From Andalucia godoyi And28 (Eukaryota > Protista > Jakobida): a DNA stretch of 64,000 nt. Each line of letters opens with the position of its first letter. Positions within the stretch are counted from its first letter, which is position 1. The stretch is taken from contig VRVR01000018.1 in the NCBI GenBank assembly GCA_009859145.1, forward strand, positions 5,688 to 69,687. The letters run 5' to 3'. The notes beneath the pieces are model-generated. The model saw only the letters and a list, made by a program, of their open reading frames with translations, did not search any database and was not told where the DNA came from. The translations under genes and the position numbers were made by a program. This document shows positions 1 through 64,000 of this stretch, piece after piece.

Positions 1-2
1 AC

Positions 3-341
3 GACGATTGCGAGTTGTCCGAACTTGGGGAAAAAACAACGCGTCCAAAAATGGAGCTGTGCTGCTTGGACAAGACAGCCAAGTCTCTTGCGCGAATGTT
101 CTTACAGGTGATGAAGTGTGCGCACACTCGGGTCGGATTATCGGATCCTGGAAGAGATAGTCCACAGTGTTTGCACTTCCAAGGTCCCTTCCCCTGGTTT
201 TCTGCAGGGTCTTTTTCACCTCCAGAGTACACTATGTGTTTGAAAACAGAAGACTTTGATTTGTGGCCCACAGGAGTAATACGGGCCTGCGAATCCCGCC
301 CTGTTTCGTTCGAAGATGACTGTGCAACAGACATGTTCTGA
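3..341 (+). CDS. 3' end of an unidentified ORF entering from upstream of the window
   Basis: Frame 3 is open from base 3 to TGA at 339-341, followed by A-rich 3'-UTR-like DNA. No recognisable motif. Confidence 0.3.
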   Translation, partial: DDCELSELGEKTTRPKMELCCLDKTAKSLARMFLQVMKCAHTRVGLSDPGRDSPQCLHFQGPFPWFSAGSFSPPEYTMCLKTEDFDLWPTGVIRACESRPVSFEDDCATDMF

Positions 342-526
342 AGTCAAGAAATGTCCAAACAAAAGACAAATTAAAAACCACGAACAACGAAACGAAAACA
401 ACACCGGCAATTCCAACTGAAGATGTCGAACAGGAAATTTGAGGCATGTGGCCAGAGAGGCCAGAAGTGAAATCGCGGGAAATTGCGGCGGCCAAAATGG
501 CGGGCAATCGGAACCGCTTATGAAGC

Positions 527-608
527 TGCAATATTGCATTGCAATTTCACTGCAATTTCATGCAACTTTGTGCAATCTTGCACTCCAAAGTCCGTTGCAG
601 TGCAAGAT
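527..608. repeat. Phased TGCAA(T) array with a perfect 10-bp inverted repeat
   Basis: TGCAA at 527, 540, 551, 561, 571 and 601. ATCTTGCACT (575-584) is the exact reverse complement of AGTGCAAGAT (599-608). Confidence 0.7.
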
Positions 609-833
609 ACCCACCCTACTGGTGGAGTATAATAACTGATTGTCAAAATGTTTTATGTCACTCGACCGTAGTCTAGCGACCTAGCGATCGACGATCGACA
701 CTGGTACTATCACTATCACTGTTTATAGATTGAACGTGGGAATGAATTCAACTCGTTACGACAATCATAATCCTGGACAAGAATACCGCGGCTCTCACGG
801 ATCAAAGACCCAGTGCGGTAGAATCCCAAGCAG

Positions 834-2660
834 CTATTGCAGAGAGATTTCAGCTGTCTGAGGACCACATGCAGCTGCACAGAACTCACGTATTCGAACT
901 GCCATCGCATTGTCTGCAATGCTACGTTCTTCCAAATCAAAAAGCGTCGGCGCCGCGTCCCTCAGCTGCTGAAAAAACAAACGCAGAGGGCCACGGCAAT
1001 CCAGTACCGGCGTGTCAAGCGAGGCATCCAGCAGACGAGCGATGATTTCTCTTCGAATCTTAAAGAGTTCCTCTTTCGTTCGCACGCGTGTATGGGAATC
1101 CTGTTGCAGATTCTTCTCATCAAGAACAATGGCCATTGGCGGTAGCCACGAGAGCACGTCGCCGAATGCGATGCACATGGTCGTCAGCATTGCCTGTTGC
1201 AAGCAGACCTGCAGTCGCTCGCCATCGGACAGATCGGCCAACGACGCCACTGCATCCAGCCAATCGGGCGAGAAGGCAGTGTGGTAGTGAAATTCATTGT
1301 CTCGTTTTTGCACAAACGACGCACCACCCCAGTCGATCAAGCAGATAGGAAATCGCATGCCATTTTGGTGCTCATCACCAAGCAACACAATGTTCTGAGG
1401 GCAAATGTCCATGTGATAGATACTCTTCTCCTGGCAGTTCGACACGATGGATGTCAGCTGAAGAAGGAGCTCGGTGCAATACTGAACCGTATGATCCGAA
1501 AAACAAGATGCAAGCGGCAATGGATTTCCCACGGGGGCCGTGCACAGAATACCACCACGCTCGGACTGCTCGGAGAGCACAAGGGACGGTACCCAGTACT
1601 TATGAGCACCCCAGTCAATTCGCGAAATCTCTATCAACACGCTTCGTTCTGTTTCCATATCACCCAGCTTCGAAGGCGGAAAGCTCTTCACGGCAACTGG
1701 TGTCGTCTGATCCACCACGCCGGTCGCAACCTCGACCGCATTCGGCTCTCCCACACCATGCACGGGTCCACGTTGCAGCATCCCCGTCAGCTGGATCTGG
1801 TGTGCAATTCGTAATGAAGAAACAATGTCGGACGATGTTGCAGAGACAACAGGCGGAGCTTCTCCATCCCAGGAACACAATTCATGAGAGTCAAACGACA
1901 ACAACATGCACAGCGCACGCAGGCCAACCGTGTCCAGTGCAACAGGACTTGTTTGCAACAAATCATAGTCCCAACCATTGCCCGTCTGCAGAATGCGCAG
2001 ATGCAGGAACACGATCGAAGTACGATTGCATGCAAATCCCCAGTACGAGCGCCGGCGTATCCCACACTCTTCGACCATGTGTGCAAAGCGTTGGTACACT
2101 TGCCGAATAGCCTCTCCCAACTTCTCCTCCACATGCTCGCCGCTAGATCCTTTGAGCTCTCCCACAAGACACGCTTCAAAGTATGTGGCAAGTCGCCTGG
2201 CAACACGTCCTCGGCAAAACAGCAAGTCCACGCGTTGGATCAGTCCGTACAGTCCGCTTCTCGAGAAGTCTACGAGGTGCACATCACCGTGCTTGGATAG
2301 AAACCGAGTGAAAAACAGCCGAAACTGATCTTGCAACTGTGGCTCAGGGGAGTTGCGAGGTAAACTTCCCACCGTGTCATTCCATAGGGTTTGGAAATCA
2401 TTCCAATGCAAAAGAGAAACCTGAACGAAGGCGAAGAGCTGTTGCAGAGTAGCTCTCGAGGTGCATAGATTTGTTCTCCGGCTGCGTGACGACGATCCGA
2501 CAGCCAATAGATCTCGCGAGAGGCCGATGAGAAACGTTTCAATTCTGGCTTTTTTCACCTCTTGTTGCGCTATCTCCTTTTCTCGGCGTTCATTCTCTTT
2601 CTCGCGTTCTAACTGCTTGATTTGCTCTCGGAGCTTCCGATTTTCCAGATTTGGATCCAT
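834..2660 (-). CDS. Crinkler-related (CR) effector-like protein: coiled-coil header + PD-(D/E)XK REase-like domain + protein kinase-like domain, 608 aa
   Basis: Charged coiled-coil N-terminus; RVDLLF...GELK...EAIRQ...WGFACNRTSIVF (REase-like); VAVK, HMDICPQNI and LIDWGGA kinase motifs. Intronless. Confidence 0.7.
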   Translation of the reverse strand: MDPNLENRKLREQIKQLEREKENERREKEIAQQEVKKARIETFLIGLSRDLLAVGSSSRSRRTNLCTSRATLQQLFAFVQVSLLHWNDFQTLWNDTVGSLPRNSPEPQLQDQFRLFFTRFLSKHGDVHLVDFSRSGLYGLIQRVDLLFCRGRVARRLATYFEACLVGELKGSSGEHVEEKLGEAIRQVYQRFAHMVEECGIRRRSYWGFACNRTSIVFLHLRILQTGNGWDYDLLQTSPVALDTVGLRALCMLLSFDSHELCSWDGEAPPVVSATSSDIVSSLRIAHQIQLTGMLQRGPVHGVGEPNAVEVATGVVDQTTPVAVKSFPPSKLGDMETERSVLIEISRIDWGAHKYWVPSLVLSEQSERGGILCTAPVGNPLPLASCFSDHTVQYCTELLLQLTSIVSNCQEKSIYHMDICPQNIVLLGDEHQNGMRFPICLIDWGGASFVQKRDNEFHYHTAFSPDWLDAVASLADLSDGERLQVCLQQAMLTTMCIAFGDVLSWLPPMAIVLDEKNLQQDSHTRVRTKEELFKIRREIIARLLDASLDTPVLDCRGPLRLFFQQLRDAAPTLFDLEERSIADNAMAVRIREFCAAACGPQTAEISLQ

Positions 2661-3009
2661 TACACTAGTGATTTAACAAGAAGGGGAAATTACAAGAAAA
2701 AAAAGAAAAGAAAAAGGAAAACGGTGGGAATTGAACTTGGAGGAGGGGAAAAACAAGAAGCGGGGGTGTTCTTCGAATTTCTCCCACGACTGAAGTCGCA
2801 TACACCCAAACATCACGGAATGTACGGTAAGAGATCCATTTTACAGTGGCAGGGATCCATTTTGAAGTGTAAGGCTTGACGCTAGGAAGCCAAATTTTTT
2901 TTCCCTTGCCGATTTTCTTTGTGGCTTGCATTTTTGGTTTTTCTGGCTTCACTGAGCCACTGATTTTACGTATGAGACAACGCCAAGCAGAACATTCATT
3001 TTCGAATTG

Positions 3010-4629
3010 CTAGTCATCATCGTCGTCATCTTCTCTTTCCCCCGGATGTTGCTGAGCAGCGTGGATGGTGGCGACGGCTGGTTGTGGCTCTCCAGTGTCT
3101 GATTCTTCAATGACCGCTTCATGCTCTTCGCGGAGTCCCGTCGATTCGCCCGTGCTTTCTGGGGCGTACTCCAATCCCCGTTCTCTGAACTTGCGAATCG
3201 CTGCAGCTTCCTTTTCGTCTCCTGCATGAACATGGTCAAGAAGCCTCCGCCTTGAGACCGGCTGGCGGTCCAAGGAATCTGTGAAGAACGACAGAGAATG
3301 ACCCCACGCACCTTTGATTTCAGAAGATGTGATTTGGCGGTAGGCCTTGCACATCAAGTCGACAAGATTCTCTTTTGATTGCGGAAGAGTCCTCACGACA
3401 ATCTGGGTGAAATACCATTTCCACGTGCCGAAGACTTCTTCACAAGGATCGAGAAACGGCGAATACGCGGGCAAAAAGCACATTTTAATGCCTTCTGGGA
3501 TTTCAAATTGCACTATTTCTGCTTTGTGAATAGCACAGTTGTCCTGAACAATGAGCTGTTTTGGGTCGCCTTTCTTGGGAATCCCGCCAGTCTTCTGCAA
3601 CTCGGCGAAGAGATGTCTGAGAAAATCCGCGTATGTCTGTGCTTTGACTCTGCCGTCGTAGCACTCGAAATACATCATCCTCTCTTTGTTCACTGCCACG
3701 ACTGCAGAAATGTTTGGAAGATCGATCTTTCCAATCGGCACCAGCGGACTGCACCCTTTCACACTGATGCCTTTGTTTGGCAGCACGCAAACATTGAAAG
3801 GAGTCTCGTCGATGAGTATTGCATTGTCGTACGCTGCGCGTTTCACATTCGACATCATCTTTGCGTACTGGTACCTTGCATCGATAATTCTCGGCAAATT
3901 TCTGCTAAGTGGGACAGGATAGAAGTCGGCTGCTCGGAATCCCAGATGCACATGCATCCAGTGTTGCAGCACCGCAGCCCCGTTTTCCAGTTCGTGCTGT
4001 TCCAGTTCCGGAAACTGCTTCTGCATCATTCCCATTAGATCTCTGTAGTGGAGAGTGTTGTCGATTACCAGGTGCTGCGCTGCCCAAAGAAGCTGATCAT
4101 CAGAAAGCAGTCGAGGTCGTCGGCATTTGGGATTCATCGCTCCATGTGCGAGCGGCTGAAGCGCATCTTCTCCGCGTTTCGCACGCTTTTCTACGCGGTG
4201 ATATGTCTGGTACAGAGCCGCTTCCTTGTGATTCAATACTGCCGCAAGATCGCGCAACGTGGATGTCTTGGTCCGCATGCTGATCCAGACAACTTCCTTG
4301 TCTCTCTGGCAGATGGTGTCCCTCGGTTGCCGATGCTGCGCCACTGCATTCGCATTTTCTTTATTCTCTTCACCAGAATGCCGTTCCTCGCCTTCCTTTT
4401 CTTCCTCTTTCTGTTCCACGCTGGTGTCAACAGCCACTTTCATTAAAAAGTGGCGGACCCCGGATTGGACGGCCGCCTCCCTGGCTTTGTACGCCAGTTC
4501 TGCTTTTGCAGCTGTTTCCCTGTTTCGTTTCTCTTGCTTTTGATGACGCAGTCTCTGCGATTTCGACATGAAATCCGTTAGAGTGGCATGGCTGAGCTCT
4601 GGGAAGTGGTCTTCGGGTAGCGGAGGCAT
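3010..4629 (-). mobile_element. IS630/Tc1-mariner superfamily DDE transposase ORF (DD33E), 539 aa; no TIRs found
   Basis: ILIDETPFN, IVQDNCAIHKA and FLPAYSPFLDPCEEVFGTWK match the DDE_3/IS630 motifs. HTH-like region upstream; ORF intact. Confidence 0.85.
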
Positions 4630-5060
4630 GTTCTGTTCTCCGACGTCGCTAGGGAGTGTGGTGGAATCAGAAAATTAGTGCAAAAGATTTTTATTACGAA
4701 AAATAAAAGAAAACAAGAAACAGTTGATCAACACACGTGCAAACCGTCACTGGATGCAGCGGCGAGGACAGATTCACTGTTGAAAAGTATACTGATAAAA
4801 AGCGACGGTAGTCGGGAATTAGGTAATTAATATTTTACATATAACTCCTGAACGGCGTCGTCCCCAAGAGAATTTCTTTTGCCAGATTGCTCGCCGTCCC
4901 CGACTCTACCAGTCTCCAGCATTATCTCAGAAAAAGTGATGTGGACCGTTTTCCATATTTGTGAAACATGGAAAAAAAACCACGAAGTACTATCACTTGT
5001 TTTCTTTTTTTTAATTGTCAACTACAGAATGTGCATGTGTGTCTGAAGTCCGATGCCAGC

Positions 5061-6228
5061 CTAAATATCATCAAACCAGACAGTGTGCTTGGCATCCGGA
5101 CCTGTGCCAACGCACCAAATGGGGACGCCGCAGTCTTTTTCGATGGTCGACAGCCAATCGCGAGCGTGCGTGGAAAGAGCAGACGCTTCCGTGACACCAG
5201 CACATTCCGGAAAGAGAACATCCAGTTTGCAAATTGCAATTTTCGTGGCAGAATTTAACATAATTGCCTTCTGCGCAAGGACCGTTGAAAACGGAGCTGC
5301 TCGGCGAGGACGACCCGTGTTGACTCCGTACTCTTGCCAACCTCGTTTGATCGTCTCTTCTGGCGTGAGTTCGCCCTCAAGGAATCCCTGTCCGACACGA
5401 GTTACATATGCCTTGAAGACAATGACAACATCTTTGACGTGTTTGGGGCCAACTCCTACGTCGGCACAGAGCGACGAAGCGCACACGTCTTTGGACGTGC
5501 AGAAGGGATAATCGCCGTAGTAGAGCGAAAGGAACGTTGCTTGGGTACCCTCAATGATGACCTGCTCTTTTCGAAGCAGAGCTGCATGAATCAGCGAAGG
5601 CACGTCACCAACGTACTCCTTCAGACTATCCCAGTTCTTTGCAATGGGTCCTTTGCGCAAGACGTGATCAGAGATGGCCATACCGGATCCAGATCCTGTG
5701 GAGCCCACGATTTTCATCAGATGTTCATCAGCTTTTTCCCGAACACGGTGTTCCTCTGCAATAATGGCGCAATTCTTGTCAATAACCAATCGGCCAGGCC
5801 CAATTCCGAGATCAACAATCTCTTTGGCAGTGATGATTGGATCCACGACAACCCCAGGACCAATCATCAACGCAGCAGAAGGCACGTCCAGGGCCGCAGA
5901 CGGTACCTGCCGAATTCCAAACTTCTTCCCCTGGAACTCGATGGTGTGTCCCGCATTCGTGCCAACTCCCCCTCTTGCGACAATGGACGCCTTCAGCTTA
6001 TGTGCCACGGCAGCGACGATCCGCCCTTTTCCTTCGTCCTGTGAGTCGAAATATCGTAAGACGCTTTCAGTTCTTCAACCTCCCACAACAGCAAGTGCCA
6101 ACAATCAACAAAAAGAAAAAAGAAGAAAGAAAACCAACACCACCCCCCAAAATGAAAATGAGATGTATATTTCAAAAACATACACCAAAAAACCCTCCCA
6201 CAACAACAGTCACGCAAGGTTCAACCAT
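5061..6228 (-). CDS. purA: Adenylosuccinate synthetase, short archaeal type, two exons, 340 aa
   Basis: Exon 1 6228-6184 (MVEPCVTVVVGGFFG), GTATGT...CAG intron 6183-6039, exon 2 6038-5061 (DEGKG...RGGVGTNAGHT, EGTQ, YGDYPFCTS, TGRPRR, KLDVL). Splicing restores the P-loop GGFFGDEGKG. Confidence 0.93.
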
Positions 6229-6558
6229 TCTCCTGATCTTTGTTGGAGGGAGGAAAAAATGAAAATAAATGAAGAAAACGTGCACAATCGAAAAGGCAAA
6301 AGGGGGGCGCGGGCTGGCAAAAACGTAGAAAAAGGAACTCTCTGGTGCAAGACCTGGGGATTGTGTGATCGGCTTGAGGTCTCGAGAATCTCTGAGTTTC
6401 TCGTCTTTCTGTTGAACTCGCAGCAAAATCAACAAAACCGGAAAATCGAGGCCAAGAAAAGAGCCTCTCCAAAAAAACAAAAAAAAAACAAGGAACTCAT
6501 TCATCTACCAAGCGTCTGATTTGGATATTTGGATCATTTTGAAAAGAAAAGAAAGAAA

Positions 6559-9171
6559 ATGTCGGAAGACCGTCGTAACGTCGTATTGAAGAGTTTCACC
6601 GTGAAAGAACACATTTCTGTGACCATTCGGCGATTTGCACGTGTAGATGTGTTGATGAAAGACATTGACCGTCGCTTTGTGAATCAAGTCTCCGCTAAAC
6701 CAGGCCTCGGCCAAACCACACAAACACCCTCTTCATTTTCCTCCTCTTCGCTGTCGTCCTTGTCTCTCCACGCCTTGGAGGACTTGAGGGATCTTTCAAA
6801 TTGCTCTGTTCGACTGCAAGTGTTTGTTGCAACGACTGCTCTCACACCAGTTTGTGAATCAATGTCGTTTCGATTGAATTTGAATGGTGAACTTTCTGAC
6901 GCGCAGACCGTGGGCCTCCCGATTCGTATATGCGATGTTCCTCGAAGCGCAAGTCTGAAGATTTGGCTGATGCGTGCCGGTCACGATTGCTTGGGACTTT
7001 CTGAAATGCCACTCTATTCCAAGGCTGCCGGAAGACTGCGGCAGGGAAGACGCAGAGCGCGGATGCATCTCATGACTGTCAGTTCCGGCCACTCGTATGC
7101 GTACAAAATCGATGCAGGTCAGGATCCTCTGCAGAGACTCGAGAAATTGGATGATGCGTTTCAGTCTCGAGCAGAGAGCATCAAGGTATCGTGGTTGGAC
7201 CGATGCCACTCGGATTTCCTTGAAAACGCTGAGGACGTTGTCCGCATGAATGAAATTGATGCCTGGAAGAAGAGTATACAGTCGTATCGGCAGTTTTCTT
7301 CATTCTCTTTTCGCTGGCCCAGCACGGAGCATGCACCGTTTTTCTACGGTGTGTTCGAGTTTCCGAGGTTCAGCGTTCCAATTATGTTTTCTGCAGACCC
7401 GGAAATTCAGCGTTCCGTTTTTTCTGGCTCAGAGTCTTCGAGGGTGCCAGCGGACCCGCAAGCGTTGAACGAAAATCCCTGCGAAATCCTCCATTCCAAG
7501 CTGGGACGTGTGTCGCTGGTGGAAGACAAAGCTGCGAAACCGGACCCGACTGCGTTGTTGTCCATTCAGAGAATTTTGAATCTTACGTGTCTGGATGAGC
7601 TCAGTACAGAGGACAAGGCCATATTATGGAAGTATCGCTATTATCTTCGAAGAGAAGGTCGCGCGCTGACAAAATTCTTGAGATGTGTCGACTGGAAAGA
7701 TCCGAAGGATCAGAAGGAAGGCCATGCACTGATGAACGTCTGGAATCCAATCGAGGTCTCCGATGCGCTAGAATTACTGTCAAGCTCATTTTCGGACGTC
7801 CCCGTGCGTTTTCATGCTGTAGAGGTTCTGCGACAGGCATCCCATACGCAGATTTGCTCCATTCTACTGCAGCTGGTCCAGGCGCTGCGCTACGAACGGA
7901 ATGGAGCGTTTTCAGAATTGGCCAATTTCCTCCTGGATCGTGCCTGTGTCAGTTTTGATATTGCATGTGACCTTTTTTGGTACCTCACAGTGGAGTCCGG
8001 TGAATTATTCCTGGAAGTCAAGAAGCGCTTGATCAGTCTCGTTTGCAGCTCCGGTGTTCCCGAGACGTCTGGCAACTTGAAGGCAATGGATTTGCTCACT
8101 GGGGAGAAACGGGCATCGATACTGGAGAAGCAACAGGTTTTCATTGCACTTCTTCAGAGAACATGCAAAGCGCTGGAAAAGGAAAAAAATCGCATCAAGA
8201 AGATTGAAACCTTGAAATCGCTGATTGTGTCGGGCGGTGACGACCAGATGTTCACAACCTTGTTCAAGACCAGTATTGTCTCTCTGCCGATTCATCCGCA
8301 TGTTGCAATACAGCGCTTGCTTGCAGATGATGCTTATGTGTTCAAAAGCGCCAAGAACCCGCTGAAACTGGCATTTTCTCCAACAAATGAATCTGCTCCA
8401 ATACAGCGAATCATCTTCAAATCGGGGGACGATATCCGGCAGGATCAGCTGGTCATGCAAATGATTAACCTCATGGACACAGTGTTGAAGCGAAATGGAC
8501 TGGATTTGCGTCTGACGCCTTATCGAGTTCTTGCATGCAGTGCTGATTGCGGAGTGGTCGAATGCATCGAGGATGTCAAGTCCATCGCCGAAATCATTGC
8601 AGAATTTCGGGGGGACATCATCAAGTTTCTCGAGAAATGCAATCCTCAAATGCCACCGTCTGTTATGGATAATTTTGTGAAGAGTTGTGCTGGATACTCG
8701 GTGATCACCTTTATTCTTGGGATAGGAGACCGGCATTTGGATAATTTGTTGCTGATGCCCGATGGGCGTCTTTTCCATATCGACTTTGGCTTCATCCTGG
8801 GCCGCGATCCGAAACCATATCCTCCTCCGATGAAATTGTCCAAGGAAATTGTGCAAGCAATGGGAAACGAATATGACCGATTCCGCAGTTTATGCTGCGA
8901 AGCATTCAACATTCTCCGCAAACAAGCATCTCTCATTTTGAACCTTCTGGTACTGATGATCGACGCAAACATCCCCGATGTGTCTGGAATCAATGTGAAG
9001 AAATTGGACCCAAGAGAGCATCTTTTGAAGGTCCAAGAAAAGTTTCGACTCGATTTGTCAGACGAAGAAGCTGTAGTTTTCTTGCAGTCTGTTATCAACG
9101 ATTCCGTCAATGCGCTGTTCCCGCAAATCACCGAGGCGATCCATCGAATTGCACAGCAGCTGCGATCATGA
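6559..9171 (+). CDS. VPS34: Phosphatidylinositol 3-kinase class III (Vps34)
   Basis: C2 domain, helical domain (LWKYRYYL, ALTKFLRCVDW) and kinase domain (FKSGDDIRQDQL, GIGDRHLDNLL, HIDFGFILGRDPKP). First ATG at 6559. Confidence 0.96.
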   Translation: MSEDRRNVVLKSFTVKEHISVTIRRFARVDVLMKDIDRRFVNQVSAKPGLGQTTQTPSSFSSSSLSSLSLHALEDLRDLSNCSVRLQVFVATTALTPVCESMSFRLNLNGELSDAQTVGLPIRICDVPRSASLKIWLMRAGHDCLGLSEMPLYSKAAGRLRQGRRRARMHLMTVSSGHSYAYKIDAGQDPLQRLEKLDDAFQSRAESIKVSWLDRCHSDFLENAEDVVRMNEIDAWKKSIQSYRQFSSFSFRWPSTEHAPFFYGVFEFPRFSVPIMFSADPEIQRSVFSGSESSRVPADPQALNENPCEILHSKLGRVSLVEDKAAKPDPTALLSIQRILNLTCLDELSTEDKAILWKYRYYLRREGRALTKFLRCVDWKDPKDQKEGHALMNVWNPIEVSDALELLSSSFSDVPVRFHAVEVLRQASHTQICSILLQLVQALRYERNGAFSELANFLLDRACVSFDIACDLFWYLTVESGELFLEVKKRLISLVCSSGVPETSGNLKAMDLLTGEKRASILEKQQVFIALLQRTCKALEKEKNRIKKIETLKSLIVSGGDDQMFTTLFKTSIVSLPIHPHVAIQRLLADDAYVFKSAKNPLKLAFSPTNESAPIQRIIFKSGDDIRQDQLVMQMINLMDTVLKRNGLDLRLTPYRVLACSADCGVVECIEDVKSIAEIIAEFRGDIIKFLEKCNPQMPPSVMDNFVKSCAGYSVITFILGIGDRHLDNLLLMPDGRLFHIDFGFILGRDPKPYPPPMKLSKEIVQAMGNEYDRFRSLCCEAFNILRKQASLILNLLVLMIDANIPDVSGINVKKLDPREHLLKVQEKFRLDLSDEEAVVFLQSVINDSVNALFPQITEAIHRIAQQLRS

Positions 9172-9316
9172 GCGCTCCATGTTACTCCTCATAAATTAAT
9201 GAATTAATTATTTAAAAAACCGGTATTGGTCGCTCATGTGCCAAAAAAGTAAAAAATAAAAAATAAAAAATAAAAAATAAAAAAAGATGAAGAGGAGGCA
9301 AGGAGGACAGAATGCC

Positions 9317-10489
9317 TCACAGTCGAATTCTCAGAAAACCTTCATGGATCTCGGTTTGCAAATTCTCTTTGAGGCGAAGCTCTGCTCGAATCGCCTTCAC
9401 TGCATCGACAATCACGTGCGGATTGCAGTCTACAGGGATTACATCTGAAAAGCTAATGTCCAGAGATCCGTTCGCAGCCAAATCGCCAATGTCTTCGTTC
9501 AGTCTGCTATGCACGAACGCATACGCCTTGCGTGCAATAGCACGGGCCTTGATCGCTCTGTCTGCAATTGTCACTCCACAGCCATCTTGCGATAGCAACG
9601 ACGATCCATCCTCATCCTCGAGCACACTTCTGGATTGATCTGAGGACCGCGCAGTTGCTTGGCTTTGCGGATTCCCCATTCGGAGCACAAGGCCTAACAA
9701 GCTCGACCCGGAAAGTGCCGCGTGAGTCCCCGACGAGGACACCCCAGAGGAGACATAGCCACTAGCATGGGAACCGGCAGCTCCAGAGATCGAGCTTGCA
9801 TTTGAATCCATGCCAGCTCCATTTCGAACTGACGACACAACTCCGCCTTGCCCAGAGGGAAATCGAGGAAGAGACAAAGGCTGCGAAAGCACCCCCGAAA
9901 TCTTGCTCTGCAATGGATCCGACGCCAATTCCCGGTCGATGATTTGTTGCATCAGTTCTGTCGTTAGTTCTTGAAGCCAAAACGATTTTTTTCCTGTCTC
10001 GTCGCGCTGCAAAACAATTGTATCATCCTCACCCAATGCAAACAGAAGCTTGCTCATGGACACCCTCCTTTTGTGCGATTTGCGCATGTCTGAGTTGACT
10101 ACCGTCAAAAACTCATCGGCGGGCACCGCGCTTGATGGCTGGCGTGCACGCAATTGCTTGAGAATTTTGATCGCCGACACTAGAATGGGTTTAACCTGTT
10201 CGACATCCGGATGAAATGTCAGCGCGTAACGATCCGAGCCCCTTCGATAATGCGGTGTCCGCTCCAGAATCGTCTGTATCTGAGATACTGTCAGGGGAAC
10301 GGGAGGCTCTGCATTCATCAGCGTCTGCTGAATCTCCAATACGGTCACCCCCTGCGCAAGTCTCCCGATACCCTCTCCAAGCTGCTCGATTGCACGGAAA
10401 ATCATGTCCTTGCTGTGAAGAAACAAAAATGTGAGCGCTTCATCAATCATTGGAGCATTTGTGTGAGTGGAAGGCCCGCTCGACTCCAT
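9317..10489 (-). CDS. Hypothetical protein, possibly with N-terminal winged-helix-like domains and a Ser/Gly-rich middle
   Basis: Long ORF; first plausible ATG at 10489 (MESSG); A-rich DNA after the stop. The fold guess rests on helix/strand pattern only. Confidence 0.6.
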   Translation of the reverse strand: MESSGPSTHTNAPMIDEALTFLFLHSKDMIFRAIEQLGEGIGRLAQGVTVLEIQQTLMNAEPPVPLTVSQIQTILERTPHYRRGSDRYALTFHPDVEQVKPILVSAIKILKQLRARQPSSAVPADEFLTVVNSDMRKSHKRRVSMSKLLFALGEDDTIVLQRDETGKKSFWLQELTTELMQQIIDRELASDPLQSKISGVLSQPLSLPRFPSGQGGVVSSVRNGAGMDSNASSISGAAGSHASGYVSSGVSSSGTHAALSGSSLLGLVLRMGNPQSQATARSSDQSRSVLEDEDGSSLLSQDGCGVTIADRAIKARAIARKAYAFVHSRLNEDIGDLAANGSLDISFSDVIPVDCNPHVIVDAVKAIRAELRLKENLQTEIHEGFLRIRL

Positions 10490-10684
10490 GATGACTCGCT
10501 CCTCGTCCCGTTTTCCCCCAGACTGAATTGAACCGGAAAAACTAAGAATCGATCGTCGATTCCAAGAGATTTTCACACTCTGCAGCGGTGTGAATCTGAC
10601 AAGCTCTCATCTCCCAGTTTATTATTGTTATTTTTTTCGTGTTTGCTCCCACTACGGCCGGCAATCAGTACAAAGTATCTTATT

Positions 10685-10840
10685 AACGCCTACATTACAC
10701 ACTGAACATGCATATATATACGAACAGACATGCATATTCAATCTTGCATCCCGTTGCCGGGAAGGGGATAGGCCCCCAACACGCCTCACGGCGCTCTTCC
10801 GATAGATGTTCCGCGCTCCGTTCCCAATCTCGATCAATCG
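10685..10840 (-). ncRNA. Putative omega-RNA (Fanzor/TnpB guide scaffold), copy 1
   Basis: Lies at the element 3' end and overlaps the RuvC-III-coding remnant. Hairpins: CGCC-GTGA-GGCG, TGTTGG...CCGGCA, and a ~16-bp stem at 10703-10740. Pairing is largely kept in copy 2. Expression is unknown. Confidence 0.5.
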
Positions 10841-11247
10841 GTGAGCCACTTTCTCAGCGTGACACGGTGTTCCTGAGAAGGGTGCATTTTGATTCTGACG
10901 GCCCAGGCAGCAGGCGCTTTCGTGTCCTCAGTTGCAGCGATTGATGCAACTGGAGATATGAGAGTAGGAAGAGGCGGCAGGCGTAGTGACACGTGGTCTC
11001 TTAGGAGGTCTGCGGGACCTAGGAGGCCCTGTATCGAGCGACGTAGGCGTAGGCGAATGCGTCATCCCAGCGCACTCACGCCCACATTTGAATTAAAAAA
11101 GTGAAACCAACGAATGATAGAATAGATGGCTACGGATGCTGCGTTAAAGAGCGTCGAAAATGCAGAGCCTGTGTCGCAGGCTGAATTTTGGCCGAGCGTG
11201 CGGAAGCACGAATGCCTGTGAAACAAACGTGTTATTATTCAACGGCT
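10685..11247 (-). mobile_element. Non-autonomous, internally deleted Fanzor/TnpB-like element, copy 1 (element A1)
   Basis: Near-identical to 43763-44282. The minus strand encodes AVRIKMHPSQEHRVTLRKWL (10902-10845) fused to IDRD (10838-10827) and, after a 1-nt shift, NGARNIY (10822-10802), then a structured 3' end. Confidence 0.75.
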
Positions 11248-11536
11248 AACCATTTTGTGCATCAGCGTTGAATATCAAACATACAACATCATTCCGACAG
11301 TTTGGTTACCATCTAACCCCACGGGGACGCGATGTTCCTACCGTCGTCAAGTCGAGAAGGGTCTTAATTCTTCACATTTTATTCTTTCTATTATTTTATG
11401 TTTGTTTGTGTTTTAATAATCGAACCCTCAAGCAGACAAAACATCTCATGGCTCCAGAGAGGGGGATCTTCCCGACGAACTCAAACCGGCCATGCCCAAA
11501 GATTCCGAGAACAAGGAACTCGAGGTTGCGATAGCC

Positions 11537-11564
11537 CTTTGATGCAGAACAATCTGCATCAAAG
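11537..11564. repeat. Perfect 12-bp inverted repeat with 4-nt loop
   Basis: CTTTGATGCAGA-ACAA-TCTGCATCAAAG. Confidence 0.85.
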
Positions 11565-11916
11565 AGTAATTAATAAAAACAAAACAGCTTGTGGCTTGGA
11601 CCTGTCTTTGGTGACAGCTTAACCCGATGACCAATAAGAATTTCTACGTCAGCGTCATCCGAGTCGGCGTCTGGATGGAAGTGGTGGTATCCGGCGAATC
11701 CGTACATGGACTCGCGGATGCCGTTGAAGGAAGCGCCGGATTCGAGTGTTGCATCCGTTTCTTCTGTGATGCAATACTGATTTAAGGTAGCCGTTGCTGG
11801 CTGCAGTTACGAGGTTGATTACTTGACGACCATGCATCCATACTGAGAAATCTACTGTTGCAAGTTTGTTCTTGGACGTGTCACCGTAAAACATCTAACC
11901 AACTATCTAACTGTAG

Positions 11917-12216
11917 CCCTCCAACCGAAAACCTCGCCAAACATTTGGCTCGCATGACACGTCTCAGAAACAGATTATTTGGCGTAAAGTGACTTTTTAC
12001 AATTAGCGTGGGTGTGCAGGTCGAGGCCCCATGAGACGCTGTCGAATACTGACAACCGATTTCTTGTAATCGATGATGCGACAACAACCGGTTACCGCAG
12101 TCTGCAGAAGGGAAAAGGTCGGCCTTCATTCAACAGCAGCGTCGACGGCTGTCAACTTAGCCCTTACTATCCGATGATATATCGCAGCCGTCCACCCAGA
12201 CATCTGGGCTGGAGGG
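11917..12216. mobile_element. MITE-like element with short TIRs, copy 1 (element B1)
   Basis: Homologous to 51960-52283. CCCTCCAACC (11917-11926) pairs 9/10 with GGCTGGAGGG (12207-12216). TA lies one base outside each end (11914-15, 12218-19). No coding capacity recognised. Confidence 0.7.
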
Positions 12217-12372
12217 TTATAATTAAACAGGTTTGCTGGATGGCAAAAGGGTGACAAAAAAAAGTCCACCATCCCACAAGGACCCCAGCATCTGCAAGTT
12301 TTGAAGCGAGATAAGAGTGCACAAACTAGGAACAAAACACGCGATTGTCTGTTGCATGCTTCACACAAGAAA

Positions 12373-14523
12373 ATGAAGCGGCGGCGCGAACAGCTGGCGG
12401 CAGAGGCTGCGCTGTTTTCTCTCGTTTCGGTGATCGCGGGGATCTTCTACTGTTCACACTGTTTTCGAACGGTTGGACCTGGAGATTCCGGAGAACTGGT
12501 GCTGACTGCGCATCACTGGGCCGTTCCTCATCCCCCGGGATACCCGCTTTTCGTGCTTGTCAACTGGATTTGGCAAAAGGCATTCTTCTTCGTCGACTCG
12601 GTTGCATTTCGGATGAATCTTGGAAACGCTGTAGTCCAGGCGTGGGCGGCAGGATTCCACGCCCTAAATGTACACAGGCTGTCAGGGACACTGTCTTTGC
12701 TTGATGCTGCGCTGTTGTCGCTCGTGACATTCACAAGCTGCCTCTTTGTGTCCATATCTGGCTACGCAGAAGTATTCTCGTACCATTTACTGTTCTCGGA
12801 AGCTTTCATATACTGCACAATCCGTGTCCTGCAAGACAGCTGTCGCTCCGTGTTTCTCGTTTGTGGAGCAGTTCTTGCCGGGCTGTCCTTGGCGAATCAG
12901 CACACGTCCATCTTTGTTCTGTTCTCGGGAGTGCTGATGGTAGCCGTCACGCTAAGACTGTCCCGCACTCAGTTTTTCGTTTGCAGCGTTGTATCCGCGG
13001 GGGTGTGCTGCTCTGTTTACGGTATGCTTCCCATTGCTGAAGCATGGAGCTTTGGGTCCCGCCACAACCCACATTCCTGGGGATTTACAGCCCATTTTGA
13101 ATCATTCGTCAGTCATCTGCTCCGAAGAGACTACGGGACGCTGACATTATTTCCGGGTGCTGTGGACACAGGAGAGACGCATCCGATGCGCGCTTACTTT
13201 TCGGATTCGATGTCCATACTATACTACTACATGGTTAGAGACTACTCTGTAGCAGCCTACGCAGCGATTGCTTTGGCGATTGCAACGTGTTTTTCTAACG
13301 TCTTCTTTGGATCGCGGAGGACAAGTGCTTGTGTTTACTTTCTTGCACTCTCTCAATTCATGTACATAACGGTGTTCTTCTCCCTGAGCAATCTGAGTAC
13401 CAAAGCAGTCCAGGAATCTGACTTGCGCTTGTACGGCGTGTTCTCCCGATTTCTTGTGCTGCCGATAGCCATCACGTTCTTGCTGGCTGTCCCGTCGACC
13501 GACAACATTACACGGACGTGTGGACTGCGAACTCGAAACATGCTGACGTTCACGCTGGCTTGCTTTCTGATATTGGCAGTATTTGGAGGTAGCTTCATCG
13601 GAATACCATCCCCGGTGTCGAACACTGAAAATGCCATATTCCAAGAATTTGCGCACGCCACCCTAGGCTCCCTTCCTCCTCGGGCCATATTGTTCACAAA
13701 AGGTGATTTGGCGACAAACGCGCTTCGATACTCACGATTTGTCGAAGGTGTTCGCCCGGACATTCTCCTGTCCGACATGGAGCTTCTTACACAACCATGG
13801 ATGGTTCTCGGCCTTCGAGAACTCTATGGACAGGATCTACTCCTCCCAGGAACCTCCTATGGCAAAGATCGTTCTCTGCAGTTTCTCATGCGGGAAATCG
13901 CGCAGGCGAATCCTGGGAGACGGATCTTTTTTGTACCTCATATCAAGGACGGCGACCATTCACTGTCCACCTCGTACAGCATCGTCCCGAACGGTTTCGC
14001 CGTTGAAGTGCTTCGCAAGCACTCTCCAGCAGCCAACAGCATGTGGCAGAGTCGGTTGCGAAATCCCAGAGAGTTTTTTGACACATTCTTCGTCTCCAAA
14101 AGTGTCTTGGTTCCGTTTGACTTCTTATCACGGCACTCGAGAAGGGGACGATATCCAGAAGATGGCTGGGAAAATCCTTTGGTCAGTGTGGTCGCAAATC
14201 TAATGATGGAATCCTACCTCATGCATTTCGATCCACAGCCTCCAACAGGCCAGCACAACTCGTGCACACGAGATGCAGTGCACGTGTCTGGAGCTCTGAG
14301 GCTATTCAACAACTTACGGAGCGACTTGTGCGCAGTCGGCTCGCCGTTCTGCGGTTTGTACTGGAAGAACTTGTGTCGTTTCTACCAAATTTCCAATTTA
14401 GACCAAGATCTCGAGCACTGTATTCGAGGAACGCTGCAGAGCAAGATTTGGAATCCCCAGCAGGAAGATTTTCGCACGATACTTGCAATGAAACAGATCA
14501 GCCGAGAGACTATCTTTGTGTAA
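12373..14523 (+). CDS. TMEM260/DUF2723-family protein O-mannosyltransferase-like membrane protein
   Basis: GPGDSGEL...VPHPPGYPLF, AEVFSYH and GLSLANQHTS motifs; multiple TM helices. Confidence 0.88.
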   Translation: MKRRREQLAAEAALFSLVSVIAGIFYCSHCFRTVGPGDSGELVLTAHHWAVPHPPGYPLFVLVNWIWQKAFFFVDSVAFRMNLGNAVVQAWAAGFHALNVHRLSGTLSLLDAALLSLVTFTSCLFVSISGYAEVFSYHLLFSEAFIYCTIRVLQDSCRSVFLVCGAVLAGLSLANQHTSIFVLFSGVLMVAVTLRLSRTQFFVCSVVSAGVCCSVYGMLPIAEAWSFGSRHNPHSWGFTAHFESFVSHLLRRDYGTLTLFPGAVDTGETHPMRAYFSDSMSILYYYMVRDYSVAAYAAIALAIATCFSNVFFGSRRTSACVYFLALSQFMYITVFFSLSNLSTKAVQESDLRLYGVFSRFLVLPIAITFLLAVPSTDNITRTCGLRTRNMLTFTLACFLILAVFGGSFIGIPSPVSNTENAIFQEFAHATLGSLPPRAILFTKGDLATNALRYSRFVEGVRPDILLSDMELLTQPWMVLGLRELYGQDLLLPGTSYGKDRSLQFLMREIAQANPGRRIFFVPHIKDGDHSLSTSYSIVPNGFAVEVLRKHSPAANSMWQSRLRNPREFFDTFFVSKSVLVPFDFLSRHSRRGRYPEDGWENPLVSVVANLMMESYLMHFDPQPPTGQHNSCTRDAVHVSGALRLFNNLRSDLCAVGSPFCGLYWKNLCRFYQISNLDQDLEHCIRGTLQSKIWNPQQEDFRTILAMKQISRETIFV

Positions 14524-14643
14524 AGCTGTCCATTATATCAACAAGAAAAGCACTTTTAGGATGGGAGAAGGAGGAAAGTAAACCATGAAAGAAAAACATC
14601 TAGCTTTTTACAACAACAACAACATAGACGCGATGCAGCTTCG

Positions 14644-16236
14644 TTACGCGCGCTTTTGCTGCGACTGCGACTGCGACTGTGTCTGTTGAGGTGTGGTGAC
14701 AATGCGTCGCGGACCGTCATTTTCCTTTCGCATCATCAGTGCAACCGCAGACGGACCATCCGAATCACGAGCACCTGGAGGACGGTATGGAGCAGGCTTG
14801 ACTGCGGCTGTGGCATTCTGCACCTGCTTGTCGCCAAGCTCCTTCGCTTCTTTTCTTCCCTGCGCAGAAGGAGGGCGAGCAGGGAACAGCGACTTTGAGG
14901 ACGGTCTCCACATAACGGTGTACAATTCGTCAAACTTCTTTTCTGCCAACTTCACTCCCGAGTACTTCCAGATTGTGACATTGTTGTCCACTTTGAGACG
15001 CGGAAACGTTGTCGCAGTTGCAAAATATCTTCCACAAGGAGACCACGAGTATGTGACAGGATGGTGGGCCCGAACCGTGCAAAGACGCTTCCACTTCTTG
15101 CCGTCACGATCCCAGAAATCCATCTCGCCAGGCAGCGATCCAAACCCACCAAGCACGAGCATCCTGCCGAAGCGGTTGAACGACACCGTGTTTCGCGCAA
15201 GAGAACCGAAATCAAATATAGGTTGACATTTCGCATCGAAGCAGATCGCACGAGGCGGCATGGCACCCTGGATGGCAACAAACTCTTCGCCATTGGGGGA
15301 CCACGCGACGTCGTGAATCTGTCCTTCTGTCTGGAAGGGAACCTCCATGGATGTTCCATCAACGCCTGCAAAATACAGTCTGCTGGTTCCGTAATAAGAT
15401 TTTCCAGAAGTATCGACATCCGTTTGCACCAGAATCAGAAGAGCGGTTCCCAGCGAGTTCCACATGACTTTCACCGAGTCCACCTTGAAGAATGCTCGCG
15501 TGACGATCACCTGATCTTCGCGCAGTTGGGGATAGCGATAAATCTTGACAGAAGACGGACCCCCTTTGGCACCGCCACAAAATACCGAAATTGCTGGTGG
15601 GTGGGATGGCGCGAGAGACCAGGACGCCAGCGATTTCGCTGCGAGCTTTTGGCGGACATGGTCACTGCGAAGAGCACCGTCCAGGAAGAGCAGTTCTTCC
15701 GATCCCATTCTGCAGCACATGCCCTCGTCGGCGGTCCACTGGATGGACGGCCACGTGTCCTTGGCAATCGTCTTTTGCCAGAACCGATACACAGAACGGA
15801 AGTCCGAGCAAGCCCACACAACAACATTTCCGTCGACCGACTCGGTCTCGGGATCGACAGGTCTTCTATACGTGCACAAAAACGTGGAGAGCGGTGAAAA
15901 TGCAATTGCCTGCACGCGCTGCTCGTCTAACACCCGCAATAGCTGTCCCGTGGCAGCATCCAACAGCTTCACGTGATCCTCGACCGAGTCAATTAACGCA
16001 ATGTACTTGCCATCCGGAGAAAATTCAAATCGACCAACATTTGCATACTTTCCAATGGCCCCCGAGTTGGAAGCACCACCCGCATCGCCAAAATTGGGTG
16101 CATTCAGTAGGTGCAGACCGTCTTTCGCAAAGGCGACCATCCGATGAAAATCCGTCGGACCATTGTCACGGACAGGTCGATTTTCAGCCTGCGAAGAAGC
16201 CGCAGAAGCCGGTGAACTTGAAGAAGAACCGTCCAT
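14644..16236 (-). CDS. EIF2A: Eukaryotic translation initiation factor 2A (WD beta-propeller)
   Basis: QTDVDTSGKSYYG, GQIHDVAWSP, GGFGSLPGEMDFWD, WSPCGRYF...PRLKVDN, PAPYRPPGAR. Confidence 0.93.
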   Translation of the reverse strand: MDGSSSSSPASAASSQAENRPVRDNGPTDFHRMVAFAKDGLHLLNAPNFGDAGGASNSGAIGKYANVGRFEFSPDGKYIALIDSVEDHVKLLDAATGQLLRVLDEQRVQAIAFSPLSTFLCTYRRPVDPETESVDGNVVVWACSDFRSVYRFWQKTIAKDTWPSIQWTADEGMCCRMGSEELLFLDGALRSDHVRQKLAAKSLASWSLAPSHPPAISVFCGGAKGGPSSVKIYRYPQLREDQVIVTRAFFKVDSVKVMWNSLGTALLILVQTDVDTSGKSYYGTSRLYFAGVDGTSMEVPFQTEGQIHDVAWSPNGEEFVAIQGAMPPRAICFDAKCQPIFDFGSLARNTVSFNRFGRMLVLGGFGSLPGEMDFWDRDGKKWKRLCTVRAHHPVTYSWSPCGRYFATATTFPRLKVDNNVTIWKYSGVKLAEKKFDELYTVMWRPSSKSLFPARPPSAQGRKEAKELGDKQVQNATAAVKPAPYRPPGARDSDGPSAVALMMRKENDGPRRIVTTPQQTQSQSQSQQKRA

Positions 16237-16788
16237 CTCAAGCCCTGATCAAATCAGAAAGAAGAAAGAAAGAAAGAAAGGAAAAAAGGGGGAAAAAAAG
16301 ACGTGCCGCGAAAAAATAAAAAGAAGACGCAAAAACCAAAACCAAACACACACACACACACTCTCACACACACACACATACACACAGAAGCCCACCTTTG
16401 GATGTGTGTGCATGTGGTGCAGAATTGCAATCTCGCTTGCTCTTGAGTGATCTAGCATCCGTTGATGCTACGGAGAGGTGCGGCGCACCTGAGTCGGGCG
16501 AGAGAAAGCCTGAGCGCAAGAGCCCGCAGCCCGCGCGCGCACACTCGTCCCTCCATTGTTTTTAAAATATGTATATATATTTGAAATAAATTTTAAATTC
16601 TCTTCTTTTTTCTTCTTCTCTTTCCCACTTCTGTTCTTGTCTGAGAGAATCGGGATAGGCTTTAACGTTGGTTTTCGCCGCTGTCGGAAACTACGTTTTG
16701 GGAAATTTGGGTTCTTCTGTCCAGTTGACAACGGAGGAAATAGAAAAAGAAAGCCAAGAGTCGGGACGGAGTTCATTTGGTTTTCGCC

Positions 16789-18192
16789 ATGTGGACTCGG
16801 GCGGCTGCTTCATATCCATTCTTGCACGCAATCGACAAGGGTCGAGAAACATTGTACTCCTTTTGCGATGATGCGGCGCTGGCTGCTGGGCTTCCGTTGG
16901 ATCAGTTTTGCTTCATCCTGTCGATGGTTTTCGCGATTTCCTGCTCGCCGTTGTATCGATTCGTACGCCACGGTGTCCTGCGCGATCTTTTTTCAATGTC
17001 GTTTGGCGTTGCTATGCTGTTCTTCACTTTCGGCCTGAGTGCTCTTAATGTTGTGATCCTCGTTCTTGCCTCCTTTGTGATGCTGTCGTCCCCGATCTTG
17101 ACCGTCGCGTTTTGCTTGACCTCTTGCTCACTCATGCACATCTACAGAATGTACTATTACTATCTCGATGACGGCGTCGATTTCTCGGCTCCCTTCATGA
17201 TTGCAGTCCTGAAGATCATGGGCACTTCTCTCAATGTAGCTGACGGAAAGAGGCAGTGGAAGGAGTCGCCGACTGCGAACGTCTCGCTGCAGTCCAAGCC
17301 AGGGATCATGGAGTACCTGGGATACTGTTTCTTTTTTCCTTCCGTCATGGCCGGCCCCGTCTTTGACTTTAAGACGTACCGGAAGGAAATCCATGAAAAA
17401 ACCACAGTGCCGATTGACGGGATTCCATTTTTCAAGAAGGTCTTTTGGATCGCTGTTCTGTTCCTACTATTTAACATTTCTGAGCATTCTTTTCCACGGT
17501 CATCGCTCGACCCGGCTGGTTTGGACCGGTTTTCGTTTGGAAAGAATCTGCTGCATGTTTGGATTGTTCCAGCGCTGTTTCGATCTCGATTCTATCTTGT
17601 TTGGACTTTGTCCGAAGCCGCTCTCTGTCTTGTTGGTCTCTCGCACATTTGGAATGCGGACTGGTTCGGCACCGAGTTTTGCTCGAGCGCTCAGCTTGTG
17701 TGCAACCGGTGGAATCACTCTGTTGCGTCTTGGCTCCAGAAATATGTTTACTTCCGCTTGTCGTCCAAGACGGACCGCAAATCGGGGGTTAAGGCACAGT
17801 TTGCAACGTTCTTTGTGAGCTGCATTTGGCACGGTTTCTACCCGGGCTACCTCTTCTTCTTCGTTTCAGCCTCCATCTTGGTAACAATCTCGAAGAATCT
17901 ACGACGTGTCTTTCGCGGCCGGCTGATGCAGACGAGTTCCACTGTGTCCATAAGCCCGGCCGTGTGGGCCGTCTACGATTTTCTCGGAGTGGTCGGGACA
18001 ATGGGCATGCTTTCGTATCTCGGAGTCCCCTTCATGCTTTTGGATTGGAACACTATTATCCGATTTTACAACCACTTTTATTGGATTGGTCATATCGCCA
18101 CACTGTCCGTCCTCCTGTTTTCCATCTGTGCTCAGCCACGTCGTTTCTCGTCGGGACGCGAACTCCCACCAGCTGAAAAGAAGCAGAAATAG
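16789..18192 (+). CDS. MBOAT lysophospholipid acyltransferase (Ale1/LPCAT3-like)
   Basis: YLGYCFFFPSVMAGP, WNHSVASWLQKYVY and SCIWHGFYPGY with the catalytic His. Confidence 0.92.
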   Translation: MWTRAAASYPFLHAIDKGRETLYSFCDDAALAAGLPLDQFCFILSMVFAISCSPLYRFVRHGVLRDLFSMSFGVAMLFFTFGLSALNVVILVLASFVMLSSPILTVAFCLTSCSLMHIYRMYYYYLDDGVDFSAPFMIAVLKIMGTSLNVADGKRQWKESPTANVSLQSKPGIMEYLGYCFFFPSVMAGPVFDFKTYRKEIHEKTTVPIDGIPFFKKVFWIAVLFLLFNISEHSFPRSSLDPAGLDRFSFGKNLLHVWIVPALFRSRFYLVWTLSEAALCLVGLSHIWNADWFGTEFCSSAQLVCNRWNHSVASWLQKYVYFRLSSKTDRKSGVKAQFATFFVSCIWHGFYPGYLFFFVSASILVTISKNLRRVFRGRLMQTSSTVSISPAVWAVYDFLGVVGTMGMLSYLGVPFMLLDWNTIIRFYNHFYWIGHIATLSVLLFSICAQPRRFSSGRELPPAEKKQK

Positions 18193-18583
18193 TGCGCGGT
18201 CTGACCTTCGGCCTTGTAGATCTTTTAGATTTTCTGCCTCATGTCCCTCGGTGCGCCCCCGACTCCCCGTTACCGGTTGCCCGTCGCCTCTTCTTGTTGG
18301 AACCAAATAAAACAAATTTTGCTAGACCTTAATGCGGCATCCAGCCAACCGTAAAAAAATACTTTTTAAAAAAATGCTTTTGTCGTGAATCCGCCTCGTG
18401 TGACCTCATTCCCAATGCAAAAAGAAGCCTGCCTTGAGAGATAGCAAATCAAAACAAAAGAAAAGAAATGCAGGTTTCCGTGTGTGCACTATTTTGTGGC
18501 ATCATTTGTTTTGTTGAAGAGGTCACATCGAAAAGTAAACAGGAGAACCGGAGGAACAAATATACGGGACGGCGCTTACTGTG

Positions 18584-19317
18584 ATGGATATCGGGCGGTT
18601 TGTGAGAACGATGTATCGTCAGATACTGTCGGACAGCAGGCAGCTTGGTCGTGTTCGTGACCGCGAGTATGTGAAACGCGTCGTCCAGTTTTCGTTTCGG
18701 AGCCACATGCAAGAAGAAGCCGAAGATGTCGACCAGCTCATTCAGCAAGGACTGCACGCAATACGCCTTGTACGAACTGCTCTTCTCGATCCGGAGTCTT
18801 CCGAAGCACGCGTTATTGAGAAAATGGCAGATTTTCACGCCCAAAAGGTCGGGCTTCTGTCGCATTCGTCCTCTGTCGATATTGGTGATCTAGTCGCAAA
18901 CCCCGTGTTTCCCGTATGTCTCTTTCTTTTTAAAGTTGGCTCTTTTCCTTTCTTCTTTTCTGCGTCGCATTGTAGGATTGGAATCGCCAAATTGTTCGTT
19001 TGCTCTCTAACAAACCATCAAATGCACTATTCTGGGGACAGGTGGAGGAAAAGATCGAGGATTCTGCATTCGCCGAAGTCGGCAGAAGAGTGTATGCGCA
19101 GCTTCGCATGGACGAACGCACGGCATTTCCTCCGTCCTTTCTGCGATCTGAGCTTGATAGTGTGCTGGCCACTGAGACTGCTTTGGAAGAGATGTCGGAC
19201 AAGGAGGGCATTGAGCTGTTTGAGAAGCTCCGGGCCTCTGTATCGGATCCTTTGCTGGGAGCTCCGTTGCAACAATCCAACGATGAGAGTAACGCGAACG
19301 GTTCATCCAGGCGTTGA
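18584..19317 (+). CDS. Two-exon protein with an N-terminal LYR-motif-like region
   Basis: Exon 1 to 18913, GTATGT...TAG intron 18914-18975, exon 2 18976-19317 in frame. N-terminus VRTMYRQILSDSRQL...YVKRVVQFSFR resembles Complex1_LYR. Confidence 0.6.
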
Positions 19318-19356
19318 GTGGTGATATTTCCCGGCGTCGCCGCATTGATGACGAAG

Positions 19357-19755
19357 CTAATCTGCGGAGTGCTCAGACATTTTCATCGGATTGTACACTT
19401 GGTACATCATATTTCTGCGGATGGAAAGCTCTCGAGCGTCCTGGCACGTTGCGCATGGACAGCAGCAGCACACTGCCAAGCAGTCTGCATTGAAATTCTG
19501 GCCCATTCTGTTTGTTTGTCGCAGTTGCTGTCGTGTGTGAAACTCGCTTGGTAAACAAAGAACATCGCAAAGTGTCATTGACCGTCCATCGGCAGCAGCC
19601 TTGTTCTTCGCTGCGAGGCAACAAGGCAGAAATGCACCGAGCAGACAAATCCGTCGCGTCGAAATGCGATATTGTCGGTCAATGTCCACCGAAGTGCACT
19701 GAAATAGCCCCGAGTTCCAATCCGTGGGCTGCGGAACGACGTCGATTGAGCTCAT
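19357..19755 (-). CDS. PLAC8-family cysteine-rich protein
   Basis: DWNSGLFQC, GAFLPCC and DCLAVCCCCPCATCQDAREL. Confidence 0.88.
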   Translation of the reverse strand: MSSIDVVPQPTDWNSGLFQCTSVDIDRQYRISTRRICLLGAFLPCCLAAKNKAAADGRSMTLCDVLCLPSEFHTRQQLRQTNRMGQNFNADCLAVCCCCPCATCQDARELSIRRNMMYQVYNPMKMSEHSAD

Positions 19756-20150
19756 TAAAAGAATCAGTCTAAGCAATGAAAATTCCTAAGAAAATCATTA
19801 TGTAATGCATATGAGCAAAAGAAAGAAAGAAAGAGAGGGAGAGAGAGAGAGAGAGAGAGAACATAAGCAGCAATCATGAAAATGGCTCACGATTCTGTCT
19901 TTGAAGGTCTGTCGTGGGTTCTCCCCTGTTGTAGCGGCTTGCGTTGCCGAGGAGGGAAACTCGCGCTGTAAAAATTCAATCAGTGGAGTCTTTCCTGTGT
20001 CATGTTTTGCTTCCTTTTCCGGCTCTTTTTTTCGTCAACTTTACAGAAACAACTGCCTCGTTCGTGTACAGACGTCTCGTTAGACTGGATAAAAAACAAA
20101 CCGAACCAAAAAAAGAAAGAAAAAAAGAAGAAGAAAGAAAAAAAAAAACA

Positions 20151-21122
20151 ATGTCATCGAAGAAACGATATGAGTCATTTCAGAAGAAGTCGTCGTATGT
20201 GCTCAGGGAACCTGCAGTAGCAGAGGACTCGCGCTCGCACTCACACTCGCACCCGCACCGTGTCGAGCATTTGGACGACGAATCGGCGGGAAATCGGATT
20301 CCCGGTGTGTCTAAGATCAAGTCGTTGATACGGTCTCATAGGAGGCTTCTTTCGAAAGAAGATCTTGATCCTGCCTTTCGATCTGAAAAGACGTCATCGC
20401 TGAAGGAGCTCGAGGAGAAGCTCAAGCAAGCCGAACATTCTGCAATGGAGCGAAAGCGCGCGCTCAAGTATCATCATGTGAAGTTTTTTGAACGCAAAAA
20501 GGTGATTCGATACGTGGAGAGACTGCAGAAGCAAATTTTGTCTGCAGAAGCAGATATCAAGATCATTACAAAAGGAGGACAGCCGAAGGGGAGCGAAAAG
20601 AACGTGTCGGAGCTTGCATTGGAAAAGGAACGAGTGAAGAAGCAGCTTAGAAAGTGGGAACGTCTTTATCTCTATACGCGATACTACCCCAAAGAGAAGA
20701 AGTACGTTTCGATCTTCAAGTCGGAATCCACCGATACGCTGGACCTCAAGTGGATTGACACGCTTAGTGCAGAGCTGTTGAAGCGCGATGACAATGGCTT
20801 CCTTGTTCTGCAAGTCGACCCGGACGAAGTGCAGCCTGGCCACTCGCAAACCGCTTTGCATTCCGACCGGCCCGCACGAAGCCACGATTCGCGGCATCCA
20901 CAAGCAGGATCCGCCGACGGTCGCACGCAGCGACAAGACCAGGCACAGCGGCATAGTCACGAGCAAGGTCAGCGACAGCAACGACAGGCTGTGCAAAAGG
21001 GCGACCGTTCTCGAAACCAGAAGAATCGAGATCGAGACGCTCATGGAGAAGCAGATGCTGACGAAGCAGAGGTGACCGCCGCAGAGATTCAAAGGATTGA
21101 AAACGATGACTTCTTTGCATGA
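20151..21122 (+). CDS. EFG1: rRNA-processing protein Efg1
   Basis: KYHHVKFFERKKVIR and LYTRYYPKEKKYVSIF motifs; ATG at 20151 after an A-rich leader. Confidence 0.88.
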   Translation: MSSKKRYESFQKKSSYVLREPAVAEDSRSHSHSHPHRVEHLDDESAGNRIPGVSKIKSLIRSHRRLLSKEDLDPAFRSEKTSSLKELEEKLKQAEHSAMERKRALKYHHVKFFERKKVIRYVERLQKQILSAEADIKIITKGGQPKGSEKNVSELALEKERVKKQLRKWERLYLYTRYYPKEKKYVSIFKSESTDTLDLKWIDTLSAELLKRDDNGFLVLQVDPDEVQPGHSQTALHSDRPARSHDSRHPQAGSADGRTQRQDQAQRHSHEQGQRQQRQAVQKGDRSRNQKNRDRDAHGEADADEAEVTAAEIQRIENDDFFA

Positions 21123-21181
21123 CCCAGAGACATTACATTTAACTAAATTAAATTAAAAAAGTAAAAGTAATTTGACATCCT

Positions 21182-21670
21182 TTATTCATCATGGATATGT
21201 TCGTTCTCGGACTCCAGGCGGGCCAACATAGCTTCGTCTCGTGAAAAGAACACTCTTAGTTTTCTCAAGAGCTGCTTCGCCGTGTGTTGCTGTGGATTGA
21301 GTTTGAGATCTCGAGTCATTTTCTTAACATTGAGGCCGTGCTTTGCAACGAGCGCACCACATGCTTCTCGCTCGCCGGGCGGTTGGTGTTTGACCGTGTG
21401 CACTTCCTCGCCCTTGATTTCCAGATCCATTCGATCCTTGTGTTCCTCCGGGACAACCGCACTCAGCGATTCTTTTTGGCTCTCCGTTGCATTGGCATCT
21501 TTTGTAAGTCCCAATCTTGAGTAATTCTGACGAACCGTCGCCGAGGTGTCCCACTTTCCTTGCGCCCTCGAATTCGATATCTTGACTTTGCGAAGATTGC
21601 TCCGCTTCAATGTCGTCGATCGCGGCTTTCGAGACTTTACACGCGTACGCTGCCGGGGGGTCTTTGTCAT
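21182..21670 (-). CDS. NOP16: Nucleolar protein Nop16
   Basis: Basic N-terminus, KWDTSATVRQNYSRLGL, LVAKHGLNVKKMTRDLKLNPQQHTAKQL. Confidence 0.9.
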   Translation of the reverse strand: MTKTPRQRTRVKSRKPRSTTLKRSNLRKVKISNSRAQGKWDTSATVRQNYSRLGLTKDANATESQKESLSAVVPEEHKDRMDLEIKGEEVHTVKHQPPGEREACGALVAKHGLNVKKMTRDLKLNPQQHTAKQLLRKLRVFFSRDEAMLARLESENEHIHDE

Positions 21671-21875
21671 CTTGAGCTCTCACACACAATCAATCTCGTC
21701 GCTCTGTGTGTGTGTGCGTGTGCGTGTGTTAATCGATCAATCAAGCGATCAATTGTCGCCGCCAACTGAAAACCTTGTGTGAACTGAGGACTTTTCAGCT
21801 CGGGGCTTCCGGAGGATTTTTTATCCGCGAATCCCGAGCTGCTTCAATTGATACCACCGCGAACTGCAGTGCACC

Positions 21876-21886
21876 TTCCCGCCAAA
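21876..21886. promoter_or_regulatory. Canonical E2F-binding site in the divergent NOP16 / coiled-coil gene promoter
   Basis: TTCCCGCCAAA, the reverse complement of TTTGGCGGGAA, about 125 bp upstream of the ATG at 22012. Confidence 0.45.
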
Positions 21887-22011
21887 TTCCGTTTCGTTTC
21901 GTTTCGTTTCGTTTCGTTTCCCTCGTCTGGTTTTGGCTTCTGGTTTTGGTTTACCCGCGCATACACGCAAAGACAGAGACACGGACGCCGTTGAATACTC
22001 TGAGTTAGCTC

Positions 22012-22812
22012 ATGGCGGTGAAAAAGCAAAAACAGAGTGGGAAGCCCAGCAAGACAAAGTCGGTCCAATCCAAAAGCTTGAAGAAATCGGCGTCCAAAAC
22101 AGCGCCCAAGAATGCGAAAGCTGCCGTTGCGAGCCATCGAATGGCTGTGAAGACAAATTATGTGCCGATGCCGGATTCTCTAAAGTCCCAAGTGACGGAC
22201 TCGTTGAAGACAGCATACCGCTCGCTGATTGGGACGACAGGGTCTACTTCGGCGACGATTCGGGCGCTGGATCTGATGATGGCGTATGCCGACGACGCAG
22301 CTTCCTCGATCCGCATCCCTCCGAAAGCGGCAAGGAAACCCAAAATTGCTCGAGAATCGACGGAAGAAGCTCTCGTTGAAGAACTGTCGATGCATAGAAG
22401 AGATCTTGAGCGGCTGACGGCTTCGGTACAAGTCGCAAAGTACGATGTCCAGGTTCTCCAAGATGAAGTCGCGGATTTTGAGCAGCGATTAGGTGAGCTG
22501 ATGAAACAGAGAAGGAGAGCTGACAGGAGAGAAAAGAAGGACTCCACAAGCGACGAGCATCGCATTCTGCAGCACGTTAAGGCCGTTGTCCCTGCTTCGC
22601 TGGCGATTGCAGAGAGCACCGCAAGCGCGGAACAGAGTGTGTATGATCCAGCTACGGATGCAGAGTACCAAACACAGAGATTGGCGCTCACTCGGAAGCT
22701 CACGAAGTTTCAGGAAAATATGAGCGTGATCAGACCAACTGTGTTGGAAGTCTTGCCGGTGGTGCAGGATCTCTTGTTGCGAATTTCCGGAAAGCCCAAT
22801 GCTGGACAGTGA
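22012..22812 (+). CDS. Coiled-coil protein, possibly CENP-Q/Okp1-like kinetochore subunit, 266 aa
   Basis: Lys-rich N-tail, then YVPMPDSLKSQVTDSLKTAYRSLI, IRIPPK and a long coiled coil. This parallels the CENP-Q layout as recalled (WQPLS...ESVI, LKVPPK). Confidence 0.45.
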   Translation: MAVKKQKQSGKPSKTKSVQSKSLKKSASKTAPKNAKAAVASHRMAVKTNYVPMPDSLKSQVTDSLKTAYRSLIGTTGSTSATIRALDLMMAYADDAASSIRIPPKAARKPKIARESTEEALVEELSMHRRDLERLTASVQVAKYDVQVLQDEVADFEQRLGELMKQRRRADRREKKDSTSDEHRILQHVKAVVPASLAIAESTASAEQSVYDPATDAEYQTQRLALTRKLTKFQENMSVIRPTVLEVLPVVQDLLLRISGKPNAGQ

Positions 22813-23107
22813 TGTCGTTTGGTCAATCTTCTTTGGTGTAAAACATTCCTGAAAGCACTCGCAAGTGCTGCGGAGTGGGAAGAAAAAAACAAACACCCAC
22901 CAACAAAAAACACAAAAGGAATCGAAAGAAAGTGTCGAAAAAAACAGGTCTGTACAATAATTAAAAACATCCAGGGAGAGAATCCAACGAATTTTCGAGG
23001 ATGGAAACATTTCCACACGCGAGGGAAAGAAGAGGGCGAGTAAATCAACATAATCCAGACACACTGTGGAATGGTGGGATATTAAATAATAATAATAAAA
23101 ATTCCAA

Positions 23108-24208
23108 CTACTGGTCCGATGAGGACGCGGACACGGACGGTGGCAGCATGTGATGGTGGTGCGCACCAGGATTGCCGTTTCCGTTGGCAGCCGCTCCGTT
23201 GGGTCCCTGGTTCGCACCAAAGTACCCGAGCATTCTCAAGATTTCGCCATCGTCATGGATTTGGAACGACTGTGAAAAGTTGAAAAAGATTTCCGATCGA
23301 TCTTCGGCCATCTCGCAGTCGATCTGAGTTTCGCGGCGCGTGGACAGAACGATAAACGGGAGAGAGATCTTGGCTTCAGCGGGCAGCGACGCTACGCGAG
23401 GCGATTCTTCGTTTCTTCGGTAGAGCCTTTCCATGGCAGAACGAGTTGCACGAAGCGCCTCTAACTGCCGTTTCTTGTCCATGATTTTCGCCTCGAGATC
23501 ATTCTTGGATGCTCTCAACTGGCTGAACTCGGCATGGTATTGCGCCGGAAGCCCCTTCCACGAAATGAGCTTCCTGTCCTTGTGTATAATCTGCAGTGCC
23601 ATCAGCACATTCAATGCATCGTATACACGTCTACGGATATTCTTCTCGTCGAATCCCTCAAGTCCCTCTTCTGTAGCCTCCCGCACCAGCTGATCCGCAA
23701 TGTCATCGTGCTTTGTAGACCCGGCGGCTCGCACCTTTTCACATACCTTATACGAAAAGTGTCGCAAGCCCTTGTACGCCTTGTTGTCGGCTCCTGCAGA
23801 CAGGGGCCCAAAAGACGGAAGCGCAGGAAGAACCGCTGACGATGAGGAGCCCATCAATCCAGACGGAGTGTTCATTAGAACGCCAGTTGCGGCGGCGGTC
23901 GAAGAAGAGGAAGACGACGACGACGACGACAGAGGATTTCCATGGCGTGGACGCTTGGACGCCTGCGTGTGTGCATTCACGTCCTCGTCGGATTCGTCGT
24001 CGTCGTCATACGGCGGAGGAGCGGTGAGCACATTCGATCCCATTGTAACTGTAGAAGAGCCAGTGTGTGGAGCAGCGGACGAGGATATCGCGGTGGAAAA
24101 CCGCTTCAGTGAAGAGGGATGCTGTGCTGAAGGGACGGAGTTCGGCACGGACGTCAGCAGGTCAAATCCCGCTTCTCTAGCAATTGCATCAAAGTCAGAC
24201 TGAGACAT
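23108..24208 (-). CDS. TFDP: E2F dimerisation partner (DP/TFDP) transcription factor
   Basis: KGLRHFSYKVCEKV, DEKNIRRRVYDALNVLMA and LPFIVLST...CEMAEDRSEIFFNF. Confidence 0.95.
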   Translation of the reverse strand: MSQSDFDAIAREAGFDLLTSVPNSVPSAQHPSSLKRFSTAISSSAAPHTGSSTVTMGSNVLTAPPPYDDDDESDEDVNAHTQASKRPRHGNPLSSSSSSSSSSTAAATGVLMNTPSGLMGSSSSAVLPALPSFGPLSAGADNKAYKGLRHFSYKVCEKVRAAGSTKHDDIADQLVREATEEGLEGFDEKNIRRRVYDALNVLMALQIIHKDRKLISWKGLPAQYHAEFSQLRASKNDLEAKIMDKKRQLEALRATRSAMERLYRRNEESPRVASLPAEAKISLPFIVLSTRRETQIDCEMAEDRSEIFFNFSQSFQIHDDGEILRMLGYFGANQGPNGAAANGNGNPGAHHHHMLPPSVSASSSDQ

Positions 24209-25418
24209 TTCGTCACGAAAGCTTCACAACAACAGCAGCAATGAAATGATATCTTTTTAAAACCCCAGTGGCTCTCGAGAAGTGGATCCTCGGGTTGTAT
24301 GCAGCGGAGATGGTGACGCCTCCTCGGAATATACACGTAAGTGTGGTTCGCAGTATGTGCTTGGAACGCGGTGTGCGACCGTGTTAACTGTATCAATAGG
24401 GTACGCTCGAGTCACTCGTGGTATGTGCTCGGGGTGTTCGTCAAGCAGACTTGAGAACAGAGACGCAATATCAAGGGGACAGGAGAAAGAAAAAGGAAGG
24501 AAGGAGAGGCAGAAGAAGAAGGGGAGAAAAAAACACCGATACAGTAAGCAACTGAGAAGAAAAGAGAGGAATGTGGAGAACAAAAGAGGGCAGCAAGGAA
24601 AAGGTCGAGAAAACACTCAGACCAAAGAGATACACAGAAAGAGAGAGAGTATGTATGTGTGTGTGTGTCTCTCTCTCTCTGCGTGTGTGTGTGTGTTTGC
24701 CGGACGAAAAGGGTTTGGCGCACCCTGGCGACCAGCGCGGAAAACCATCCGCCACATTCTCGATTGACCGGGCTTCTGTTTTGCTTTTGTTTTTACAGTC
24801 GCTGGAATGGTCATTTGTCGCGCCGTTGCCACTTATTGCGATACGATGAAGCAATCTAAAGCGCACGAAAACAAAAAAAAAACACTGCCACGCGCCATGC
24901 CGCATGCGTTTGGTATCTTAAGCAACTCCGTCACACGATGCCCGATTCGTTTCGCCCCATTTTGATCATGAAATCCCTATATAAACACGCCGCCGCGTTG
25001 CATTATGCATGTTGTTGGGTTGCAACATTGATTATGGGTGATCAGCGATGATTATCCGCGGTTACTGTACAATGTATGCGTCTTCTTCTTCTGTTGCTTC
25101 TATTGCTCGTGTTCTTAGCTGCCTTTTTCTTCTTTTGGTTTTTTATCACTTCATAAACAGAAACAGAAATACAAGTCATCCATGAAAGGAGAGGACGGAA
25201 GGGGAGAGGAAGACAAATGCAAAACTGCTGGGCAGGTAACGTAACGACTGACAAGTCATCAAAGAATGGAGAGGGAGGAAAACAAAACATCCAAGCATGC
25301 TCGGAAAAACAAGGCAGTGAGCAATATTCAAAAACGAAAAACGGCAATTTTTTTAATAAAAGGAAAGGAAAGGAATGGAATGGAAAGGAATGGAATGGAA
25401 TGGAAAGGAAAGATATTA

Positions 25419-26777
25419 TTAGACTCGCTGCTTGTCCTTCTTTGCCATATCTTCAATTGCCGAGTTTCGGACGTCGTGAAGGACCTCAAACATCTCCAGG
25501 AACGCCTCGACGAAGCCTGTGGAAGTGTACGTGACATTGTGCTTCTTGCAGATTGCACGGACACGAGGAGCGACGATGCCGTAGTTGTGTCTCGGCATGG
25601 TGGGGAAGATGTGGTGCTCGGTTTGGAAGTTCAGTCCGCAGGTAAACCAATCGACGAACGGTGACGAATTGCAGTTGCGCGAGGTGATGATCTGCGTGCG
25701 GAAAAAGTCGACATGGGCCTCCTTCTCCAAGATGGGCATGCCATTGTGATTCATCACAAAGATGGATGCAAGGAACAGTCCGCCAAACGACGACGACGCT
25801 GCAACGTACAGAACAAAGTTGGCAATAGACATTCCACAGACAACGGTGCACCAGAGAGCAAGACCGGCCCAGTGCATCATCTCCACGGCAACTTCAAAGG
25901 CATATGACCTCCACACGGGCGCATAGTACTCGGCGACTCCCGGCATGGAGTAGTCAATCTTGGACGGACGGATCATTCCCGAAATGGAAAAGACAATGGA
26001 CTGCGCAACCCAGTTGATGCGTGCAAGAAGCAGCAGCGGCATGAACAAGAACGACTGCAGCGGGACAAAGAACCGAGCGGCAGGCGAGTATTCAGCAGGA
26101 AGCAACTTCTTGGACCACGCAAGCAAAGGAAGAGTATCAATGTCTGGATCATCGCCGGCTGTGTTGGAAGATGCGTGATGCGCGGAATGCTTGGTCAGCC
26201 ACCAACGGAGCGAAAACGACTTTCCGATTCCGCCAAAGACCAGCGCAACTAGGTTTCCGTACGCGCGGTTCTCAAACACCTGGTTGTGCACCAGGTCGTG
26301 GCACACTCCGGCGAACTGCTGGAAAGACAGTCCAAGAAGCGCAGCGGAAAGATAGTAAAACACTCGGTTTGTGTAGTCCAGCTTGAGGAGATACAGCGCC
26401 AGAGCGACGATCGACACACACTCAATCCACTTGCGCACGTAGTACACCTTGGAGGACGCAAAGAGACCCTCGCGCTTGCAGTCGGCCACCAGTGCGCGCA
26501 TATCCTTCACGAACCCGTCTTCCTTCTGGACAGGTTTTGGGGCGGTCGAAAGGTCTAAATCGCCCACGTAAAAGGACGCAAGCATCGCCTCGACCTGTGG
26601 CGGATGGAACGAGTTGAACGCATCTGTGCCGTCGCGGCCACCTTGCGTCTTGATCACGGCCCGGCCGCCTGGGTGAGAGTCCAGGTACGAGGACACATCA
26701 TACACTTTGCCAGAGATGACAGTCCAGCACTCATCTTCCGTGTTGTGCTTTTCAACGTCAGACCAGCTCACCTTCAT
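25419..26777 (-). CDS. Front-end (delta-5/6/8-type) fatty acid desaturase with cytochrome b5 domain
   Basis: HPGG heme motif; His boxes HDLVH, KHSAHH and QTEHH. Confidence 0.93.
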   Translation of the reverse strand: MKVSWSDVEKHNTEDECWTVISGKVYDVSSYLDSHPGGRAVIKTQGGRDGTDAFNSFHPPQVEAMLASFYVGDLDLSTAPKPVQKEDGFVKDMRALVADCKREGLFASSKVYYVRKWIECVSIVALALYLLKLDYTNRVFYYLSAALLGLSFQQFAGVCHDLVHNQVFENRAYGNLVALVFGGIGKSFSLRWWLTKHSAHHASSNTAGDDPDIDTLPLLAWSKKLLPAEYSPAARFFVPLQSFLFMPLLLLARINWVAQSIVFSISGMIRPSKIDYSMPGVAEYYAPVWRSYAFEVAVEMMHWAGLALWCTVVCGMSIANFVLYVAASSSFGGLFLASIFVMNHNGMPILEKEAHVDFFRTQIITSRNCNSSPFVDWFTCGLNFQTEHHIFPTMPRHNYGIVAPRVRAICKKHNVTYTSTGFVEAFLEMFEVLHDVRNSAIEDMAKKDKQRV

Positions 26778-26849
26778 TTTTCACGCCACACACGTTCTGT
26801 TTTTCTTCTTTTCTTTTTGAAAATATATAAAAAGAGAACACAGGTCGGA

Positions 26850-26862
26850 GAGAGACAGAGAC

Positions 26863-26908
<46 letters not shown>

Positions 26909-26960
26909 AATACTAATGACAATAATAACAATAACAATAACAATAACAATAACAATAAGA
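26850..26960. repeat. Compound microsatellite (AG)n and (ACAATA)n upstream of the desaturase
   Basis: Directly visible AG run followed by ATAACA hexamer repeats. Confidence 0.85.
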
Positions 26961-27364
26961 AGAAGAAGAAAACACAAGGGAAAAAATAAAAGAAGGGAAC
27001 AAAAGGAACGAAAGGAAATGCGGATATTTATGAGGTCCGTTCGAAAGAGAAAAAAAGCGGAAAGAACAAGTCGGAGAAGAAATGCGGGTTTGCGAGTGAG
27101 TGACCAGTTCTTTTTGCTGTGCTTTTTCTACAAAATCATTTTCAGCAATCCCAGTATTTTATACTATTGATTCTATTATTTTTTTGGTACAGCCGGTAAC
27201 ATCATGAGTAATTTTCCGCTTCGTTATGACGCTGTTTCATCACCTTGGGAAAATTCGCACGCATTTATATTGAGAACACGTCAGAGAAATGCATATGAAT
27301 AGTAAAAATTACAGAGGAAAACACACGCACACACGCACACACACGCCCATCTCTCGCAGCATGC

Positions 27365-30300
27365 TTACATGGATTTGATCTTGCCCAAGAGTCCGGCCAT
27401 CGACTTGGACGCTGTCGTCGTGGTGCTACCAGAGTTCAAAACAGCCGACTGGATAGGTGACCCTGAGGCATCTTTTGAAACATCTTTTGAAACGTCTTTT
27501 GAAACGTCTTTTGAAACGTCTTTTGAAAAAACCTCCAAAATACGGCGCTTGACAAGCATCTTCTTCATGACGTCCCGGACTCGGGCAACTTCATCGCTAA
27601 CGCGCTTCTCTTCATCCACAACAAATCTGTACGGATCTTCGGCTTTCTGCGCTTCACTAAGCGGAGCCTGATGAAGACCTCCCATGGAAATACCTTCGTA
27701 GGACCAAATGCGAACTCGGCAGTCATACGAAGACGTCACAACGGCTTGCTGCTCTGGGAGAACAGAAAGCGACCGAATCGAATCATAGTGTGCGCGGAAC
27801 ACGGAAACCTGCTGGACAAGCGAGGCGTCCACTTGCGGCTCCGATGTCAAGTGCAGATAGGACGGGGGAACGTTGGGGGGTCGGGGCCAAGTTGTCGTTT
27901 CCAATTGCAAGGCATCAATGACGCCGGCGAGGCTGAACACACGAACCCAGCCGCGATCGTCGGCAGAAAACAATAGTGCCATTTCCGATGCGGCAGCAAC
28001 ACCGGATTTCTCGTCTTGGATAGACTCCAATGCTCGAGAAAAAGCCCGTGAAGAAGTCGAGCCACCTCTCGTAGACGGCCGACTGGATGCGCGAGAAGAG
28101 GCCCCGATCTTGCACTTGTATTTGCACATGTCAAATCCAAGACACGTCACCGACGCCTCCAAAGGCGCGATGCCGTGTTTTTGTCCTGCTGCAGATCCAG
28201 ACGAGCGCGCCGATAAGGAGGACGCCGGGCGGGTGCGTGCCAGAGGTTTGTCATTGGACCACTGCAACAGCCGTCGATACGCAAACGGATAGGGACGACA
28301 GCAGTACAAGTACAAAAGGCCATTCGCATCCGCCACCACAAAGGCCGGTAGGTGCCCGAGAAAATGAATGGATGCGATTTCACCAGAAAATCCGGTCAAC
28401 TTTTCCTCCAAGCGCGGCTTCTTTTCATCAAATTCCCACACGCACACACACTTGTCCTGGCCCCCTGTGACAAACAACGACGTGTGTTCCGAGAACGCGC
28501 AGCATTTGATATCCCCAACATGTCCAAATGGATTCAAGTCGTACGCCTTGGCTGCAACTGCCGGTACGGGATCGTCGCCGAACCGCGCCAGCCGCTTCGA
28601 AGACCGGCTCCCTGGAGCACTGGTCGCGGGCGTTTGCCTGCTCGGCGTTCCAAATTCGGCTGCCTGACCAGATAAGTCGAGCGAGGCATCCATGCTGACA
28701 CACGAAAAATCCGCATCCGCAGACTGATCAGGAGTAAGGGTTAAGAACGGGGCTGTGCTGCTGCGGAGCCCATCCTCTCCTCCTCCTCCTCCTCCTCCTC
28801 CTCCAAAACCACCACCACCACCTGTTCCAGCATCTGCGGAGAAACGATCATGCGGTCGGTTCATGTCAAGATCATCCGATGCAACTGAAGCTGTTGAGGA
28901 CATTGACGGGTTTCCTCGAGACCCTGGCAAAGAGCCCTGCTGCTGATGCATTCGGACGCCAAGGGTTCGTACCACAAATCCTTCGTTCGGCTCCTCGTCA
29001 TCCAAGATGCGAATGGAGCCGTCCCAACTGGTGGACAACAGATGGCGCCGACGATCGCAATACACCAGCGACGACACTTCAGAACCAGACAGCTCCGTGT
29101 ATTCCTTCACAAATGCCCCGTTTGCCGTGTTAAAGCACTTGCACTCACCAGAATGAGTGCCGAGGAAAAACTTCCGCTTGCGATCATCAAAACACATCGC
29201 CGTAATTTCCGTCGTGGTTAAATTATTAAACATCTGCACGAGATTGCCAGACCGTGCGTCCCATACCCGAACATCTTTGCCCGAAGCGGTGAAAAATGTG
29301 AACGACGATTCATCATACATTGAGGCAATTATCGGCTTGTCGTCGGCGAGGATCGGATCCGCATCCGATTCGTATTCGAGGGCATGCAGGCGCTTGCCAC
29401 CACAAATGATCCGTGATGCAACCTTTTCCACTTTGAAACCCTGCTGACTCTCAAAGAAGCGAGCATCTGATTCCGAGATTGTCTGGAAGCGAGATCCTGC
29501 TATCGCAACGTGCCGGTCTTCGAAAAAGCAAAGCGAAGATATCACATCTGGGCCGTTGGCAGCAGGGGCCACAGATTTGTCTATTCCACTCGTCGACACG
29601 CTCCTGCCGCCCGATCCGCTGCCTCTTCGCCTTGAAATGGACGAGGAGGAACTTGATGACGTCGATGGGGAAACATTGTCAACGCTCAGGGTTTGTACGC
29701 ACTGCAATGTGCGAATGTCCCAAATCTTCACAGTACCCGCACAATCTGCCGTGATAATCTGTGGCGAATTGCTTGGGCAAGCAACTCCGACAAGAGAGGT
29801 GATATGCGGCCTCCGCGGGTCTCGCAACCGAAATGGCGGAGCGTGTGTGTTTGGTATCCACACGAGTGCATCATGCTCGAAACCCGCTGAAACCAGAAAG
29901 TAATACTCCGCGGAAAACGCAAGGGCATGAATCCCTTTCGAATGGCCGATCAGCTCCTCCACCGCCGTTGGTCGAGAAATGTCCCACAAAAGAATTCTGG
30001 AGTCAAGAGAACACGTTGCCAATTGGTCGTCACGGTCAAGATACAGCATATCGGTTATTGCATCGCTGTGTTCGTGGATCGTCGACCGTGATTTGTATAC
30101 ATGCTTGCATCGCAAATAGTCGATATTGCAATCTGCATATCCATGCGGAGCGTCTTCATCCAAGGCATCCGACGACTTCATGTCAATGGTGGATGAATCG
30201 ACGTAACCCTTTGGCCGATACAGGCGAGCATTTGGCGTACCAACCTTTTTGGACGACGGCAGCAAAGACTCGAGCATGGACGTCGTTGCCGTGCTCCCTC

Positions 30301-31693
30301 CAAAACCCGACCCTGTCGGTGCAGCACCAGTAGCATCAGAAGAGAACGTGGACCTCCTGCTTGTGGCCCGTCTATCTCTCCGCTTCTGATTGCTTCTGAG
30401 ATTCCAAAAGGTCGAAATCATCTGGAAAGACTCTTCGCTCCATGCATCCTCGACATTGGTGTTGCCGCTGCTGCTGTGGTTGTTCATATAGTCCCACTCG
30501 TTTGCGGCTGCAATGGCGTTAATTTTCCCGTTGGACGTCGGGCTCGATTTCAAATCATTCGAAGACAGCTCTGCCGATGGATCCCAGGACCTCAGAACAC
30601 CAGTCCTGCTGCCTGTGAACAACACATTGTCCGGCCCATGCCAGAACATGGCTGTTTGTGACTCATCCAGCTGCGGAAGCGCCCTCTTCCATTCAAACGT
30701 CGTCTCATCCCACAACTTGACAGTCAAATCCGCAGAAGACGTCGCAATCAGCCGAAGCTCCGGCAGATGACTCACGCACAACAGAGCTCCTGAATGCTCT
30801 ATTGCATGCACGTGCTCCATGGTGATTGCATTCATGATTTTCGCCTTCCTGTTCTTACCGCAACCGATCACGTAGTCAAGAGTTGGAAACGAGTAGATCT
30901 TGCGAATGGGTTCTTCCAGCAACGCCGACCCACAAACCCACTTGTGTGTGTGGCTTCCCTGGTGCGGAACTCTGCAACTCGCATAATAATCTGGGGTTGC
31001 GCCACCCGAGATGGAGGATGTATTCATAAATGTTTGCATAGGAACATAGGAATATGGCTTGATGACTTCTAGCGAGAAGTGCTGGACCTTTGCGGACTCG
31101 ATAAGAAAGGATGTGAATTCGTCCCACTCCACCGTGCCGTCTCCATTAAAGTCGATTTCCTGGAACAGCTCACACAAGTCTGAAATGATCTGCACTTCTG
31201 TTCGGCCATGTAAGACACTCGATGTCATCCGCAACTGGGAAGCAAGCGCCGGATTCACGTCGCCATTATCATCATCTGCGTCGCCTGCCAATCCAAGTTC
31301 CTGAGGCGCATCTGGATTTGCGGACCGCAGATGCTTCTTGATAATTCGCACAAAATCAGGAAGCGGCAGCGCAGAATCCTCAAACTCGTCAAATTCTTCC
31401 TTGAGCGCTGGAATCTCTCCTGCGTCCAAGTCCATCAAAACTTCCACCGCCAATTTCCGAGCGGTTTCGGAAACAGGCTTCACTTTTTTCCGCGGAGTCG
31501 ATCGATTTCCGTTCTTATCTGCCATTGCTGAAGCGCTGGAATTCTCTGCAGAATGAGCAGCCTGGCGTCGAGACTGGATCGGAGAGTCGCCATCATCATG
31601 CAGCGAAAGTTGTCTTCGAGAACTGGATCGATTCATTCTCATCAGCATGTTCGTATTCGCATTCGCATTCATCCTCGCGAAAGCCATAGACAA
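27365..31693 (-). CDS. EF-hand + WD40-repeat protein (WDR49/EFCAB8-like), about 1440 aa
   Basis: EF-hand FQEIDFNGDGTVEWDEF followed by many WD repeats (TSSADLTVKLWD, CSLDSRILLWD, SYDCRVRIW). Start codon ambiguous. Confidence 0.82.
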   Translation of the reverse strand: MSMAFARMNANANTNMLMRMNRSSSRRQLSLHDDGDSPIQSRRQAAHSAENSSASAMADKNGNRSTPRKKVKPVSETARKLAVEVLMDLDAGEIPALKEEFDEFEDSALPLPDFVRIIKKHLRSANPDAPQELGLAGDADDDNGDVNPALASQLRMTSSVLHGRTEVQIISDLCELFQEIDFNGDGTVEWDEFTSFLIESAKVQHFSLEVIKPYSYVPMQTFMNTSSISGGATPDYYASCRVPHQGSHTHKWVCGSALLEEPIRKIYSFPTLDYVIGCGKNRKAKIMNAITMEHVHAIEHSGALLCVSHLPELRLIATSSADLTVKLWDETTFEWKRALPQLDESQTAMFWHGPDNVLFTGSRTGVLRSWDPSAELSSNDLKSSPTSNGKINAIAAANEWDYMNNHSSSGNTNVEDAWSEESFQMISTFWNLRSNQKRRDRRATSRRSTFSSDATGAAPTGSGFGGSTATTSMLESLLPSSKKVGTPNARLYRPKGYVDSSTIDMKSSDALDEDAPHGYADCNIDYLRCKHVYKSRSTIHEHSDAITDMLYLDRDDQLATCSLDSRILLWDISRPTAVEELIGHSKGIHALAFSAEYYFLVSAGFEHDALVWIPNTHAPPFRLRDPRRPHITSLVGVACPSNSPQIITADCAGTVKIWDIRTLQCVQTLSVDNVSPSTSSSSSSSISRRRGSGSGGRSVSTSGIDKSVAPAANGPDVISSLCFFEDRHVAIAGSRFQTISESDARFFESQQGFKVEKVASRIICGGKRLHALEYESDADPILADDKPIIASMYDESSFTFFTASGKDVRVWDARSGNLVQMFNNLTTTEITAMCFDDRKRKFFLGTHSGECKCFNTANGAFVKEYTELSGSEVSSLVYCDRRRHLLSTSWDGSIRILDDEEPNEGFVVRTLGVRMHQQQGSLPGSRGNPSMSSTASVASDDLDMNRPHDRFSADAGTGGGGGFGGGGGGGGGEDGLRSSTAPFLTLTPDQSADADFSCVSMDASLDLSGQAAEFGTPSRQTPATSAPGSRSSKRLARFGDDPVPAVAAKAYDLNPFGHVGDIKCCAFSEHTSLFVTGGQDKCVCVWEFDEKKPRLEEKLTGFSGEIASIHFLGHLPAFVVADANGLLYLYCCRPYPFAYRRLLQWSNDKPLARTRPASSLSARSSGSAAGQKHGIAPLEASVTCLGFDMCKYKCKIGASSRASSRPSTRGGSTSSRAFSRALESIQDEKSGVAAASEMALLFSADDRGWVRVFSLAGVIDALQLETTTWPRPPNVPPSYLHLTSEPQVDASLVQQVSVFRAHYDSIRSLSVLPEQQAVVTSSYDCRVRIWSYEGISMGGLHQAPLSEAQKAEDPYRFVVDEEKRVSDEVARVRDVMKKMLVKRRILEVFSKDVSKDVSKDVSKDVSKDASGSPIQSAVLNSGSTTTTASKSMAGLLGKIKSM
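27469..27528. repeat. Coding 12-bp tandem repeat (5 units) encoding KDVS repeats
   Basis: (C[A/G]TCTTTTGAAA)x5 within the WD protein C-tail, giving SKDVSKDVSKDVSKDVSKDAS. Confidence 0.9.
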
Positions 31694-32354
31694 GGGGGGG
31701 GGGGGGGGACGGAAAACAGGTAATCAAAGATCGGGGGAAAAGGAAAAAAAAAAAAAAAAGGAAGAGAAAACTCAGATTATAGATTATATCACTGTAATGC
31801 CGCACGTGTATTATATCACTACTTCGAAGCTAGAAGAAGAAGAAGAAGAAGAAGAAGAAGAAGAAATGAATCGTAATCTTCATAGTCGTGGCAATGGAAA
31901 ATAGTGAAAACACGAGGGAAGCGTCCAAACTGCAGAGCCAAAGAAACGCCACAGATGATGAAATGAAAAACTCTGCTGTAAATCACAGCTGAGGGGGATC
32001 GACGTGATGCTTGGGAGCTGAGACTGGGTTCATCCCTGATGTCGGATGACGCATGGGCGCACAGGGTGGAAAAATTCGGGGAACTTTGTCGGGAAATGTC
32101 GGAGGATATCGGGAAGCATCTCCATTTGCTGCAAACTTGACATTGCTCCTTCGCGCATCAAAAAAGCCCACAACAAAACATTACACTTTTTTCTTTGCTC
32201 GTTTCTTCTTTTCTCGGGTTTTTGTTTTTAGTTAGAGTGTTTTTAATCCAGAACCTCTAATTCACCAAATCTTTTTCCCCCTTCTCCAAAAGACCATAAG
32301 ATCGGTTTCTTTCATTCCGTTTGTTGCTTTTTGTGTCCATTGCCAGTTCCAGAA

Positions 32355-33497
32355 ATGCGAATTGAAGCGGATGTCAAGCTGGATTTCGACAATGTGCTGA
32401 TTCGTCCGAAACGCTCAACTCTAAAGTCGCGTGCAGAGGTTGATCTGTGCAGATCTTTTGTGTTCCGTCACACCGGAACTTCATGGTCCGGTGTGCCCAT
32501 TGCGGCCGCCAATATGGATACAAGTATGAATCCTTGCGATTACCATTTCTCCTTCTCCTTCTCGTTCATCTTCCTCGTCTTTTTCGTGTCGAGCATTCTT
32601 ATCGTGGTTATCGTGTTTTCTATAGCTGGTACGTTTGAAATGGCACAGGCGCTGGCTCTGGAACGAGTTGTGACTTGTGTCCACAAGTACTATGACAAGA
32701 CAGCGTGGACGGAGTTTGCACAGATGGCGCCGGCGGCTCTGCCGTTTGTTGCCGTGTCGACTGGGATTTCAGACGGAGAAATCGAGATGGCTGAGTGGGT
32801 CATCAATGCGTTCCCGTCAGTGGGATTCCTGTGCATTGATGTCGCGAACGGCTATACACAACGTTTCGTCGAAGTGGTTCGGTCTTGCAGGGCCAAGTTT
32901 CCCAATACTCCGATTATTGCTGGAAATGTCGTTACGGGAGAAATGACGGAAGAGCTCATCTTGTCAGGAGCCGACATTGTCAAGATTGGGATTGGCTCCG
33001 GATCTGCATGCACGACCCGCAAGCTGACCGGCGTGGGATACCCGCAGCTGTCAGCAATCATTGAATGCTCGGATGCTGCTCACGGTCTTGGCGGATGGGT
33101 CATGTCAGACGGTGGCTGTACAAAGCCAGGCGATATCGCAAAAGCATTTGCCGGCGGTGCGGATTTTGTCATGCTTGGTGGCATGTTTGCGGGACATGCA
33201 GAGTCCGGCGGAGAGCTTGAGGTCGACGAACATGGGAATCAGACGAAGGTCTTCTACGGAATGTCCTCGGCGACGGCGATGTCCAAGTATGCCGGCGGCG
33301 TTGCAAATTACCGCGCTGCAGAGGGAAAGACCGTTCGAATTCCATTCCGCGGACCTGTCAGTGGAACCATCCAGGACATTCTTGGCGGACTTCGCTCAAC
33401 GTGCACGTACGTCGGAGCTACGAAACTCAAAGAACTTTCGAAGCGAACGACATTCGTCCGTGTTACGCAGCAGCTGAACACTGTTTTCGACGCTTGA
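32355..33497 (+). CDS. GMPR: GMP reductase (GuaC/GMPR type), two exons
   Basis: [19 protein letters not shown]; removing intron 32524-32625 (GTATGA...TAG) restores AANMDTTGTFEMA; also [20 protein letters not shown] and FYGMSS. Confidence 0.95.
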
Positions 33498-33661
33498 CAC
33501 AAATGGAGTGTCTTTTCCCTTTGTCAGTAAATTAGACGTGGTGTTGGTTTGTTTTTCTTTTCTTTTCTTTTTTTCTTTTTTTTCTTTTTGCCCCGCTTCC
33601 TTCTTTCTTTCTACATCGACCCCATAAGATCAGCATCATAAAAAGATTTACAAAGACTTAT

Positions 33662-36600
33662 TTAGCCATGCAGTATCGACAGTGCGTGCAGCAATGCGGA
33701 GCGCAATTGCGCAGGTAGAACGTGATCCGACAAGGTACCCGGAGTCAGAACATGCTGCAATGTTTTGACAATCGCCACTTCAAACGGGCCGCCAACCTGC
33801 TTCACGGACTGAATCCATTGATCGGGGCTCTTCAGCCAAGAGGACAGCACCTTTTGAGAAGCGCCCCAGACACTGTCGTCATGATCCTCCAAAGACAGCA
33901 GCAGCGCACGGGAGGATCGAGGACCAAGTTTCTCGAGCCCGACTATGGACGTCAGTCTAACGAGTGGATTTTGGTCCTTCAGCAACGCCTCAACAAGAAG
34001 TAGCTCACCCTGCGGAGCACACTTGCTCAAACACTCCGCAGCTTCAGTCCGAACACCTCGGTCTGCGTCCTTGAGCATGCTATAAAATACCGGTAACAGC
34101 GCCTCCGCCGTTACCAATTCAAAAGCAGCAAATGCTGACAATGCCAATCCATGCTCGCCGCCCACTGTCGGAAGCAACAGCGGAAAGATGCATGTTTGGG
34201 TAGTGATTTGCAGCGTCAGCAGCGCTTCCAACGCAGACTTTCGGACTTGAGGAAGAGCATCACTGATGCAATGCATCACGCGCTCCACAACCAGAGTCAG
34301 CAGCGATGGAGCATGCTCCAGCGTCCACACAAGACGGGGCTCGACTGTTTTTCGGGTGCAAATGTTGAGGGTCCCTCCCAATGCGCAAACTGCGGCGCAC
34401 CGCACGGCAGGGGACTCTTTTGAAGTGGAATAACCCGTGATTCCCATCAGCACATCGAGACCGTGTTTTCCCATGGAGACAATTGCACCGGCAACTTCGC
34501 TTCGGTTGAGAGAACCGTCGCGCAGCACTCGCAGAAGCACTTCGATCACGTGCAGACACTCGCGATCGATGCTTTTCCACAACCGATCATCAAGCCCACT
34601 AGCCTGCTGTCTGAAATAGAAGCGAGGAGACGCAAAGAGGACACCGATCTGGGAGACGGCGCGCAAAGCACTGTGCCGCACCTTGAAAAAGGCATCCGAA
34701 CGAATGATGCCGCACAACATGCGGGTGCTCTCGAGCACGCCCTGCAAATTTCCGGATGCAACCAACAGTCGTGGAATAGCAAGAAGACACTCTTCTCGGA
34801 CTGTTGGGTCGGAATCGCGCTCCGCACTGGACAGCAGATACTTGATCGCCGGGACACCGGACTTTGCATCCAGTCGGCCAAGCCCGCGAGCACTGGCGAT
34901 GCGAACGAGGGACTCCGCGTCGCTGAGACCAGAAATCAAAGCAGCCACAACATCCGTTGTCGGAGCCATGTGAGAAAATACAGAATTTGAACTGACTCCC
35001 GGTGGGCAGATTGACGACTGGGGAGACTGGATAGCGTCGCTTGAAGGCAGCGATAAGAAAGCGGACGACGCCAGCATAACAACAGGGAAATGGTCCCATG
35101 CTGGATCGTTCCAGATCATGTTGCGAATCTCATGCAACAGATCCCGGGAGTCAATCTGTACAACATTCTTCGGGAATGCAATACTCTCCAATGACGGCTG
35201 GATGGGCATTTCGTCAGACAGGCCAAGAAGACCAGAGGGATCGACGACGGACGGCGCAAGAACTTCAAATAGATCCGGAAGAGCGTCTGCCTCTCCGCTC
35301 GGATATCGCAGAAGTTGCGAGATGCGGGGGGCACTGCCGTCTAAAGCCGATGCACCCATCGTCTGGAACTGCATGTGTCGCACGCGGCTGTGATGATCGA
35401 TGCCGACACGTGTGACTCCAAACGGGAGTTGTTTGGCTTGAAAGGCACTCGAAGGGATGAAAATCCTAGGAAATGACAAAGCATGGGCACAGGCGGCGCG
35501 CGTGCGGTGCGACTTGTGACCTGTCGCCCAGTCAATGAGCCACTTTTCCGCAGGGCCATCGCCACAAACACGAAGAACATGCGCAAGGATGTTACGATCT
35601 TGTGTCTGCATATTCTGGCCAGGACCCTCAAAAAAGGATGCAACGTCCTTTGAATAGTCACGAAACCGGTCCATGAAGTACGGAATTACACGAGTGACTA
35701 CCTCAAACAACAAGGGTTCATGGACGAGGTCGTGGACGATGCGAGGAAGAACAATCTTGTCGATTGCCACAGGATGATTCGCTAGCAGCTGCAAAATAGC
35801 ATCCGCGAACGGATTCTTCGCAAGGAATTCGTATAAGACATGGACTCCCAGTTTTCCTAGTCGGAACAAGGAATACGTCGCAAAAGGCGCCACAAAATTC
35901 GCGATTGTGTTGGCAGCATCCAAAGAGTCTTGGAGAATTCGCAAGACCGTCGGGACAAAGATGCCCATCACTTCTTCAGGAGACAAGATAGACTTCCACA
36001 CAGGGCCCAGTATGTTACAACAATCAAAGATCAGGGCGATGCAGTATGCGTCTTGATGAATATAGATGTCAAACAACTCGGAGATGCCACGCAAGATTGT
36101 CGAATACGTCTTTTGTGAATAGCAAGCAATTCCACGAGCATGTGCTGCATGCATCGTTCGCAACAGACCCTCCGCGGCTCCAAGTCGGACATCATGTCTC
36201 TTGTGTCGCAAGTAGTCCAAGAAAAAGATGGCTTGCTCGTCCCGAGAAGCGAGCGGCAGTTCAGGAGGAGGCGGAATGACATCAAGATTCGAAACAAAGG
36301 CATCCAACTTCGGGGGAGGCGGAAATTCAGCTGCCGTCATCGTTTGGGTCGGCCTCGAAAACGGTGCTTTTCGTACGGAAGACTCCAAATCGCGGAAAAT
36401 ATCATCCACAAGATGAGCTGAATCCACGAGTCTTGTGGAAGCGTCGAGACTGGAGCGATCCAAAGATGCATCAGACGGTGGCGGCGGCGATCCTCGCTTG
36501 ACAGGGCTTGCATTTTTGTCGGGACTCAACTTCTTGCTTGGGCTCGACTTCTTGTTTGGAGAAGGCGATCCTGATTTCAGCACAGTCCCCAAGGCGACTC

Positions 36601-37276
36601 TGGAGCTGCCCGCATCCGCATGCTTCTTCACGATCGAGTTCAAGGACTGCGAAATGCGAATTGGGCTTGAGAGTGTTGCGTCGAGCATGCTTTGATTATT
36701 GCTATCTACATCCTGAGAGCCCAACTGCTGATCCGCATTCGTCATTGGGGTCTCCATAAGCGGAAGCTCGTCCGGGTTTCTTGTTCCGTATGACAATTGG
36801 GAGTGGCTTTTTTGCGCAGATGAAGCCTGTCTGGACAGCACGGTTTTTTCGTAGAAGCTGGCTATCTTAGCATCTGCATTCGAAGATGCGGATCTTTCGA
36901 CGTGCATAGCCTTTTCCACGATCGCTTCCGACGATGAAGATGGCGACGAACGAACTGCCAACAGCTGCTCTGCAGGAGTCAGCTTTCTCTGCAACGACAA
37001 CGACACAGACGCGGACGCGGACGAAGACGAAGACGAGTGGTGCTGATGATCAAGATGGCTTATCCTCAGATTCTCGTCATTTGCCGCAGCCGCCGCAGTT
37101 GGAATTGACGATAACGGCTTATTCTTCACGTTCAGATGTGGGAATTCTTCAAGAATGCTGCGAGACGTCGAGTTGGACACATCCGATGGGAGCGGAGTTC
37201 CCACAGAAAACCGCTCATACAAGGCCTGTGCATCGTGCTCCAGCTGCTCCAAAAAGTCCAATGTAAACTGCGACAT
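33662..37276 (-). CDS. Large HEAT-repeat protein with a Ser-rich disordered N-terminus, 1204 aa
   Basis: Repeated DxxxxVRxxA units (DAESLVRIAS, DSDPTVREEC, DADRGVRTEAA, DQNPLVRLTS). Confidence 0.8.
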   Translation of the reverse strand: MSQFTLDFLEQLEHDAQALYERFSVGTPLPSDVSNSTSRSILEEFPHLNVKNKPLSSIPTAAAAANDENLRISHLDHQHHSSSSSSASASVSLSLQRKLTPAEQLLAVRSSPSSSSEAIVEKAMHVERSASSNADAKIASFYEKTVLSRQASSAQKSHSQLSYGTRNPDELPLMETPMTNADQQLGSQDVDSNNQSMLDATLSSPIRISQSLNSIVKKHADAGSSRVALGTVLKSGSPSPNKKSSPSKKLSPDKNASPVKRGSPPPPSDASLDRSSLDASTRLVDSAHLVDDIFRDLESSVRKAPFSRPTQTMTAAEFPPPPKLDAFVSNLDVIPPPPELPLASRDEQAIFFLDYLRHKRHDVRLGAAEGLLRTMHAAHARGIACYSQKTYSTILRGISELFDIYIHQDAYCIALIFDCCNILGPVWKSILSPEEVMGIFVPTVLRILQDSLDAANTIANFVAPFATYSLFRLGKLGVHVLYEFLAKNPFADAILQLLANHPVAIDKIVLPRIVHDLVHEPLLFEVVTRVIPYFMDRFRDYSKDVASFFEGPGQNMQTQDRNILAHVLRVCGDGPAEKWLIDWATGHKSHRTRAACAHALSFPRIFIPSSAFQAKQLPFGVTRVGIDHHSRVRHMQFQTMGASALDGSAPRISQLLRYPSGEADALPDLFEVLAPSVVDPSGLLGLSDEMPIQPSLESIAFPKNVVQIDSRDLLHEIRNMIWNDPAWDHFPVVMLASSAFLSLPSSDAIQSPQSSICPPGVSSNSVFSHMAPTTDVVAALISGLSDAESLVRIASARGLGRLDAKSGVPAIKYLLSSAERDSDPTVREECLLAIPRLLVASGNLQGVLESTRMLCGIIRSDAFFKVRHSALRAVSQIGVLFASPRFYFRQQASGLDDRLWKSIDRECLHVIEVLLRVLRDGSLNRSEVAGAIVSMGKHGLDVLMGITGYSTSKESPAVRCAAVCALGGTLNICTRKTVEPRLVWTLEHAPSLLTLVVERVMHCISDALPQVRKSALEALLTLQITTQTCIFPLLLPTVGGEHGLALSAFAAFELVTAEALLPVFYSMLKDADRGVRTEAAECLSKCAPQGELLLVEALLKDQNPLVRLTSIVGLEKLGPRSSRALLLSLEDHDDSVWGASQKVLSSWLKSPDQWIQSVKQVGGPFEVAIVKTLQHVLTPGTLSDHVLPAQLRSALLHALSILHG

Positions 37277-37663
37277 TTCTGCTCTGCTTGTGCTGTCCTA
37301 ATTCACGAAACGACACGACACGGCACGGATCTGAGCGGAAATCGAGAGTTTTTTTAAACACCAGTATAGTATTTTTAATTATTGTATGTAAAAGAATTAA
37401 ACACAGTCACTGCTGCTTCATTGAAACGAGATTGTGCTGCAGCAGCCCGGGGAATTGCCGAAACCAAGCAACGCCTAGTGCTTGAGACTTTGAGACTTGA
37501 GGCTTCATGTTGCATGATCCAGCACTTTAATTTCGTTCTAGCCAGATGGGGAAAAACAACGCCTCTAGGTTATCGTTTCCAAGCATTTTTGTCAGAGACG
37601 ATGAAAACAGGGGAAGGAAAAAAAAAACATGATGGGAACAGCTCAATCGTTGTCAACGGTGTT

Positions 37664-38521
37664 TTACCGGTGTGCTGACTCGATTTGCTCAATAGAACGG
37701 ATGAGGAGGAGGTGCTCGAGGAGAGATTCTCGGCCTATTCTCTGCTGTCGCTGCTCCAACTCCACAGCGAGTGACTGTTCTTCATGAATCACGTGGCTCA
37801 TCATCGCCGCAGCCATTTTCACAGAACGCAGACTATCATCCTTGCGAATGGACTGTGCGGTTCTTTGGCTAGACACCTTCGTTGCGGACGACTCTGCGAC
37901 CGGAATCTCTTTGGGTGCCGATGAACCCTGTTGCTCCTTCTGCCGCTGCAACTGCAATTGGTCTTCTTCTTTTTGCTGGCGAAGCAGTTCCTGTAGTACC
38001 TCGACCTCTATTTCGTACACTTCATCCTTTGAATTATCGCTCGTTTGGGACTCGAGGATTCTGAGCATGTCTCGCTTTGCCCGCTTTGCGCTGTTCTTCA
38101 AATCGCCGTCCCCGGAGTCCAAGCTCGCCCACTTTGAACTTGTCGAACTCTCCTCCACATCAAGAAACGCGTCTCGATCAACTGGAAATGTATCAATGGC
38201 GGCGATGCGAACCGGAACCGTCTGAACTCCAGCATCTCTTTTCCGTGATGGAACCCCCGCCTTCTCCTGCCGCCCCTCCACTGCCGCTCCCGAAGCGAGA
38301 GAAGAAGCAAGCTGTTGAATTTGTTTTGAAGGCTGCAACACGCTGGAATTCGTCCTAAAATTCGGAGCAAATCGACGCTCTCCAAGGACATTCCGGAGTG
38401 TCATTGCAGAACGAAAAGTCATTGGAAACACAGAAGATGGATCACTTTTGTTTTCATCGTGAACAGAATTCGACGACGAGGGAGTGGAATGCGTGTGAGA
38501 CTGTGCGTCCGAAGCCGCCAT
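37664..38521 (-). CDS. Hypothetical protein with coiled-coil segments, 285 aa
   Basis: ATG-initiated ORF between AT-rich intergenic blocks; no recognised family. Confidence 0.65.
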   Translation of the reverse strand: MAASDAQSHTHSTPSSSNSVHDENKSDPSSVFPMTFRSAMTLRNVLGERRFAPNFRTNSSVLQPSKQIQQLASSLASGAAVEGRQEKAGVPSRKRDAGVQTVPVRIAAIDTFPVDRDAFLDVEESSTSSKWASLDSGDGDLKNSAKRAKRDMLRILESQTSDNSKDEVYEIEVEVLQELLRQQKEEDQLQLQRQKEQQGSSAPKEIPVAESSATKVSSQRTAQSIRKDDSLRSVKMAAAMMSHVIHEEQSLAVELEQRQQRIGRESLLEHLLLIRSIEQIESAHR

Positions 38522-38956
38522 TGGAAATCAGTGCGAATCCGAGGACGGGGGGAAGGTGGTGAGAAAAGGCGAAAGAAACGAAAGAAACGGAATATTTGGA
38601 CGGATAATCGGAGGAAAACAGAGAATTACAAAATAAAATGGAATAAATGAAGTGAAAAAGAACGGGAAAAGAGGAATGGATACACGAGTACTGGTTGGAT
38701 TGAAGGAAAAATGCCAAACAAATGATAGCGCTTTTTTATAGCAAGCACCCGCCACCCGAAATCATGGCGGGCAAACGCAAAGGAGTGAGCAAAGAGTGAG
38801 GGAGGGGCGCTTTCTCCGAGCCTCAGGGTTGATGCAACCTCGTTGATGCTCTTCACTTCTTCGAAATGACTTCACAAGCTCTTTTCTTTTTGCTTTGTTT
38901 TTATGGTGGAAAAAATATGGATTGGATTTTGGATTTGGATTGGAAAGAGGAGCAAC

Positions 38957-39757
38957 ATGCCGAAAACGAATGAGACAGAGACGGAGAGACTTGCTCGCGA
39001 AGCAAAGGAGATGGAGGACAATTTGGCTGCGCTTCGGGCAATGATGGCGCAAAAGAAGGATTCAGGAGTGCGGACTGAGCGTGGAACTCGGTGGCGTGCC
39101 GGTGCGTCTCTTCGGCCACATGTCCCAAATAGGTATTCAGAAACAGTTGCAGAATCCGCGACAGAAGCATCGACATCATTGCCGCAGCAGCAACAACGAG
39201 AACAATCGTTCAACAAGGAGAATATTGACCAGGGAAGAACAGTTGGAGGTGGGAAATACGAAGTGCTCGACGGCAGTGAGCCTGTCCGAAGGAGACACTG
39301 GACTGAGATAGCGGGAAATGACAGAACTGGGGACCATGGTGGTGCTTCAAGTTCTGCGAAAATTGCAGAAGACGAGTCCTTGCTGATGGGTGACTACGAC
39401 GAAACTGCATCCGCGGCTGCATTCCAAGCCGCATTGGCCGAGTGGAGAAGCGCAAAGAGCGCGTCTTCGCAGCCGCTCCGTGTTGCGGCCTCTGCTGCCG
39501 GTGCTGCTGGGACGAGAAATGAAACAAGCATATCGGTCATTCCCAAGAATCTGCGGACGGAAACTCCGGTTATCAAGTCGTCAGAGGCGGGAGTGGGGAC
39601 CTCGGATTCTGGTTTTGAAAGGACTGCAAATTTTGCGCGGTTTGCAAGATACGTTCCCGGCGTTCAATCCGTCGGTTCGCAAGAACGCGGACCTTTGTTC
39701 TTTGAAGAGATTAGAAGAAGAATTCGGGTTGCTCGGGCACTCGCTGCACTGGAATGA
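38957..39757 (+). CDS. ZBBX-like (ciliary-type) protein lacking the B-box
   Basis: N-terminal coiled coil ending RWRAG and the motif GDYDETASAAAFQAALAEWR, which recalls the ZBBX D-E-xx-SA-xx-FQ-xxL-xx-WR motif. Confidence 0.5.
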   Translation: MPKTNETETERLAREAKEMEDNLAALRAMMAQKKDSGVRTERGTRWRAGASLRPHVPNRYSETVAESATEASTSLPQQQQREQSFNKENIDQGRTVGGGKYEVLDGSEPVRRRHWTEIAGNDRTGDHGGASSSAKIAEDESLLMGDYDETASAAAFQAALAEWRSAKSASSQPLRVAASAAGAAGTRNETSISVIPKNLRTETPVIKSSEAGVGTSDSGFERTANFARFARYVPGVQSVGSQERGPLFFEEIRRRIRVARALAALE

Positions 39758-40070
39758 CAGCACTGCGTGTTGCCTCTCACTCACTGGCAGCTCCTAATTT
39801 CATAATAAGCAATATTTACTGTTCATTTTTTCTTCTTCTCTTCTTCTCTTCTCTTTCTTTTTTCGTTTGTTTGTGTTTTGTTTGGCAAAGCGTGTCGGTA
39901 ACGGGACTGGTCAACCAAGAAACCCCGTCTGAATAGCAAACACAGCAAGATTTATGGAAACACTCAAAGGGAGGCGGGGAAACAACTATACAACGATCTA
40001 CAATCAAATCTTCAATTCTTGCATTGAGAAGAATGTGGGGGGGATTGCAGCTGGAAAAAACAGCAGACGT

Positions 40071-41564
40071 TCAAAAGATTGACCTCCTTGCGGATGCCGG
40101 TCCTTCTTCTTCGTACACATCTCTCTTGATGCCGATTTCCTTGAAAATATCCATATTGGCAAGCATGGCACCTCCGCAGTACGGCGCTCGCTCCAGCGAC
40201 CACGATGCCAGGTAGTCCACACGCTCAACTGTCTCCACCTGAACGGCCGTCGCAGAAGGCTTTCTCAGCAGCTTGGACAGTTCTGATCGCAGTCTCGCAG
40301 TGAAATGAGATAGTTTCGCACCCACCGACCCTGTAATCAACACGCGCGAGAGCAAGTTGTCTCGCATTTCCCGTGGTACGTGCTCGAGGGATTCGAGCAC
40401 CAAATCGATAATGGAATCCATCACCGCGACTCCGGTCACAGGAGAGACCCCGCCGATTCCGGCCCGCAGCAGAGATGCTGCAAATTTAGACTGTGGGGCA
40501 GCAGACGGTCTGAAAAACACGAATTCGGGAACAGCATACACCGCCCTTCCATAATTGTGACCAACATTGGTGAACGGTTTGCGTTCTGTACGGTCAAAGT
40601 CGTCCACCACATGGCACAGCTGTGTCTTGACTCTCTCCACTTCGGCATCGGCCGCACTCAGCGCAACTGGAAATCCCGACCCGGTTGGCTCATCGTGCAG
40701 CTGATGATCCTGCTCAGTCTGTTGATCCTGCTGTCCTTCTTGGCGTTGTTCCTGCTCACCGGATTGCAGCTCCACGGCAGAAACCCCATTGATCGACGTG
40801 TCTTCTCTTGCTTTTTCTCCTTTTTCCAACACGGATTCTTCTTCTTGTGCTTGCGATTGATGATGGCCCTGCCTCATTTGTGGCGTCTGCGGGGCTTCCG
40901 TGGTTCCCGTGGCTTCCGAGGTTTCGGAAGCTCGTGGCTGCGCATGGCTCGGCTCCTGAGACCGATTTTCTTGCGCAATCGCTGTTTCGCCACCATCCAC
41001 ATCCGTCATGGAGACATCCTGATCGCCATTGTCCGCTGCGGCCGCCGAACTGGTCCCCACAGCATCCACAGCGCCGTCCATGAAATCATTCAGCTTCCCA
41101 AGATCCAGCAGCACTTCCTTTAACGCGGCAGAAAGCGTTTTGCCTCCCGCAGCAGACGTGGTCACTGCGCATCGGACCACATCGCCTTGCACAACCGGTG
41201 TGATTGTCGTTCCGGAGTGCCCGATATCAATGACAAGTCCCGTTGAATCGCCCACAGAAAACAATGCCGCTGACGCAGAGTTCAGGAACGCAACGTACGG
41301 AATGTCGACGTCCTCGACCAGGAGCTGCAGCACCTGTTCGCGCTCAGAAAGCGACCCTGGTCCCGGCGCATCGACCACCAAAAGAGGCGTCTTTGAAAGA
41401 TCCACGCCGAGAGATGCCAGTGCAGATGCATAGTCAGATGCCATGTCCGAAGTAGAGGCCATTGTCAGCACTGGTGGAGAATCTGCACCTGCAAACCCCG
41501 CATACGTAATATACGAACCTCGACAAATCACAGCTGTCTGAATGTCGTCGTAATAGTCCTCCAT
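40071..41564 (-). CDS. Divergent actin-related protein with a long acidic/Gln-rich insertion
   Basis: GSYITYAGFAG, TGLVIDIGHSGTTITPVVQG, VPEFVFFRP, LLSRVLITG and YEEEGPASARR. True start probably the ATG at 41564. Confidence 0.85.
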   Translation of the reverse strand: MEDYYDDIQTAVICRGSYITYAGFAGADSPPVLTMASTSDMASDYASALASLGVDLSKTPLLVVDAPGPGSLSEREQVLQLLVEDVDIPYVAFLNSASAALFSVGDSTGLVIDIGHSGTTITPVVQGDVVRCAVTTSAAGGKTLSAALKEVLLDLGKLNDFMDGAVDAVGTSSAAAADNGDQDVSMTDVDGGETAIAQENRSQEPSHAQPRASETSEATGTTEAPQTPQMRQGHHQSQAQEEESVLEKGEKAREDTSINGVSAVELQSGEQEQRQEGQQDQQTEQDHQLHDEPTGSGFPVALSAADAEVERVKTQLCHVVDDFDRTERKPFTNVGHNYGRAVYAVPEFVFFRPSAAPQSKFAASLLRAGIGGVSPVTGVAVMDSIIDLVLESLEHVPREMRDNLLSRVLITGSVGAKLSHFTARLRSELSKLLRKPSATAVQVETVERVDYLASWSLERAPYCGGAMLANMDIFKEIGIKRDVYEEEGPASARRSIF

Positions 41565-41822
41565 TGCCCAATTCACGCACACGCACTCACACACACTCGC
41601 AAACGGCCAGCAGACCTCGAACTCCACAAATCCAAGAAATAATAGCACGATAGGACAGAAAGGACGCAAAGACGCATTCTGCACAAAATGAGAGGGAAAA
41701 AACACGTGAGGGGGCTCAAGAATCAATTGATTCTGCGACGGCTGCTGATTCTGCAGGCATTCTGGGAATCGACCGAGCCAAAACGATGTGCAAATCAGCA
41801 ACGAGTTTGCAGGAAAACGCGA

Positions 41823-41924
41823 AGACAAGACGACACACAAGACGGGAGACAAGACGGGAGACAAGACGAGAGACAAGACGAGAGACAAGACGAGAGACAA
41901 GACGAGAGACAAGACGAGAGACGG
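41823..41924. repeat. 12-bp minisatellite (AGACAAGACGAG)x8 in a divergent promoter
   Basis: Eight units from 41823 with degenerate first units; ends 9 bp before the ATG at 41933. Confidence 0.92.
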
Positions 41925-41932
41925 AGAGGGGG

Positions 41933-42325
41933 ATGCAGCTGACTAGCTTACTGTCAATGATTGCAGCATTGGTTTCGGTCGCCAAGGTAGTTCATACACG
42001 CCGAGTCCTGCAAATTCAGACGCCGCGACCGGTGTCTTTTCTCGAAGCGACTGTCCATGCATTCTACGATGTGTCCGACCGCGTCATGGACTCTATCACA
42101 ACAGAGTATGAGCGTGTTCTTGCCATTACGGATGAGAGAAGCCGAACGAGAGATCATATCCAAATGTTGCGATTCCACGATCAGCAACAACAACAACAAC
42201 ATCATCAGAATGGACTGCCTGCGTCCATGATTCAGTTCGCTCCATTGACACCAAGTCATGAATGGACTGCCAATGCAAATCCACAGGTTCAGAGACAACA
42301 AAGAGCACTTTCGTCCATTCACTAA
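41933..42325 (+). CDS. Small hypothetical protein with hydrophobic N-terminus and poly-Gln
   Basis: ATG at 41933 (MQLTSLLSMIAALVSVAK), 130 codons. Confidence 0.4.
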   Translation: MQLTSLLSMIAALVSVAKVVHTRRVLQIQTPRPVSFLEATVHAFYDVSDRVMDSITTEYERVLAITDERSRTRDHIQMLRFHDQQQQQQHHQNGLPASMIQFAPLTPSHEWTANANPQVQRQQRALSSIH

Positions 42326-42922
42326 TTAACGAACTCCGGCACTCTGTCTCACTGGTCTTTTGATCGCTGCCGCCCCTCGTCGTTGTCTGTACACTGCCGG
42401 CTTCTGTGCTGCGAACAGTTAATGAAGATGATGTACAGAGGCTCATCTTTTCTTCTTTTTCCCGTTTTTTTTTTTGTGGGAAAGCGGGTCTTTTGCAAAC
42501 CAAAAAGCACGTGGAAGAAGTTGGAAGGGAAGAAGAAGCAATAAGAGCATTTTGTTGGTACCCGGTCTGCGGTCCCTGGATGAAAGATGATTGCGGGTAT
42601 CGACTGTTTGTGTCATTCCTGCCAGCTTGATTTCGGTAAAATGATCTGCTGATTCCGTGTTTCTTCAGTGTTATGCTCGTTGCTCGGACTTGCGTTACTC
42701 AGCAGCAAACGTGGAAAACAAAGAGGGGAACCAGTCGTACATCATCCTTTCGCGCAAAACAAAAAACGGGCAATCAAAAGCACTTTGATTCGCTCCCGCT
42801 TTCCTGTTTTTGTACTGTTTTTGGAACTCGCTTCATCTTTATTTAATTATTGTTATTATAAATATAAATTGACAGTCGCATACACGTGCGAGTTGGGAAG
42901 GAGAGGGAAGAGACCGACACAA

Positions 42923-43543
42923 ATGGGGCGATTGGCACGAACACGACACCATGTGAATGATAAAGGACACAGTCGAGGTCTGAAAGCAAAGAACCGGACT
43001 CCCGATGCGGATCAAGTCGAAAAGTATCTCGAAGCAAAAGCAAAGGGAATCAAACTCCCCACGTTGGACGCAAATGCACACAATGTCTTGTCATTTCCTA
43101 CTGGTATGTGACTTGCTTCTTTCTAGGACGCTGGAATTCGCACTCTGCCGAAAGTCAATTTGCAAGGAGATGACTGATATTCTAATTTTTGTTTTGATTC
43201 GATTTTGTATTGTTGATGCGTTTTTGGTTCGGATCCGAAACATGGGGTAATAGTTTCAATGTCGGAAAAGAAGATGAAAAAGCTGACGGATGCACAAGTT
43301 GAGCTGGGTCGAGACTTTGATTTGCCGGGCGGTGGAATGCATCTGTGTCCCGAGTGTTCGCGGTATTTTATCGATGCAGACGCGCTTGTGACGCACAACA
43401 AGTCCAAACAGCACAAACAACGAGTCCGACAAATACGGAATACCCCAGCGTATACACTTGAGGAATCAAGGGGGGCTGCTGGACATGGTTCGTATCACAA
43501 GCCGACAAAGAGTACAGGGTCTGCGGCAGAGCCTATGGAGTAA
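42923..43543 (+). CDS. BUD20: Bud20/ZNF593 ribosome export zinc-finger protein, two exons
   Basis: Exon 1 42923-43103 (MGRLARTRHH...KNRTPDADQ), intron 43104-43253 (GTATGT...TAG), exon 2 DLPGGGMHLCPECSRYF...HNKSKQHKQRVR...AYTLEES. Confidence 0.88.
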
Positions 43544-43762
43544 AAAAACAAAGTGACACATGGTGGAGATTTAAAAAACCGTATATGTGGGTTTGTACAT
43601 TATTTGGCGTGGTCGTTGGCGTCCATGTTTGTGTTTCGATGTTGCAATGAAACGTTAGTGAATCCACGGCCGTCTGTCATCTGTTGGCGCACGTGTCTTG
43701 GACTTTTGGTGAGGGCAGAAAAGTATCACGCATTGTCGAAACAAGCAGTCGTCATTGGAAGC

Positions 43763-43917
43763 AACGCCTACATTATACACTGAAACATGCAAATCTACGG
43801 ATAGACATGCATATTCAATCTTGCATCCCGTTGTCGGAAAGGGGATAGGCCCCCAACACGCCACACGGCGTTCTTCAGATAGATGTTCCGCGCTCCGTTC
43901 CCAATCTCGATCAATCT
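43763..43917 (-). ncRNA. Putative omega-RNA scaffold, copy 2
   Basis: Hairpins CGCC-GTGT-GGCG, TGTTGG...CCGACA and a long stem at 43781-43817 with a TCCG loop. Confidence 0.5.
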
Positions 43918-44282
43918 GTGAGCCACTTTCTCAGCGTGACACGTTGTTCCTGAGAAGGGTGCATTTTGATTCTGACGGCCCTGTATCGAGCGGCGTAGGC
44001 GTAGGCGAATGCGTCATCCCAGCGCACTCACGCCCACATTTGAATTAAAAACGTGAAACCAAAAAAAAAGTGAAACCAACGAATGATAGAATAGATGGCT
44101 ACGGATGCTGCGTTAAAGAGTGTCGAAAATGCGGAGCCTGTGTCACCAGCTGAATTCTGGCCGAGCGTGCGTAAGCACGAATTCCCCTGTGAAACAAACG
44201 TGCTAGTGTCGGCCAGTGTCGACCATGTCTGTTTATGGACACTTCCGTATGCATGACAATGACATGTTATCATTCAACGGCT
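43763..44282 (-). mobile_element. Non-autonomous, internally deleted Fanzor/TnpB-like element, copy 2 (element A2)
   Basis: Homologous to 10685-11247. The minus strand encodes YRAVRIKMHPSQEQRVTLRKWL, then IDRD (43915-43904) and NGARNIYLKN (43899-43870), with the same deletion junction and 1-nt shift. Confidence 0.75.
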
Positions 44283-44733
44283 GCTGGGAATACACACTCT
44301 CCTTCCGTAAATTCCGTTGCCGTCGCTTGATTGCATTTGGTGTTTTTGGTTCATTTCTACGTTTTTTTGTTTTGTTTTGTTGTGTGTGTGCGTGTGCGTG
44401 TGTGTGTGTGTGTGCATGTGTGTGAGTGAGTGATAGTGAGTGATAGCGATTGAGATTAGTAAACAGCAGCAGAGACATAATTTAGAGATTGAAGTCTTCT
44501 GCAACCGTTTTGCTGTTCTCTCTCAACCCTCCCTCGCTGTCTGTATCTCTGCGTTTCGGCTTTCGTGTTGTTTTTCACGCTGCAGCCGCTCTGCTTTTTT
44601 GAGTCTTTTTTTTTGTTCTGTGTCTTTTTTTCTTGTTTGGTGATTGCGGACCGTCGGATTTTCAACAGGGCTTTTTATTCTGCGCGTTTGTTCCCCCCCC
44701 CCCCCCCCCGCCCCCGTCTTTCTTACCGAAGAG

Positions 44734-46410
44734 ATGAGCTTGTCTTCTGCCAAACCTGGAAATGGACTTTTGGTTCACATCAATGGATCTCGAGGTGCGT
44801 TTGCGAATCCACAGCACCCAATTGCTCCCGTGACTGCGGCGGTTTCTGATATATTGTCAGGAAGACCACAATCTGTGGTCCATGGGACGCGAGCATTGCG
44901 ATCGTTTTGCAAGAATGCATTCCCTTCTGCGAGTGTGTTTGTCACACATTCTTCGGTTATCACAGATGGCTCTGTACCGATCTTTGGCTCTTCTTCTTCT
45001 CCGGGTTCTCCTAATCACAAATCAAGAAAAAGACACGCTTCATCATCATCATCATCCCTGATGAACAAGTCACCGCTGGTCGAAAAGAACAGCCAGCCCC
45101 CAATGTACAAAGGAGTGAGGCTGACTGGGTATGCACTGCTCGGTTTGATGGTGAAGCATGAGCCGAGACTTGCAGAAGCAATCGCGGCTGTCTTTGCACT
45201 GGTGGGAGAGGACGACGTGCGGTGGACAAGGTACGTCCTCAGCTCGATGGCCAGTTCAGGTTTGACGCAAAATTTCCCCTCGAACATGCATTTTTCCGGT
45301 GGAGAAAACTCCCCAGGTCGAACCAGTTCGTCAGCCACACCGTCCTTTTCTGCATCTACCTCTCATTCTCTGCTAAGAAAACGATGGCAGCAGCAACACC
45401 ATGCACGGTTGCTCATCGCACGAGCTTTGTGTCACACTTTGGATGCACTCTGTGTGCTCATGTGTCATCCTGATGCCGCGTTTTCCATCATCCCGTACCC
45501 CGGAATTCTCCCCGGGATCGCTCGTTTGTTACTGTCGCCGTCCGTGTTCAAGGCTGTGCGCTCTCGTGCCATCGTGGTGTTGGACGCTGCGGCGGCAGCG
45601 TCGGACGGTCAACTGTGCCCAATGATTGCGACCACAGATGGCATCCCCGATGGACTTGTTCGGGCTGTCGTTGGTTTTGACGATATTGTGCTGCCCGCTG
45701 TCTCCTACGGGTCGTCCAGCGAAGATGGTGGTGCTTCTTCTTCTCCCGACTCCAGCTTCTACGGCTCAGAGTCTGGTATGCATAATGGTGCGAATAGCGC
45801 GCGGAACATGCCGAGAAGACACGGTGCAATGTCAGTTGACGCAGAACTGTTTCAGATGCTTGCCTCCGACGATGGAGAAGGCAGAAACATCGGAGAAGCG
45901 CTGTATGACGCTGTTGCCTCCGAAGCCCAAATGGACGATTCAATCCTGTTTCACGGTCTTCGGTGCATTGACCGACTCTGTGGTGGGGGTGGATCCGAAG
46001 CTCGATTTTTGATTTCGAGGGCTGGGAGACCGTCGCTGATCAGCGCCACTACAACTTCTGCATTCTCCAACGCTCCGACCCCCGTGCTTCTCTCCTCCTC
46101 TTCCTCTTCTCCATCTTATTCTTCTTTAAACGGCCCCATGGCAAATTCCATGGCGGTCGATATGCTTGCTGCGTGTGTCAGCGGCCCGATCTTGCATGCT
46201 CGACAAGTAGCTGTCTCGATTTGTCTGCGGCTGTCTCAGGACCGCGAAAACCGGACCTTGCTCGCCAAGTCTGAGGATCTTATGCGCGCTTTGCTGATGC
46301 TTATTGACGACCCAACGTGCTCCGAGGAAGAGAGAATCAGGTCAAATCAGACGCTAGAGATGCTCAGCTCAGATCCTCTTTGCCGCAGAGTCCTGGGAAT
46401 TGATGGCTAG
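44734..46410 (+). CDS. Hypothetical armadillo/alpha-solenoid protein with Ser-rich inserts
   Basis: ARM-like helices (GILPGIARLL, GIPDGLVRAV, ENRTLLAKSEDLMRALLMLI). Confidence 0.65.
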   Translation: MSLSSAKPGNGLLVHINGSRGAFANPQHPIAPVTAAVSDILSGRPQSVVHGTRALRSFCKNAFPSASVFVTHSSVITDGSVPIFGSSSSPGSPNHKSRKRHASSSSSSLMNKSPLVEKNSQPPMYKGVRLTGYALLGLMVKHEPRLAEAIAAVFALVGEDDVRWTRYVLSSMASSGLTQNFPSNMHFSGGENSPGRTSSSATPSFSASTSHSLLRKRWQQQHHARLLIARALCHTLDALCVLMCHPDAAFSIIPYPGILPGIARLLLSPSVFKAVRSRAIVVLDAAAAASDGQLCPMIATTDGIPDGLVRAVVGFDDIVLPAVSYGSSSEDGGASSSPDSSFYGSESGMHNGANSARNMPRRHGAMSVDAELFQMLASDDGEGRNIGEALYDAVASEAQMDDSILFHGLRCIDRLCGGGGSEARFLISRAGRPSLISATTTSAFSNAPTPVLLSSSSSSPSYSSLNGPMANSMAVDMLAACVSGPILHARQVAVSICLRLSQDRENRTLLAKSEDLMRALLMLIDDPTCSEEERIRSNQTLEMLSSDPLCRRVLGIDG

Positions 46411-46936
46411 GCACGCAAGGCTGACTATTCTATGGGAGGTTCTAGATATTGGTTGGGTTGTTGTTGTTTTGCTTTTTAATTTTTTATTTTATTTTGGTTT
46501 TTGCACCTTGTATTACTATGACTCTTTTTATCATTATGACCGCTACTGTTGTATGTTGTGGACGGCGCTGTATAATTCTGTTTTTTTATTTCTAATTTCC
46601 TGTTTGCCACTTTCCTCCATCCCCGCACGAAATAAAACCGTCTACAGTGCAGTTGGCGGGGGAAAATCAAATGCTATTTGCTATTGGATATCCTCAATGT
46701 GCGTGTAGCAATTAGATCCACGATGTCTGTGTCCTCGATTGAGGCAGGTGTGAAAAGTTGCAGGGGCCTCACGAAAATGCACACACTTGAGTCGATTCAT
46801 TCTCCTTTTGCTTCTCGTTTTATTTCTTATTTTTTTTTATCGTTTATAATAATTGGTTCTGATTTTTTCCTCTTCTACCTCTACTTGTTCGTCCTACGCA
46901 GCAGAGCAGGTCTCACTTTGAAGAAAGAGCAGCAGA

Positions 46937-48748
46937 ATGACACGATCGGGCCGGTATGCAAAACCGGTAAAGTCTGAAGTGGCGAGCGTTGCTGAAGAAA
47001 GCCAGCCTCCAGAGTCTCCTTCCGTGGCCTCGAGTTCCGGTTCACTGGGCTCCATCTCTGGGCATTCTGGGCTGTTCTCGTCTTCCTCTGGCTCGTCGTC
47101 CTCTGCGTTTGGAAGCACAATTCCCGCCAATAGCATCGGTGGTTCCGCTGCTGTAGTCGCAAACGGCACGAATGGGGGAGGAACAGCAGCTGGAACGGCG
47201 GCCCAGAACAACAGCAGTTCGGCTTTCCGGCGACTGAACTCGACCGGTGGACCAATGTCGTCGGTGCCGTCCGAGGCGCCCTCCGCCCCTGTTCTCGATG
47301 CTCCGTCGTCGACAAGTGTTTTTGGAAGCTCTGCGTCTTCCTCTTCTATGCCCGCGAACTTTGGATCTCTGTCCAACCCGGCTGGCAGTGCTGGAAACGG
47401 GAATGCTGGTGTCCAGAACTCGCTGATTGGAACGACTCTGCCTCCGGTCGGCGTTCCAACTGCGTCCAGCGCATCAGGTGCTTCGCACGGAAAGGGTACT
47501 CGGGGCTCATACAAGGCCTCGAACGCAGCTTCAGTTCCGAGCGCCAGCGCCGGTGCAACGAATGAAAACAGCAGCAATACAAGCAGCGTGTACGCAATTC
47601 CCGCAGGCGCGCATGGAAGCATTTTAGCCCCGTCTTCTGCATCCTCCTCTTCTTCTTCGTCTTTACAGCACCAGCTGCAACAACAGCAGTATCAACAACC
47701 GCAGCATCCTTTGGCGCCTCGCATCGAGTGGCGCCATGGCCGAACTGGGGCATACCAGGACCACGTGGACGAGCGTGTGTATGTTGCCTACACGCACGTT
47801 GTCCGTGTTATTTGGAGCATGCCCATCCCAATGCCGGTGTCAGTAAAGCTGGAGCTTGTGGACGCCACGACTCGAGCGCCTGCAAACATTCCGTTCCACG
47901 ATCCGTCCTTGGCAGCAGGTGGTTCTTCAACACCTACCTCTGGTGGTGGTGGTGGTAGTAATGGTGCACCGTCCACCAGTCGGATAGTTCGGGCGTCGGT
48001 TGGTGATTCTGTAGTGGAATTCCAGCGGTTCCAAATCGTGAAGCGGACTGCCGGTGAAGGACGCAAGATCATGTTCCGGGTCACAGTTACTCCAGAGAAT
48101 GGCACGTCGAACGAACAAATTATTGAGTATTCTTCGCCATTTGATGTTGCTGCCAGAAAGCCGGTGCAGAACGAAAGCAGGAACAAGAGGGAAATGAGAG
48201 CCAGAAAACGCATGCTCCGTGAAAACGGGCGCAGTGGGAAGAGCGATGAGGACGGAGAGTTTGCTAATAATAATTCGCATCACAACAACAATGATGGATC
48301 GGAGGAGGATGGAGACGGTGGTCGAAATGAAGATGACGTCCACAGAGGAGGGTCGCAGGGTGGGATTTCAAGTCAAGGACCGGGTTCATTGAGCCAGGCA
48401 CTTGGCGGATTCTCGCAACCTCTAATCCCTGAGCTCCCTGTGGGAATTTCGCAATCGCACCTGGACCCCAAGCATCTGCTGCGATCGATTCACAGCTCTC
48501 AGCCGCAACAAAGTTCAGGAGGCTTCCATTCCTACGGCACCAGCTCGTCGAAGATTTCTCGTGTCCAGGATGGCGATTCGGTGTTCTCTTCGTCTCGATT
48601 CCCGTTTTCGCAACAAGGCGCGTCGCAGGACATTGATGCATCCCAGCATTATGCGCTGATGGTGCCCCCTGCTCTGGTCCCCTGTTCCGAGTCTGCTGTC
48701 CAGGCTTCTGTCGTTTCCGCCGATCAGTCCTCTCAAACAGATGCCTGA
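46937..48748 (+). CDS. Ser/Gly/Gln low-complexity protein with a central beta-rich domain and basic NLS; putative transcription factor
   Basis: Ordered block of about 47710-48170 (VSVKLELVD...VEFQRFQIVKRT...FRVTV...YSSPFDVAARKP) followed by RNKREMRARKR. Confidence 0.6.
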   Translation: MTRSGRYAKPVKSEVASVAEESQPPESPSVASSSGSLGSISGHSGLFSSSSGSSSSAFGSTIPANSIGGSAAVVANGTNGGGTAAGTAAQNNSSSAFRRLNSTGGPMSSVPSEAPSAPVLDAPSSTSVFGSSASSSSMPANFGSLSNPAGSAGNGNAGVQNSLIGTTLPPVGVPTASSASGASHGKGTRGSYKASNAASVPSASAGATNENSSNTSSVYAIPAGAHGSILAPSSASSSSSSSLQHQLQQQQYQQPQHPLAPRIEWRHGRTGAYQDHVDERVYVAYTHVVRVIWSMPIPMPVSVKLELVDATTRAPANIPFHDPSLAAGGSSTPTSGGGGGSNGAPSTSRIVRASVGDSVVEFQRFQIVKRTAGEGRKIMFRVTVTPENGTSNEQIIEYSSPFDVAARKPVQNESRNKREMRARKRMLRENGRSGKSDEDGEFANNNSHHNNNDGSEEDGDGGRNEDDVHRGGSQGGISSQGPGSLSQALGGFSQPLIPELPVGISQSHLDPKHLLRSIHSSQPQQSSGGFHSYGTSSSKISRVQDGDSVFSSSRFPFSQQGASQDIDASQHYALMVPPALVPCSESAVQASVVSADQSSQTDA

Positions 48749-49206
48749 TTTGCCCCAGTCCGTTCCCCGGTTTTCTCTCTCTCTCTCTCTCTCTTTTGAT
48801 GTATTCTTGCTCACCCCTCTCTTTCTCTCTTTCTCTCTCTCCCCCCCACCTCCATTTCCATCTCACTCTCACTCTCCTTTTTTCCGCCTTTCAGCTCCTG
48901 TTTTTGGAATCTGATCGAAATTATCAACTCCTTTCATCTTGTAAAACGTTTTGGAAACACCCAACCAAACCAGGACACACACACAAAAGAAACGTTCTAT
49001 TCGCATGTTTTTGACATTCATTTTTTTATTATTATTGCTACTTTCTTGGCCCCCTCTTCCCCCGCACTTGCTGTTGACAACTGCCGACGACACACAGTTT
49101 CAAGTGATCATTTGCAACCCTTTTCAGCAAATCTCCCAGCCAGAGAGCGGCACATACAAAAGACGCACGCGCAAGACACACGCACAGGCCGTGGTGAAAA
49201 AGGGAA

Positions 49207-50097
49207 ATGGAGAAGTTGCGTGTTGCACTCATCCAGTTTTCATCGACTGTGAACAAGAGCGAGACGCTTGCCAAAGCACGCGAATTAATTCGCCGAGCCA
49301 CAAAGGAACACAGTGCTCACTTGGTGGTGCTTCCCGAGTGTTTTAATTCTCCGTATGGAACAAAGTACTTCAAAGAGTATGCAGAGAACCTCGCTGCAAT
49401 GCATGATTTGTTGCGAGTGGGGTCTGAGGTGTCTGCTGCCGATTTCCAATTTTCCGAGTCAATGAAGATGCTTTCCGAAGCTGCGAAAGAGAACAATGTG
49501 TTTCTCGTTGGTGGTTCTGTTCCAGAGTCGCGTGTCAGAAAGTGTACAGAAGAGCTGTACAATTCAACGGTGGTGTTTGGACCATCGGGGGTTCCCTTGG
49601 CTCATTACTCCAAAATGCATCTGTTCAATATTGACATTCCAGGGAAGATTACGTTTCGTGAATCCGAGGTTCTGACTCCCGGTGAGAAGCCAGCGGTGTT
49701 CAGGATTGGGCCGTGGAACATCGGACTCGGTATATGCTTTGACATGCGCTTCCCAGAACTTGTCCTCAGCTATGCAAACAAGCACAACTGTCAAATGGTG
49801 GTGTTTCCCGGCGCCTTCAACATGACCACAGGACCTGCGCATTGGGAGCTGCTGATCCGCGCGCGTGCATTGGACGGACAGTGCTATGTTGCAGCATGCT
49901 CGCCCGCGCGCGATGAAGCGGCTTCGTATGTTGCATACGGGAACTCCATGGTCGTCGACCCATGGGGAGAAGTGCTCATGAGGGCTGGTTCCGCCGAGGA
50001 GATTATCGTCACGGAATGCACTCTCGAGAAGGCGGAGGAAATTCGCAATGCCGTTCCCATTCGCGAAGGCAGAAGACCCATTTCGGAATTTCTGTAA
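49207..50097 (+). CDS. NIT2: Omega-amidase Nit2 (carbon-nitrogen hydrolase)
   Basis: VLPECFNSPYG, HYSKMHLFNIDIPGKI and GICFDMRFPEL (E-K-C triad); AFNMTTGPAHWELL. Confidence 0.93.
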   Translation: MEKLRVALIQFSSTVNKSETLAKARELIRRATKEHSAHLVVLPECFNSPYGTKYFKEYAENLAAMHDLLRVGSEVSAADFQFSESMKMLSEAAKENNVFLVGGSVPESRVRKCTEELYNSTVVFGPSGVPLAHYSKMHLFNIDIPGKITFRESEVLTPGEKPAVFRIGPWNIGLGICFDMRFPELVLSYANKHNCQMVVFPGAFNMTTGPAHWELLIRARALDGQCYVAACSPARDEAASYVAYGNSMVVDPWGEVLMRAGSAEEIIVTECTLEKAEEIRNAVPIREGRRPISEFL

Positions 50098-50243
50098 AAG
50101 GACTGTGATTTTCTGCTGTTTGCTCTTCTTTCTTTACGTTTTATAATTGGGGCTGTTGTGCACAGATTCTGACGAGCAAGGATGCAGGATATCCTACACT
50201 GTCTTGGATTCCGGAAGCGTTCGGGATCTTCTGCGGTGGCTGG

Positions 50244-51491
50244 TCAAGGCCGCATGAACACCTTGATGTAGCCATCTTCCTTCTTGAAGAACTTCTTGTA
50301 GGCCTCTGGGCCATCAGAGAGTTTCAGATGATGCGACACCACGAACGAGGGGTCGAGTTCTCCTGATTCGAGCAGCGACAGGACATACTTCCACAGTTTC
50401 TGCGTGGGGGACTGTCCGCCGGCGACGTACAGATGTTTTTCCATCATGGCGCCTATATTGAAGTGGTTAGTGTACCCAGCATAATCGGCGATGATGGACA
50501 GATGTCCGTACTTTCGCAGCGCAATGATGCACTCGTTCAGGATATCTGACGAATCAGTCTCCAAATGCAACAGTCGCTCTGCTTTGTGCAACAGAGACTT
50601 GGAGTAGCGGAACCCCGCCGCCTCAATCGCCACGTCCAGACCTCCCGGAACGATTCGCTCAATCTCCTTTAGCACGTCCTGTTTGGAAAAATCAATTACT
50701 TCGATCCCCAGCTTTTCTTGTGCGACACGCAGTCTCTCGGGCACAGAATCAATTCCAATGACACGGCCTGCTTTCTTGTACAAGCACCACCATGCAGAGC
50801 AGAGCCCAATGGGACCGAGGCCCCAGATACCAACGGTGTCCCCCGCTTGCACATTTCCGAGATCTGTGGCATGCAGAGATGTCGGCAAGATGTCGGAGAG
50901 AAACAGCGCTTTCTCATCGGGGACGGAGTCCGGGATCTTCAGGCAGTTCACATCCGCGAAAGGAACCCGAACGTACTCTGCCTGACCGCCCGGATACGAA
51001 CCGGTCATCCCGCTGTATCCATGCATACCCGAGATTCGATGTCCGTACATGTACTCCATAAGCTTACTTGGGTTGGTCGTATCACACCCGGTGTACTCTT
51101 CTCGCTTGCAGTAGTCACACGTGCCGCATGCAATGTCAAAGCTGCATACAACCCGGTCTCCGGCTTTGAATGTCTTCACTTCCGGGCCGACGCTCTCCAC
51201 AATGCCCATGAATTCGTGGCCGATGATGTCCCCCTTATGCATCGCAGGCATGTCTCCCGTGTACAGATGCAAGTCAGAGCCACAAATGGTAGTCGCCGTG
51301 ATTCTCAGAACAATGTCTTGTGCTTCGGTAATCGCCGGCTTCGGGTGCTCTGTGTATCCCACCGTTTCAATACCCTCCCAAGAGAGTGCGTGCATCTTTG
51401 CACCAGACGGGTCCGTCCGTGGTTGTGAGGTCAACGTGGACACGGGCTTCTCGCCCAGGATCTTTTCTCCGAGCTTGGACAACGCTTGCAT
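50244..51491 (-). CDS. Zn-dependent MDR dehydrogenase (glutathione-independent formaldehyde dehydrogenase/YbdR-like)
   Basis: ICGSDLHLY, GHEFMG, CGTCDYCKREEYTGC, GGQAEYVRVP, LSDILPT and GLGPIG. Confidence 0.9.
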   Translation of the reverse strand: MQALSKLGEKILGEKPVSTLTSQPRTDPSGAKMHALSWEGIETVGYTEHPKPAITEAQDIVLRITATTICGSDLHLYTGDMPAMHKGDIIGHEFMGIVESVGPEVKTFKAGDRVVCSFDIACGTCDYCKREEYTGCDTTNPSKLMEYMYGHRISGMHGYSGMTGSYPGGQAEYVRVPFADVNCLKIPDSVPDEKALFLSDILPTSLHATDLGNVQAGDTVGIWGLGPIGLCSAWWCLYKKAGRVIGIDSVPERLRVAQEKLGIEVIDFSKQDVLKEIERIVPGGLDVAIEAAGFRYSKSLLHKAERLLHLETDSSDILNECIIALRKYGHLSIIADYAGYTNHFNIGAMMEKHLYVAGGQSPTQKLWKYVLSLLESGELDPSFVVSHHLKLSDGPEAYKKFFKKEDGYIKVFMRP

Positions 51492-51959
51492 GATGACAAC
51501 GGACGTGCTGTGACGAACAAAAAGTTGGCGACGGATTCAGTCCAAGAACGAAAACCACGAAAAATTGCTGGAGCCGAAAGTCTTTTTTTTTCCCCCACGG
51601 ACGTTTGTATTTGTGTTGTTTGTGCAATACAAAAACAACAATCTCCAAACTCGAAGTGAAGTTCTGCTGTGCCGCGAAACGCCAGCCGGACGTTGTTGAA
51701 GTTTGCAGTGCATATCCCGACGTTCTTGACATGGAAGGTGCAACTGCGCGGTCTTTTGCAAAACAACGCTGATGCAGTCATGGGTGGTGGTGCGTGTGCA
51801 ATTAATTGATCGCTGGAGCATTCTGCGATCAGCAACATTGCTGCGTTCGCAAGAAGGAACATCCTCTAACAGAAGAATGTTTTAGTATTTTCATTCGTTC
51901 AATTCTGGTTTCGAAGAATTGATGGATTCGCGAGGAATCGCATTGATATGAAAAGTAAT

Positions 51960-52283
51960 ATCCTCCAACCGAAAACCTCTCCAAGCACTTGGCTCGCATG
52001 CCGCGTCTCAAAAACCGATTTTTGGCGTAAAGTGACTTTTACAATTAGCATCAGCACCCATCATCTATCACAAGGAATCGGTTGTCTATATTCGACAGCG
52101 TCTCAATGGGCCTCGACCTGCACACTCACGCCGTCGCGACAACAACAACAACAACCAGTAGCAGCATTCTGCAGAAGGGAAAAGGTCGGCCTTCATTCAA
52201 CATTAATGTCGACGACCACCAACTCAGCCTCACTATCCGATGATATGTAACAGCCGTCCACCCAGACGTTTGGGTTGGAGGAT
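51960..52283. mobile_element. MITE-like element with 11-bp perfect TIRs, copy 2 (element B2)
   Basis: ATCCTCCAACC (51960-51970) and GGTTGGAGGAT (52273-52283). The body is homologous to 11917-12216 except for an inverted central segment. Confidence 0.72.
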
Positions 52284-52514
52284 TATAAGAATTAAAAATG
52301 GAAAAGCAAACCCAAAAATTAAAAATTAATACTAAATAAAATAAAATAAAAGAGCACACACACACACATAGCGATTATCGTAGTATACAACAACGAACAT
52401 ACATCAGAAACATAAATACCGAATAGAATGTGCGGCAACCTGGGTGAATCGCACGCAAGAGACTCCAAAAACACGAGACGACGAAATGAAGCTGGCACAC
52501 ACGGGGAAAAATCT

Positions 52515-54821
52515 TCACGAGGAGGACGCAAGAGAGCCATATGGTACAGACACCCACTTTGCGACTGCTTTCCACATTTCGTCAACGGCAACCACTTGCC
52601 CCTGGTGCATAGCATTGTCGATCGCAAGGCAGACGACTGCAGACCGGATTCCCTCCCCCACGCTCGCAATGGGGGTCTGTCCGCTCAGCATGGACCAATG
52701 AAGGTCGTCCATAATGCGACCGTCACCACCACCGTGCATGCCGCGAACTCCAAACTTGAACAACAAGGGGTCATTTCCTGCACCATACGAGTCAACCGAT
52801 CGGAATTTCAAGTCTCCTTCAATCAAGTCTCCTTCTGCAGTTCCAAGAGTCCCGCAAATTACCAGGCGGCGCTGCGGAAATGCAGAGCACGAGTTGGAAT
52901 GGAATGTCGCCTTCACGCCATTCTCATACTCCAAGATGACAACCTGAGCATCCTCAATATCCTTGTCGCTCTCGAAAGGATCAATGTCCTCCCAGGCATG
53001 AGGCCATGCACAGTATGTTTGTCGAAACACATCCTCTGAAAACGCCGGTCGATGCTCGGGTTTGAAGATGGACAGACCGCCGAACGACGCAACGCGGGCC
53101 GGCAAAGAATCAATAAGCCAATTGAGAACATCAAAGTCATGACAGCACTTCTCCAGCAAATGCGGTCCTGACTGCGAACGATGTCGTCTCCAGTTGCGCA
53201 TAATGTAACCCCCGTGTGACGGCGATAGCAGCTCATTCGCTTCGACGGAGGTGATCCTGCCGAGTTTGCCCGACGTGATCAACTCTTTTAGTTTGACATA
53301 AAACGGCGCATGTCGGAGCACAAAGCCCGTTGCAAACAATGCAGCCCCTTGACGCTTGAATGCAGTTAAGCCCCCCGAAGAGTTTGCACGAGAAATCGGA
53401 GACAGTGCAGCGGGACTCGCAGACGACGGGGAACTTGGGCCCGAAGTTCCTGGGGACCCCGGGTGGGCCGGATCTTGCGTCGCATGGAATGCCTCCACCA
53501 CCGATAAACAGGCCTGCCAGTTATGAGCAAGCGGTTTCTCGCAAAACACGTGCTTGCCGGCTTGCAAAGCTGCCGAGACATGAGGCGCATGTTCGGAATT
53601 GATGGACCCAATGAGAACCCATTCGATGTGAGGAATGAATTTTAGCATCACATCAATCGCAGAAAATCGTGGAACGCCGCGGAACTCGTCCGAATGCTGC
53701 AAAATGTCCTGGTTCGAATCACAAACAGCAACCAGCTGCACGTCCATGTCGTGTCGCATTCGCAGAAGTCTGACCAGCTCGCGCATGCGATGGCCACATC
53801 CAACGGCCGCAAATGCGATTTTCTTTCGCGAGAACGTCACAAGGGTCTTGCCCAGCACACACCCGCGATTGAAAGTGGAGCCTTCCTCTGCGTACTTTTG
53901 AGCAGCTGCCGACAGCTCTGCAAACGACACGGATCCATCAGGTTGGATACGAATCACTTCAAACGATCCTCCACCCTTTGTGTTCTGGCGAATCGATGGG
54001 TTGTGAGCAGGAGAAGAGTGCGGATGCGACGACGAAAGCGGCATGGACGACAATGCCGAGGATCCATCATACATCAACACGCAATGCTCAGGAATCACAA
54101 ACATGTGGCTCCAACCCAGAGACGATCGTGCATGAAGAAATTGCACCACAGATAAATCATCTTCCACATGGTACACATCGATTGTCTGCTGATCGAACGA
54201 ATAGCAAACCAGTCGGTTGCCTGTATTTTCGACATCCGCTACAAACGCAATGAAGCGATACGAGTCGCGAACCTGGTCATCATTTGCAAATACCATCAGT
54301 TCATAATCGGGTTCATTAGCATCATTTGCGTTGGCCCCATTGGACGAAAGACTCTTCAGTACCAATGCACCCCAAGTGGACGTGCGGTTCGAATAAAACA
54401 GCACTCCAAAGCACCAAGGAATGCGCGTCACAATGGTCGACTGTGTAAACACCTCCTTGATTGTCCGCACCAGCATCACTGAAAACGACGGTTTTCCAGA
54501 AAGTGCAGCATGTGCATCAAGAGCATAAATGCACACAGTCCCATTCCACTCATACGTCAGCAGCGACGCGACGTGATGATTCGCAGAAGACGCCAGCGAC
54601 AGCACAACCATTGCGTTCTGCTGTGCTGGAAACCCATCAATCGGCGTTGTGGACAAGACTGCAGCTCCTGCCTTCAAATCAAGCTTCTTCAAAAGGCCGC
54701 GGCCATCGGAAAGTCTGTACAGAAGAACAAGCCCAAGATCCAACGAAATAGGAATGATTTCATCAAATGTTGCCTCTTCTTGGTTCGCCAACCTCAGCTT
54801 GTGAACCTCGAAATCGCGCAT
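52515..54821 (-). CDS. Gfo/Idh/MocA oxidoreductase fused to an N-terminal beta-rich domain
   Basis: IAFAAVGCGHR Rossmann motif, GKHVFCEKPLA, TGFVLRHAP, LLEKCCHDFD and HGGGD. About 330 aa of uninterrupted beta-rich sequence precede these. ATG at 54821. Confidence 0.85.
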   Translation of the reverse strand: MRDFEVHKLRLANQEEATFDEIIPISLDLGLVLLYRLSDGRGLLKKLDLKAGAAVLSTTPIDGFPAQQNAMVVLSLASSANHHVASLLTYEWNGTVCIYALDAHAALSGKPSFSVMLVRTIKEVFTQSTIVTRIPWCFGVLFYSNRTSTWGALVLKSLSSNGANANDANEPDYELMVFANDDQVRDSYRFIAFVADVENTGNRLVCYSFDQQTIDVYHVEDDLSVVQFLHARSSLGWSHMFVIPEHCVLMYDGSSALSSMPLSSSHPHSSPAHNPSIRQNTKGGGSFEVIRIQPDGSVSFAELSAAAQKYAEEGSTFNRGCVLGKTLVTFSRKKIAFAAVGCGHRMRELVRLLRMRHDMDVQLVAVCDSNQDILQHSDEFRGVPRFSAIDVMLKFIPHIEWVLIGSINSEHAPHVSAALQAGKHVFCEKPLAHNWQACLSVVEAFHATQDPAHPGSPGTSGPSSPSSASPAALSPISRANSSGGLTAFKRQGAALFATGFVLRHAPFYVKLKELITSGKLGRITSVEANELLSPSHGGYIMRNWRRHRSQSGPHLLEKCCHDFDVLNWLIDSLPARVASFGGLSIFKPEHRPAFSEDVFRQTYCAWPHAWEDIDPFESDKDIEDAQVVILEYENGVKATFHSNSCSAFPQRRLVICGTLGTAEGDLIEGDLKFRSVDSYGAGNDPLLFKFGVRGMHGGGDGRIMDDLHWSMLSGQTPIASVGEGIRSAVVCLAIDNAMHQGQVVAVDEMWKAVAKWVSVPYGSLASSS

Positions 54822-55101
54822 ATTGAAAAAGACAACAAAACCAACAACCGACCAAACAGCAACGAAGAATATGACGCTTAAGACAATCAAAAAAACAGTT
54901 AAGAAATCAATGAAGACACACAGGAAAGATCGTGAAAAAACAAGTGAACGACCAGCATAAAAGCCGAAATAAACGCGTGACCGATGTGATCTGATGGGCG
55001 TCCGGGTCTTGCAGTTCTAGCATCACTTGATTCCATTCTGCTTTTTTTTTTGGCGGACGTTCAACATCCAGGACAACCAGGCGAACAGGAAGACGCAGGA
55101 G

Positions 55102-55102
55102 C

Positions 55103-55137
<35 letters not shown>
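55102..55137. repeat. (CAA)12 microsatellite
   Basis: Directly visible. Confidence 0.95.
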
Positions 55138-55138
<1 letters not shown>

Positions 55139-55218
55139 CACAAGGATAGACGAAGAGGAAGAAGGAGGAGAAACGCCTTTTTTATTTAAAAAAAAATCAT
55201 AAAGAATTATTTAAAAAA

Positions 55219-55527
55219 ATGGTGAAGTTGACGGTGAAGCATGTACACATGGTTGCGTCGTGGACATGGCAGTCTCCTGACGAGGTGTGCGGGATATGCA
55301 GAGTTGCTCTGGACGGATGTGCACCTCAGGCTGAGTTTCCAGGAGACGATTGCCCTGTTGCTTTTGGAAAATGCAATCATCCGTTCCATCTACAGTGCAT
55401 CATGTCTTGGATCGCGGCACATGACCCGCAGGTATGCCCTATGTGCAGACAACCGTGGGAATTTGTAGAGCGGGAATCATCATCGTCCACCCCCACTCCC
55501 ACGTCCACTTCTTCACAGCAAGGATAG
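55219..55527 (+). CDS. APC11: Anaphase-promoting complex subunit 11 (RING-H2)
   Basis: VASWTW...CGICR...FPGDDCP...GKCNHPFHLQCIMSWI...CPMCRQPW. Confidence 0.93.
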   Translation: MVKLTVKHVHMVASWTWQSPDEVCGICRVALDGCAPQAEFPGDDCPVAFGKCNHPFHLQCIMSWIAAHDPQVCPMCRQPWEFVERESSSSTPTPTSTSSQQG

Positions 55528-55869
55528 CTTCCACTTTCCCCAAACTCTCCAACAGAGTTTTGTTTTTAATGTTTCTTTTTTCCTTCTTCAACGCACCGCT
55601 CATCTCCACTTCTTCAACGCTGACATTGTACAGATTTGCGTAAATCCTATTGCATTTGCATGTACCGTACATGCCTTTTTTCCGTACGTAAAAAAAACAA
55701 CACAAAACAGCAACATATGTTTCTCTTTTACCAGTTTATTCGTGGTGTTTTCGTCGTGCTACGTGTGCATACTCATACTGATACTGATACATGACTGGGC
55801 GGCGCGGTGTTGTGCCCCTTCGTGCTTGTTCTCTTTTTTGAACATTCAACAGGAAATCGGCATGAGAAA

Positions 55870-58800
55870 ATGGACGGATTCTCGACGGAACTGATCGATG
55901 GGCTCCAAGTTGCCCCCGAGTTGCTGCGAAACCTCGATAGAATCGAAGCAACCGTGAGCAAGTTTCATAAAAACCTGCAATTAATGGTTTCTGCTAGCTC
56001 CCAATCGCCCTATGCAGACCCACGAAAGATCCAGGAAGAAGCGAACGATCTGAGTCGGCTGCAAGAATCGACGAAACCTCTTCTGAGCACCCTGGTGCAG
56101 AGTCTGCCGTTTGAAGACCGCGTCTTCGAAGAAATTCGAGCTGGAATTCGGCGTTCGCTCAACATGCGCGACGTCTTTGATTTTCTCAACAAACACCATC
56201 AGCAGTATCTGAATGCAGAAACAGAAAATCGGCGCGAGAAGAGAAGGATCCACGACGATTCGGAACCCGAGGTCGACGAAGAGCTGTATGGATTGCTCTC
56301 ATTGTCATTTGGCCTGGTGCCAGCGGCTCGTGCGCGAGAAGCTGAGATTGTGAAGCGAGCAACGGATGAGCAGGATCGGCTTTGGCGAACGCACTTTGAT
56401 ACTGCTCATGTTCATGTCTCGTATGTCAGACGAATCGTCGAGTACTTTGCAAAAGCTGTGCGGCTCGAGCTGGTGCATCCGGGGTCAGAACAAGATCAAA
56501 CTGCAGCAACCGCCTCAGATCAGCAACAGCGGCAGCAGCAAGATCGAGAGACTGCGTTTAAGCAATGGCAAGCCGAGGGAAACGCGTTCACCATTCTCAA
56601 TTCGGTACTTCGGTCCAAGGGACCGATGCTTGCGAACCTCAATTCACCCATGGACGCTGACATATCAAATTTTGACTCTCTGTACCGTCTATGTGTCCCA
56701 TTTCCGAAAACGCTGCTGGTCTCCGGCTCGCACAGAATGACGTTTGCGCGAACTTCAGCGAGAATGACGTTGCTCAATGTCATCAAGAAGTGCTGTGTGC
56801 CGTCGTATCAACAGGACTCGATGGAAGTTTGCGAACAATTCGTTGTTTCCGTGGATGCACTGCTGGACCGTTTGATTGCGGTTCCAAAGCTATCGCCAGC
56901 TTCGTCCTGTGTGTCGCCATCCTTGGAGCCGGAACAGTTTTGCAAGATCGCCAATCAGTTTGCAGTCTCTTTGAACAGTCATTGGGATGTCGTTGTTCGT
57001 GGATCATGGGACCGCAAGTCGATGAGTATGTGTCGGTATCACTTTGTTCGTCACTTTTTGTCGAAGTTTCCGTCGCAAACGTGCTTCCCGCTGTTGGACC
57101 GCAGCGACTTGCTGGCCTCTCTCGAGTCTCCTGATATCCTCGACCGACAGCTTGGTTATGTGTACGAACACATGCCTCCACAACGACCTCTCGTATTCGA
57201 ACGCAATGGGATCTATGCACTCATCTTTGGGGTTCGATGGATGCCCCAAGAGCCAGCTCGTCGCATCGATGGAGCGTCCGAGTCGTACAAGCTGTATTAT
57301 TCGTTCCCTTTTACCAACAAAGAGGGGTACTTTACAATGTGTACATCCATCTCGCTAGCGTCACGGATTTCCGAGTTTGTCGAGCATACACGGAACCGAA
57401 TTCGATCCCAGAGATTCTATTTCCGAAGGCTCTTCATGTTCTTGGCAGGATTTATTGTTATTGGACAACCAGAGGTGTATCGGAATTTCGTCACGGACCA
57501 AATCGCGTCGCTGCTGCAGTGTGCCGAAGATTCGAATCTCTCGCAGCTGTTTCCATCGCTTTCCAAGTTGTCACATATGAACATGAGAAATCCCATTCTG
57601 AAGATTGCGCGCTTACTTTCGCCCACTACAAACCAGGTCTTGTCGGAGTTTGCACGGCTGTTTGAGACGCTCATTCCTGTGCTTTCCGCGCAGTTGGACG
57701 AACTCTATCTCAAAGGGTCGCTGTCGTCTACGGAGGCTCCGAAGACGCATGCAAATTCCAGTCTTGAAGAAGAACTGCCGGGTTCTTCAAGTGGGATGTC
57801 CTCTCTCCCCGAGATGTCCGATCCCGTGCTCCAAAGGCTTTCCAGCATGGGCTCTGTGCCCACAAAATGCAACGGATTCCTTCGACGTGTGGTGTCTGCT
57901 TCGGATCGCACCAATGTGCTCACAGTTCCTCCAGTATTTGACGGGTCTGGCGACAGTGACCATTTCGTTGCGTTTCGTGACGCCCAAATCCACACCGACG
58001 CCCCACAGCAAAACGGTATTCCCGTTGCGCCAAAGCCAAATTTGCACTCACATCCAGTGGATTCTCTTTGCGAGGCCGTGATCAGCGAGCTGTCGCACGA
58101 ACCTATTTTGAAGCTTGAGCCCATTTCGCAACCGGTCGCGCAACTTAATTCCACCGGTGATCCACGGTCCTTGCGCACTTCTGCGTTTTGCCTTCTGGTT
58201 CAGTGCCGAGTGATGATGCGGAGTCTTTTGCGGAAAGACAGCGGCTGGGATGCTGCAAAATGCCGTAAGCTGATGCAGGTCACCACAACTTTATCGACTG
58301 CTCAAGACGTGCCATTGGCCCTGATTGCGGATGCAAAGCTCTTGATAGCCCTATCGGCGGAGCTGAGTCCGCTTCTCGCCAGTCCAGATTGCTCAACCGC
58401 GCTGCACTGCATTCGACGCTGCTTGGACTCCATGTCCGGTGACTATTCGGGCCGGAAATCCGAGCATTTGCGGTCCATGACTGCCAAAGCTGCCAATCAG
58501 TATACTGCAGTTCGCGAGCAAGCAGATGCAGCCAAGCAGGCGTGCGACATTGAAAAGTACTCAAAAGGCCGGATGCAAGTCTTGGCGTTTGTCCCTGTTT
58601 CGTCGACATCGTCACCCGCAAAGCTCTCGCTGTTTGCGTCGTCAAACGATCCCAAGCGCGATTACGGTTCTTGTATTCATCCGCAACTGAACGCAAAGTC
58701 AGAATGTTATGGATGGGTGGATGTCGAATCGCTGTTCTCAATGGATTGGCACCTCCCCATCGTTCCCGAAGGGGCATCCGAGTGGGAAGACATTCTTGGC

Positions 58801-58983
58801 GTCGGCAATGTCTCCTCGGAGAACGATGTCCTGCTCTATTCACGAGAGACCGGTCTCGCCCAGTCATGGGAAAACGCACAATCTCTTTCATCGGACCCTT
58901 ATGCGAACTCGTGCTGGCGATGGACCCTCCTTGCCCCGCATTCCACACCTTGTTTCCCATCTCCAATGACAAATCGACCGTAA
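55870..58983 (+). CDS. Large hypothetical protein, about 1037 aa
   Basis: Long uninterrupted ORF with ATG at 55870; no family recognised. Confidence 0.75.
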   Translation: MDGFSTELIDGLQVAPELLRNLDRIEATVSKFHKNLQLMVSASSQSPYADPRKIQEEANDLSRLQESTKPLLSTLVQSLPFEDRVFEEIRAGIRRSLNMRDVFDFLNKHHQQYLNAETENRREKRRIHDDSEPEVDEELYGLLSLSFGLVPAARAREAEIVKRATDEQDRLWRTHFDTAHVHVSYVRRIVEYFAKAVRLELVHPGSEQDQTAATASDQQQRQQQDRETAFKQWQAEGNAFTILNSVLRSKGPMLANLNSPMDADISNFDSLYRLCVPFPKTLLVSGSHRMTFARTSARMTLLNVIKKCCVPSYQQDSMEVCEQFVVSVDALLDRLIAVPKLSPASSCVSPSLEPEQFCKIANQFAVSLNSHWDVVVRGSWDRKSMSMCRYHFVRHFLSKFPSQTCFPLLDRSDLLASLESPDILDRQLGYVYEHMPPQRPLVFERNGIYALIFGVRWMPQEPARRIDGASESYKLYYSFPFTNKEGYFTMCTSISLASRISEFVEHTRNRIRSQRFYFRRLFMFLAGFIVIGQPEVYRNFVTDQIASLLQCAEDSNLSQLFPSLSKLSHMNMRNPILKIARLLSPTTNQVLSEFARLFETLIPVLSAQLDELYLKGSLSSTEAPKTHANSSLEEELPGSSSGMSSLPEMSDPVLQRLSSMGSVPTKCNGFLRRVVSASDRTNVLTVPPVFDGSGDSDHFVAFRDAQIHTDAPQQNGIPVAPKPNLHSHPVDSLCEAVISELSHEPILKLEPISQPVAQLNSTGDPRSLRTSAFCLLVQCRVMMRSLLRKDSGWDAAKCRKLMQVTTTLSTAQDVPLALIADAKLLIALSAELSPLLASPDCSTALHCIRRCLDSMSGDYSGRKSEHLRSMTAKAANQYTAVREQADAAKQACDIEKYSKGRMQVLAFVPVSSTSSPAKLSLFASSNDPKRDYGSCIHPQLNAKSECYGWVDVESLFSMDWHLPIVPEGASEWEDILGVGNVSSENDVLLYSRETGLAQSWENAQSLSSDPYANSCWRWTLLAPHSTPCFPSPMTNRP

Positions 58984-59252
58984 AAGAGACCCCAGTACAT
59001 TTTCGAAGCAAAAATGCGATTTCTGTACTTTGTTATCAGCTTTTCATTTTCATTCAGCTTTTCTTTTTCTTCTTTTCTTCTTCTTATTATTATTATTCTT
59101 CTTCATTTTGCTGCATCTCGACAATACACAACCAAAATAGACATATTTTTTATTTTATTTAAAAATTGAGAGGAAGGGAAAAGAAGGGAGGGCAAAAAAC
59201 AACAACACCCAGGGGAGAAGTGGAATCGAGCGAGAAGGAAAAGAAAGAATAT

Positions 59253-59254
<2 letters not shown>

Positions 59255-59287
<33 letters not shown>
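59255..59287. repeat. (AAT)11 microsatellite immediately upstream of an ATG
   Basis: Directly visible. Confidence 0.95.
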
Positions 59288-59292
<5 letters not shown>

Positions 59293-59296
59293 CAGC

Positions 59297-59848
59297 ATGA
59301 CAGTTCGAAAGTCGTTTGTCTGTGCGTTTTTCTGCGCGATTGCGTTTGCAGTGTTTGTGAGCAGCAGCAGTGTTGTTGCTTTAGGCTCGCAACCTGCTCC
59401 ACTTCACAAATCGCCCCGTCTTTTCATCCGGGTTACCTCGAGTGCTTCTTCAAAAGGCGGTCTTTCTGCACTCTCTGCACTCCTGCACTCAAACTCTGAC
59501 ACTGACTCGGTGAACGCTCTTCCGTACGTGCTGGATGTTTCGCTGACCGATTCCGAGCGCGAAGAAGCGGTGTCCATCATCCGATCGCTGCAAGCCAAAC
59601 ACGCGTCGATCGTGGTCACCGCGACATTTGACTATGAATTCACCCACGTTTCCCTGTACTCGGTTACCAATGGAACTGCTGCGAATGCGTCGACGGTTGC
59701 ACCAAAGGAATACCAGGTCGCAGAATGGTCAATTGGAGTCATGCTTTCCGTAACCCTCATTCTTGTCATTGCCGCAGTCGCTTTCGCCGTCGGTGGAATG
59801 TCCTACACGAACGACACTCTTCTCTTCCGATACTCCAACTCGCTTTAA
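59297..59848 (+). CDS. Type I membrane protein, possibly V-ATPase accessory (ATP6AP2/renin-receptor-like)
   Basis: Signal peptide and C-terminal TM followed by GMSYTNDTLLFR, resembling the M-x3-DS/TLLY tail of ATP6AP2-type proteins. Confidence 0.55.
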   Translation: MTVRKSFVCAFFCAIAFAVFVSSSSVVALGSQPAPLHKSPRLFIRVTSSASSKGGLSALSALLHSNSDTDSVNALPYVLDVSLTDSEREEAVSIIRSLQAKHASIVVTATFDYEFTHVSLYSVTNGTAANASTVAPKEYQVAEWSIGVMLSVTLILVIAAVAFAVGGMSYTNDTLLFRYSNSL

Positions 59849-59997
59849 AAGGAGAGGGCAAGGACGGGCATTCCTCAGCAACGAGAAGAAAGAACAAGAA
59901 AGACGGGAGGAAGGAAAAGAATGATACAACCTCTGCACTGATTCTCGTTTACTCTGTTGCTGCAAGTAAAACCCATTTACGCATTAAAGAATGACGC

Positions 59998-60330
59998 TTA
60001 CGCAGCGGCCGGCTTGGGCATGTACCGTCCCTTGAGATCGTCCGACATGGTCTTGACTTCCGCGTCGCCCTGATGCGCCTGGATGGCAAAGATGAACTGC
60101 ATGACTCCCGGCTGAGTGGCCGCAAAACCATACTTGGTGATGACACCCTGCTGGATCTGCATGGCAAGCGGAAGCACCGATGCCATCATCTTTGCGACAT
60201 CGGATCCCGCAGCTGCCTTGGCCTCGTTCATCTTCTCTGCATTCGCCGGCTCGTCAAATGCAGCAATCACGTCGCGCAACGCTGCTCGTGCTTCGTCAAG
60301 CGTAAGAGTCTTGGGCGTAGGGGCGGCCAT
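59998..60330 (-). CDS. Protein C10 (C12orf57/GRCC10) homolog
   Basis: LTLDEARAALRDVIAAF...EAKAAAGSDVAKMM..VLP...IQQGVITKYGF...GVMQF. ATG at 60330. Confidence 0.88.
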   Translation of the reverse strand: MAAPTPKTLTLDEARAALRDVIAAFDEPANAEKMNEAKAAAGSDVAKMMASVLPLAMQIQQGVITKYGFAATQPGVMQFIFAIQAHQGDAEVKTMSDDLKGRYMPKPAAA

Positions 60331-60789
60331 ACTTCGTTCGAGAGAAAGAATAAGAAGAGAAGAAAAAAAAGAAAAAAAAGAAATACTCACTCGGAATTCG
60401 AACGGTGGAAGGAAAAAGAGAGAAGAAGAAGAAGAAGAAGAAAAAAGAAAACGGGGAAAGAAAGAAAAATGTGTATCAGAACAAATAAAAAGGAAAAAGA
60501 ACGGACAAAGAACGCAAGACAGACAAAGTGAGGATTTGATTGATCAAACCCAAAAGCGGTCGAGTCGTGGAGCATTGATGGCTTCGTTTTTCATCAGGAT
60601 CCATACAGCTACAGCTGCTGCTTGCTCTTCGTCATTTCGCGTCGGACTGCTGGATAACAAGATACGTATGTACATTATATAACAGAAAATAAATATCAAA
60701 GAATACGAAAAGAAGGAACAGACAAAAAACAAATGAATTGTTATTTTAATTTTGCGGGTAACACGACCAGAAATGGATCCACGATTGGT

Positions 60790-63700
60790 CTAATCGTCGA
60801 GCTGACACAAAAGGGCAACTCCGCGCTTCACCCACTTAGCTGGTTGGTCCTTGGACGGAATGCGCATGGTAAGAACAAAGTTGGTGGAATGACCCGTAGT
60901 TGACAACACTCCGCGCCGAGACGACTCCTTGTAGACCGGGCACTTGTAGTGCAGACGCTCGGGAACTTCGTTCAGTCGCATGGGCTTCAACCACACGATC
61001 GGCAACGGAGTGAAGAGAACCTTTGGAATCGAGTCCGCTAGACAGTGCCCAACGGCGTCCCAGCGAGCACCTTCGAGGAAGAGACCGCGGATGTAACAAC
61101 CATCTTCGGGACGTGTTGTCGGTTCCTCCATTGTCTGAATCTCAAAATCGAATGTGCACGTGTCGATTGGAATAACATACTTTCTCGCAAAGTTCTGCAG
61201 AGCACCGGTGAGGAAACTCTGGGTGAAGAAGAGACCGGAAATCCAGAAAACAGGCGGCGGGCCTTGATCCATCCAATCTTGGAAGAACTTCAAGCGCGCC
61301 AACAGATCCGTCACGTACGACGCCAATGCCTTTCGTGACGGGTACGACTTTGAAGCCCACATCTGCGGAACTCGACCAGTAAACATGGCTGTCGACAAAC
61401 GCTCCAGATCGGCACTCATCACAACAAGACCTTTGATCGCCTTTTGGATGTCGCCAAGAGACTTCCGCACAACGTCCAAAAGACGGTTGAATCGGATCAT
61501 TTCCTGCACGAGAACGGTGTTCATCGATTCATTGTACGTCACCGGATACTTTCGCTGCGCTTCTTCCACGTCGAACAGTTTCGGCAGACGAGACAAGATG
61601 TCTTTCGCAATTTCCCCGACAACATCATCCTTTCCTTTCTTCGGTGCATTCGACGAATCCTGAGACTGGGAGGAGGAGGAGGAGGAGGAGGAGGACGACG
61701 ACGACGACGACGTGGATTGTGTGAGCAGGATGGACTCGAAAAGCGACTGCGTTTCATTCAAATCCTTCGTAATGTCCGCATTCTCATGCAGGCCGAAAAT
61801 TTCAGGCTTCTGGTTGATCGGAAGTCCTCGAATGAACTCCAAAAATTGATCGTACTGGACCAGATTGGGAATGGTGTACAATCCCGACGGAGACAACTTG
61901 TAATTGTCGACCACCACAGCATTCTCACAGTAATAGTCATTTAGCAGACACATGAGCGTGCGGCGATCGTGGTCGTCCGTGACTCTCCCACCATAGTTGG
62001 CCTCGCCAGTGAGGTAGATCAACGCTGCGAACGGAATGTCCTCGTACTCGTTCAGGAACATGTGCAGTTGACGAGCAGAAATGCGCAAGTCCGATTCATT
62101 GAATTCGTACGGAATGTTCCATCCCAGAGGCCCAAACTTTCGGCGCTCCTGGATCACAGCGTGAAAGAAGCACAGGGCGAACGCCAAGCGACGAAATTCG
62201 ACATCCTTTGAGCACGAGGTAAAGAACTCGGGATCAGAAACCGGGTCCGAGAGATAGCTTCGCAAGAGATTTGCGCGCAATCCACGTGGCGGTTCGTTCG
62301 TCATCTTCACCGAGTTTTGCAACACAGATACAGGGAACTTCTCGGAAGGCATGGAAGTGAGCCACATGCGAAACTCCGGGTTCACAGACTCCGGAGCAAG
62401 TTCTTCAACAATCTTTTCCAGAGACGACATCCAAGAGACGGCAAGATGGCAGTTTTGCAAAACGACCCACGTCCCACGCTGACACGCTTCCTTGATCTTA
62501 CGCTCTGCAATCGGTCCTTGGCCTTGACCCAGAGAGAGCGCTTCCAACTTCTTACCGAACCCTCGAGACTCTGCAAACTTGATGAGCGCCGTCATGGGAT
62601 CCGCACCGGGAGACAAGACAAAGACGAGCGGAGTGCACGAATCTGAATCCGCAAACGAGCCGCCGAGATCAAAGACGGGAGGATCGATGAAGCGACGATC
62701 CATATTCTTCTCCACGTAGTCCTGGCACGCTGGAGTAATTTTGTCTGGACGGACGGCACGAACAAGAAGCAACCAATGCATATCGCTCATCTTCTCGGGC
62801 GAAAATCCATCCACGGGGGCACACGCCTTGATGTTGGTCGTGCATTTGTGGGGCTCAGAAAAGTCGTACATTGCCTTGAAAGCAGCCACATGCTTCTTGA
62901 AGAAACCAGACACTCCCTTCATGAGCGGTAGAGACTCGAGTCGAAGAAGCTCGATCCAAGACTTCTCAACAAGCCAGTCGGAAGCCGGGTTTGGCGGCAA
63001 GGACGACTCTCCGACTGCAATACCACCCGTCAAAAGGAAACGCCACTCCTCTTCGATGATGGAGTGGTTCTCACCATCTTGGATCTTGATGCACATGATC
63101 AAGGAGAACAGCAGCTTGTGGTTCTCAAACAGCGATCGGCAGACGTTCTTGTACAAGGAATACGTGAAAAAGTCCTTGAGATTTGCCAATCGCTTTTCAA
63201 AAATGTCGGAAGGCGATGATTCCTGAATGCCTCGGATGAACAGCGAAATGTACCAAGTCAAGGAATACTGGTACATCGGATCGACGTTGGCAAGTTCTGA
63301 AATGCAGAAGAACAGCAGGGACCCACGCAGCGCAACGGGCTTGTACCCAAGACGAGTAGCGTCAATTTCGGCTTCCGTAATCTCAGCGGCGGCCTGCTTC
63401 TCTGCAATTTCATTAGCCGTGATCTTCGACTTGGAAAGCGCATTCACGACCGCTTCATCCTCCAAAATATTACCCGACGAGCTGCTGAGCAACTGCAGGA
63501 TCTTGTCCTCAATCTCCTTGAGCGTGCGCTTGTTCTCAGCAGACTGCAGCACCAACTCGTTCTTTTCCTTCTCGAGCTCCGGGCGTTCCTTTGCTACTAC
63601 AATGCCAAGAAGCTGGTCCTCAAGACCCTCCGGTGTGATCATAAAGTTAATCAACGTGACTTTGGTTGACAGCTCGGGAAGGTAGTGGGGATTTCGAAGT

Positions 63701-64000
63701 TTCGTCGTGATGTAGAACCGGAAATCTTTCGAGTACTCGATGGTGTTGTCGCCCAAGCGGATGCACATGGTACCCTGAGACTTGAAAACCTGTTTCAGGA
63801 GCAACGGCTCAAGCACAGCATCCAGTTCTTCCCCCACATTTTCCAACAGAACAGGGGTTCCAAACTGAATGGCATTCTCCAGCGAGCGAAGGAACCCCTC
63901 GTCAGAGAGCTTCATGACCATCAACTTATTATCCTTCTCCATGTTCTTGATCCACTTATTCGCCTGGCCCTGCGGATCAATCAACAGCGGCCAACGACGA
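60790..64000 (-). CDS. Axonemal dynein heavy chain (inner-arm type), C-terminal part (AAA5-AAA6-C-terminus); continues beyond the window
   Basis: RWPLLIDPQGQANKWIKNME, FYITTKLRNPHY, SLGQGQGP, WVVLQNCHLA, ERRKFGPLGWNIPYEFN and STTGHSTNFV. Confidence 0.97.
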   Translation of the reverse strand, partial: RRWPLLIDPQGQANKWIKNMEKDNKLMVMKLSDEGFLRSLENAIQFGTPVLLENVGEELDAVLEPLLLKQVFKSQGTMCIRLGDNTIEYSKDFRFYITTKLRNPHYLPELSTKVTLINFMITPEGLEDQLLGIVVAKERPELEKEKNELVLQSAENKRTLKEIEDKILQLLSSSSGNILEDEAVVNALSKSKITANEIAEKQAAAEITEAEIDATRLGYKPVALRGSLLFFCISELANVDPMYQYSLTWYISLFIRGIQESSPSDIFEKRLANLKDFFTYSLYKNVCRSLFENHKLLFSLIMCIKIQDGENHSIIEEEWRFLLTGGIAVGESSLPPNPASDWLVEKSWIELLRLESLPLMKGVSGFFKKHVAAFKAMYDFSEPHKCTTNIKACAPVDGFSPEKMSDMHWLLLVRAVRPDKITPACQDYVEKNMDRRFIDPPVFDLGGSFADSDSCTPLVFVLSPGADPMTALIKFAESRGFGKKLEALSLGQGQGPIAERKIKEACQRGTWVVLQNCHLAVSWMSSLEKIVEELAPESVNPEFRMWLTSMPSEKFPVSVLQNSVKMTNEPPRGLRANLLRSYLSDPVSDPEFFTSCSKDVEFRRLAFALCFFHAVIQERRKFGPLGWNIPYEFNESDLRISARQLHMFLNEYEDIPFAALIYLTGEANYGGRVTDDHDRRTLMCLLNDYYCENAVVVDNYKLSPSGLYTIPNLVQYDQFLEFIRGLPINQKPEIFGLHENADITKDLNETQSLFESILLTQSTSSSSSSSSSSSSSSQSQDSSNAPKKGKDDVVGEIAKDILSRLPKLFDVEEAQRKYPVTYNESMNTVLVQEMIRFNRLLDVVRKSLGDIQKAIKGLVVMSADLERLSTAMFTGRVPQMWASKSYPSRKALASYVTDLLARLKFFQDWMDQGPPPVFWISGLFFTQSFLTGALQNFARKYVIPIDTCTFDFEIQTMEEPTTRPEDGCYIRGLFLEGARWDAVGHCLADSIPKVLFTPLPIVWLKPMRLNEVPERLHYKCPVYKESSRRGVLSTTGHSTNFVLTMRIPSKDQPAKWVKRGVALLCQLDD

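Follow-up and report, generated by a model that had tools for sequence, protein, structure and literature searches.

A nuclear, single-intron gene of the jakobid Andalucia godoyi, ANDGO_04229, encodes a short-type adenylosuccinate synthetase (AdSS, PurA), and the best explanation overall is that this gene probably goes back to an old transfer from an archaeon with the Asgard/TACK subtype of the enzyme, followed by a later intron gain. AdSS converts IMP, L-aspartate, and GTP into adenylosuccinate, GDP, and Pi, which is the first committed reaction in making AMP from IMP. Sequence comparisons place the gene in a small, deeply separated clade that includes at least two eukaryotes, and its features indicate a fully domesticated member of the Asgard/TACK short-PurA subtype.

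Gene structure and the P-loop intron

Reverse-complement reading and translation placed ANDGO_04229 on the minus strand, spanning positions 6228 to 5061 of the window, i.e. the whole 64,000-nt stretch of contig that was analyzed. Exon 1 (6184..6228, minus strand, 45 nt, ATG...GGT, MVEPCVTVVVGGFFG) consists of the start codon and 14 further codons, and its product forms strand beta-1 (residues 6-11 in the AlphaFold2 model) and the first half of the P-loop. It is followed by a spliceosomal intron of 145 nt (6039..6183, minus strand) in phase 0, with a GTATGT donor and an ACAG acceptor, a GC content of 37%, and a long T-rich tract. A putative branch-point motif, CTTAC, can be read at 6056..6060 (minus strand), with its A at 6057, 18 nt before the acceptor. 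The intron length leaves a remainder of one when divided by three, and the read-through frame is interrupted by stop codons. Exon 2 (5061..6038, minus strand) is 978 nt long and comprises 325 codons plus the TAG stop at 5063-5061. Its opening codons, GAC GAA GGA AAA GGG, encode DEGKG, and it carries the remainder of the P-loop as well as the NAGHT, GSTGSG, EGTQ, TGRPRR, CKLD, and TGP motifs.

The phase 0 junction lies between G15 and D16, and the spliced product of 340 amino acids contains GGFFGDEGKG and RGGVGTNAGHT. Both the product and the position of the intron, exactly between GGFFG and DEGKG, had been proposed in the initial annotation from the sequence; translation and complete identity to ANDGO_04229 confirm the former, and gap-free alignment to homologues confirms the latter. 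The two exons abut with neither gap nor overlap against 12 homologues at the protein level and against intronless DNA, where exon 1 matches positions 1336-1377 of the metagenome contig L001 by tblastx, directly abutting the main match. Since the exons join exactly in both protein and DNA alignments to intronless homologues, the intron boundaries are not a chance GT...AG pair. Without splicing, the longest open reading frame, 315 amino acids from a GTG codon at 6008, does not include the P-loop, and the exon 2 frame has no in-frame ATG upstream of DEGKG, so an active enzyme is predicted to require splicing. Beyond making splicing obligatory for activity, the placement of the intron in the P-loop presumably has no functional meaning.

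A gene model with exactly this intron is already public. The EukProt entry EP00762_Andalucia_godoyi_P003417, which corresponds to ANDGO_04229.mRNA.1 and is named "Adenylosuccinate synthetase", is 100% identical over 100% of the spliced protein and has the same junction. Support for splicing thus comprises sequence logic and the public annotation, and the A. godoyi annotation pipeline drew on RNA-seq (PMC7050145). Other reading frames at the locus were rejected as coding, including two plus-strand frames over the gene (281 and 236 amino acids) and a 110-amino-acid upstream in-frame frame, for all of which no Pfam match was obtained. Use of an upstream ATG at 6504 would add a 92-amino-acid, F/L-rich, low-complexity extension that likewise has no Pfam match and occurs neither in any homologue nor in the annotated model.

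The genome of A. godoyi is compact (~20 Mb), and introns were reported in just 12% of 864 curated genes, all of them GT...AG, with a mean length of 151 bp and a range of 55-756 (PMC7050145). The 145-nt intron falls within this published size range. Furthermore, the window contains two more probable introns, at 18914-18975 (plus strand, 62 nt) and 43104-43253 (plus strand, 150 nt), with T-rich bodies, a GC content of ~37-39%, and a GTATGT donor identical to that of the AdSS intron. By its sequence, the AdSS intron appears to be an ordinary native A. godoyi intron.

Short-type assignment and relatives of the Andalucia enzyme

The spliced protein matched PF00709 (Pfam, E 4.5e-70) and, as the initial annotation had suggested, belongs to the short archaeal type of AdSS. 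It passed the short-type PurA equivalog model NF003295/PRK04293 with 436.4 bits (cut-off 368), with coverage from end to end (residues 6-335 against profile positions 3-330 of 337), and failed the long-type models TIGR00184 (292.2 bits, cut-off 395.55) and NF002223 (226.6 bits, cut-off 402). Its length of 340 amino acids lies within the short class (~330-345 amino acids). Alignment to long PurA fell into three blocks, exposing two deletions of ~45 residues each; against the 439-amino-acid Legionella long enzyme, the alignment passes from query residue 145 to 152 where the target runs from 154 to 204, and from query residue 290 to 294 where the target runs from 344 to 391.

The P-loop residues G15-D16-E17-G18-K19-G20 and the motif N43-A44-G45-H46 were invariant or at least 90% conserved in alignments of 13 and 75 sequences. 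The same degree of conservation was observed, among up to 75 homologues, for D16, K19, N43, H46, T129, Q181, R258, R260/R261, D288, and T327-G328, while K286 was invariant in alignments A1 and A3 (it is not listed for A2) and P329 was invariant in A1 and A3. The motifs T228-R229-V230-G231, T256-G257-R258-x-R260-R261, K286-L-D288, and T327-G328-P329 were conserved as well. By homology to D13, K16, and H41 of the E. coli enzyme, we take the P-loop residues D16 and K19 together with H46 to be catalytic, and T129 is presumably the threonine that contacts the IMP phosphate. On the same assumption, Q181 (EGTQ), TRVG, and R258/R260/R261 (TGRxRR) are taken as the IMP/aspartate-binding motifs, and K286 and D288 (KxD) with T327-P329 (TGP) as those for guanine specificity.

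An AlphaFold2 model built from the 75-sequence alignment had a pLDDT of 95.1 and a pTM of 0.93. Its top Foldseek match was 5k7x_A (TM 0.92/0.93, rmsd 1.7 Å), and all matches through rank 43 were AdSS, PurZ, or DgsS. Given that the motifs of E. coli PurA are all present and conserved among homologues, the function is most likely the canonical one, GTP-dependent condensation of IMP and aspartate to adenylosuccinate.

The initial annotation had further described the enzyme as Thermococcales/Methanococcales-like, a label that proved imprecise: Pyrococcus has GGQWGDEGKG and RRVGWF, and the form with GGFFGDEGKG and RGGVGPNAGH is instead the subtype of Asgard archaea, Bathyarchaeia, and Nitrososphaeria. 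Baldr-, Heimdall-, Hod-, and Njordarchaeota were the Asgard groups among the closest named matches, which also included a few bacterial labels derived from metagenome-assembled genomes ([Eubacterium] cellulosolvens, Acidoferrum, Latescibacteria). A search of GTDB with one genome per species yielded no prokaryote closer than ~55% identity, and a single named eukaryote appeared among the best 120 protein matches. Closer relatives came from environmental sequences, with identities of 75% (P0002), 68% (P0003), 66% (P0004), 62% (P0005), and 63% (P0006); P0007 (53-54%) and P0125 (48-50%) also join the Andalucia group. In the literature, two of the SRA runs could be traced to environmental metagenomes, sampled from an anaerobic digester and from 'Taisui' soil, respectively. 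The matches listed in a metagenome DNA scan were archaeal loci at ~50-54% identity, with no new close or intron-bearing relatives among them.

Neighbor-joining trees were generated from scoredist and gamma distances with 62 or 169 taxa and 100-200 bootstraps. The short enzymes formed one clade (99-100% bootstrap), within which Andalucia paired with P0002 (97-98%) in an eight-member Andalucia clade (82-95%) with P0007 as its basal member. A one-residue insertion (SAALDVPSA) is present in all eight clade members and absent from every archaeon examined; the other indel characters examined were homoplastic. The sister group of the clade among archaea received a bootstrap of just 4-22%. Of the phylogeny that had been called for, the short clade and the Andalucia clade are well supported and the archaeal sister group is not.

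The closest relative, P0002, is encoded on L001, an 8.7-kb metagenome contig with 50.6% GC, where it adjoins genes for ORC3 (ORC_WH_C, E 5e-19) and RNA polymerase I A34. With these two neighbors, the contig is from a eukaryote; a homology search with the ORC3-like neighbor matched the query alone. According to both tblastx and the DNA alignment, the P0002 gene is uninterrupted exactly at the Andalucia intron site. As the intron is absent from this 75%-identical homologue, the simplest reading is a lineage-specific gain after the gene had been acquired.

Origin of the gene

In our view, the gene was more likely acquired laterally long ago, perhaps via an intermediate, than retained from an archaeal host, because a single named eukaryote occurs in the best 120 matches and the solved eukaryotic enzymes, i.e. 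plant, fungal, animal, and apicomplexan (Plasmodium) AdSS, are all long-type. The donor would have been an archaeon with the Asgard/TACK subtype of short PurA, and the recipient an ancestor of the small lineage to which Andalucia belongs. The gene may have come straight from the archaeon or by way of an intermediate, e.g. a different eukaryote or a large DNA virus. A divergence of >45% from every sampled archaeon and full codon amelioration suggest that the transfer was old, and the intron inside the P-loop codons would have been gained afterwards in this lineage. The initial annotation had left transfer and retention of an archaeal host gene side by side; patchy occurrence favors the former, and the tree, with its sister-group bootstrap of 4-22%, does not settle the choice.

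Alternatively, AdSS may have spread with large DNA viruses that infect protists, in some cases together with the lyase and an ITPase, passing from virus to the Andalucia lineage or from host to virus. This possibility, which we regard as unlikely although not negligible, is suggested by the setting of several clade members, whose contigs are dense, rich in ORFans, and possibly from giant viruses. The contig of P0007 is 86 kb long with a coding density of 89%, and nearly all of its genes are ORFans, alongside genes for an FNIP-repeat protein (E 2e-71), a PP2C, and an AAA protein. P0005 is part of an array of AdSS, adenylosuccinate lyase, Ham1 ITPase, and RING-finger genes with 93% coding density that was found on several contigs. 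P0006, for which a false N-terminal extension arises from upstream tandem repeats, is encoded on L002, with an intronless tRNA-Ile(TAT) and a C5 DNA methylase close by; this tRNA was all that scanning the related contigs for Rfam families and tRNAs yielded, and nothing diagnostic emerged. Against viral spread, no viral hallmark gene was present in the contig stretches examined, a scan of IMG/VR returned relatives at 31-33% identity only, FNIP repeats and RING fingers occur in cellular eukaryotes too, and the closest relative (75%) is encoded on a plainly cellular eukaryotic contig.

The arrangement of AdSS beside adenylosuccinate lyase and an ITPase hints at a mobile purine-nucleotide module. 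The best named matches of the P0005 lyase are from Bacteroidota (37-39%), and no Andalucia protein was among its best 120 matches; co-transfer of AdSS and lyase is thus not supported. With a Bacteroidota-like lyase whose origin differs from that of AdSS, the P0005 module would be mosaic. P0125 is divergently paired with a different lyase of the ADSL_C type.

Vertical retention would make the gene a relic of the Asgard-related host, kept in the Andalucia lineage or in jakobid-like eukaryotes, with the long bacterial-type ADSS elsewhere. Asgard sequences are indeed among the closest prokaryotic matches (50-55%), the nearest neighbors by gamma distance are Heimdall/Hod (21% bootstrap), and the clade sits on a long stem without a close archaeal donor. 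However, Bathyarchaeia and Nitrososphaeria are equally close, and the Heimdall grouping was not recovered in the scoredist tree. Furthermore, the long type of the known plant, fungal, animal, and Plasmodium enzymes and the sparse eukaryotic matches, one named eukaryote among the best 120, mean that retention would need many independent losses. We consider it quite improbable.

Less probable still is a neofunctionalized paralogue, similar to PurZ or DgsS, acting on a nucleotide other than IMP. Like the Andalucia enzyme, PurZ is short and a relative of archaeal PurA (PMC8342488), and the Andalucia protein has a sub-threshold match to the PurZ model NF038379. This match, at 136.8 bits, fails the cut-off of 300, while the PurA equivalog model is passed; PurZ/DgsS structures superpose with a TM of 0.78-0.81 at 25-26% identity, compared with 0.92 and 43% for P. 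horikoshii PurA; and adenylosuccinate lyase genes adjoin the AdSS of clade members.

Returning to the favored acquisition by transfer, the chromosomal setting of the gene is that of a resident nuclear locus. Upstream, a divergent intergenic region of ~330 nt (6229..6558) separates AdSS from a plus-strand gene for a Vps34-type PI3-kinase and presumably holds a bidirectional promoter and 5' UTR. In addition to the PI3-kinase, eukaryotic neighbors on the same contig include eIF2A, MBOAT, Efg1, and TMEM260-like genes. Immediately 3' of the AdSS gene lies a DDE_3 transposase open reading frame, around which a search for terminal inverted repeats gave only A/T-rich low-complexity pairs. The codon preference of AdSS correlated with that of the pooled window genes at r = 0.845 (native genes 0.70-0.93), and its GC3 of 0.52 is similar to that of its neighbors (0.48-0.69). 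Within the 64-kb window, this is the one AdSS locus, and no lyase was found. Given eukaryotic flanking genes, host-like codon usage, and a genome-typical intron, contamination is excluded and the gene is genuinely nuclear, in agreement with the argument that the initial annotation drew from the intron. A recent transfer is unlikely. The notion of an artefact, either contaminating archaeal sequence or a dead gene with a chance GT...AG, could draw on the resemblance of the 315-amino-acid frame by itself to a prokaryotic gene fragment and on the archaeal identity of the closest named homologues, but it is effectively refuted by eukaryote-specific flanking genes on one contig, codon usage indistinguishable from that of the neighbors, an exon 1 that restores the conserved N-terminus without an indel, intact catalytic residues throughout with a model pLDDT of 95, and a public annotation that carries the identical model.

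Significance and comparison with known enzymes

In a literature search, no publication came up that mentions adenylosuccinate in connection with Andalucia godoyi, nor one that reports the short archaeal type of AdSS from a eukaryote. The occurrence of this type in a eukaryote thus appears to be unreported, although the gene is annotated. Its importance is modest: the gene adds a eukaryotic member to a known enzyme family and is an evolutionary curiosity rather than a new kind of system, and understanding of the AdSS enzyme itself is unchanged. Confirmation would mean that A. godoyi and a few of its uncultured relatives produce AMP via a subtype otherwise seen in Asgard/TACK archaea. The gene would then be a clean case of a metabolic gene of prokaryotic type that has become fully at home in a eukaryote, as marked by codon amelioration, a promoter setting of eukaryotic kind, and the gain of a new intron. 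The intronless 75% homologue would bracket the timing of this gain in an intron-poor genome. Lateral transfer of metabolic genes into protists is common. Jakobids serve for inferring ancestral eukaryotic traits, which is why the distinction between relic and acquisition matters; greater significance would follow only if a proper phylogeny gave vertical descent from Asgard archaea.

Among known systems, the phage enzymes PurZ and DgsS of the 2-aminoadenine pathway are also short and PurA-like and are thought to derive from archaeal PurA (PMC8342488), but unlike PurA they use dGMP as substrate. The long ADSS/PurA enzymes, e.g. those of E. coli (1ADE), Arabidopsis (1DJ2), mouse (1IWE), and Plasmodium (1P9B), have the catalytic residues and core fold in common with the Andalucia enzyme (TM 0.85-0.90, normalized to the Andalucia query), and their reaction chemistry is expected to be identical. 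They differ in their length of 410-460 amino acids, in two extra segments, and in an identity of 24-30% to Andalucia AdSS.

The best solved relatives are the Pyrococcus horikoshii structures 5k7x and 2d7u (339-340 amino acids, E 1e-80, residues 7-335 against 4-333). The enzyme of P. horikoshii OT3, PH0438 (PDB 2D7U, 5K7X), is like Andalucia AdSS in length class and in both ~45-residue deletions, and these two deletions relative to long PurA have been described for P. horikoshii PurA and for PurZ (PMC8342488). At 43% identity, the predicted Andalucia fold superposes on the fully ligated 5K7X structure with a TM of 0.92, and the two enzymes have the P-loop, NAGH, TGSG, EGTQ, TRVG, GRxRR, and TGP in common. 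They are set apart by GGQWGDEGKG, EGTQGFGLS, and RRVGWFD in Pyrococcus against GGFFGDEGKG, EGTQATFLS, and RRAAPFS in Andalucia, and, unlike the Pyrococcus gene, that of Andalucia is nuclear, eukaryotic, and contains an intron.

The closest named homologues are the short PurA proteins of Asgard archaea, Bathyarchaeia, and Nitrososphaeria (NF003295/PRK04293), at 50-55% identity and 333-340 amino acids. These have GGF[FYW]GDEGKG, EGTQ[AG]T[FY]LS, FKAYVTRVG, and RRAAPF in common with the Andalucia enzyme. The Andalucia clade is distinguished from the archaeal short PurA by ADEHLMK and by GSGMA in place of GxGPA.

Purine gene arrays around short AdSS homologues

A compact array of purine genes with a coding density of 93% was found in several sequencing runs (L003, 1099-4819; L087, 187-3889). 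The order of genes in both environmental loci was short adenylosuccinate synthetase (AdSS), adenylosuccinate lyase, Ham1 ITPase and RING-finger protein, with a lyase of the ASL_C type that was Bacteroidota-like at 37-39%. The array looks like a mosaic purine-nucleotide module of some organism or virus. On a further locus, L090 (2550-5258), the gene for P0125, the most basal member of the clade containing the Andalucia AdSS, is paired divergently with an adenylosuccinate lyase gene. Since this lyase is of the ADSL_C type and thus differs from that of the L003/L087 array, adjacency of AdSS and lyase recurs with non-homologous lyase subtypes.

Other loci encoding short AdSS

L005, part of the 86-kb JGI contig Ga0376277_0001688, has a coding density of 89%, comprises ORFans nearly throughout, and also encodes PP2C and an AAA protein. 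The contig may be a fragment of a giant-virus or amoeba-like genome. An FNIP-repeat gene (8767-9984, minus strand; 405 aa; PF05725, E 2e-71) adjoins the AdSS gene of L005, the product of which is 53-54% identical to the Andalucia AdSS.

Upstream of the AdSS homologue on L002 are an intronless tRNA-Ile(TAT) (1630-1703) and tandem peptide repeats of ~35 residues each (2022-2720). The ~230-aa N-terminal extension of the called 570-aa protein (P0006) is spurious and derives from these repeats.

Transposase ORF and probable introns in the window

Directly 3' of the Andalucia AdSS gene is an intact 539-aa ORF (3010-4629, minus strand) that encodes a transposase domain of the DDE_3 family (Tc1/mariner/IS630-like; E 1e-14); a search for terminal inverted repeats around this ORF yielded none that were convincing. 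Two further probable spliceosomal introns are present on the plus strand, at 18914-18975 (62 nt, phase 0) and 43104-43253 (150 nt, phase 1), both with a T-rich body of 37-39% GC and the GTATGT donor of the AdSS intron. The exon following the 150-nt intron encodes a C2H2 zinc-finger motif. Listing of GTATGT sites in the window also brought up microsatellites at ~16360-16381 (minus strand) and ~24649-24690 (plus strand), of the types (GT)n and (GT)n/(CT)n.

Short AdSS under bacterial names

The short archaeal-type AdSS sequences among the database matches included entries with bacterial names (P0014/P0124, L047 and P0130), labeled as [Eubacterium] cellulosolvens (WP_455364103.1), an Acidoferrum MAG and a Latescibacteria MAG. 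These may represent archaea-to-bacteria transfers or mis-binned contigs.
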